Part shown: in pieces, positions 1 through 64,000 of the stretch | Numbering within the stretch: the first letter of the stretch is position 1 | Layout of the letters: every line of letters begins with the position of its first letter | From: Macrostomum lignano | Lineage: Eukaryota | Length of the DNA stretch: 64,000 bases | Assembly: GCA_002269645.1 (NCBI GenBank) | Contig: NIVC01001632.1 | Span: forward strand, 192,664 to 256,663 | Direction: 5' to 3' | Notes under the pieces: model-generated | The model's input: only the letters and a program-made list of their open reading frames with translations | What the model was told of the DNA's origin: nothing | Databases searched by the model: none | Program-made: the position numbers and the translations under genes

Positions 1-1165
1 GATTTGGGATCTGGGATCTAGGATTCGGGATCTGGGATCTGGGATTCGGGATCTGGGATCTAGGATTCGGGATCTGGGATCTAGGATTCGGGATCGGCGA
101 TCGAGGATTTGGGATCTGGGATCTAGGATTCGGGATCAGGGATCTAGGATTCGGGATCTGGGATCTAGGATTCGAGATCGACGATCGAAGATTTGGGATC
201 TGGGAATCTAGGATTCGGGATCTGGGATCTAGGATTCGGGATCTGGTATCTAGGATTCGGGATCTGGTATCTAGGATCTTTGATCTAGGATTTGGGATCT
301 GGGATCTGGAATCCGGGATCTAGGATTCGGGATCTGGTATCTAGGATTCGGGATCTGGTATCTAGGATTCGGGATCTGGTATCTAGGATCTTTGATCTAG
401 GATTTGGGATCTGGGATCTGGAATCCGGGATCTAGAATTCGGGATCTGGGATCAAGGATTCGGGATCTGGGATCTAGGATTCGGGATCTGGGATCTAGGA
501 TTCGGGATCTGGGATCTAGGATTCGGGATCTGGGATCTGGGATTCGGGATCTGGGATCTAGGATTCGGGATCTGGGATCTAGGATTCGGGATCGGCGATC
601 GAGGATTCAGGATCTGGAATCTAGGATTCGGGATCTGGGATCAGGGATCTAGGATTCGGGATCTGGGATCTAGGATTCGGGATCGGCGATCGAGGATTCG
701 GGATCTGGAATCTAGGATTCGGGATCTGGGATCTAGGATTCGGGATCCGCGATCTAGGATTCGGGATCTGCGATCTAGGATTCAAGATCTGGGATCTAGG
801 ATTCGGGATCTGGAATCTAGGATTAGGGATCTGGGATCTAGGATTCAGGATCTGGGATCTAGGATTCGGGATCTTCGATCTAAGATTCAAGATCTGGGAT
901 CCAATATTTGTAATCGGGATCTTTGATTCGGGATCTGGGATCTAGGATTTGGGATCTGGGATCTAAGATTCGGGATCTGGTATCTAGTATTCAGAATCTG
1001 GGATCTGGAATCCGGGATCTAGGATTCGGGATCTGGGATTCGGGATCAGGAATCTAGGAATTAGGATCTGGGATTTTTGATTGTGTTTTACTAGTTCTAG
1101 GATCTATAGAATTTGGGATCACAAGGATCTGGAATCTATAGGATCTGGGATCTGCAGGATCTAAG
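1..1165. repeat. GGGATCT / GGGATCTAGGATTC satellite array (runs off the window start)
   Basis: Degenerate 7/14-bp units are directly visible; ORFs 404..652 and 621..890 are translations of the repeat. Confidence 0.97.
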
Positions 1166-1764
1166 ATATGCGGATCCGGAACTCGTGTGACTGAGCATAA
1201 ACAGCTTCTATGGGAGAATGGTTGGATTATTGGCTTTAGTTTTTCAACTCATCAATCAATCAATCATTTTATCAATCAAGAATATGGCCTGATCCTGGGA
1301 AAAAGAGAAGAGAGTCTGTTTGATTGCAGCAGATCAGCGGCAGACTTCGAACTACCCTCAGGGAGGTCGGCATGTTTGCTCAGAGCTGCTGTACAAACTG
1401 GCGCTGGGGAGTGGGGTGGGTGGGGGGTAAAAGTGGTCAGCTCTGATATTGATTTTATCCGCAGTTGGCGGTCTCCCAACACTGGGGATCCAAGTTGGTC
1501 TCACGAGACAGCCAGTAGCGCAAGGAAATCTGATCGCTACTGCGGTTGGTTTGGTGGCGCGGTTGTCGCCATTGTTTTCCTCACAGGGGAAGTGCGGCAA
1601 GAAGCGGTTTGGGGAGGGGAAACAGCAGACAATAATGGAAAAGAGCAGCTCATGCAATCGCCTCCTAGCAGGCGAGTACTTCGAGCCTGAGTTTAGGAGA
1701 CGTTCAAGTTGGGCAGGCAGCAATTTAACCTTTTCAGAAACAGCAATAAGAGTTGCAGCTAAGC

Positions 1765-2690
1765 TGCTGCAGACACAGAGACACCAGGCTAAGCTACCGA
1801 TACAGCTACAGACACTGCTACAGACACAGCTACAGACACAGCTACAGATACAGCTACAGGCACAGCTACAGGCACAGAGACACCAGGCTAAGCTACCGAT
1901 ACAGCTACAGACACTGCTACAGACACAGCTACAGACACAGCTACAGATACAGCTACAGGCACAGCTACAGGCACAGCTACAGACACAGTTACAGGCACAT
2001 TTAAAGACAGCTACAGATACAGCTACAGACACAGCTACAGACATATTTTAAGACACAGCTACCGACACAGCTACAGATACAGCTACAGACACGGCTACAG
2101 AGAGTCAGACACAGCTACAGAGAGATACAGACACAGCTACAGAGAGATACAGACACAGCTACAGAGAGATACAGACACAGCTACAGAGAGATACAGACAC
2201 AGCTACAGAGAGATACAGACACAGCTACAGAGAGATACAGACACAGCTACAGAGAGATACAAACACACCTACATAACACAGACGACGTTAACAGACGACG
2301 TTACAGGCACTGCTACAGCTGCAGACACAGGCACAGCTACAGGCACAGCTACAGCTACAGGCACAGCTACAGCTACAGGCACAGCTACAGCTACAGGCAC
2401 AGCTACAGCTACAGACACAGGCACAGCTACAGACACAGGCACAGCTACAGGCACAGCTACAGCTACAGACACAGGCACAGCTACAGACACAGGCACAGCT
2501 ACAGGCACAGCTACAGCTACAGGCACAGCTACAGCTACAGGCACAGCTACAGCTACAGACACAGGCACAGCTACAGACACAGGCACAGCTACAGGCACAG
2601 CTACAGCTACAGGCACAGCTACAGCTACAGACACAGGCACAGCTACAGCTACAGCTACAGCTACAGGCACAGCTACAGCTACAGGCACTG
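1765..2690. repeat. ACAGCT / ACAGAC / ACAGGC-based compound minisatellite
   Basis: 6-, 12- and 18-24-bp periodicity; it ends at the AACAG acceptor (2695) of the EF-hand exon. Confidence 0.95.
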
Positions 2691-2716
2691 AACAGGTTGA
2701 CTCCAAGCGCCCAGCG

Positions 2717-10327
<7,611 letters not shown>

Positions 10328-10394
10328 CCTGCAGGAAAGGAGCGAAAAGTGCCGATACAAGAGCAGACGACGCTCAGCATTGTTAATCGACTGT

Positions 10395-10570
10395 CCTCCC
10401 TGTCACTCCACTGCCTCCCCGGTCACTCCACTGTCTTCCTGTCCCTCCACTGTCTTCCCTGTCACTCCACTGTCTTCCCTGTCACTCCACTGTCTTCCCT
10501 GTCACTTAACTGCCTTCCCTGTCACTCCACTGTGTTCCCTGTCACTCCACTGCCTTCCCTATCACTCCAG
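10395..10570. repeat. 20-bp CTGTCTTCCCTGTCACTCCA array in the 3' UTR
   Basis: About 8 copies between the stop codon and AATAAA. Confidence 0.9.
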
Positions 10571-10575
10571 TGTAC

Positions 10576-10581
10576 AATAAA
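10576..10581 (+). terminator. Candidate polyadenylation signal of the large Rab gene
   Basis: AATAAA about 250 nt after the stop codon. Confidence 0.5.
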
Positions 10582-11269
10582 ATAATTTTAGCTACATGCA
10601 GCTACTGAACTCAAAGCGCCCAGCATATTTCTAAAACTCGTGAAACTACATGTACCTAGCAACCGCAGTGTAGACACGGAAGGTTTTCTAGAAGCCAGTT
10701 ACTATACTCATCATTCATCATAGTTGAAGCTGTGCATTTTAACAGTTATATTGCTCACCTTCATCCGCGAATTAATAGCATAACTATCCCGTATAGTTAA
10801 TACTAAGAATCCGAAACATGTTATGTTGTGTATTCCACTAAGTGTCTGTGATGTACAAGGCAGCCATGCATATTTTTTCTTGAGTTTTATTTTCTCATCA
10901 CGAGAAGCTAATACCCAAATATCGAGCTTTTACTTAACACTGCGTACTACTAACAGTAGCATAATTAAACTACTGTACTCAATAAGTGCTTTATCGAACT
11001 ATTTACAGACTAAATATTATTATATTTTTCCAAACGCGACAGTGTCGCAGAAAAATAAACTAAATTGAAAGAAAAAAACTTGAAAAACGTTCTTGCGTGT
11101 ATATCTGTTTCATGACAGAATTTATAGATGGGTTCGTAGATAATATATTAATAAAGCCAAGTATTCACTTTCCCGTGTTTGTTTACATTAGCATTGATAA
11201 GTGCATGCATGGAATATTGTATTGACACATTGCTCCGCTTATGCATGGAGATTCACTCAAACACTGCAT

Positions 11270-12600
11270 AGACCATATTGGGCTAGTCTAGGTCATATAT
11301 GGGTAGCCTGGGTCATATTGGGGTAGTCTGGGTCATATATGGGTAGCCTGGGTCATATTGGGGTAGTCTGGGTCATATTGGGCTAGTCTAGGTCATATAT
11401 GGGTAGCCTGGGTCATATTGGGGTAGTCTGGGTCATATATGGGCAGCCTGGGTCATATTGGGGTAGCCTGGGTCATATTGAGGTAGTCTGGGTCATATAT
11501 GGGCAGCCTGGGTCATATTGGGGTAGCCTGGGTCATATTGAGGTAGTCTGGGTCATATATGGGTAGCCTGGGTCATATTGGGGTAGTCTGGGTCATATAT
11601 GGGTAGCCTGGGTCATATTGGGGTAGCCTGGGTCATATTGAGGTAGTCTGGGTCATATATGGGTAGCCTGGGTCATATTGGGGTAGTCTGGGTCATATAT
11701 GGGTAGCCTGGGTCATATTGGGGTAGCCTGGGTCATATTGAGGTAGTCTGGGTCATATATGGGTAGCCTGGGTCATATTGGGGTAGTCTGGGTCATATTG
11801 GGGTAGTCTGTGTCATATTGGGGTAGTCTGGGTCATATATGGGTAGCCTGGGTCATATTGGGGTAGTCTGGGTCATACACTATTGGGGTAGTCTGTGTCA
11901 TATTGGGGTAATCTGGGTCATATTTCGATAGTATGAGTCATACTGAGTTAGTCTAGGTCATATTGAAGTAGTCTAGGTCATATTGGGCTAGTCTGGGTCA
12001 TATTGGGCTAGTCTGGGTCATATTGGGGTAGTCTGGGTCATATTGGGATAATCTGGGTCATATTGAAGCAGTCTATGTCATATTGGGCTAGTCTGGGTCA
12101 TATTGGGCTAGTCTGGGTCATATTGAAGCAGTCTAGGTCATATTGGGCTAGTCTGGGTCATATTGAAGCAGTCTAGGTCATATTGGGCTAGTCTGGGTCA
12201 TATTGGGCTAGTCTGGGTCATATTGGGCTAGTCTGGGTCATATTGAAGCAGTCTAGGTTATATGGGTTAGTCTGGGTCATATGGGGTTAGTCTGGGTCAT
12301 ATGGGTTAGTCCGGGTCATATGGGTTAGTCTGGATCATATGGGTTAGTCTGGGTCATATTGGGCTAGTCTGGGTCATATTGGGCTAGTCTGGGTCATATT
12401 GGGCTAGTCTGGGTCATATTGGGCTAGTCTGGGTCATATTTGGCTAGTCTGGGTCATATTGGGATAGTCTGGGTCATATTGGGGTAGTCTGGGTCATATT
12501 GGGGTAGTCTGGGTCATATTGGGCTAGTCTGGGTCACATGGGCTAGTCTGGGTCATATTGGGCTAGTCTGGGTCATATCGGGCTAGTCTGGGTCATATGG
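11270..12600. repeat. 20-bp GGGTCATATTGGGGTAGTCT minisatellite
   Basis: About 65 copies with higher-order variant blocks. Confidence 0.97.
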
Positions 12601-13384
12601 GTTATTACTAACACAGATCTACATGCAGGTCAAAACAGGTGTTACAGTCTGTACTTGACCACTAAATTAACAAACGAACAGAACCCCCTGCCCAGCGACA
12701 AGCTGTCAGAAGTTTCATAATCAAGTCAGACAAGTAGTGATGAAGATAAAAAAGTCAAATAAAACAATTGGCTGCACCTGGCTGGGAATGTACTTTCTGT
12801 CGAAAATGACAAGTCTTACCATACGCTAATAAAAATTTAGAAGCACAATTAAAAACCGAATGTAAAAATATACACAGTACACACTGGTGCACAATACAGT
12901 GCAGCTATTTACACCAGTGAATGGAAATTGAATTCTTAAACACGTTCAATTGAACAACAACAATTTTAAAGTACACCACGCACTTAACAGGAACTGCACG
13001 GGTAAAGCTAATGGAAAAAATTAGGCATTATTAATAAACATTACCAATAGGTAAAAATAGTAAGAATGGCATTCACACACAGAGATTCACAGATAACCAC
13101 TGAGATTCACGCTTATGCATGGAGATTCACTCAAACACGCATACACAAAAATCCAATAATAATGGCATTCTTTCATTTCTCGAGTATCAATACGATATAC
13201 TAAAACGGACAAAATAATAGAAAAAAAATGTGTAATAAAACATTCGCGTGGTCTAGCAAGGTTGAAGCTGTTTTGTGAAAAAAAACCTGCATTTGTTACA
13301 ATATGCTGTTTTGCTCGTAAAACTAATTAACAAATACATAAAAGCACAAACTGTACTTAATAATATGCTCACTCGCAAGTCATC

Positions 13385-13660
13385 TAAGGTCGTACACACC
13401 CGATGAGTCACTCGCGTCGCCCCAGAGTCGTCGCGGGTTACACAGGTAAAAAAGGAAAGAAGTGACTCTAGACGGCTCTACTAAAACGGCGAGATGTCGC
13501 GGTACAAGTCGCCATAAAGTCGTCAAAGAGTCGCCTAAGAGTCAATTTGAAGCGTTTTATTGTCTGCAACTCAGAAACGACTCTGGGGCGACGCAAGTGA
13601 CTCTGGGGCGACGCGTGACTCTGGGGCTGCAGAGTCGCTGTAGAGTCACTGAGTTGCATC
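13385..13660. mobile_element. Probable truncated MITE with internal inverted repeats
   Basis: GTCACTCGCGTCGCCCCAGAGTCG (13407-13430) pairs with CGACTCTGGGGCGACGCAAGTGAC (13578-13601) with 1 mismatch, and further tandem copies follow. The left end reads TAAGGTCGTACACAC. Confidence 0.5.
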
Positions 13661-13665
13661 TGAGT

Positions 13666-15765
13666 GCCAATCAAATCTCCAATCCCACCTGCCAATCAAA
13701 TCTCCAATCCCCACCTGCCAATCAAATCTCCAATCCCCACCTGCCAATCAAATCTCCAATCCCCACCTGCCAATCAAATCTCCAATCCCACCTGCCAATC
13801 AAATCTCCAATCCTACCTGCCAATCAAATCTCCAATCCCCACCTGCCAATCAAATCTCCAATCCTACCTGCCAATCAAATCTCCAATCCCCACCTGCCAA
13901 TCAAATCTCCAATCCTACCTGCCAATCAAATCTCCAATCCCACCTGCCAATCAAATCTCCAATCCTACCTGCCAATCAAATCTCCAATCCCCACCTGCCA
14001 ATCAAATCTCCAATCCTACCTGCCAATCAAATCTCCAATCCCCACCTGCCAATCAAATCTCCAATCCTACCTGCCAATCAAATCTCCAATCCCCACCTGC
14101 CAATCAAATCTCCAATCCCACCTGCCAATCAAATCTCCAATCCCCACCTGCCAATCAAATCTCCAATCCCACCTGCCAATCAAATCTCCAATCCCCACCT
14201 GCCAATCAAATCTCCAATCCCCACCTGCCAATCAAATCTCCAATCCCACCTGCCAATCAAATCTCCAATCCTACCTGCCAATCAAATCTCCAATCCCCAC
14301 CTGCCAATCAAATCTCCAATCCCACCTGCCAATCAAATCTCCAATCCCACCTGCCAATCAAATCTCCAATCCCACCTGCCAATCAAATCTCCAATCCCCA
14401 CCTGCCAATCAAATCTCCAATCCCCACCTGCCAATCAAATCTCCAATCCCCACCTGCCAATCAAATCTCCAATCCTACCTGCCAATCAAATCTCCAATCC
14501 CCACCTGCCAATCAAATCTCCAATCCCCACCTGCCAATCAAATCTCCAATCCCCACCTGCCAATCAAATCTCCAATCCCCACCTGCCAATCAAATCTCCA
14601 ATCCCCACCTGCCAATCAAATCTCCAATCAAATCTCCAATCCCCACCTGCCAATCAAATCTCCAATCCCCACCTGCCAATCAAATCTCCAATCCCCACCT
14701 GCCAATCAAATCTCCAATCCCCACCTGCCAATCAAATCTCCAATCAAATCTCCAATCCCCACCTGCCAATCAAATCTCCAATCCCCACCTGCCAATCAAA
14801 TCTCCAATCCCCACCTGCCAATCAAAGCTCCAATAAAATCTCCAATCAAATCTCCAATCCCCACCTGCCAATCAAATCTCCAATCCCCACCTGCCAATCA
14901 AATCTCCAATCCCACCTGCCAATCAAATCTCCAATCCCCACCTGCCAATCAAATCTCCAATCCCACATGCCAATCAAATCTCCAATCCCCACCTGCCAAT
15001 CAAATCTCCAATCCCCACCTGCCAATCAAAGCTCCAATAAAATCTCCAATCAAATCTCCAATCCCCACCTGCCAATCAAATCTCCAATCCCCACCTGCCA
15101 ATCAAATCTCCAATCCCACCTGCCAATCAAATCTCCAATCCCACCTGCCAATCAAATCTCCAATCCCCACCTGCCAATCAAATCTCCAATCCCCACCTGC
15201 CAATCAAATCTCCAATCCCCACCTGCCAATCAAATCTCCAATCCTACCTGCCAATCAAATCTCCAATCCCCACCTGCCAATCAAATCTCCAATCCCCACC
15301 TGCCAATCAAATCTCCAATCCCCACCTGCCAATCAAATCTCCAATCCTACCTGCCAATCAAATCTCCAATCCCCACCTGCCAATCAAATCTCCAATCCCC
15401 ACCTGCCAATCAAATCTCCAATCCCCACCTGCCAATCAAATCTCCAATCCCCACCTGCCAATCAAATCTCCAATCAAATCTCCAATCCCCACCTGCCAAT
15501 CAAATCTCCAATCCCCACCTGCCAATCAAAGCTCCAATCCCACCTGCCAATCAAATCTCCAATCCCCACCTGCCAATCGAATCTCCAATCCCCACCTGCC
15601 AATCAAAGCTCCAATAAAATCTCCAATCAAATCTCCAATCCCCACCTGCCAATCAAATCTCCAATCCCCACCTGCCAATCAAATCTCCAATCCCACCTGC
15701 CAATCAAATCTCTAATCCCACCTGCCAATCAAATCTCCAATCCCACCTGCCAATCAAAGCTTCAA
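13666..15765. repeat. 25/26-bp CCAATCAAATCTCCAATCCCCACCTG minisatellite
   Basis: About 80 copies; ORFs 13462..15780, 13664..14836 and 14967..15617 are artefacts. Confidence 0.98.
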
Positions 15766-15908
15766 TCCATAAGGCCATAACCTTTGTTCGTATGTTATAC
15801 AACTCAATTTAAGGGTTACACTAAACCTGGTAGCCTAATTAATGTTTATATAAGTTAAATCACGCCAGAAGTATAGTCAATTAATTTCTTAGACACCTGC
15901 GCAGCTCT

Positions 15909-16424
15909 CTACGCAATCCGAGCCAGAAGCAGATGGGCAGCCAATCCAGCAGCAATGCTAGCAGCAAGCCAGGACCGACTAATTCCATCAGCCGAGTTGC
16001 AGCCAGGGCCCACGCAGTAGCAAATCTCCTTGGTGGTGCCGGCTCCGTACATTGTGTGGCAGCCGGTGCCCATGCCAGGCGGTATCTCGGCGCAGTCCCG
16101 GGTAACCACTGTGGCAATCAGTGTGGCCGCCTCCCTCATGCCACCGCCCTGCTTGTCAATGTGATAGCGCCAGGCCTTAGTTGTCATCTTCACGCACCCG
16201 TTCAGGTCTCTATTCCTGCACTTGGTGTGCCGGTTGCCAGTGAGGGATAAGCTAGCGTTGCAGAAGCGCTCGGCTAGGGAGGCGTCTTTAGAATTGCGGC
16301 TATTCAATTCGAAATAATTGTCGCAGATGACGCAATCGGCGACGGCGAGGCTGGGCAACGGGCACTGGGCGACCAGTAGGGCGATGAATAGCGGGATCGC
16401 CAGGCTGGCACTGGGCAGTGGCAT
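15909..16424 (-). CDS. Intronless Ly6/uPAR three-finger GPI-anchored protein (quiver-like family), 171 aa
   Basis: Signal peptide MPLPSASLAIPLFIALLVAQ; 10-Cys pattern CVIC...C...C...GCVK...RDC...GC...CYC...CN; small-residue omega site NSADG and a hydrophobic tail. An alternative in-frame ATG is at 16451. Confidence 0.9.
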   Translation of the reverse strand: MPLPSASLAIPLFIALLVAQCPLPSLAVADCVICDNYFELNSRNSKDASLAERFCNASLSLTGNRHTKCRNRDLNGCVKMTTKAWRYHIDKQGGGMREAATLIATVVTRDCAEIPPGMGTGCHTMYGAGTTKEICYCVGPGCNSADGISRSWLAASIAAGLAAHLLLARIA

Positions 16425-16519
16425 CTTTGCTTTGCTGTGCGTCATGCACACGAGTGATTGTGTATGTGAGTGCGTGTCTAATAGCGACTGTTGCGCTGGT
16501 GTATGCCGGATATCATGTT

Positions 16520-17150
16520 AGGTTTAGCATCAGGGGGCGCTTACTTTAGCATCAGGGGTGCCTACTCTAATATCAATTTTAGCATTAGGGACGCCTACTT
16601 TAGTATCAATTTTAGCATCAAGGGTGCCTACTTCACTATCACTTTTAGCATCAAGGGTGCCTACTTCACTATCACTTTTAGCATCAAGGGTGCCTACTTC
16701 ACTATCACTTTTAGCATCAAGGGTGCCTACTTCACTATCACTTTTAGCATCAAGGGTGCCTACTTCACTATCACTTTTAGCATCAAGGGTGCCTACTTCA
16801 CTATCACTTTTAGCATCAAGGGTGCCTACTTCACTATCACTTTTAGCATCAAGGGTGCCTACTTCACTATCACTTTTAGCATCAAGGGTGCCTACTTCAC
16901 TATCACTTTTAGCATCAAGGGTGCCTACTTCACTATCACTTTTAGCATCAAGGGTGCCTACTTCACTATCACTTTTAGCATCAAGGGTGCCTACTTCACT
17001 ATCACTTTTAGCATCAAGGGTGCCTACTTCACTATCACTTTTAGCATCAAGGGTGCCTACTTCACTATCACTTTTAGCATCAAGGGTGCCTACTTCACTA
17101 TCACTTTTAGCATCAAGGGTGCCTACTTCACTATCACTTTTAGTATCAAA
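16520..17150. repeat. 33-bp AGCATCAAGGGTGCCTACTTCACTATCACTTTT minisatellite
   Basis: About 16 perfect copies plus a degenerate lead-in; ORFs 16491..17198 and 16558..17307 are artefacts. Confidence 0.97.
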
Positions 17151-17904
17151 GTGCAGAAACTTAGTTTTTTATATTCTACGCGAAGTTACTTTGACTGAGT
17201 TTAATCTAAATCGCAGTGTCACTGTTAATATATCTGTTAGACTAGGCGCATATTTAAGCATCATAAATTTGCTCAGCTACAACGCTTTAGACTGCTTGTG
17301 CAAGTGAAACTTTAAGTCAGTGATTTAGAGAGCCGTAGGGCACGCCAAGGATAGCACTGTGTGACTGACTGACCACAGAAGGGAGTTCAATCGTTTTTGA
17401 CCCCCCCCCCTTTCATTTTTGCCCAATGGCCGAACGAGAGAGATGGATAGAGAGTAGCAATAGTCAAATAGAAAGCGAGAGAAAAGACAAAAAGAAACAG
17501 GGCCGGAGAGGAGAAGTCGAAAAATGAGCAGCGACCCCACTTCAGACTGCTGCGAAGCATTCAATCATCCCGACTGAAGAGACGGAAGCAGCGGCGGCAA
17601 GGCGGGGAACTAATAATATAAAGCCGCTAAGGAAGAAAAGGAAAGCACGGGAAAAAGAGGCTGCAAAAGAAGCAGAGATCCTGACAGAAACGGCCACCTG
17701 AACGCAGCTGTGTGAGTTCAATTACTATTTCACTGCATCTAGTTGCCACCCGCTCTAATATATCCATCACCTTGGTCCGGTCGCAGGTGAACCGGTTCGC
17801 TAAGACTCTGAAACGAGGATATTAACTGTGACGATCATGAGTGCCCGGCTGATAGGTAAAAGTGACTGATGACTAAGCAGTTCTGGCAATACACTACTAG
17901 TACG

Positions 17905-18205
17905 TAGGTGAGGTGGGTGCAGGAATGGGGTGTGCTTTAGGGCAGGGAGTGAGGTGGGTGCAATAATGGGGTGTGCTTTACGGCAGGGAGTGAGGTGGGT
18001 GCAGGAATGGGGTGTGCTTTAGGGCAGGGAGTGAGGTGGGTGCAGGAATGGGGTGTGCTTTAGGGCAGGGAGTGAGGTGGGTGCAAGAATGGGGTGTGCT
18101 TTATGGCAGGGAGTGAGGTGGGTGCAGGAACGGGTGTGCTTTAAGGCAGGGAGTGAGGTGGGTGCAGGAATGGGGTGCGCTTTATGGCAGGGAGTGAGGT
18201 GAGGT
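17905..18205. repeat. About 41-bp G-rich array GGGCAGGGAGTGAGGTGGGTGCAGGAATGGGGTGTGCTTTA
   Basis: About 7 copies. Confidence 0.93.
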
Positions 18206-18521
18206 AGAAAAGTCCTCCCAACAACCAACTAAGAATGAAAAAGAGCAACAAGAAAAACATGGGAGATAAGCGAGCATTATTGCAGACAGGGGCGCGCCCA
18301 GACAAGCAGTGAATATAAATAGATAGAGACAGCAAGCGAGAGATGTTCAATAAAGATTTAGCCGCTAGACCCGTGAAATTGAGTTTCCGCTAAGATGCGT
18401 CGACTCTGCACCCAGGGCTAACAAAGTTTCCCATATAGGGGCGAGATTTCGCTAAGCTTTGTGACAAACTAAACTTAGCCCCAAAAGCAGATACAGACTT
18501 TTAGTTTTGTATTATTCTCAG

Positions 18522-19626
18522 AGCAAAGCCATACACTCGTATGATCTGCATGACAACAAATTTGCAGTGATTGTTCTGGCGTACACGCTGACGCAACAAG
18601 TGAGAGGAGGAGTGGAGACTGATATCAACTGCAGCAGTGAGTGAAGAGCTTTGAAGAGCGCCCACTTTAGCACGAGGGCCCATACTTATGTATCAAATCT
18701 AGGTTTAGGTTCTACTTAGGGATCGGGCGCCTACTTTAGGATCAGGATGTCTACTTTAGGATCAGGATGTCTACTTTAGGATCAGGGTGTCTACTTTAGG
18801 ATCAGGATGTCTACTTTAGGATCAGGATGTCTACTTTAGGATCAGGATGTCTACTTTAGAATCGGGGTGATTACTGAAGTATCAGTGGTGATTACTAAAG
18901 TATCAGGGGTGATCACTAAAGTATCAGTGGTGATTACTTAAGTATCAGGAGTCATTATTAAGGCATCAGGGGTGATTACTTAAGTATCAGGGGTGATTAC
19001 TAAAGTATCAGGGATGCATCTTTAGCATTCAAATAGCTGGACATACTCGATGAACCACAGACCAATTCCAGTATCAGTATTACACTACTCAATCCCCTGC
19101 ATCCAGAAAAAGTATTCAACTGCATCCAGTGCTCAACAGACAGCAGCGATGCCGGGGCCAAAGCGTGCAGAGATCCATTTAATCCAACTCTGAGGCGAGA
19201 AGTTCACAATTTGCGCAAATGGAAAGGCAACGACGAAATTAGTGGCAAAGCGCTGCTGGCCAGGTACAATATCAGCACCACACTATGCGACACTTTCTGC
19301 GTCAAATGGGTTAGGGCGACCCGGTTAGGTGAGCAATAAAAGACAATAGACGATTTCTCTAAGTGTACTGTGCGCATAGAAACCAACCCCAATGAATAAT
19401 TTCAGACCAGGCTATCAGCATAATTCGCACCTGTTCGACTAAGATGAACATTCGATTTAATCAAAACTTGCCAGTGTGCATAAGTGAATCGCGTACAGGA
19501 AGTGGAGTGCTGTGCTTTTGTAAGGATGCCTTGTGCAATACAGCTGGCAGCCTGTATGGTGGCAGACTATGGCCAACTGTTTTAGTTGCTATGGCACTCT
19601 TGCTAGCACTAAGTAGCATGAGGTGA
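18522..19626 (+). CDS. qvr: quiver/sleepless-like Ly6 GPI-anchored protein (5' start unresolved)
   Basis: Exons (about 18505 or 18522)-18636, 19107-19328, 19406-19626 with GT-AG and phase-1 joins give ...FAVIVLAYTLTQQVRGGVETDINCSKKVFNCIQCSTDSSDAGAKACRDPFNP...LCDTFCVKWVRATRLDQAISIIRTCSTKMNIRFNQNLPVCISESRTGSGVLCFCKDALCNTAGS...LLLALSSMR. This is collinear with recalled Drosophila QVR (CYEC, [34 protein letters not shown]). Confidence 0.85.
18715..19022. repeat. 20/21-bp AGGATCAGGATGTCTACTTT array (qvr intron)
   Basis: About 14 degenerate copies; shares a core with the 33-bp array at 16520. Confidence 0.9.
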
Positions 19627-21834
19627 AGCAGCAAAATAGCTTTCTTTCTTCAATTAAATACAATACATTAATTTTACAAAATCATTTAAAATTCCTGCTT
19701 ATGCTGATTTTTTCATATTTTTCAGTAATCAATTTAAGCAGCTTTGCATACAGTGAAATTCTGTAAACCTGCAATTGGTCAACAGTGATTTCAGTTTACA
19801 ACTGGGCACACAAGAGACAGTAGAGACAAGAGTGCAAATGATCAAGTCTGCTAGCTGCCTGCCTAGTTGTGCACACAGAACAGAAAGATTGAAAGTGATT
19901 GATAGAAGTCATTAGGTATATTACTCTATATATATCAGTCAAAATTGACATCTGAGTATACTCAGACTTCTGTGTAGCATTTTAATACAGGTATTTAAGA
20001 AAAAAAGAAAAAAACTATGTATAAATTTACTAATATTGGCAACTAATAAAAATGAAGAATAGCAAAATGCCTACTATTAAGTAGAAAAAAGATATTAAAA
20101 AATTAAGAATTATAACTATATCACCTGGATTAGGTATCTGATAGAAGATAGATATTAGACTATGGAATAAAACCAAATAGCAAACCATTTTAACAGTTGA
20201 ATTGCACATTTTATGATTGATAAACATACTTTTCAAGCATATAAATTCATTGTAATATACTTGTAAAAATACATTGCTTAAGATTTTCATACTTAAAGAT
20301 AGGACAAAATGATTTTTTTATCCAATTTGATTTGAATATCTAATAGAACTGATTTGAATACCAAACAACAATGAAAATGAATATTTCATTCAACAATATA
20401 CCAACTTTACTACCTATTAGTCACTTGTCAGTAGTGCTAATTGATAGTTGAAAGAATTCTTTCTAAATAAATTGACCTATCAAATTAACTAAAAATGTGA
20501 GCTGATTTTCATTTTTTTATGAATGCTCTATTCACTGTTCTATTTTCTTGTAAAAACTATCACACAGGTAAATGCTTTGGCAAAGCCATGAATTGCAATG
20601 ACTAAACCTCTGCAGAAATGTCTAGCTAGAAGCATATGGTCAACCAATAGGCCTGCATCTTCTTGTCTTATAAAATGTGCCTAGACCAAATGTCCAACCA
20701 ACCCTTCTAAGTTTATGGTAATTAGCACCCCTGAATCCATGTTCCATAAACTTGATTTTTAATGCCTCACTTCTTCTAAAGCTTTAAAGTCTCCCTAAAG
20801 CCGTGGTATGCAATCTAAGCACATGCTCACAATTGCTTAAGCACCCAGCTTTTCCTCGAGATGTGCTATATGTTGCCCTATCTTTAATTTCCTCCCTCTT
20901 TTGTAAGCCATAAGCCCACAACCCCTAACACTCTCAACTCATCAAACATAAACTTCTTAGTCCTTAATTCCCTAATTCCTATTTATTTCTAATTTTTCCC
21001 TTAATTCATGAACCAATACTCAATTTTATACCAATAATTAGCTTTTAAGTTAACATGACTATTTTGTTTAGATTATCAACTTTCTGATTCTGATTTAAAC
21101 CAAAAATTAGGTCAAATTGATTTGATTTCAAATAATTGTCCCATCTTTAGTCATACTATAGCTAGTTATTAAGCTTGAAAGATTTTAACCTTCAAATGAA
21201 ATTTTGGGATGCATTAGACCCTATAATAATTTTCTATATATTTTTTATAGAAAATTTCTGTTATTATAGCCAATCCCATTGAGGGTTTAAATGATAACAA
21301 TGAAAAAATGACTAAAACATAAGAAGATAAGAAGATAAAAAGAAGATAATCTACTTATAAACAAATGATTTATATATATAGAAAAAGTTTAACTAGGCCT
21401 AATAATAACATTTTCATCAAATAGGTTAAATTGTAAAATGGTTCAAAAAGGCAACTAGTTAAATAAATTGTTGTTATCTAATAATAAATTTTTAAATGAG
21501 TATGATAAATACTATAACAATAATTATTAGGCCTAGCATATAAATATTTATCAAATGAAATATTTTCAGTTTATTCTAAAAAAATTCTATTTAGGTCAAG
21601 TTGTCTCATTTATATCTATATCATTGCATTGAAAAACAAGAATATTTAATTCTATAAATAGGATGGTCTACTGAATTCTTTTTTTCTCTATTTATTTTAT
21701 TCAATGTATCAATCAAACAATGAGTTTGTTAAAAGAATTTTTTTAAAGTAACAATATCAATTATTTTATTATACACTAAACTTTTATACTTAGCAACCAT
21801 TTTTGCTAATAAATAAAATGATAATGGGGCACAT

Positions 21835-22420
21835 CACCAAGATGGCCATACACCAAGATGGCCACAGATCTAAATGTCTAAATTAAAATAAATAATAATA
21901 AGTATAGGTCTATATTTCACTCATTTCCATTTTCTTATTGGTAATAATTAGGAAGATAGATGCTAAAATGGAATTATATTACATTACATTATAATCATTC
22001 GGATTCATTCCCTTTGTTTTTAGGCCTAGCTTTTATTATAGCTTGACTTATAGATGTTTAGATACTAAATCAAGCAAGTAGCAAAGCATAAAATAAATAC
22101 CTTGTTGCATATTTATCTCATTTTGTATAGCATTAATATTAGCAATGGTTTCTTAATAAACTGAAAGTGATATATTTGATATATATTGACTTATGGGAAT
22201 AAATTAGCATAAACACTAAAAAGCTTAAAGATTTTATATTATGAATAATTTGTTTCAAATCTATTATTGTATCAATATTTATAAATATGAGTGATTAAAA
22301 GAAAATAATGCATGATAATAAAACAATAGCTATTAAGTTGCTAATTATTGTTAGAGAGAAAATAGATATAATAGAGATTTAATGTGGCTATGGCCATTTT
22401 GGTGTGTAGCCATCTTGGTC
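21835..22420. mobile_element. Candidate MITE defined by about 33-bp imperfect inverted repeats
   Basis: CACCAAGATGGCCATACACCAAGATGGCCACAG (from 21835) pairs with CTATGGCCATTTTGGTGTGTAGCCATCTTGGTC (22388-22420). No target-site duplication identified. Confidence 0.5.
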
Positions 22421-22619
22421 TCACACTAATAATGGCGATAAAATATTGATAATTAAAATAAAAATTGAAAATATTGGAATAAAATACTTAAAAAGTTTGT
22501 AATTCAAGCAAACATAAATACAGTTAGTTATAAACAACAAATATAGCCATAGATAAATAAATTCATATATAACTCTTACAGGCTTACAAAATCATTTTTC
22601 ATTAAGATTCAAACTTAGA

Positions 22620-22794
22620 TAGGGGCAGACCGAAGGGGGGGGCAATGGGGCCATGCCCCCCTTAGCTCTGCCAAAAAATCCTTAGATGTATTGGTATCAT
22701 GCTGTATTGGTATCATGGTATCCTAATTGCAGCTCTGGCCTGACCAGATGTGAGGCTTGCCCCCCCCCCACAATAAAATCCAGGTCCGCCCCTG
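22620..22794. mobile_element. 175-bp hAT-type MITE
   Basis: Terminal inverted repeats TAGGGGCAGACC / GGTCCGCCCCTG and a perfect 8-bp target duplication AACTTAGA at 22612-22619 and 22795-22802. Confidence 0.88.
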
Positions 22795-24760
22795 AACTTA
22801 GATCAGTATACAAAAGTTCAAATTCCAGCCAAGAATCAATTTAGAATACTTCTTTTAAAACATTGAACAATATTATAATTAATATAGTATTCAATATATC
22901 AAGCTATTGGAATCTATTATTAAAGAACCTTTATTTCAATTATTGCATATATAGCATACTACTTAAAATTATAAAATTGACAAAAATAAAATCTATTAAA
23001 AAATTCTAAGCCTAGCTGCCTAGCCAGACTGATATATAGCAATAAAATACATAATATAATTGAGCCTACAATTTAATTTTGTAGTAGTGCTTCAATACTG
23101 TACGAATTTTGAGCAATAAAGGTATGTTTTCTTAGAAACCAAACTTGTGCGAAATACTAGATAAATATTTCGTTTTACTGTACCGAATAATTTGTTTTAC
23201 TGCGTGAAATAAATTGGGGAATTATTTTTTGTTTTAATTGTATGGGGGGAAACCACTATATATAGGAGTGATTTTGTAGCAAATAAACCAACTGTCTTTT
23301 ACCTGTGAGCAAATATCGCGAACAAAATAAGCAGTTCAATCTAAACCTTTCAAAGTCTTTCGAGTTGATTAGCAACTTATTCATTTGCAAAGTCTGAGAA
23401 ACGATTCCAAGAGATTTGCTAAGAAAAGGGAATCAGGGGATAATTCGCAGAAGTATTACAAGAGGCGCCGTGACCCTCTAGCCTCGGCGAACGCCCGATT
23501 AGGACTATTCACTAATATATATACTAGTACTAGACCGCTCAGGCCATAAGCTACTAGAACGCTACCAGAAAGCTGGCCAAAAGCTACCAGAAACGATACT
23601 AAGAACGCTACCCAGAAATATTTAAATGAAATTCTAAGAAATAGTTAGGGAGTAGAGACAAGTATAATCAGGATAACTGTAGTTGGCAAACAGGAATAAC
23701 CCCTGTGACAACTTGGTGGCATAACAATGGAAATTTCATAGAAGCCAAAAGTCCTGTTACCACCTAGTATCAGCGGTTGGGATTAAAATTGATAAAGTAG
23801 GAGGTAAAACACCGGTAACAAGTTAACAACTTGGTGGCAATATTGGGATAGTTGGAGGACAGAAGTAAGCCCTACGACAATTTATATAATTTGGAAGTAA
23901 TGTTAACAATTATTTATTGTGTAAATACTAAAAATAATTTTATCTATTCATAAAACTATATATAAATTGTTATTTTTTATTATCACACAATATTATCTTA
24001 GTATACAATATTACATACAATCACAATATAATATAATATAATATATGCTATACATTTTTACTTAGTCTTAAAATAAAACATAAAATTTTATTTACAAAAT
24101 CTGATTTTTTTAATCACTTGCTCTTGCAATTATGCAGCTAAAATAGAATAAATAGGTGAAATAATGAAAAAATAAAGATAGGTACAGACATCAGTATTTT
24201 TACAATAGAAATTTATTGAATCATTCTAATGACAATGTCTTGAGATCTACTGCTAATCCTTGGACAGTCTTGTCTGTTGTAATTCCTAACTGATTCAAGC
24301 GATAATGACCCACAGCTATATATTATATTTCTAGCTCAAGTATCTTTTTTTATAAAAATCGTTGCTTAAAAGTATTTATTTTTTACACAAAACGTTGAAA
24401 GATGTGAAATAAAAACGATTTATGCGAAAAAAAAGCGAACGAGCTTCTTCTTGGAACGATTTCCGCGCTGATATAGAGTTTGAATTAGTTCCGCGTAGCT
24501 ACACAAACAAAATTTTATGCTTAAAGCTAACTTTACTTTGTATTTCTATACTATAATAATACTGTTTATTTAATAAAACTAGCTTTCCAATTTTTAAAGT
24601 AGGGTTCTGTAAACTGTCATAGGTTTTTAATGTACACGATTAGGCTGCGTTAAATCTGTTAATTGCGTTCTAACTAACTTTATATTACTATATACGTATG
24701 GGCTAATAGCAGCTGAAATCACTACATGTAAATACACTTAATACACTTTTCTTCTCTGTT

Positions 24761-24999
24761 CAGGGACAACGATCAATACTCGGCCGGGACGGGAAACGAC
24801 AAAATTTGGAGGCCGATCTATTAATAACTTAGTCCTTGAAAAGCATTACTTGGATAGGTTCTACACTATACCTTGTAGTCAGTGAGTTTGTGTCAGCGAT
24901 AAAAATCTATCCAAGCTATGCTTTTCTAGGACTAAATTATTATATATAGATCTCGTCCTCCAAAGTTTCCCGTCCCGAGTATTGAGTACATAGTCCCTG
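24761..24999. mobile_element. 239-bp foldback MITE, probably Mutator-type
   Basis: About 100-bp imperfect inverted arms starting CAGGGAC and ending GTCCCTG; 9-bp flanks TTCTCTGTT (24752-24760) and TTCTCCGTT (25000-25008) differ at 1 position. Confidence 0.75.
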
Positions 25000-25639
25000 T
25001 TCTCCGTTTAAGGTTAAATTTAACATTGGGGCCTAAAAAGATGAATCAAATGATGTCCTGTGTTCTTTTAGTATCTATGTATGAAACTCAAAGAGGTAAC
25101 ATGCATGCAATTAAGTAAGCTTTTGGTCATTGAAAAATCAGAATTTCAAGAATACTGTATTATGGCGCAAACACTAAACAAACATTAGTAATGTGCGCCC
25201 GACAATCCTAACTAAAGACTTACATTTGCTTAGTTGCTCCTAGTCAGTTGAACGAAGTGTGAATTTACGAGGAAAGCCAGCTGGACCTGATCAAACTGGT
25301 GAAGATGAGTGGCCAATTTACTGAAGCGAAGGTCGCAGTAGACCCGAAAACGAAATAGTTCCCAGTCAATCAACTTATCAATCAGTCAGATTCCCAAATC
25401 ATGCAAACCAACCGCCAGGCATGCACTTTAGGGCTGTCCCAGGCGGTGAAGCGACAGGAATGAGTCATTAGAGTTAGTCTAAGGATCATTCTGAGGCTCT
25501 GATAGTTCTGCATCAGCTCCATCGGCCGACGAGTTGACATTTCAAGACAAAAGCGAGCAATACATATGCATGTATTTTCTGGGAATTCTATAATTTAATA
25601 GTACATGCAGCGGTGCAGTACAAGACATGATGTCCTATA

Positions 25640-26330
25640 GGTGCATGTGATGTATCTCAGTATATCCCTATCTATGATGTCCCATGGTTCCTGATCTAGC
25701 TGCATGTGATGTATCTCAGTATATCCCTATCTATGATGTCCCATGGTTCCTGATCTAGCTGCATGTGATGTATCTCAGTATATCCCTATCTATGATGTCC
25801 CATGGTTCCTGATCTAGCTGCATGTGATGTATCTCAGTATATCCCTATCTATGATGTCCCATGGTTCCTGATCTAGCTGCATGTGATGTATCTCGTGTAT
25901 ATCCCTATCTATGATGTCCCATGGTTCCTGATCTAGCTGCATGTGATGTATCTCGTGTATATCCCTATCTATGATGTCCCATGGTTCCTGATCTAGCTGC
26001 ATGTGATGTATCTCGTGTATATCCCTATCTATGATGTCCCATGGTTCCTGATCTAGCTGCATGTGATGTATCTCGTGTATATCCCTATCTATGATGTCCC
26101 ATGGTTCCTGATCTAGCTGCATGTGATGTATCTCGTGTATATCCCTATCTATGATGTCCCATGGTTCCTGATCTAGCTGCATGTGATGTATCTCAGTATA
26201 TCCCTATCTATGATGTCCCATGGTTCCTGATCTAGCTGCATGTGATGTATCTCGTGTATATCCCTATCTATGATGTCCCATGGTTCCTGATCTAGCTGCA
26301 TGTGATGTATCTCGTGTATATCCCTATCCA
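25640..26330. repeat. 60-bp tandem repeat
   Basis: About 11.5 copies in two variants (CTCAGTAT / CTCGTGTAT); ORF 25814..26182 is its translation. Confidence 0.97.
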
Positions 26331-26847
26331 CGAGTATGATGCCATTATACTATATGGTTCCTGATAAATTTGCATGTAACGTATATCGTGTATCATTAAT
26401 TCTCAATCGAAAATGGCGCTCAAAGCCTACAGTAAGTTATAGCAAGTCATACTTTATTCTAAATACACTGTACATGTACTCTGATCTCAGTATGCTGCAT
26501 ACACAGATCACTGAGCTTCACAAAAGCAATGGCATCAGTAGCATACACATTCTTACTCTAAACCGTATTATTGTCACCGTACGGACAAGGCACAGCTGCG
26601 CAGTATATTTATTCTCCGTTTTTTGCCTGACAAGAAAATAATTAGGAAGGAATTATACCAGGAATTGCGCACCTTTCAGTTAAATAGAATCAAAGGAAGC
26701 AGACAAACGCTTTAAAAACCCGCTGCCAGATTCCAAACTATTGTATTTGTGTTGCGCTTGATTCTGCGACTCTTCTGGTGAGACGAACCGCTTGAAACCG
26801 AATGCAGATTAGCGGTAGAGGAAGGGCCAGGCAGAGCAGAGCGATAC

Positions 26848-27740
<893 letters not shown>

Positions 27741-28689
27741 GGCGTGACGTCGACTCTCGCTTTAGTTAGAGAGATGGGTGCGGAAAACGTGCTGTTTAAA
27801 ACGGGTTCACCTGTTTTCTTCCGTTCAATTTTTTGCTGGTAAATGCGATAGAATTTTGCGCATTAATAGTTGATTGTTTCATTATTTTGGCAGCTTCAGT
27901 GCGCAGCTCAGGCTGAGAGGACGCAAGCAATTTTTTCGAAGCAGTTTAAAACAGATTCGAGTACTCATGCGGAACGTGATTTTTCCGTCTCAAATTTTCC
28001 AAAAGTAATTACACTGACAGTAATGAGAAAAGTGGCGTGGCTATGATTATTAAAATTCAGTCTGCTCATTGAATTTCGCAGACTAAAAATTAATTGATCA
28101 CGACTGTGCCACCACCTGGCCGAATGAATTGGCACTAATTACTAAAATAATGATTTCGAGTTTCTATGGAACAGAATCATTACAAAGCTCATTCGTGCTT
28201 TAAACTAGAAAGTTTTTTACAAGCTGAACGTGAAGCGGTGAGCTTCCATCAAAAAAGCCCGTACCTACAGATAAATCTCTTATGTGAGTGCACCATCGTA
28301 AAAGAGAAGTCACCACCGCACTCAAGTCGCCATGCAGTGTGGCTCAGAATCCGATTTGATTGGCTGAGGACCGCTCGGACCAGTAGGGGACAACCGGCCA
28401 CCCGGCTAGCGGCAAACATGAGCTAAATTTCAACTCAAGTTTCCTTTTTAAAGTAAGGAAACAGGAAGCAGACTGGCTCTTGATTTTGCAGTATAGAAAT
28501 CCGCGAGGTACGGACTTGTCTCATTTGAAACGGCAATTCAGGATCAGAGAGGAGACGTTATTAGAGTAAGTGGCTTGATAGTCTGCTGCATTCTTCACAG
28601 AACGGTAGCTTTTGAAGATATCGTGCTTAAAGAATCGTCCTTAACGATACGTTGCTTTCATAGGCACTCAACTAACTGGCATATATAGC

Positions 28690-30054
28690 GTGGAATCGAT
28701 CTCGCCAACCTTCAACTACAGTATGCGGGATGTTCTGCAGACAATGCCAGCTCTGTGCTCCGTCGGCATTGCGATCTGCAGTGCCAGCGTTGTGCTCAAC
28801 ATTTGGATTTTCTTCGTACTGAGAAACTTGCGAACCGCCTCTTCATCTGGAGACTCGGGCAGAGGCTACAACTTGACGCTGATTCGGCACCTGCTACTCA
28901 CTGACGTCATCACCGCGGTGTTGGTGGTCACAGATTTGGTACTGAAAGCGCAGGGCGTAGAAACTTCGGCACCGAGACTTCCCTCGCCACCTAAGAGTTT
29001 TTTTCCGGACCTAAACAGCACAACTACTGGCCGGCCGTGGCTCCCATCTTTGCCTTCGTCATACGCCCTGCTTCATTCGCCTCTGCGGCCACTTCTGCCT
29101 CCTACACCTTCGTCGCTGACCAACAAACCGTACAAAGGCTTCAGGCCGATGGCTGGCTACAACTGCTTCCGTTGCTTCACCAGCCAGAGTCTGTACAGCT
29201 CGCACGCTCTGACCCTGATGGCGCTGACTCTGATTGCTATTGACCTGTACATTTTCGTCATCCGAGCTCTGTCCTATCAAAGCGCGTTTTTTGTCCGGTG
29301 CCTGACAAGGCTGCTGCTTGTCAGCTGGGCAATCTGCATCGGTCTGACGGTTTTACCAATAGCCTATCATGCAGCCGTCACGGCCAGTCTGCCACCCCTT
29401 AATTTGACAACTGAGCAGCAGGAATCGCCGATTATATATTACTACTGTCGCTTCAAGCCGGATCTGATGGATCGGTTTTGCTGCGTCTGTCATCTGAGCG
29501 CAGACTTCTACAACTTGCAGGTTATTCTGGCCGTGTTCCTCGTCTCGTGTTGCATCGTGACATTCTGCTATTCGCGCATCGTGCTCACGATTTGTCGCCT
29601 AGCGGCGTCGGCACCCGGCCAGGCTCCGACTTCAATAGCGACAGCGGCTCGCCAAAATGTACGCGGCGTGGCCACTTCCGTCGGTCTGCTGCTGCTGTTC
29701 TATGCGCTCTTCCTGCCTTACTTTGCGCTCGTGCTGAAAACAAACATGATGGTGTTTGTGAACAGATCCGAGGCTCAAATTATGACGAACGAACATCTGA
29801 GCGAATACTTCGAAGTTGTCATGGTAACGTACACACTATTCAACCCACTGGTGTATGCGTGCCGTCTGCGCGCAATCAGGCGTCGATCATCGCGCACGCT
29901 GGCGGTGGCGATGCTCGGCCGGCGACGAACTCGAGACTCGGCGGCCCAGCACTTGGTGCCGTGCTCCAGCAATCACCATCTGCTTTCGGCCAGGTATGAA
30001 TTGGCATGTTCTACCTTAGTTACTGAGTTAGAACTAGGGGCTATCTACGATTGA
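28690..30054 (+). CDS. Orphan rhodopsin-like (class A) GPCR, single coding exon
   Basis: Seven hydrophobic segments; TM1 SVVLN, TM2 HLLLTD, TM3 IAIDLY (DRY position), TM5 FCYSRI, TM6 LFLPY, TM7 NPLVY. The listed start is GTG; the first ATG is at 28723, and AG acceptors at 28663 and 28688 allow an upstream exon. Confidence 0.88.
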   Translation: MESISPTFNYSMRDVLQTMPALCSVGIAICSASVVLNIWIFFVLRNLRTASSSGDSGRGYNLTLIRHLLLTDVITAVLVVTDLVLKAQGVETSAPRLPSPPKSFFPDLNSTTTGRPWLPSLPSSYALLHSPLRPLLPPTPSSLTNKPYKGFRPMAGYNCFRCFTSQSLYSSHALTLMALTLIAIDLYIFVIRALSYQSAFFVRCLTRLLLVSWAICIGLTVLPIAYHAAVTASLPPLNLTTEQQESPIIYYYCRFKPDLMDRFCCVCHLSADFYNLQVILAVFLVSCCIVTFCYSRIVLTICRLAASAPGQAPTSIATAARQNVRGVATSVGLLLLFYALFLPYFALVLKTNMMVFVNRSEAQIMTNEHLSEYFEVVMVTYTLFNPLVYACRLRAIRRRSSRTLAVAMLGRRRTRDSAAQHLVPCSSNHHLLSARYELACSTLVTELELGAIYD

Positions 30055-30324
30055 CTGCAGAATCTCACTGTGGAGTTTTTCCGTAACATTTTTCATTCCA
30101 GGCATCCGAGGAGCCCCGAAAGTTTGACTCGCAGCTGTTTGTCTGGTCAAGAGGCGCAGCGGAAGCAGCTGCAACTGTGCTTGCCACCGCCGCCAAGGTC
30201 ACCTCAAGCGAGAGAAGAAGGCTGTGTTGAGCAGTTCGAGTTGCAGCCGATGTGATTTCTACTAGTGAGTGAGATGTCTTAAAACTTTCGGAGTTTAGAG
30301 ACACAAGGGACCTCGGGGAAATCA

Positions 30325-30482
30325 GGGAGTACCAGTGACACAAAGGAGTACCAGTTACACAAAGGAGTACCAGTGACACAAAGGAGTACCAGTGACACAA
30401 AGGAGTACCAGTGACACAAAGGAGTACCAGTGACACAAAGGAGTACCAGTGACACAAAGGAGTACCAGTGACACAAAGGAGC
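30325..30482. repeat. 19-bp ACCAGTGACACAAAGGAGT array
   Basis: About 8 copies. Confidence 0.95.
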
Positions 30483-30895
30483 ATCTGGCGCACCACAAGG
30501 CAGCGCCAGGGGCACTCGGATTTCGCGGAAGTTTTGGCATCCTGTTTGATGACAATATCGCGTTTTTTCGAATTATCAAAGCAAATGTCCCATTCACTCG
30601 CGTGCGCCAGTTCCCAGAACAAACAAGCTGTTGTTGCGGGTGACACCTGACAGCTCGTAATTGAATTAGCCTGCGTGCAGGGCCTGATTTATTGCATTTC
30701 TAGGTGCGCCTAATAAACGTAACTATTGTGAACGTGGCGCCTTGACTGACTGGCTGACTGACTGTTGGGTGCTGCTGCACTCGTATTTCGTCACTTGAAG
30801 ACTGAGCCAAGAGGAAATTGGCCAATATAATCCGGCATAAGTTCATACAGCTCAGACTCAAGTCAATCCGAGATTATCCATCACCCAAGGAAATG

Positions 30896-31705
<810 letters not shown>

Positions 31706-32644
31706 GAACCCACCTAGTTGCTAAGCGTTGATGAAGCCGCCAGACAGGCAGTGTGACTTAAAAAGAATACCAATAGATAAATTCAAACCCTTAGCAGCAG
31801 GCTGTCTGCAAGATACATCACTTATCAGCCTGTTAATCAGTGCAATGCACGGTGGCTTTGCCTGATTTCCTTTTCGTTACCGCTGATGTTTGGGCGCCGG
31901 ATGTGTGCCTTTTTGTTTGCAGGAGAAAATTTTTCTTTAAAACTTTAAAACTACTTGCAACTCACAGCATGCAATGCCTATAGAAGCTGGTTCAGCCAAT
32001 AAAGTACTGCCTGGACACAAGGGCACCAGTGCACCTGTACCTAAGTGCTGTAGGCATAAGTACATCAGGCGTGATGCAGCAAGGCAGAGTTTGATTAACA
32101 ATTTCCGCTAGGTTGAGCTTTCCGAACTTGATGAAGCAAATTGTCGGAAAATATGCGGCGCTATGAACTGACGACTGATGAATACGATGCCTTACTTATC
32201 TAGCCGGTACATGACGGATCGATGTGAGGGTAGACATCATGAGCACTCAGAAACTGATAATTAATAGCATGATCACTCAGTAGGTGATCTGTCAACTGGC
32301 ACAGGAGGCGCAGAGTGATGCGACCCCTCTAAATTAAAAGGGCAAAAACTACGCACAGAGACAGATTTCGAAACCAAGAGAAACTTCGATCAAAGGATCA
32401 AAGGGAGAGGAAGGCCAGCCATTCGGTGCAGCAAACTAATCGATTGGGGAAGCTCCGCTTAGTCTTCTGGGTGCTGAATATTTTGCATAGAAATTACAAT
32501 CGGGTCACGCCAGGTGATCTTTCCTCTTCTGAGCAACTCAACTGAGCTTACTGCTGTTGCTCTCTGCGTGCATGCAGTCTAAATGCTAAACTGCAAGTGC
32601 CGTATCAGTGCCGCCTGCGTGCCAATGCATGGGGAAATTGCTTA

Positions 32645-33378
<734 letters not shown>

Positions 33379-33789
33379 CGCCGGGATTGACACAAGAAAC
33401 ATGAGCACCTCAGAGCATGATATTTTATTACATGACTCTCTTCACTGCCATTTAATTTCAGAGGCTAGCGGTCAATTCAGCACCCATGTGCCACGCATAC
33501 AGCTGGACTTACATAGTGCTGGATGCTTGGGGAACCTCGGACTCAGCCACAAGCGCACAAAGTGCAGCAGTCTGGGAACCATAGAACGCCTGCAGATTTT
33601 TCGCCCTGTGCGTCAGTTCTCTTGGCTTTCTACTGCACAATGTTTTTTGTCCTCCTAGTTTTCTGATTTCATGTACTTAACAACTGAGCAGCAGGTCTCC
33701 GTGAACCTGTTTCTACATGAACGTTTAAATTAATTTGTTATGAAAAATTTCATTCGATATTCACTTATTTTGGTTACGGTTCGAATTCA

Positions 33790-34660
33790 TAATGAATAGT
33801 GCCACAATGAGAGTCATTATATGGCACAATGAGAGTCATTAGATGACATAATGAGAGCCATTAGATGACACAATGTGAGTCATTAGATGACACAATGTGA
33901 GTCATTAGATTACACAATGTGAGTCATTAGATTACACAATGTGAGTCATTAGATTACACAATGTGAGTCATTAGATTACACAATGTGAGTCATTAAATGA
34001 CACAATGTAAGCCATTAGATGACACAATGAGAGTCATTAGATGACATAATGAGAGCCATTAGATGACACAATGTGAGCCATTAGATGACACAATGTGAGT
34101 CATTAGATTACACAATGTGAGTCATTAGATTACACAATGTGAGTCATTAGATGACACAATGTGAGTCATTAGATGACACAATGTGAGCCATTAGATGACA
34201 CAATGTGAGTCATTAGATGACACAATGAGAGTCATTAGATGACATAATGAGAGCCATTAGATGACACAATGTGAGCCATTAGATGACACAATGTGAGTCA
34301 TTAGATTACACAATGTGAGTCATTAGATTACACAATGTGAGTCATTAGATGACACAATGTGAGTCATTAGATGACACAATGTGAGCCATTAGATGACACA
34401 ATGTGAGTCATTAGATGACACAATGAGAGTCATTAGATGACATAATGAGAGCCATTAGATGACACAATGTGAGCCATTAGATGACACAATGTGAGTCATT
34501 AGATGACACAATGTGAGTCATTAGATGACATAATGAGAGCCATTAGATGACACAATGTGACTCATTAGATGACACAATGTGAGTCATTAGATGACACAAT
34601 GAGAGTCATTAGATGACACAATCAGGGTCATTAAATGACACAATGAGGGTGATTAAATGG
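33790..34660. repeat. 22-bp GACACAATGTGAGTCATTAGAT minisatellite
   Basis: About 39 copies. Confidence 0.96.
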
Positions 34661-35544
34661 CAAAGTTGAAAGTGAAAGTTCCTGACAGCTGTATTACATG
34701 CTTTTGATGTGAATATTGATTTGATTTTATACACAATAACAGTTTCTCATGCTACAGGCTACTGATAAATGTACAAACATGTAAATTTAGTCCCTCCTCC
34801 TTCCTTTTTTCGTTCATTCCGATATTTTCAATCGCGAAAAAATAATTGCTTTCGGTTGAATAGAAAAGCAACAAAAGAATATTGAGTTTCTCCCAGAATC
34901 AGAATTAAATTTAGCAGCTTTAATTAAACTGGCGTGTCTCTTTGAAAGGAAAGCTGCTTTGCTTTGAAGTTGTTAAATTTGCGTTTTCTTCTTTTTTAAT
35001 TCTGATTTGACTCTATAGAAATAACGGAAAATGTCTACTTGCCAAGAAGTTCACTGTGGCATGTTAGTCTGGCTTTTTGAGCACAAATCCAATTCTCAAA
35101 GAATGCGTGCACTCGGGGAGTCTTGAGCATAGGCCTTCCTGCCAAATCTTTTTATCAACTCCATCGTCTAATTCAACACGCATACAGTTCCCAGTTCCTT
35201 GCTCAACTTCATTCCGAATATTTCCTGAACTCCCCAGAGCCGCCAGCTATAAATAACAGTATTTCCATCTCAGCTTGTCTGGGCTATTTTGGTGCCCGAG
35301 AAAATTTATGCCAACCTCTTCTGCACCGATTTTTAAGCTTGCTTTCTTTGCTTGACTTCAACAACTCTGCCGACTGCTGTGCCAACTGTAAACCAACAGT
35401 AGAAAACGGAGCTGAAGGGCACAAATAATAGCGGGACATCTGGACGAAATATGTTTAATGCGCAATATATGCTGGAATTTAGTATTCCTATTTTATTTAC
35501 CACTGCTCCGGTGAGTACACACTGCACAGCCTATACTTGAGGTA

Positions 35545-35772
<228 letters not shown>

Positions 35773-36266
35773 TTTACACACACTCCTGGATATCAGATGG
35801 CGATTAAATAGTGACCATCTCCATGTAATGATTAAAATGGCTCTCAGTCTTTCCGTCGACTGTGTGTCTGCGCGTCTGCCTTGTTCACCCCAAGGATGGA
35901 ATGCTAAACCAGTAAACATGTGGAACTTACAACCAGATCCCCTTAATCGAGGACCTCTTAAATTAGCACATTTTTATTAGCACTGTAGGGGGGGGGGGGT
36001 TATTTCAAGCACTTATGCTGATACGGCGTTTGCCAGTTCTATTATGTCTAAAGGAAATATCTATAGCAAGAAGATCGTCATTTTTTCCTTAATCCAAGCC
36101 TCCATGCATGTGACCATCAGATCTACTGTGAAGCCAGACTCATTAGTCTATGGTTAAGAAAGTATACAAGAAAGCACTAATAGCTCCCGATTCAATTCCG
36201 TTCTGAAAGCATCCCGAGCCACTTCATACAGCCTGCATCAAGTGGCCAAAGAAAGTGGCTGCCAAC

Positions 36267-37672
36267 ATGGCTTCGAAACGGAAGCCCGTCAAGCGTTCAA
36301 AGAAGCCGAAAAAGCAAAGCCCCAAGCAGAAGCGCACAAAGGTGAAAACTAATAAAACTAAACAGAAGCCTAAGACTAAGAAGCCAACGAGCAAATCTAA
36401 AGATGCCAAGCGTTCCAAATCCGAGGAGAAAAGGAGGCGCGAGCAAAAGTCGACCAAGATGGCCAAGCAGCACAAGCAGAAGCTGCTGAACGCCAAGAGG
36501 GAGCGCCAGCGCCAGCGCAACACGCAGATGATGCGGATACGCCGGGGGGCTCAGCAGGGGAGGTCGAGACAGGCGGCAAAAGACAGAGAGAAGCGGCAAG
36601 ACGGCGCAGCCAGTGACACTACTGGGACCGAACAGGAGATGGACGAGGATGTGACCATTCTGACCAAACAGTATCAGAAGGAGGACAGCTTGTTTGTGAG
36701 TACGAAATGGAAAGTTTGTGAAAGCATTTTCTTTATTGCTCTAGCTAGCGATTTTAGAAACCAGTTTATCCACTAAAAAGACCAGTTTAACCAGTTGAGA
36801 AACCAGTTTATCCACCAAAAAGACCATTTTAACCAGTTGAAAACCAGTTTATTCACCTAGTCTTAAGTGACCAGTTTATCCACTTGAGAGACAAGTTTAT
36901 TCACTTGAGAAACCAGTTTATCTACCTAGTCTTAAGTGACCAGTTTATCCACTTGAGAGACCAGTTTATCCATTTGAGAAACCAGTTTATTCACTTGAGA
37001 GACCAGTTTATCCATTTGAGAAACCAGTTTATCCACTTGAGAAACCAGTTTATCCACTTGAGAAACCAGTTTATCCACATGAGACACCAGTTTATCCACT
37101 TGAGACACCAATTTATCCACTTGAGAAACCAGTTTATCCACTTAAGAGACCAATTTAACCGATTGAGAAAACAGGAAGTAAAAATAGTAAGAAATGGCCC
37201 GATCACAATGCAAAATCCATCATAAGACCTAAAGTATGCGGTCGAAACCCCCATCTCGCAGAATCGCGTCCAAATGCGCCTTGAGGACTTGCTAGCCGGG
37301 CTGCTCTACTTCCTGACCGTGACGATACGGTCCGAGAGGACTTACGACTGGCTCACGTTCCTGGCCAACAACCTGGGCCTGTACCAGGAGTACGAGATTA
37401 ATGACTACGGCCAGAGGCTTAGTCCGCGCACCGGGCGACCTGTACTACTTAGCCTGGGTCCAATTCGAGTAGTACAGATAGTTGAATCGGCCAATCAGGT
37501 TCGCTCTTATTGGGATCCGTACATCCGCGACTTCCTGAGGAATTCCAATTTGACAACGGACTGCTGGCGAGCCAACCGCATGGCTCTGCAGGTGGCACTG
37601 TGCATGGACGATAATGGCACCATGTACGACATGCCGCTGAATAGTGGCGAGGATAGAGATCCCAGAGCTTAG
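36267..37672 (+). CDS. Unknown protein, 279 aa: Lys/Arg-rich N-terminal half plus globular-looking C-terminal domain
   Basis: Exon 1 is 36267-36695 (GCCAACATGG start context, donor TTT|GTGAGT); exon 2 is 37262-37672 (acceptor CCCCATCTCGCAG). The phase-0 join gives ...KEDSLF|NRVQMRLEDLLAGLLYFLTV...; both exons are GC-rich and non-repetitive. Confidence 0.75.
36760..37165. repeat. 21-bp GAGAAACCAGTTTATCCACTT array (intron of the basic protein gene)
   Basis: About 18 degenerate copies. Confidence 0.93.
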
Positions 37673-39509
37673 CCTGCTTCGGCCTAATTATTACGTAATA
37701 ATTAGTCCAACGCCTAGTCTAACGTTAAAAATATACTACTGAATCGAGCAGACCAGTACGTCTAATTATTTTTTCCTAATCAATGATTTCCAGCTCTTAG
37801 TCACTAAATTAACTTCGCTTCTGATTACAAAAACTAGAAAATGTCAATTCTTGGGAAAAATACTATTTTTACTCCTACTTATAGTAGTAGAAATAGGAAA
37901 GCTGCGTATTTTCGTCAAAAGAAAGAAATCGAGAATATTTAACCGCTCTGTCTATGGCAGCGGGCGATTAGAGTAAAGTACAAAGAAATGTGCATGTTCT
38001 GCGTCATTTGGCTGGGGATTTGTTGCTGGCTGCTTGTACGAATAAAAAATTAGTACAATATCACAACTGATGGAGTGATTTTGCGATTGAGTCGACTTAA
38101 CAAACTGCTGTGCAATACATGTAATTATGTCTAAAATGCCGGTCAGCAAATTTTTAAGCATTTTCCGTACGCCCAGCAGTGGCAGACGAAAACGGAGACA
38201 CAGAACTATCAGTTTGCCTGGCTCTTTGGACTCGGGATCTGTCACCGGATCAACCTGTTCGCAGTTTCTATCTCCTGCGGATTCTAGTGAGTCAGAATAT
38301 TGTCACTTTAAGGATATAAATTATTCTGTATGACAAGGGGCAGTAGTAGCCTTAGCCAGACAAGGATAATATCGACTAAACACATCACACATGCACAATT
38401 AAAGCTAGGCCAAGTTGATAACAGGCATTGTTTTTTCTCTTCTCACCGAGTTATGGGCTTATGGCATGAGAAATGAGTAATGGACAATATTTATTTGTTT
38501 TATGGCCACTGCATTGTCAATGACAACGCTGTACAAATAACAGTGTGCAGTGTAGACTGGTGCAGCGCTATTCAGGTGAAACAAGTAGTTTTTAATACGC
38601 TATAAATATCAATCCGCGAATTTAATGAGTCAACGGTCAAAGACCAAACAGCCCGGCACGAGCCGAGGCCTGTTACAGGCTTGCGTGGTACGAACAACTT
38701 CAGGTATCGGTATTAAGGAGTGGAGAACTAGGCCTAGAATTACAGTGCAAACACTGATATAGCAGAAGGCAGAAGCAGCATTTTGACAGAGCGAAAATGA
38801 CCCTGTTGCTCCCTGCAAGCCTGTCCCAATATGCAGACTGCCTAGCACTTTCTGGCACTTCCTAGCACAAAGCACAAAGCACAAAGCACAAACCATACCG
38901 GTCTACCCCAACCGTTGGGCATTCAGATTAAAAAGTGGCGTGATTCTGGTCTTATCGGAGCTATTTTTAGAATGGTAAGACGAGGTTTGCCCCGCGTTGC
39001 TAAGTTACTGCGCGCGGAGGGTTGGGCACGCCCGAATGACTGTGTTGGCTGTACATTGAGGCGGGGGTGATGTTCGCGGAAAGATTTCCGTTCAGTCCGC
39101 TCCTAGTCCACATGTGCAAGGCGGGGGGGGGCCAATTCACAAATACAGCAAAGCTCCCAATGGAGGGTTTGGGGTGGGTTTCAAGGCCAAAGTAAAATAC
39201 GCCAACATCGGACGACATTTATGTGCCTTACTAAGCTCCCTCCCGACCCAAAGCCTCCTAGAGTTTCGGTCGGGGCTTTTTTCAATTGAATTCGCAAGGA
39301 ACTAAAATAAATGGTGCCACGCCTGCGACACTCCACTAAATAAGGCGGGGGAGGCTAAGTCACCTGACTGGCAGACTATACAATAACTATCGCTATCAGT
39401 TGTAACTCGAGGCCAATCATCCTAGCCTCCAAGCTATATATTAATAGACACTGCACTGCTTATATATAAAATCAGTGCCAGACAAGCTTGGCACTATCAA
39501 ATAAGGATT

Positions 39510-42500
39510 ATGCAAACCTTAGAAGATGACGATGCAGTAATCGAACTCTTAGAGAAGAGCAGAGAAGAAGCCAGCGAAGCAACAACCAACGGGAACGAAA
39601 ACGGCCAGGAGCTGGCGACAAAGAAGATGATCAAAGAAGAAAAAATCTGCAGTATGTTTGGTCTGTCATTGAACGAAAAGATTCTAAAGTGTAAGTAACT
39701 TATTGATTTACATTTTTCTTGTCTTATTTCTTGTATTGTAGTAAATTCTAGTTTATATTTTGCAGGCTTTGCCTAGAACCTAAAGAGCTTAGTAAGATAG
39801 TTTCTATGAGTATGACTAATAAAAATAAAAATTTAAGTATTTAAATTTAAAGCTTTGAAATTGAATAATAACAATAATCAACATGCTATATTCAATATTA
39901 AACTATAAAACTAGGACATAGGGAATGAAGCGATACTAATTTAGTTTAACTAATTTTAAAATAATTACAACAAATGTATTCATTTCCCTTTTTAAAGTAA
40001 CTTAATATTTTTCTATATTTTTTCAGCATTTCCATGTTTCCTAGTGGCAGAAATTCTTATCCAAGGCACTATGACTGTCACACAACGCCATATCTGCTTT
40101 AATTCAAATATACCTGGTTTAAAGAGAAATGTAAGTACTTACATACTGTATACATATCCATTTGTTGAATAATGTTTCAAATAAAAAACTCATTGTTGCG
40201 ATTATACTAAATATCATCATGTTTGAAATACGATTGCACAGATCAAAATTAGATTCGCCGATGTGGTACAGCTGTCCAAGGAGAAGGTGTACGCATTCTT
40301 CCCAACTGGCATCGGGGTGCACACTCGGCAGCGGCAAGAGAAGGTTCGGCTGAATGTATTTTACATAATACATGCATTTCTTGTGTGTGTGCGTTTAGTA
40401 GTAGTAGATAGAAGACGAGGGAGAGGTAGATGAGACCAGGTAGAGGTAGACAAAGGAGAGGTAGAGGAGACAGGAGAGGTAGAGGAGACGAGGGAGAGGT
40501 AGATGAGACCAGGTAGAGGTAGACAAAGGAGAGGTAGAGGAGACGAGGGAGAGGAGACAAAGGAGAGGTAGAGGAGGCAAAGGAGAGGTAGAGGAGGCAA
40601 ATAAGAGGTAGAGGAGACAGGAGAAGTAGAGGAGACGAGGGAGAGGTAGGGGAGACGAGGTAGAGGAGACAAAGGAGAGGTAGAGGAGGCGAGGTAGAGG
40701 AGGCAAAGGAGAGGTAGAGGAGGCAAATAAAAGTTAGAGGAGACAGGAGAGGTAGAGGAGGCAAATAAGAGGTAGAGATAGGAGAGGTAGAGGAGACGAG
40801 GGTCGAGGGAGAGGTAGACAAAGGAGAGGTAGAGGAGACGAGGGAGAGGTAGACAAAGGAGAGGTAGAGGAGACAGAGGAGAGGTAGAGGAGGCAAATAA
40901 GAGGTAGAGACAGGAGAGGTAGAGGAGACGAGGGTCGAGGGAGAGGTAGACAAAGGAGAGGTAGAGGAGACGAGGGAGAGGTAGACAAAGGAGAGGTAGA
41001 GGAGACGAGGGAGAGGTAGACAAAGGAGAGGTAGAGGAGACGAGGGAGAGGTAGACAAAGGAGAGGTAGAGGAGACGAGGGAGAGGTAGACAAAGGAGAG
41101 GTAGAGGAGACGAGGGAGAGGTAGACAAAGGAGAGGTAGAGGAGACGAGGGAGAGGTAGACAAAGGAGAGGTAGAGGAGACAAAGGAGAGGTAGAGGAGG
41201 CAAATAAGAGGTAGAGGAGACATGAGAAGTAGAGGAGACGAGGGAGAGGTAGAGGAGACATGAGAAGTAGAGGAGACAAAGGAGAGGTAGAGGAGACAGG
41301 AGAGGTAGAGGAGACAGGAGAGGTAGAGGAGACAGGAGAGGTAGAGGAGGCAAAGGAGAGGTAGAGGAGACAGGAGAGGTAGAGGAGACAGGAGAGGTAG
41401 AGGAGGAAAAGGAGAGGTAGAGGAGACAGGAGAGGTAGAGGAGACAGGAGAGGTAGAGGAGACAGGAGAGGTAGAGGAGGCAAAGGAGAGGTAGAGGAGG
41501 CAAATAAGAGATAGAGAAGGCAAAGGAGAGGTAGAGGAGACAGGAGAGGTAGAGAAGGCAAAGGAGAGGTAGAGGAGACAGGAGAGGTAGAGGAGGCAAA
41601 GGAGAGGTAGAGGAGACAGGAGAGGTAGAGGAGGCAAAGGAGAGGTAGAGGAGTGATTTCATACATGCGCAACTGCTGGCCGACCTGGCCGATCTGGCCA
41701 CCGTAAATTGTGGTGGACCAGGGGTAAGTCGCAAAAATGCCACCCCAAAGGATATGGACGTAGTACTAATTAGATGCCGAGGCATTTAGGCCTGATAAGA
41801 CAGTCATAGTTACTCTTGCCGTTTACCCAAATAAGCGTTTATTTTGCTTTAGGGTTTCTTTCACAGGTAAGTCGCATTTTTGGTCAAAAAGTAAGTCGCA
41901 TGGCCAGTTTAAATCTGGGGGGTTGCGCATGTATGAGTGATTTCCAATGGATGCAGACTAGTTAATCAGCAATGACAGCCGCTAGCCCACCCCCGAATCC
42001 AGACCGTATTCTCCTACGTGACCTCCCGGGACAAGCTGCTTCAGTTTCTGCGGCATCACTGGGAGAACTATTCAGAAGTTGATGAGGACTTTTGCTCGTC
42101 TGTGCAAGGCTCCAGCATCGATGAAGGACCTCTGGTGAGCTGTCAATTTAGACTGGAACCGGTTTAAACCGGATTGGAAAAGGAAAACTTTACTGCACAT
42201 TTCAAGCAAATATAGTCGTCCCCTCTCTAGACAGCCAGCTTTAATAAGCTAGATACTCATATTTCCAACGGTGTCTGTACTTTTCTGTGCACAAGCTGAC
42301 GCCTTTCGTGGGAGTATGGTTCTTTCTTCTACTAGTAGCAAAGAAATTTCCTTCTTCCTATTCCCTGCTCAGTGCTCACTAGTTTTCTTCCTTGGTCTAA
42401 GCTGACAATTGCCTTTAGAAATGCAAATTTGTGTGTGTGGGCGTTGCTGGGCAGCCTAGTTTCATAGGTTTCTTTGCTCAAATCAATAAATAATAGCGTC

Positions 42501-45500
42501 ATTTGTACTCGGTCAGTGCAGGAAAACTTCTTTTTAGACTGCCAACCTGTGTCTCGCGCCACCCCTTAACACTAGTTAGTACAGTAAGTAGGCGAGAGTA
42601 ACTATACAATGATTTTAAAGGTGAAATGCCTCGTCATCTAATTAGTTAGCCAATGTACTTTAGAACTGACATTGTAATAGCATTCTACTCTTAGGTGGAA
42701 AATCGAACATTTCCAAAACTTGCAAACTTAGTGTAGATCTATAGAAACAGCACCATTTTTAATCAGCTCATTCTTTCGTTCTTCTTCTGTTAACTAAAAA
42801 TTTTCACCCTCTCGACTACAAGTAAGCCAACACATGAGCTTCGGTCTTTAGCCTTCAGACCCGGGTTAACTCAGTCCAACAAGAGAGAGAAAGAAGCATT
42901 GGTTTGATTAGTTTTGATAAACGGGCTAGCTCAAAGCAGAGATAGCAGCAGCAGCAGCAGCAAGATTCTGTGAAGCAGTGGCAGACTGGCAGAGACTCGG
43001 TAAAATATTAATCTTGGTTGCCCTCCAACGACAGAGTGACTATTCGAGTTTACTATGCGCTTGTAGGTGCGCTATTTTTAGCGGTTACTTCTACAGTTCT
43101 GCCTACACAGGTACTTCTACGGTTCTACCCTACCTGCAGTTCAAGTTTAACAAAATGCGTCCTCTTATTGGCGCGTTCCTATGAACAAATGGCGCGTTCC
43201 TATGAACAAATGGCACCTTCCTATTAGCAAATGGCGCCTTCTTATTAATAAATGGCACCTTCTTATTAACAAATGGCGCCTTCGTATTAACAAATGGCGC
43301 GTCCCTATTAACAAATGGTGCCTTCCTTTTAACAAATGGCGCCTTCTTATTAACAAATGGTGCCTTCCTTTTAACAAATGGCACCTTCCTATTAACAAAT
43401 GGCACCTTCCTATTAACAAATGGTGCCTTCCTTTTAACAAATGGCACCTTCCTATTAACAAATGGCACCTTCCTATTAACAAATGGTGCCTTCCTTTTAA
43501 CAAATGGCACCTTCCTATTAACAAATGGCACCTTCCTATTAACAAATGGTGCCTTCCTTTTAACATATGGTGCCTTCCTATATTTTAACAAATGGCATCT
43601 TCTTATTAACAAATGGCGCCTTCCTATTAACAAATGGTGCCTTCCTTTTAACAAATGGCACCTTCCTATTAACAAATGTTATTAACAAATGCCTATAGGC
43701 AAGTGACATGCTCCAATTAACAAATGGCACCGTGTTCTTAAGCAACAAACAAGCAACAATTGGCTCCCTCCCTCTGGAAACCCGCTGGCAGGACGGCGGC
43801 CAGGCCAGCAGCCGGGAGGCCTCGGTGCTGAACGACGAGGACAGCGGCATCCTGGTGACCCCTTCGATGGCCACCTCAGCCAGCGCCGCCGGCAGACCGG
43901 CAGCATCGGCCGCGGCTGCTGTTGGATCCAGCAGTGCCGTGTCGGCCGTCGATTCGACCACGTCGGCGTCTGGGCCGACTGAGAGCTCGGCTAGCGGCGA
44001 TGAAGCCGCGGCTGACGAGCGCGGATTCTGTGAGTGTTTTTGAGTGAATCGTTTATTAACGAAAGGTTTTGTGCCATCTGGAATAGAAGATTTTAGGTTC
44101 GTGAACCTTAAATCACAGGATCGTGAATCTTCAAAAGATTGTGAATCACAGGATCGTGAATCTTGAGAATTATAATAAGATTGTGAATCATAAGAATCAC
44201 AGGATCGTGAATCTTGAGAATCATGATAAGATTGTGAATCATGAGAATCACAGGATCGTGAATCTTGAGAATCATAATAAGATTGTGAATCATGAGAATC
44301 ACAGAATCGTGTATCTTGAGAATCATAATAAGATTGTGAATCATGAGAATCACAGAATCGTGTATCTTGAGAATCATAATAAGATTGTGAATCATGAGAA
44401 TCACAGAATCGTGTATCTTGAGAATCATAATGAGATTGTGAATCATGAGAATGATAAGATTGTGAATCATGAGGATCACAGGATCGTCAATCTTGAGAAG
44501 CATAAGATTGTGAATCATGAATCCGTGAATCCTCTAGAATTGTGAATCCTCTGGGATTGTGAATCCTCTAGGATTGTGAATCCTCTAGGATTGTGAATCC
44601 TCTAGGATTGTGAATCCTCTAGGATTGTGAATCCTCTAGGATTGTGAATCCTCTAGGATTGTGAATCCTCTAGGATTGTGAATCCTCTAGGATTGTGAAT
44701 CCTCTAGGATTGTGAATCCTCTAGGATTGTGAATCCTCTAGGATTGTGAATCCTCTAGGATTGTGAATCCTCTAGGATTGTGAATCCTCTAGGATTGTGA
44801 ATCCTCTAGGATTGTGAATCCTCTAGGATTGTGAATCCTCTAGGATTGTGAATCCTCTAGGATTGTAAATCCTCTAGGATTGTGAATCCTCTAGGATTGT
44901 GAATCCTCTAGGATTGTGAATCCTCTAGGATTGTGAATCCTCTAGGATCGTCAAGCATTACATTTCGCCCGTTCCCACAGATGCGGACCGTCGGCCGCAG
45001 CCGAGTCCCGGCCGGTCGAGTCGCTCCCGCTGGCAGTCCCTGCTGGCTGACTGGGACCGCCTGCCCAACAGACACGCGCTCACCGTTATCGCTTTTTTGT
45101 AAGCTGGCAGATTCGGTGTTGACACCTTTGTGGGCCTCCCCGATCCTTCAGCTGCCACTCCCTCCCTCCCCGATCCTTCAGCTGCCACCCCCTCCCTCCC
45201 CGATCCTTCAGCTGCCACCCCCTCCCCGATCCTTCAGCTGCCACCCCCTCCCTCCCCGATCCTTCAGCTGCCACCCCCTCCCCGATCCTTCAGCTGCCAC
45301 CCCTCCCCGATCCCTCAGCTGCCACCCCTCCCCGATCCCTCAGCTGCCACCCCTCCCCGATCCTTCAGCTGCCACCCCTCCCCGATCCTTCAGCTGCCAC
45401 CCCTCCCCGATCCCTCAGCTGCCACCCCTCCCCGATCCTTCAGCTGCCACCCCTCCCCGATCCCTCAGCTGCCACCCCTCCCCGATCCCTCAGCTGCCAC

Positions 45501-46195
45501 CCCTCCCCGATCCTTCAGCTGCCACCCCTCCCCGATCCCTCAGCTGCCACCCCTCCCCGATCCCTCAGCTGCCACCCCTCCCCGATCCTTCAGCGAGAGT
45601 TGCCAGCCCCTCGCATTCCGCCTATATCCCGCTGCCAATGAAAGCATCCGACGTCACCCGCAATCTGTACTTCCAGTGTCCTGCTCTGCGCCATTGTCAT
45701 CGTGTACCTGAGCTACCGGTTGAATTCGTTGCAGCAGCAGCTTCTCCTAGTTGTCTCCATGCGATCGGGGCACGGGTAAGAAAACAATTTTGAATTGTTT
45801 GAAAGCCGAAATCGTCAATTCTAGGTATCGAAAATCCCAACTCAGCAATCTCATATCCCAACTCAGCAATCGAATATCCCAACTCAGCAATCGAATATCC
45901 CAACTCAGCAATCGAATATCCCAACTCAGCAATCGAATATCCCAACTCAGCAATCGAATATCTCAACTCAGCAATGGAATTGTTCACTCACCACCAAGAA
46001 TCCAGCATTACATATTTTGATATATTTTCAAATATTATTGTACGTGGCATCCCACTGCAATCCCGCAGCCAGTCAGAGGTGGACCATCTGAACTATCGGC
46101 TGGGCAGCATTGTTGAAACTCTGGGCGGCCTGCAGGAGAAGCTGGGCAGCCTGCGGCACCTGCTTCACAATCTAAGGCCTGCAGACAATCGATAG
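39510..46195 (+). CDS. GRAM-domain protein with C-terminal transmembrane helix and short coiled coil (GRAMD2/GRAMD3-like architecture), about 366 aa
   Basis: Exons 39510-39690, 40027-40130, 40242-40343, 42003-42134, 43792-44029, 44981-45098, 45677-45775, 46069-46195; phases are consistent, 1101 nt. GRAM motifs: FGLSLNEKILKSFPCFLVAEILIQGTMTVTQRHICFNSNIPG, FPTGIGV, YVTSRD. TM: ALTVIAFFVLLCAIVIVYLSY. No VASt domain seen. The true first exon is uncertain. Confidence 0.85.
40405..41652. repeat. GA-rich minisatellite (GAGAGGTAGAGGAGAC-type)
   Basis: About 20/39-bp periodicity; ORFs 40249..41785 are artefacts. Confidence 0.95.
43160..43725. repeat. 21-bp AACAAATGGCACCTTCCTATT array
   Basis: About 25 degenerate copies. 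Confidence 0.95.
44105..44945. repeat. Compound array: GTGAATC-containing degenerate units (44105-44530), then 17-bp TTGTGAATCCTCTAGGA (44530-44945)
   Basis: Directly visible. Confidence 0.95.
45140..45595. repeat. About 24-bp CTGCCACCCCTCCCCGATCCTTCAG array
   Basis: About 18 copies. Confidence 0.95.
45830..45975. repeat. 21-bp AATCGAATATCCCAACTCAGC array
   Basis: About 7 copies. Confidence 0.93.
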
Positions 46196-47289
46196 GGTGG
46201 TTGCGGCCCAGTGTTGCTAATCCCAGCCAATTGCAATTGAGCTCAGTTATCTACACAGTCGAATAAGTTCTCATTCTAGTAGAAGTCTTATCCGGTGCCC
46301 CCAATGGTTGATTTGTTCGCTAAGATATTCCCCGGGTCTGGCGTATTCGCAGTTCAATTGCGTTTTAATTGTTAGGTAAATTTGAATTCGCGCCAAAATG
46401 GGAGGATTATTTTTAAACGCAATTTTTTCATCTAAATTTGCTTTAAACCGCTTTGAATAATGTTTGATGTTTTATTAATAATTTGTCACTGGAAGTCTGT
46501 CACTGGAAAACGTAGAATTCTATGTGGAAAATATTTCCGGGTTTTGGCGCGAATTCGAATATCTGTTTACGATTAAGCCAACGATCTGAACGTTTGTCGA
46601 TAGAGGCATACGCGTTATTTTTCACGTATCAATAATTTTGCCGCCCCTCAGTTCCTCTGGTGGTATATTTCCATTTTGTTCAAGTCTTTGTACAGAAATT
46701 GAATTGGCCTTGTTTTCTTTTTGTTTTTAAAGCAACTCTTAATCCAGGTAAATGGTAGGGTTGCCGTTGTTTTTAATCTGCCTAAAAGCACACTGCGCCA
46801 GTTAAAAGATGCTTCTTATGTTAATTACTCAACAGGTTGCAATGCAATTAGTGCATTTTCTTGTGTCAAAAATATCGATTGAATATTTATTGAACTTCGA
46901 GCCAATTCTGCGGCCGCCACACGTGTACACTTTTGCGCACGAGTCAATAAGTCACAATGTACTGCTGAGTATGGTGAGTCTTGTCGCCTTTGGCTGTTAT
47001 GCCGAACTGCAACAATGCTAATTCTAGAGTGCTAATTTTCATAATATGCCTAAATACAAGTGCTTTATATTAATCTGCTGCAGGGCTTGTAGATCTTTCA
47101 AATACTGTTGCTGTCATTTCGGCTGCTTTATTTCTTTTCTTCAAGATCATCGCTATAAACTGTGCAAAAATTCTGCATTTAGGGACTAGTGATGAAGGAA
47201 AACAGTACAGGTCCTCAAGGGCTGCCAATTGGGTTCCTAAATCCGTGCTATGGTCTCCAAGGGTCAGGGCCTGTGAGGTAGTCAGAGTT

Positions 47290-47548
47290 TCTGCATGATG
47301 TCGTCAGGGTCTCTGATGGTGCCAGAGTCTGCATGATGGTGTCAGGGTCTCTACATGATGGTGTCAGGGTCTCTGCATGATGGTGTCAGGGTCTCTGCAT
47401 GATGGTGTCGGAGTATTTGATGTCGGGGTATTTGAGGGTGTCAGGGGTCTCTGATGGTGTCGGGGTATTTGAGGGTGTCAGGGTCTGAGGGTGTCGGGGT
47501 ATTTGAGGGTGTCAGGGTCTGAGGGTGTCGGGTATTTGAGGGTGTCAG
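47290..47548. repeat. Degenerate GGTGTCAGGGTCT array
   Basis: Short imperfect units between the convergent gene ends. Confidence 0.8.
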
Positions 47549-47821
47549 CTAGTAGGGCCTCGATCTACTAAATGGTGTCTCACGGCATAGAGACACTTGA
47601 TAACAAGTGCAAAGAATTACATGATAGGCTGTTGTACATGTGTATTTTAACACTGTTTAGATCGGATAGGTTTGTACATGTAAGATAGTTCTTTCTTTAT
47701 ACACTACTGTTAGTAGATGAATTCGATCGAAAAACATCGCGATTCATATGGACCAGTTGAATGCTAACTTCGATCAGAAGAGTGCAATTGATAAAAAATA
47801 GATTGAAAGTGGCCGCACAGG

Positions 47822-50800
47822 CTACTCGTTGTCAACAAGGGCAGCTGAGAACTCCTCGTAGTTGATCATCCCGTCGCCGTTGATGTCGGCAGCTGCGATC
47901 ATCTCGTTGGCCTCCTCGAGAGTCATTCTGTCGCCGCGGGTGGTCAGAATAGTGCTGGAATGAAGTTGTGATAAGTACACAGTACATGCACATTGACCAT
48001 GGGGAGTGGCACATACCAATAATTACGGTTAATTAAGGGTGTGGCGAACCAGCTAGCATCACTAAGCTCGGAGGGTGTGGCGAACCAGCTAGCATCACTA
48101 CAGATCAGAGGGTGTGGCGGACCAGCTAGCATCACTATAGACCGGAGGGTGTGGCGGACCAGCTAGCATCAACTGGAGACCGGAGGGTGTGGCGGACCAG
48201 CTAGCATCACTATAGACCGGAGGGTGTGGCGGACCAGCTAGCATCACTATAGACCGGAGGGTGTGGCGGACCAGCTAGCATCACTATAGACCGGAGGGTG
48301 TGGCGGACCAGCTAGCATCACTATAGACCGGAGGGTGTGGCGGACCAGCTAGCATCACTATAGACCGGAGGGTGTGGCGGACCAGCTAGCATCACTATAG
48401 ACCGGAGGGTGTGGCGGACCAGCTAGCATCACTATAGACCGGAGGGTGTGGCGGACCAGCTAGCATCACTATAGACCGGAGGGTGTGGCGGACCAGCTAG
48501 CATCAACTGGAGACCGGAGGGTGTGGCGGACCAGCTAGCATCAACTGGAGACCGGAGGGTGTGGCGGACCAGCTAGCATCACTATAGACCGGAGGGTGTG
48601 GCGGACCAGCTAGCATCACTATAGACCGGAGGGTGTAGCGGTCTGAATCCCCACAGTCAGTTCGATGCCGACAAGCAGCTGACCGCAGCTCGTCAACAGT
48701 GATGTAGCCCCGTTTCTGGGTGTCAAACACGAGAAAAGCGCTCCGAATTTCGTCCTTAGTGACCGGCTTATTGATGTGGCGAACCATCAGGTTGAGAAAC
48801 TCCAAAAAGTCAAGGTTGCCGCTTCCTGAAGTTCAGTAGAGGTAAATGCGACACTGAGCTGACACAATAGATGTTAGATAGAAGCTATTCATTACGCCTG
48901 ATGCCAAGAATTCATAGATAATTCATGCCAGACTGTTTCGGGTATTGCTCATTATTATGCATGCTCTCTTTCACTGAACAGAACTTGAGCCATGATCTCT
49001 CCATATATCTCTGCGATCAATCTATACATCTAGTGCGTCTGGAATTTACTAACACCTTTGAACTAATGCTATCACAGTTAAAACTCTAGTGTCAGCTTGC
49101 CGCGTGATTGAAGAGGCTTGTCCGGGTGTGCGAGAGCGAGAGTGAGTGAGTGAGAGATAGAGGTCTGAGGAAGCGAGTCTGTTTGCATCTTTAGAATGCT
49201 TACCAAGCAGCAATGAAGTTAAAAAAAACTCTGTAGGTAAGCTCAGCCTCATGTGATTACACCTTTCCTACTCTTTCACTCCTTCCTTTTCTTTCTCACG
49301 ACTCTATTTCTCATCTATTTAATTCTCCCTTCCCCCTCGTTTTCCCCTTTTTCTCTCCCCTCTTTCCCTCCCCTCTGTCTCTCCCCTCTTTCCCTCCCCT
49401 CTGTCTCTCCCCTCTTTCCCTCTCCTCTGTCTCTCCCCTCTTTCACTCCCCTCTTTCTCTGCCCTCTGTCTCTCCCCTCTGTCTCTCCCCTCTGTCTCTC
49501 CCCTCTGTCTCTCCCCTCTTTCCCTCCCCTCTGTCTCTCCCCTCTTTCACTCCCCTCTTTCTCTCCCCTCTTTTTCTCCCCTCTGTCTCTCCCCTCTTTC
49601 TCTCCCCTCTGTCTCTCCCCTCTTTTTCTCCCCTCTGTCTCTCCCCTCTTTCTCTCCCCTCTGTCTCTCCCCTCTTTCTCTCCCCTCTGTCTCTTCCCTC
49701 TTTCCTTCCCCTCTCTTTCTCTCTCCTCTGGCTCTCCTCTCCTCTCCATCTCTCCCCTCTTTCTCTCCCCTCTTTTTCTCCCCTCTTTCTCTCTCCTCTT
49801 TCTCTCCCCTCTGTCTCTCCCCTCTTTCTCTCCCCTCTGTCTCTCCCCTCTTTTTCTCCCCTCTGTCTCTCCCCTCTTTCTCTCCCCTCTGTCTCTCCCC
49901 TCTTTCTCTCCCCTCTGTCTCTTCCCTCTTTCCTTCCCCTCTCTTTCTCTCTCCTCTGGCTCTCCTCTCCTCTCCATCTCTCCTCTCTTTCTCTCCCCTC
50001 TTTCTCTCCCCTCTGTCTTTCTTAAGTCTTTTTTATCTTTCTTCTGCTCTCTTGATAATCTCTTATATCCACTACTCTCTCTTGTCGCCTCTCAACTGTT
50101 ACTCTCACATTTGCCTGCGCCAACTGTGGGCATGTATATACGAGACCCCCGTTATTATAAAAGAGCTGAACTTGTTTTTTTTTCATTTGCTTGATCGAAA
50201 GTCCCAGTTAGATTTACGGTAAGCTGGCCAGCACAGTAAGATAATCCGTGCCTTCATTAACAGCATTGCAGCCCTGGGGGCAAAGCTTTTAATACTGCTT
50301 GCCTTCATCGGCGGGAATCAGTTCAGCTTTTCAACATTAAGTATATAAGTACTTGCTTTGTTGACAGGTGTATTTACGTGTGTATGACGTGAGTGAGTGA
50401 GTGGTGAGTGAGTGAGTGAGTGAGTGAGTGAGTGAGTGAGTGAGTGAGTGAGTGAGTGAGTGAGTGAGTGAGTGAGTGAGTGAGTGAGTGAGTGAGTGAG
50501 TGAGTGAGTGAGTGAGTGAGTGTCTGAGTGAGTGAGTGAGTGAGTGAGTGAGTGAGTGAGTGAGTGAGTGAGTGAGTTAGTGAGTGAGTGAGTGAGTGAG
50601 TGAGTTAGTGAGTTAGTGAGTGAGTGAGTGAGTGAGTGAGTGAGTGAGTGAGTGAGTGAGTGAGTGAGTGAGTGAGTGAGTGAGTGAGTGAGTGAGTGAG
50701 TGAGTGAGCGGTGAGTGAGTGAGTGAGTGAGTGAGTGAGTGAGTGAGTGAGTGAGTTAGTGAGTGAGTGAGTTAGTGAGTGAGTGAGCGAGTGATGAGTG

Positions 50801-52175
50801 AGTGAGCGAGTGATGAGTGAGTGACTGAGTGACTGAGTGACTGAGTGACTGAGTGAGCGCACTTTTTGCGGCTAACCCAGACCAGACTGACAACAAACAT
50901 AAGAGCAAAATTTCATCACAATTGCTAATGGGAATAATCTTTCACGCTGTTAGTTTCCCATCTGTCAGCATTGCTGCCTTGTAACCGAAAACTAACGAAT
51001 GCTTTAGAAACATGAGATGCGGCATTTTTCAGCCAATTTCTTTGTCCATCAAATTTCCCGTTTTGGAAATCCCTCCCCTCTTGCTTTCATGCTAATTTCG
51101 CTGCCGTGTTATTCTGCTACATGGGTGGACCGCGATCCGAGGCTGAAGATGAAGGAATTTGTTGAATCAAATTTCACAGCTTCTGCGTGTGTATTGTTTG
51201 ATAAAATTCTCCCGCTACTACCCGCTGCCTGCGTTCAGTTTCTTGAGCAGAGGAGAGACAGTTCCTGCTCGATCTTCTTCAACTATCCCATTTTCATCTT
51301 GGGCTTGTGTCCGACTCTCTCATTGAAATAAGTTTTAGAGTGACCGGGACCTTCACCGGGTGTCCGAGACCTTATGTGTCCGAAACTGTTACGGTACGTC
51401 CAAGACTTTTACGAATAGCTAAGACTATTCCGGGTTGTCCGAGACTGTTTTGGAGTGTCCGAGACTGTTATGGAGTGTCAGAGACTGTTATGGAGTGTCC
51501 GAGACTGTTATGGAGTGTCCGAGACTGTTTTGGACTGTCCGAGATCGTATCAAGGTGTTCGATGCTGTAGCAGGTTGTCTGAGACATATTATGTGGTGTC
51601 CGAGACTTTTATCACGGTGTCCAAGACTGTCCCGGAGTGTCGAAGACTGCTATGTTGCTTGGTCCGAGATTGTCGCAGGTCTGGCAGTTTCGTGGATGTC
51701 TGAGTCTTTCAGGGAGTGTCTGAGGCTGTCAGGGAGTTCTGAGGCTGTTACAGGGTGTCTGTGGCTGTCAGGGAGTGTCTGGGGCTGTCAGGGAGTGTCT
51801 GGGGCTGTCGGGGAGTGTCTGGGGCTGTCAGGGAATGTCTGGGGCTGTCAGGGAGTGTCTGGGGCTGTTACGGAGCGTTATAATTGCATACATGTAGTAA
51901 CAGACAGCCACGAACTCTTATAAAGTCACATCTCCGCAAATCTTACGGTCCTCGTCCACCTGTCTGATGAGCACGTCAAGGTCGTCCTCCCTGACGTGCA
52001 GGCCCATGGAGGTCATGATGTCGGACAGCTCAGCGATGTCAATTGTCCCGCTGCCGTCGTGGTCGTAGCGCTGGAACGCTTCGAAGTATTCGATCATCTG
52101 CTCGCGACTGAGCTCCCGGAGCAGGTCTTCTTCCAGGGTGCTTCCCGAGCTTTTTTCTTTTCTCCGTCGGCTCAT
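47822..52175 (-). CDS. Calmodulin-like EF-hand protein, 167 aa
   Basis: Minus-strand exons 52175-51947, 48825-48684, 47954-47822; phases 1 and 2 match, 504 nt. EF loops: DHDGSGTIDIAE, DEDRSGNLDFLE, DTQKRGYITVDE (degenerate), DINGDGMINYEE. Confidence 0.92.
48035..48640. repeat. 37-bp GGGTGTGGCGGACCAGCTAGCATCACTATAGACCGGA array (intron of the CaM-like gene)
   Basis: About 16 copies. Confidence 0.96.
49315..50030. repeat. CT-rich low-complexity array
   Basis: TCTCTCCCCTCT units. Confidence 0.93.
50388..50858. repeat. (TGAG)n microsatellite
   Basis: Directly visible. Confidence 0.98.
51340..51872. repeat. Degenerate 20-bp TGTCCGAGACTGTTATGGAG / GTCTGGGGCTGTCAGGGAGT arrays
   Basis: 20-bp periodicity. 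Confidence 0.85.
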
Positions 52176-52504
52176 TTCGCTCTGATCGATGGCCTCAGAT
52201 TTTCTCAGACTGCTGTGAGCACGGCTGACTGTCAAACACAGTTGGAGTCTGGGGCTGATATAGCGAGTGCCTTTGTTTGCTCAGCACAGCGCCTCAGTGC
52301 CCTCTGCATTCGCAGCGCACTACGATAATTACGAGTCATTGGTTTGGAGTTTTGATGCGCTGACCACTGAGTTATCTGCTCTGTTTGCTGTTTGCCCTGC
52401 CTTCTCTTTCTCGAGTGCTGCTGAGAGCAGTGAGAATATAGAAAATTGAATTATAATATGAGCTGAATTCGAAATTTTGAGTTTTGGGTATTGGCATTTT
52501 GGAT

Positions 52505-53022
52505 GTGATATTTGGGTATGGGAATTAGAGTATGGGAATTAGGGTGTTGGAATTAGGGTATGGGAATTAGGGTGTTGGAATTAGGGTATGGGAATTAGGG
52601 TATGGGAATCAGGGTATGGGAATCAGGGTATGGGAATCAGGGTATGGGAATTAGGGTATGGGAATTAGGGTATGGGAATTAGGGTATGGGAATTAGGGTA
52701 TGGGAATTAGGGTATGGGAATCAGGGTATGGGAATCAGGGTATGGGAATCAGGGTATGGGAATTAGGGTATGGGAATCAGGGTATGGGAATTAGGGTATG
52801 GGAATTAGGGTATGGGAATTAGGGTATGGGAATTAGGGTATGGGAATTAGGGTATGGGAATTAGGGTACGGGAATTAGGGTATGGGAATTAGGGTATGGG
52901 AATTAGGGTATGGGAATCAGGGTATGGGAATCAGGGTATGGGAATCAGGGTATGGGAATTAGGGTATGGGAATTAGGGTATGGGAATTAGGGTATGGGAA
53001 TTAGGGTATGGGAATCAGGGTA
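52505..53022. repeat. 14-bp GGGAATTAGGGTAT array
   Basis: About 35 copies with TTAGGG/TCAGGG variants. Confidence 0.97.
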
Positions 53023-54069
53023 AGGGATTTATAATTCGAGATTAATAAATTAAAGGTTCTTTAATTTTGCATTTAGGGCCAAGGAAGGCACACTTGTGCA
53101 GCTTTCCTGCTCGCTATCAGTCTCGCAGTCATTCGTTTCTCTATTGGGAATTGTTCTATCAGACATTCTGCTACAGCCGCCTGTCTTGCAGTCATTGCTG
53201 CTGTGCCTTGAATGACTCGCTAAGGCAAGCCAAGCGCCACGGATCTGAGCAGCTGGTCTCTGGCCAGCCAACCACCGTGCAGCGAAGAACAACAGACCGC
53301 ATGGAGTATAGATATCGTAGAGGCGGAGGTGTTCTCAAGCTTTGAAGAGTTGAATTAAACTCTATACAGAGTTTTACTCGCTGCCATAGTCGGGTGGCTG
53401 CTGCTTCTAGGGGAAGCGGGGCGCAAATTAGCTATTGTTCTCTTTCCTGGCGAATTTTTAGCCTGGACTGCAACTGAAGCTCCTGGAGGCAAGAGAAATG
53501 AGAAGGTGGACTAGAGGGTCAAGCAGCTGTCAGTGGGGATCCTCTCTGTCAAGGACTTCTAGAGTAAATCATTTGGAAAAGAAACTTCCTTTTCTTGCTT
53601 GCTGAAGAACTTATTCCAGAAAAATGTAAAAGAAATATAAAACTAGAAACATGAAAAACTCGATTAAAACTCAACAGATTTCCAGTCTCACTTTGATGAA
53701 GAGAATGAAGAATTTCGGCCAGTCCAATTTCCACTCCAGTTGCACGATCTGGAACTCCATGCGTCTGTTTCTATTATAACTTCTCTGTTCCACACAAAAC
53801 TAGCAAAACTGCGAGCACATTGAGCAGCGCGTGCTGCCAGTGTGGACTGTCATTGCTGACTTCTTAATGCCTTGAAATTGCTTTACTATTTGTGCGCGAG
53901 CTCGGCAGATGTTAGACGGGCGTAGAGAAGGGTTGGGGAGTGACTCAGGGATCTCAATACCCCTTGATATCAGCGCTGCTAGAAATTATTGCTATTAAAT
54001 TCTCATTGACAACGTTACGAACTCAAGCCGAAAATTGTGACAAAAATGTCAGTTCTACTCCTGAATTTG

Positions 54070-54745
54070 GTTCTGACTTTTGCCCCCCCCCGAATTTTGA
54101 CCCCCCCTATTTTTTTGACCCCTCTAACTTTCCCCCCCGACTTTGCCCCCCCCCACAACTTCCCCCGAAATTTTGCAGTCCATGACTTTTGCCCCCCCTC
54201 CGACTTTTGCCCCCCTCCGACTTTTGCCCCCCTCCGACTTTTGCCCCCACCGACTTCTGCCCCCCCCGACTTTTGCCCCCCTATTTTTTGACCCCCCTAA
54301 CTTTTGCCCCCCCCCCGAATTTTGCCCCCCCTGACCCCCGACTTTGCCCCCACGACTTCCCCCCAACTTTTGCAGTCCACGACTTTTGCCCCCACCGACT
54401 TTTGCCCCCTCAGACTTTTGCCCCCCCCCCCCGAATTTCTCCCCACGACTTTTGCCCTCCGACTTTTGTCCCCTCCGACTTTTCCCCCCTACAACTTTTG
54501 CCCTCCGACTTTTGCCCCCACCGACTTTTGCCCCCACCGACTTTTGCCCCCACCGACTTTTGCCCCCACCGACTTTTGCCCCCACCGACTTTTGCCCTCC
54601 GACTTTTGCCCCCCTCCGACTTTTGCCCCCTCCGACTTTTGCCCCCCTACGACTTTTGCCCCCCCTTTTGAAACCTTTCGATTTGCCCCCTGACTTTTGC
54701 CTTCCCCGACTTTTGCCCCTTAACTCCCCCCAACTTTTGCCTCCC
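54070..54745. repeat. C-rich CCGACTTTTGCCCCCC array
   Basis: About 16-17-bp units; ORFs 53940-54835 are artefacts. Confidence 0.93.
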
Positions 54746-55749
54746 GACCTTAATCCACTTTTAGTATTGGTCACAATATTTACCCAAATATGGAGTCCGC
54801 AGTGTAAAAAAATTCTTTACAATATGCGACGATAACAAGGCACTTAAAGCACTTATCACTCAGTCAAGTGTTGCAGAAAAAGCAGAAGTAAAAGAAAAAT
54901 TCGTATAAACTTGGAGACTTGACCCGAATTTTGGCCAATTCCAGAACTGCACCACCCGCGCCTCACTGCGTAACTACAGGATTTGGAACTTCGGCAGTCT
55001 CGGAGACAAAGCTGTTTACTACCATATGAGGACTCCGCGCACGCTATTCGATAATTCGTCCCTGCTGCGCTGTGAAGATCGGCAATAGGAGAAGATTGAT
55101 TGCCGGATTTCTTCTTTTAGAAGCAGCGGCAGCGTGTTAGGCCTCTGGCCGGGGCTTCTTTGTTTGCATTTATTTTTGCCTGTTTTCTCTCCTCCCCCGG
55201 CTTCGCACGCACCAGCTTCTCCATCATTCTTGTCTGGCGAAAGCGCATTTTTTTGTCTCCAAAAAAGAGGGCCAACCCCTAGGCTTCTAAGTGGCGGCTC
55301 CCACAGCCGCAACTTGCCGTTGTCTGGCTGGCCAGTTTCTCTGTGTATCGCTCATCGACTTTTCTCTTTGGAGGACTTCTTTAGTTTTTTTTGTCGTTAC
55401 TTGAAGCAGAGGCCTGGCCCAGTTGCGGGGTGGCAACGGTCTCGCTGTGTCGCTAAGCAGCTGCAGGCTGTTGATCGGGAGAGAGAGAGAGAGCGCGCGC
55501 TCGAATGCTTCCATTATTCACGCCATGAGTTGAAGTAGCGAAACAAGAATGGAAGAAAAGTGTAGCATGAACCGAAATTGCCAGGAAAAGTGTCGAAATG
55601 GGCCTAATATGATCAGCTTGAGAGTTGATGAATATCTTCTGTTGGGGTTGAAAGTTAGAAGTATCTGTTATAATTACTTCGAGTGGCTAAATAATGCTAT
55701 TCATTTATTGAATATAGTGTCTGTATAAGCCTCACTAACAGTTGGCGCA

Positions 55750-56435
55750 ATTTCCAGCAGTTTACTTGAGAATTCCAGCAGTTTACTTGAGAATTCCAGC
55801 AGTTTACTTGAGAATTCCAGCAGTTTACTTGAGAGTTTCAGTAGTGAACCTGAGAATTCCAGTAGTGTACCTGAGAATTCCAGTAGTGTACCTGAGAATT
55901 CCAGTAGGGTACCTGAGAATTCCAGTAGTGAACCTGAGAATTCCAGTAGTGAACCTGAGAATTCCAGTAGTGTACCTGAGAATTCCAGTAGGGTACCTGA
56001 GAATTCCAGTAGTGAACCTGAGAATTCCAGTAGGGTACCTGAGAATTCCAGTAGTGAACCTGAGAATTCCAGTAGGGTACCTGAGAATTCCAGCAGTTTG
56101 TACTTGAGAATTCCAGTAGTGAACCTGAGAATTCCAGTAGTGTACCTGAGAATTCCAGTAGGGTACCTGAGAATTCCAGTAGTGAACCTGAGAATTCCAG
56201 TAGTGAACCTGAGAATTCCAGTAGGGTACCTGAGAATTCCAGTAGTGAACCTGAGAATTCCAGTAGTGAACCTGAGAATTCCAGTAGTATACCTGAGAAT
56301 TCCAGTAGGGTACCTGAGAATTCCAGTAGTGTACCTGAGAATTCCAGTGGGGTACCTGAGAACTCCAGAAGTGTACCTGAGAATTCCAGTAGTGTACCTG
56401 AGAATTCCAGTAGTGTACCTGAGAATTCCAATACC
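55750..56435. repeat. 21-bp GTACCTGAGAATTCCAGTAGT array
   Basis: About 32 copies. Confidence 0.96.
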
Positions 56436-57269
56436 CGAGATTGCCCGAGATTGACACAATCGCCTTTATAAAGTAAAAAAACATCGCCGCTTCTCAGGCC
56501 TGATTGACAGCAGCCAATCAGGCACGCCTTCACCCGACAAAAGCTTAAAAAAGTCCACAGTGCAGCCGTCAGCTCTGACGCCACCCCACCGCCCCAGGTG
56601 ACACCTTAGCCGCTATCTATTCTAACAGCAGCTCAAACTCTTGACAAGAATTCCGCACCTCAGCCAAGATCTCTTCCCATAAACAAGCAGGCCGACAATG
56701 AATGACGGTGCAGCAAAGTTCTCTTCTCGCATTCACCGCCATAATTAGCGATGCAGAACAGAGGCTGAGCCAAGTCCTGCTTTAGTAACGGGCCCGCGCA
56801 GATCTTATCCCTCCAAAAATGTGCTGGGGTCAGGCCGCAGTCACCGCCTTCTATTCTCGTTTCCTTTATCCTATTCAAGGCTCCCCAGTGCTGCCGCTCA
56901 TGCCAGCGAGTCACGCCTCGTCCCCAGCTCGTATCGGGCGGCCTGCGTACTCAGCCCCCCCCCCTCAGCCCGGGCCGCACGCACCGCTTCAGTCCTGAGG
57001 CGCGCGCTGTTTTGGGAACCAGAAAGAGCGATATAATCGGCTAATTCGCATTCAAGTCCACCCGGTGGGAAAGGGGGTGGAGAATGGGGAGACGAGATGA
57101 GAGGAAGTCGTGTCGGTGCTTTTAACTCTGCTCAGCTTTGGCAAATTCAAGTAACTTTGGATTATGAGTAGCTTCTAGCGGTGGGCACTCCTGTTCGACC
57201 CAGTGGGTCGGAGATTGCTGACCGGGAAATCAGGGCTGGAGGCCTGCTCTGTGCTGCCGTGTCCAAGCA

Positions 57270-57942
<673 letters not shown>

Positions 57943-58889
57943 GCTCAAGAGTCGCTCCGCACAGACCAGATCATGCCGGTGTCGGAGTCCGGGCAGTGCC
58001 GCCCTCAAAGGCTGGCAGGGGAGAAGTGGCGCAGAGCTGCTTGTAAAGTTAAAGAGCCCCTGGGCTTGGATTAATGATCAAGTTGCAGGCTGAAGCTCAA
58101 GTGGTCTCCCCTGACTTCCCCGCTGCCTCCGTTCTCTCGCGCATCAATTATTCAGCCGGAGGAGCGGCCGCCACCTCCCTGATTCCCGAGCCGCGCTTTG
58201 GTCCGGCTGTCAAGCCAAGTGTACTTGAGCGCGTGCTGTTTGTACTCCACAACTCCAGTCGGCCATCTCGCATCCACGCGAGTTAAAAATCGTGAAATTC
58301 AATGCCCGCCTGATGGTGCTTACAGCATCTCTCTCTGGCAGAACAGCTTTCTCCTAAATCTATACCAAAAGAAGCCGAAAACTGGTTTCTGAATAGCGAT
58401 ATGTATGCTAATACTCCCGCTGAGCACAAGTGGCACTGTGGCGCTTTGTTTTACAATTGTTTTTAAAGTTGGAGAGCACATGTACGAATACGTCAGTAGA
58501 AAAAAAGCTTTAAAAGTAGTAAAAAATCGGTAAAGGTACATTGCGACAGAACTAAAGCAGGTGACTCTTAATTTGTGTCACTTCTGAACTCATAAAGTCA
58601 TTTTTGTTCGATTTCTTCTTCTACTTATGCCTGTATGGTTGTTGAGATCTGCTTGCTTTGACTTTAAAAGTCACGGTTTATAGACATTGGCTGAGGATCA
58701 TATCTACAAGGAAACTGGACATCATTACTATAGCTATCGAGAAAGGTTTGGAGGGCAAGGTCTGCTGAGCAATCAACTGCATGCGGTACTTAATAAGCAA
58801 ATTATACACATAGATTTGGAAAGAAGGTTATAGATCTGTAAACAGGATGATAGAGACTAGTAAGATAAGAATAGAGATAGGTGTAGATG

Positions 58890-59505
58890 AAGATAGAGAT
58901 TAGTGAAGATTAGGATAGAGATTGGTGAAGACTATGATAGAGATAGGTAAATATGAGGATAGAGATTGGTGAAGATTAGGATAGAGATTGGTGAAGATTA
59001 GGATAGAGATTGGTGAAGATAAGGATAGAGATTGGTGAAGATTATGATAGAGATTGGTGAAGATAAGGATAGAGATTGGTGAAGATAAGGATAGAGATTG
59101 GTGAAGATTAGGATAGAGATTGGTGAAGATTAGGATAGAGATTGGTGAAGATGAGGATAGAGATTGGTGAAGATTAGGATATAGATTGGTGAAGATTAGG
59201 ATAGAGATTGGTGAAGATTAGGATAGAGATTGATGAAGATTATGATAGAGATTGGTGTGAAGATTAGGATAGAGATTGGTGAAGATTAGGATAGAGATTG
59301 ATGAAGATAAGGATAGAGATTGGTGAAGATTAGGACAGAGATTGGTGAAGATTAGGATATAGATTGGTGAAGATGAGGATAGAGATTGGTGAAGATTAGG
59401 ATAGAGATTGGTGAAGATAAGGATATAGATTGGTGAAGATTAGGATAGAGATTGGTGAAGATTAGGATAGAGATTGGTGAAGATGAGGATAGAGATTGGT
59501 GAGAT
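58890..59505. repeat. 22-bp ATAGAGATTGGTGAAGATTAGG array
   Basis: About 27 copies. Confidence 0.95.
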
Positions 59506-59614
59506 TGGATTCGATAAGTTAGAAAGCCAGACTAGTGCAAGTGGCTTGAGCCCTCGGAGAATGCCTTAGAGAAGTCCGAGTCAGAAACTGCAGAGGTCAA
59601 CAAAGGTCACGGGG

Positions 59615-62600
59615 TCAGACAAAGCTTGACGTAGCGTAGGGAGTCCGGCAGATGGGGCTGCCGACGTGCGCACCGCTGGCAGCGTCTCGCCCTGCCGCGG
59701 CGAGAGCCGTGTCAGACGCGAGCACCGCGTAGCCCTGCCTGTCAATGGCCGGAGCCGCGGCAGCTGAGGTGTACCGACTCTCCTCCATGGCGCCGGCGGC
59801 TGTCGCGTCTCCAGAAATGGTGGCGTAGAATTTGCGCGACATCCGGTCGGAGGAGGTCAACGCCGCCGCGGCCGATGTCGCCGCAGCTGCCGATGGGCTC
59901 GACGTCGCAGTCGTCTCGTAGCCATTGAACGCCTTGAGCGTCAGGCTTCGCTGATGCGTGGCCGCCAGACGCCCTCCGCCGTCTGGTGTGGAATTCGCTG
60001 ACGTCTGGCGCTGTGGCGACGTCAAATAGCCGGAGCTGGAAAACTTGCGCTGCCGCTTCAGGCAGGTGCCGCCCGGACTGCGGGCCCTAACGTTGTCGAT
60101 CACCAGCGTGGCCGAGCGGCAGCCGTCAGTCAGGATGTCGGGGAATCGATAGGCGCCTTCCGACAAGTCGGCGCTGGGCTCGTCCGCGGTCTGCCGCTGA
60201 ATAAGAAGTACATCGGGGTGCTTTGACATGAGCTGATCCTTTGACATGAGCTGATCCTTTGACATGAGCTGATGCTTTGACATGAGCTGATGCTTTGACA
60301 TGAGCTGATGCTTTGACATGAGCTGATGCTTTGACATGAGCTGATGCTTTGACATGAGCTGATGCTTTGACATGAGCTGATGCTTTGACATGAGCTGATG
60401 CTTTGACATGAGCTGATGCTTTGACATGAGCTGATGCTTTGACATGAGCTGATGCTTTGGCATGAGCTGATGCTATCACTCCTTACAGACATGCGAGCAG
60501 TCTCTAGAGACCTTTTCTCATCTCAACCCCGAGCCCCGGTAGTCATGGCAACTCACCGGATCAGAATTCGCCCTGTCGTACCAGGTGGCACCCCGGTTGG
60601 TTCTTACTGCCGTTCTCGAGGTCTCCTGGCGACCTGCCCATGTTTGAAAATGCAGGGGTTGATTTATATGTACTTCAAGTGGTGGGTCCTCTGGCATCAG
60701 AAAGCGAGTTAATAATACACACAGGACAAGCGGCTCACCCCAGGCGTGCATGTACAGCAGCACCGCCAGCAGCGCTACAAAGATCACGAAGACCACAGCG
60801 GCCAGGCACAGCAGCAGCAGCAGGTTGCGGTCCGCCTGGGCTCGTTGCGTCCGACCGCCCGCCGCTCCGCCGTCTTCGCCGCCGTGGGCGTCTTTGCCGA
60901 TGGTAACGCCACCGGGACCGCTGCCAGCGACACCGGAGCGAGCTGCGTGCGCCGCGTCGACAATGTGCACTAAGGTGTCGTGGCGGCTCTCCAGCGGCGG
61001 CTGGCCGCAGTCCCTGGCCAGCAGGGTCAGCCGAAAGCGCCGACCAACTCCGCGTTTGAACGGCCGAATCAGCGTCAACATGCCGTGCGTCCGGTCGATG
61101 CTGAAATGCGTACCGCCCCCGTCAGCTTCAATGGAACGCTGAGCTCCTTCTCCTCAAGGCTGTAGACGATGGTTCCATTGTCGCCAGCGTCGTCATCGCG
61201 TCCTCGCGCCTGCGGCAAAAGCTGTGTGCCGGCCGGGCTGGCGGCGGACAAATTGTGCACCCGGCTGAGCCCCTCAAGTATCGGCCAGTTGTCATTGACG
61301 TCCAGCAGCGCGATGGTGACCTGGGCGGAAGCGAAAGCGTTCGCGCCGACCGCCTGAACCTCCAGCAGGAGCGTCTCCTGCCGCTCCCGGTCGAAGTTAC
61401 CTTGGCCCATCAGCTGGTTGCCCTCGAAGGAAAAGTGGATGTCGGTGGACGACTGGCGGTTGCCGACTTTGTAGCGAATCTCGGCGTTGGCGCCCGAATC
61501 GGCGTCCGTGGCGGTCACGGCGCCGATGAAGCGCCGGCTATAGTTAGCGCCGAAATCTTCGACAATGTGAAAGCTGTACACCGGAGGCTGGAACACCGGC
61601 GGCGAGTCGTCGACATCCTCGATAACAACCTCAACGGAGGCGGTAGCCGAGAGAGAGTCCGCCCTGCCATCGTTGTCGCTCACAATCACAGCAAAGTTGT
61701 AGCGGCTGCGCTCCTCGCGGTCGAAGGTGACCCGGGCTCGAATCTCTGCTCGGCCACGACCGGTAGACTGGATGCTGAAGAACTGCCGCCCAGCCGCGTC
61801 CAAGTCAAAGCGCAGCGGCGCCGTCGGGTCGTCCGGATCGTCGGCACGGACGTGCCCAACAAAGGCGTCCAGCGGGTTGTTCTCGGACAGCCGGTAACTG
61901 TAGAAGCTCCGCTCCAGGTGTGGTGGATTGTCGTTCACGTCGGTGATCCTGACCGTCAGCTGGTGAGGAGTGATCTTCGGCGGCGCACCGCGGTCGGTAC
62001 AGCTAATGTCAACGGTGACCTTCCCGGCTGGTGAGGCCTCCCGATCGAAGGTGACGCCGTTCGGCTTGCGCAGCTCGTAGATGGTCATCCGCCGGGCTTG
62101 GTCGCCGGCTGGGACACTCGGCAACGGCACGCGTACCAACCGGAATCGATCGGACGGCGTCGCCTGGCATTCCACGGTGCCGTTGTCGCCAGCGTCAGGA
62201 TCGAGGCCATCACCTGGCCAGCGTCAGCTCTCTACCGTCATTCTCTGTCAAGCTGACGCCGGCGTCGCCGTCGACCCCGCCGATCTGGATAGTCGGGTAG
62301 TTGTCGTTGCAGTCCGTGAGTCGGACCGGCACCTCGATCTCGGATCGCAGCTGGCCGGAGTCCTCGGCCACCACCGGGATGAAGAACGACCTCTCTGCCT
62401 GGTTCTCGTAGTCCAGCAGTCTGTTCTGGAGCAGGAAGTCGCCGGATATGTAAAACGTGGTGGCGGCTTCTTTACCAGCGGTGGGCGCGATAGAATAGAC
62501 GATGCGCTCGTTCAGATCGGGGTCCACTGCTTGCAGTCGCATGAGACAGCGGTGCAGCCGGTCGCACTCCGAGATCGTCACAGTGGCAGGTGCCTTCGGC

Positions 62601-63329
62601 CAGCTTGCGGATTGTCGTTGGCGTCCTGCACAAGCACGCTGATGTCAAGCCGGGCCTTCTCGTCCGGGAATCCAGCGTCGCTGGCCAGCAGCTGTAGGCT
62701 GTAGCGGTCTCGGGTCTCCCTGTCCAGGGGTTTCACCAGCTCCAGCTTCGGGTCAGCTGCTGCCGGCTGGCCGATTGAGCAGCCAACCGGAAGTGCGCCG
62801 AGGACGCTGCATCGCCAGGCACCAGCTCGTACACAGTGCGACGATGCTCCTTGGCACCGTCCTTGTCCTCCGCCGCTAGCAGGGAGTACAGCGCCCCAGC
62901 CGAAGCCGACTCGCTAATGTTGACAACAAATTTGCCGGTCTTGAACTGCGGCCGATGATCGTTGACGTCTCGCACTAGGAGATGGACTTGGTAGAATTTT
63001 CCTGCACTGACAACGAATTCCAGCTTGCAGCTCTCATGCTGACCGGGACACAGTGTCTCGCGGTCGAGCCTGGCTTTCGTGGTGATGAGGCCGCCAACTG
63101 GGTCCAGTCTGAGCAGCTTTTTCTGCAGTTTGGTCAAGAATGGCGCATTGAACTTCGTGCTTTCGGGCAAGCCGAGGCGCTGGCTGAGACTGCCGATCCG
63201 AGTGCCCGGCGGGACCTCTTCGTCCGTCTGGAACTCGGCGGGCTCAGCATTGGTGAAGGTAGCCGCGGTACAAGCTGATGTTAAAAGTAGCAGCAACGGC
63301 AGCTGCAGCACGAGGAGTTGACAGCGCAT
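59615..63329 (-). CDS. Protocadherin (delta-like architecture: signal peptide, 7 EC repeats, TM, cytoplasmic tail), interrupted by at least 4 frameshifts in this assembly
   Basis: One large exon 63329-60739 carries LDRE, DxNDxxP and AxDxD motifs split across ORFs 62733..63329, an unlisted frame at about 62765-62605, 62210..62581, 61075..62175 and 60518..61081. TM is LLLLLCLAAVVFVIFVALLAVLLY. The donor is at 60738; the last exon runs from the acceptor at 60196 to the stop at 59615 (...SSFV). Confidence 0.85.
60222..60468. repeat. 18-bp CTTTGACATGAGCTGATG array (protocadherin intron)
   Basis: About 13 copies; source of the (MSKHQL)n lead-in of ORF 59615..60463. Confidence 0.95.
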
Positions 63330-64000
63330 CCAGCGAGCAGGCTGGCTGGCTGGGTTGAGTAGTACGCGCGCGCGCTCTGTCAGTTTTTCTGGATGACAAA
63401 GCGCCGCCTCGCTTCAGGGACGCTTTTGATCCGGCCAGAGGCCGCTCGCCATTGGTTGGCCGGCAAGGACCAATGGGCTTCAAGGTCTCGGCGCAATTTG
63501 AGAGAGAATTAATTGTATTATCATCTTTTAATCTGATTGATAATAAACAGTTTTCTTTAGCCCAGTTCATGTGCCTCTAAACCTTGACTAATTGTAACAT
63601 TTATGCCGTTTATGCCATTTATGCAAGAATTAAGAAAAATGATTCCTTAGTTTGCACAACTAGTTAGACCGCCATTAAATTGCATGGCTGATGTATAAAT
63701 TGACGAAAGCTGAAGCTCAAGCCGTGTTGACCAAAGCAAGATTTGTCTCCTCTTTCGATGGCGAGCGGTCCGCAGTATGCAGCCTGTTAGCCATCGTTTT
63801 GGATTTGAAATTGAGACGTCAATTTATCTTCAAAGAAGACGCCTTGCTGCGTCAACGGATCGAATAATCGAATTACTTTGTGATGATGAGCACTGTCGAC
63901 TTTGACTGCCTCCCCAGAGATGGGATTTTCTATGATTCCACACTTATTGCACTACCGGACCAAGTTGTCAACTCCCTTTTACAGTTTCCCACCAGCGATT

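Follow-up and report, generated by a model that had tools for sequence, protein, structure and literature searches.

A divergent pair of Ly6/uPAR genes in Macrostomum lignano: a DUF5746 gene and an unannotated, probable relative of quiver

Within a stretch of 64,000 nucleotides of scaffold NIVC01001632.1 (the window), two genes lie back to back and are divergently transcribed, and each encodes a small product of the membrane-tethered Ly6/uPAR (three-finger, LU) type. The host is Macrostomum lignano, in agreement with the probable flatworm origin proposed in an initial annotation made from the letters alone, and both the open reading frame on one strand and the exons on the other were confirmed at the coordinates given there, in head-to-head orientation. 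The minus-strand gene is a member of the DUF5746 family. With moderate confidence, we interpret the plus-strand gene as a diverged copy of those M. lignano genes that are named 'Protein quiver', all of which would be flatworm co-orthologues of arthropod quiver/sleepless (qvr). In this reading the two genes were copied together in the Macrostomum lineage, and the head-to-head layout is therefore old. It is also present on a duplicate scaffold (L001), and the same layout is found at a paralogous locus on NIVC01000037.1. A scan of the 64-kb window found no further LU-domain genes.

The minus-strand gene occupies positions 15909-16445 in a single exon. Its open reading frame spans 15909-16451, with the ATG at 16445 (178 aa) or alternatively at 16424, and the stop codon at 15909-15911. 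The product is identical to that of an NCBI-called gene on this scaffold, annotated as "hypothetical protein", and 99% identical to PAA75969.1. Reading of the sequence, without a predictor, points to a signal-peptide-like N-terminus, ten domain cysteines (C38, 41, 62, 76, 84, 118, 129, 142, 144 and 149, followed by N150) in the motif order CxxC ... CYC...CN, and a hydrophobic GPI-type C-terminal tail. The protein matches Pfam DUF5746 (PF19017) at 150.1 bits (E=7.7e-44; gathering threshold 23.6 bits) and Pfam QVR (PF17064) at 25.2 bits, under the threshold of 27.3. A search of 1.84 billion proteins returned only 10 representatives at E<=0.001; all named ones are from flatworms, and the other two are Logan proteins without a name. 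The alignment of the minus protein with nine proteins (cestodes, trematodes, one monogenean and Logan entries) contains 11 invariant and 17 near-invariant columns. The best Foldseek matches of its AlphaFold model (pLDDT 62.5) in the PDB are all three-finger/LU proteins, namely the TGF-beta receptor II ectodomain, C4.4A, Lypd6b, GPIHBP1 and uPAR, although these matches are weak (E 0.04-0.6). Between the window and the duplicate scaffold, dN/dS of this gene is 0.16. The two window proteins have no detectable pairwise similarity (E=0.15) and are related at the profile level (hhalign 87%). Of the earlier description of this gene as a divergent intronless paralogue, the single exon and the opposite strand hold, but the gene belongs to the separate family DUF5746, which is Ly6-like with ten cysteines, and is not a close paralogue of its neighbor.

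The plus-strand gene is absent from the NCBI annotation of NIVC01001632.1 and looks to be a real gene. The initial annotation had assembled it from three exons. Both junctions of that model, 18636/19107 and 19328/19406, are canonical GT-AG, join the exons in frame, and have counterparts of identical position and phase in the paralogue on NIVC01000037.1, in which the introns are unrelated, and in Drosophila innubila qvr. Exon 1 of the model (18529-18636) encodes the rest of the signal peptide and ends in ETDINCS, with the donor CA/GTGAGT at 18636/18637. Its extra N-terminal cysteine is located two residues ahead of a phase-1 intron, the position and phase of which are as in fly qvr (ECQ/T) and the paralogue (SCQ/K). 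This intron is 470 nt long in the window and 1168 nt on the duplicate scaffold; it carries a 20/21-bp minisatellite (18711-19013; Tandem Repeats Finder), the unit of which is related to a 33-bp array between the two genes. Exon 2 (19107-19328; acceptor CCAG/A, donor TTAG/GTGAGC) encodes the first half of the LU domain, comprising CIQC, CRDPF, a 21-residue loop insertion, an NIS sequon and CDTFCVKWVRATRL, and both of its splice sites have the same positions and phase in the paralogue and fly qvr. Exon 3 (19406-19626; acceptor TTTCAG/A) encodes the second half of the domain, from IIRTCST through VCISESRTGSGVLCFCKDALCN, and then TAGSLYGG and the hydrophobic tail of a GPI-type signal, with the stop codon at 19624-19626. 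Its identity is 98.6% with the copy on the duplicate scaffold and 46% with the paralogue, and no other part of the protein matches arthropod QVR as well as this exon does. A possible polyadenylation signal, ATTAAA, can be read at 19653-19658, 27 nt past the stop codon.

The 5' end is missing from the three-exon model, because the frame of exon 1, which is open from 18507, contains no ATG. Judging by this frame, the start must come either from a fourth mini-exon or from spliced-leader (SL) trans-splicing. We propose a coding mini-exon at 17837-17855 (ATGAGTGCCCGGCTGATAG, followed by the donor gtaaaag), which would encode MSARLI plus one nucleotide and end in phase 1. Of the candidates that combine an ATG with a donor, it alone is unchanged between the two scaffold copies and fits the shared acceptor 18528/18529, and it matches the four-exon, all-phase-1 plan of the paralogue and D. 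innubila qvr. An alternative donor is found at 17861, and both donors are imperfect. Other ATG-plus-donor candidates, e.g., 18184-18198, fall within a 41-bp minisatellite (7 copies at 17908-18201; Tandem Repeats Finder) in the proposed first intron and were rejected as not conserved on the duplicate scaffold, where the counterpart of the array region is far longer (match over about 8609-7745). Trans-splicing at ctcag/AGC (18521/18522), for which the SL sequence was taken from PMC8629364, would move the start of exon 1 to 18522 and bring the terminal ATG of the SL into frame. This option was demoted since the CAG is lost on the duplicate scaffold, and it could apply to the window copy. The plus gene most likely consists of four coding exons, each of its introns being in phase 1.

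A single-sequence search of a 5.8-billion-protein collection gave no match to the plus protein, and no predicted protein in it corresponds to this gene, which may therefore be weakly expressed or silent. Together with the missing annotation and the absence of a matching protein from every source searched, this is what one would see if the plus gene were a decaying or silent duplicate that drifts toward a pseudogene, the working quiver-like gene being the better-kept copy on NIVC01000037.1. Such a fate would also agree with the lack of an ATG in the exon 1 frame and the loss of the clean CAG acceptor on the duplicate scaffold, with the odd number of cysteines and the 21-residue loop insertion, and with a Pfam QVR score below the threshold that the paralogue passes. 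We nevertheless judge it unlikely. The window and duplicate-scaffold copies differ by 14 non-synonymous and 7 synonymous substitutions, an excess that could be taken for decay, but the resulting dN/dS is 0.42, which is less than 1, and the 12 amino-acid differences spare every cysteine. All exons are open in frame in both copies, the duplicate-scaffold copy keeps all 11 cysteines and the junctions around exons 2 and 3, and a conserved ATG mini-exon of the correct phase exists.

The motifs of the plus protein (NCS-x4-CIQC, CRDPF, CVKW, RTC, VCISE and CFC...CN) are collinear with those of Drosophila Quiver, the extra N-terminal cysteine included, as had been noticed in the initial annotation. 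BLASTP against Tribolium QVR aligns the whole domain with 28% identity (45 bits, E=2e-11), a similarity far beyond what chance would give. The protein has the canonical 10 cysteines plus one extra N-terminal cysteine, 11 in all, in comparison with 12 in fly QVR. The extra cysteine lies seven residues ahead of the first canonical one in the fly (ECQTRSIYC), the paralogue (SCQKKGISC) and the window (NCSKKVFNC). The second cysteine of the 'CC' before VK in the arthropod consensus CNGCCVK is missing in both Macrostomum proteins (CDTFCVK in the window, CDGLCVK in the paralogue), and it is this cysteine that would be the partner of the extra N-terminal one in fly QVR.

The search against Pfam QVR that had been suggested earlier turned out negative for the plus protein, which scores 23.6 bits (23.2 for the duplicate-scaffold copy) against a gathering threshold of 27.3, in comparison with 32.9 for the paralogue, 31.4 for a DUF5746 protein (P0002), 36.9 for D. 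ananassae QVR and 42.1 for Tribolium QVR. With an HMM built from arthropod qvr only, the picture is different: the plus protein rises from 23.6 to 46.7 bits and the paralogue scores 59.3, whereas P0002 falls from 31.4 to 17.1, the window minus protein scores 2.1, and DUF5746 proteins score <=17. These scores support a specific proximity of the plus protein to arthropod qvr over the generic Ly6/QVR family. In a neighbor-joining tree with DUF5746 as the only contrast, the flatworm proteins form a clade (99%) whose sister is arthropod qvr (100%), a grouping with 100% support against DUF5746. A tree of this scope would also be compatible with a flatworm clade that is sister to several insect subfamilies of Ly6 proteins (bou, crok, cold, rtv, twit etc.). 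Relatives were retrieved only by a profile to which the paralogue and a fly QVR probe had been added, the latter as bait only, and all comparisons use database sequences; a profile search of PDB sequences gave no match.

The exons of D. innubila qvr could be mapped exactly and have intron phases 1,1,1. Its three introns, located in the signal peptide, two residues past the extra cysteine and ten past the CVK cysteine, are shared by the window gene and the paralogue, the first one in the window by way of the proposed mini-exon. LU genes in general may have introns at these positions, which therefore support the gene model more than orthology. Within a comparison that covers arthropod qvr and DUF5746, the plus gene is a likely co-orthologue of arthropod quiver/sleepless. 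The earlier suggestion of a hidden quiver orthologue is correct in that the gene is unannotated and closer to qvr than to the generic family, but it is not the sole one: a less diverged paralogue is already listed as 'Protein quiver' in UniProt.

Both products look like three-finger GPI proteins, as originally described, with a signal peptide, a Ly6/uPAR domain and a GPI tail, and each is probably secreted and GPI-anchored. Both have the cysteine order of the LU superfamily, in which 8-10 canonical cysteines run from a CxxC near the N-terminus to a C-terminal C-x-C ... CN. In both, the two ends read as hydrophobic and the CN motif is followed by small residues, the N-terminus of the plus protein depending on the proposed mini-exon. 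The plus protein would enter the ER, gain a GPI anchor near N161-S165, and serve on the surface of neurons as a tethered accessory subunit that binds Shaker-type K+ channels and/or nicotinic receptors via its middle finger (loop 2). Such a role would resemble that of fly QVR, a regulator of Shaker K+ channels and nicotinic receptors with an effect on sleep (PMC4735452, PMC6600238). A genuine QVR-family protein could also lack a Quiver-like action. It might, for example, help to assemble epithelia or septate junctions, a task of Boudin, Crooked and Coiled in Drosophila, or have some other surface role; non-neuronal roles are known for other Drosophila LU proteins (PMC6600238). Fly QVR requires the tip of its loop 2 to bind Shaker and nAChR (PMC4735452); in the plus protein this tip is not conserved and the loop is one residue longer, and Pfam QVR is broad enough that the unrelated DUF5746 protein P0002 passes as well. 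We consider this alternative doubtful, as the similarity is highest to qvr specifically, with a score that doubles from the generic to the qvr-only model, and as the extra N-terminal cysteine and the motif ES-x-G-x-G-x-x-CFC-x-x-D-x-CN are held in common with qvr.

The initial annotation had further proposed a bidirectional promoter. Genes that share such a promoter are expected to be divergent, with start sites less than ~1 kb apart; the distances given here are counted from start codons. From the minus-gene ATG to exon 1 of the plus gene there are 2.08 kb, and with the mini-exon the two ATGs of the window are 1.39 kb apart, 0.6 kb of which is a 33-bp minisatellite (~18 copies at 16545-17149; Tandem Repeats Finder) that has another copy number and another sequence on the duplicate scaffold. 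At the paralogous locus the start codons are 0.69 kb apart. The chances are about even that the layout has no regulatory meaning, being an old neighborhood with separate promoters that was copied by segmental or whole-genome duplication. This would be consistent with the 1.39-kb spacer invaded by a variable minisatellite, with the intergenic regions of the window and the paralogous locus, which have only chance-level 9-10-mers and no conserved non-coding block in common, and with the DUF5746 loci of three neodermatans (Calicophoron, Mesocestoides and Echinostoma), where no qvr-like neighbor was found within flanks of <=10 kb. On the other hand, orientation and close spacing have been kept although the proteins diverged to 37-53% identity. 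A far-reaching and quite improbable extension is that the quiver-like and DUF5746 genes form a conserved co-regulated module in macrostomids, driven by one short bidirectional promoter, with two GPI-anchored three-finger products acting jointly on the same channel complexes and DUF5746 being a flatworm-specific partner or offshoot of the ancient quiver lineage. If true, it would give this orphan family its first functional lead.

The repeated pairing with a quiver-like gene is a first contextual clue for the uncharacterized flatworm family DUF5746; a literature search on DUF5746, on Ly6/quiver in Macrostomum or planarians, and on the locus tags retrieved nothing relevant. The analysis supplies the M. 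lignano annotation with a gene model that it lacked. That the flatworm and insects share three intron positions and the extra N-terminal cysteine suggests that the qvr lineage is older than the divergence of Spiralia from Ecdysozoa. RNAi and transgenesis are feasible in M. lignano, and its qvr-like genes could be used to probe whether Ly6 control of excitability or rest is ancient. Current views are unchanged by this modest addition, since a related Macrostomum copy is already named 'Protein quiver' in UniProt.

Among known systems, the cestode, trematode and monogenean DUF5746 proteins share with the minus protein the motifs CxxC(D/N)NY, GCxKxxTKxYR, VV(T/S)RxCxxIP, GGA and CYCxGxxCN and an LU-like domain in one exon, whereas the Macrostomum proteins are shorter, have a much shorter first loop, and begin with a plain signal peptide in place of a long N-terminal extension with a membrane-spanning stretch. 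Mammalian prototoxins of the Lynx1/Ly6h type are GPI-anchored proteins with a single LU domain that act as modulators of nicotinic receptors (PMC6600238, PMC4735452); no sequence relationship to them was detected, the PDB profile search being without a match, and the resemblance is likely a functional analogy. The M. lignano 'Protein quiver' (UniProt A0A1I8I5A0 and A0A1I8I2R7; locus on NIVC01000037.1, the translation of which equals A0A1I8I5A0 with one mismatch) shares with the window gene the four-exon phase-1 plan, the 11-cysteine pattern, the head-to-head DUF5746 gene and 37% protein identity (112 bits). Unlike the window copy, it is present in the public protein database, is less diverged (59 vs 47 bits with the qvr-only HMM) and scores above the Pfam QVR threshold (32.9); its loop insertion is shorter, and its first exon encodes part of the signal peptide from a normal ATG; its AlphaFold model (60 aligned sequences, pLDDT 52) was unusable for a fold search. 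The plus protein differs from fly QVR in having CDTFC for CNGCC and hence 11 cysteines, the 21-residue insertion between CxDPF and the next cysteine (first loop region), the altered loop 2, and NPT in place of the N-glycosylation site NYT, with the NIS sequon further on. With QVR of Drosophila and other arthropods it shares the putative layout of an N-terminal signal peptide, a single LU domain and a tail of the GPI type, together with the collinear extra cysteine, CxxC, CxDPF, CVKxVR, RxC(T/S)(S/T) and VCxxES.G.G..CFC..D.CN, and, with the proposed mini-exon included, the fly plan of four coding exons and three phase-1 introns at identical positions.

We confirmed that the window carries two divergently oriented genes, and the interpretation offered in the initial annotation is partly supported. 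The minus-strand gene is a single ORF (15909-16445, minus strand) identical to a gene called on the Macrostomum lignano contig NIVC01001632.1 (GCA_002269645.1), which bears out the supposed flatworm origin. The window spans about 192663-256662 of that record, and the 20.5 kb surrounding the called gene agree without any difference with positions 5909-26442 of the window. Its product is 99% identical to the NCBI entry 'hypothetical protein BOX15_Mlig024112g4' and matches the Pfam family DUF5746 (PF19017) with 150 bits, while its score for Pfam QVR (25.2 bits) is slightly under the threshold of 27.3. When 1.84 billion representative proteins were searched exhaustively with HMMER, only ten relatives reached E<=0.001. 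Two of them are unnamed Logan entries, and the named relatives are flatworm proteins without exception, from Macrostomum, the cestodes Spirometra and Mesocestoides, the trematodes Echinostoma, Calicophoron and Fasciolopsis, and the monogenean Cichlidogyrus. The Fasciolopsis protein (P0129) has the source name 'Palmitoyltransferase', which looks like a mis-annotation, and the Cichlidogyrus protein (P0130) contains two DUF5746-type domains in tandem.

The DUF5746 alignment has a Ly6/uPAR (LU)-like pattern with ten cysteines, a hydrophobic C-terminal tail, and motifs of its own (CxxC(D/N)NY, GCxKxxTKxYR, VVTRxCxxIP and CYCxGxxCN). The top PDB fold matches of the AlphaFold model of the minus-strand protein (pLDDT 62.5) are all three-finger proteins (TGF-beta receptor II ectodomain, C4.4A, Lypd6b, GPIHBP1, uPAR), with weak E-values. 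The domain lies within one exon also in all three parasite genomes inspected; thus, the intronless state is a family trait and not a mark of recent retroposition. At 16443-16451 (minus strand), the NCBI coding sequence is flagged as partial and begins directly after genomic TGCATG, a hexamer that also ends the M. lignano spliced leader (SL; ...TTGCATG). This may be a leader trimming artefact that cut off the true genomic ATG.

The plus-strand gene comprises exons 18529-18636, 19107-19328 and 19406-19626. Its two previously proposed junctions, 18636/19107 and 19328/19406, have canonical sites and join the exons in frame. The strongest evidence for them is a diverged second locus on NIVC01000037.1 (L002), where a paralogue has the same exon boundaries and introns unrelated to those of the window. 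The four-exon model of this paralogue translates, with one mismatch, into UniProt A0A1I8I5A0 ('Protein quiver'), and all its introns are in phase 1. The exactly mapped qvr gene of Drosophila innubila also has four coding exons (phases 1,1,1), with introns in the signal peptide, two residues past the extra N-terminal Cys and ten residues past the CVK cysteine; the second site reads ECQ|T in the fly and NCS|K in the window. Together, the paralogue and the fly gene support both junctions well, independently of RNA data. At L002 7571-9333 (minus strand) and 10001-10531 (plus strand), the NCBI annotation of NIVC01000037.1 likewise leaves out the quiver-like gene, whose product is in UniProt via another annotation; in a further UniProt entry for this protein, A0A1I8I2R7, the C-terminus is different and truncated (CNAGERRP), and the GPI signal is missing.

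The frame of exon 1 is open from 18507 and contains no ATG, so the three exons alone do not supply a start codon. Following the gene structure of the paralogue and of fly qvr, we propose a first mini-exon at 17837-17855 (plus strand; ATGAGTGCCCGGCTGATAG|gtaaaag, phase 1), spliced to 18529; this candidate is identical in the duplicate scaffold NIVC01000852.1. Alternatively, the start would be supplied by SL trans-splicing at ctcag|AGC (18521/18522), since the leader of M. lignano has a terminal ATG (PMC8629364) that would fall in frame, but the corresponding CAG is lost in the duplicate scaffold.

The duplicate scaffold is a collinear copy of the locus with 91-96% identity. NCBI annotates no gene at the plus-strand locus on either scaffold, and no protein matching it was found in a collection of 5.8 billion proteins, as would be expected of a silent or decaying copy. 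The scaffolds differ by 7 synonymous and 14 non-synonymous changes, which spare the cysteines, the frame and the splice sites on either side of exons 2 and 3. The NG86 dN/dS of 0.42 (0.16 for the minus-strand gene) is based on small counts and points to moderate constraint on the plus-strand gene, which makes a silent or decaying copy the less likely reading.

The minus-strand gene had been described as a divergent intronless paralogue of its neighbor. It is divergent, intronless and related at the superfamily level, but the term 'paralogue' is valid only in that sense, since the two proteins show no pairwise similarity (E=0.15) and the families are related at the profile level alone (hhalign 87%, E=4e-6). 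The divergent layout recurs in the duplicate scaffold and, with more weight, in L002, whose partners are 53% (DUF5746) and 37% (quiver-like) identical to those of the window; the pair is therefore old within the Macrostomum lineage. No quiver-like neighbor of DUF5746 genes was found in Calicophoron, Mesocestoides or Echinostoma within flanks of up to 10 kb. The start codons are 0.69 kb apart in L002 and, with the proposed mini-exon, 1.39 kb apart in the window, including a variable 0.6 kb minisatellite with a 33-bp unit (16545-17149). The window and L002 spacers have no non-coding block in common. A shared promoter, as initially suggested, is possible.

Other minisatellites occupy 12000-12598 (20-bp unit), 13665-15768 (26-bp unit, about 80 copies), 17908-18201 (41-bp unit) and, within the 18637-19106 intron, 18711-19013 (20/21-bp unit, related to the 33-bp intergenic unit). 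Array lengths differ strongly between the duplicate scaffolds, this intron measuring 470 nt in the window and 1168 nt in the copy. A 772-aa 'ORF' at 13462-15780 (plus strand) was rejected as an artefact of the 26-bp array. Short-period repeats at about 32586-33658 and about 2269-2934 create Cys/Ser/Leu-rich pseudo-ORFs (CLSVCLSV..., CSCACSCAC...), and the cysteine-pattern matches there are spurious. About 9 kb downstream of the quiver-like gene, a long ORF (28690-30054, plus strand) matches the rhodopsin-family GPCRs (7tm_1, E=3e-10) and is probably a receptor gene that lacks introns or has a single large exon. An ORF with two cadherin domains (84 bits; 61075-62175, minus strand) is probably one exon of a bigger cadherin gene extending beyond the window, and an ORF matching a collagen triple-helix repeat (40 bits; 5568-6416, minus strand) may be a collagen-like exon or merely a Gly-rich repeat.

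The plus-strand protein scores 23.6 bits against generic Pfam QVR, below its threshold, compared with 32.9 for the paralogue, 36.9 for fly QVR and 31.4 for a DUF5746 protein (P0002); this broad family says little about orthology. With an HMM whose input was limited to 102 arthropod qvr proteins, we obtained 46.7 bits for the plus-strand protein and 59.3 for the paralogue, versus 17.1 for P0002 and 2.1 for the window minus-strand protein. Thus, the quiver-like family gains on the qvr-specific model, whereas P0002 loses. BLASTP aligned the plus-strand protein with Tribolium QVR over the whole domain (45 bits, E=2e-11, 28% identity). In a neighbor-joining tree, the three Macrostomum quiver-like sequences (99% bootstrap) are sister to arthropod qvr (100%), with DUF5746 apart; covering these three groups, the tree falls short of proving qvr orthology. 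The supposed hidden qvr orthologue is a new, unannotated and rather diverged quiver-family member with a qvr-specific affinity, though its sister copy was already named in UniProt. It is the more derived copy among at least two quiver-like loci of the genome, judging by its Pfam and HMM scores and a 21-residue insertion after CRDPF.

The plus-strand protein (C41, 18625-18627) and the paralogue (C39) share with qvr the equally spaced extra N-terminal Cys. The residue with which it presumably pairs, the second Cys in the 'CC' of arthropods, is missing from both, which leaves 11 cysteines; the odd 11th cysteine could be free or form an intermolecular bond. Homology predicts that the plus-strand product is an LU-domain accessory protein with a GPI tether. 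Fly Quiver/Sleepless (QVR/SSS) regulates excitability and sleep (PMC6600238), and its loop 2 binds Shaker and nicotinic receptors (PMC4735452). The plus-strand protein keeps the base of this loop (CVKxVR ... RTC), whereas the tip is different and one residue longer; conservation of the Shaker and nicotinic receptor targets can therefore be suggested with no more than moderate strength by analogy with the fly protein.
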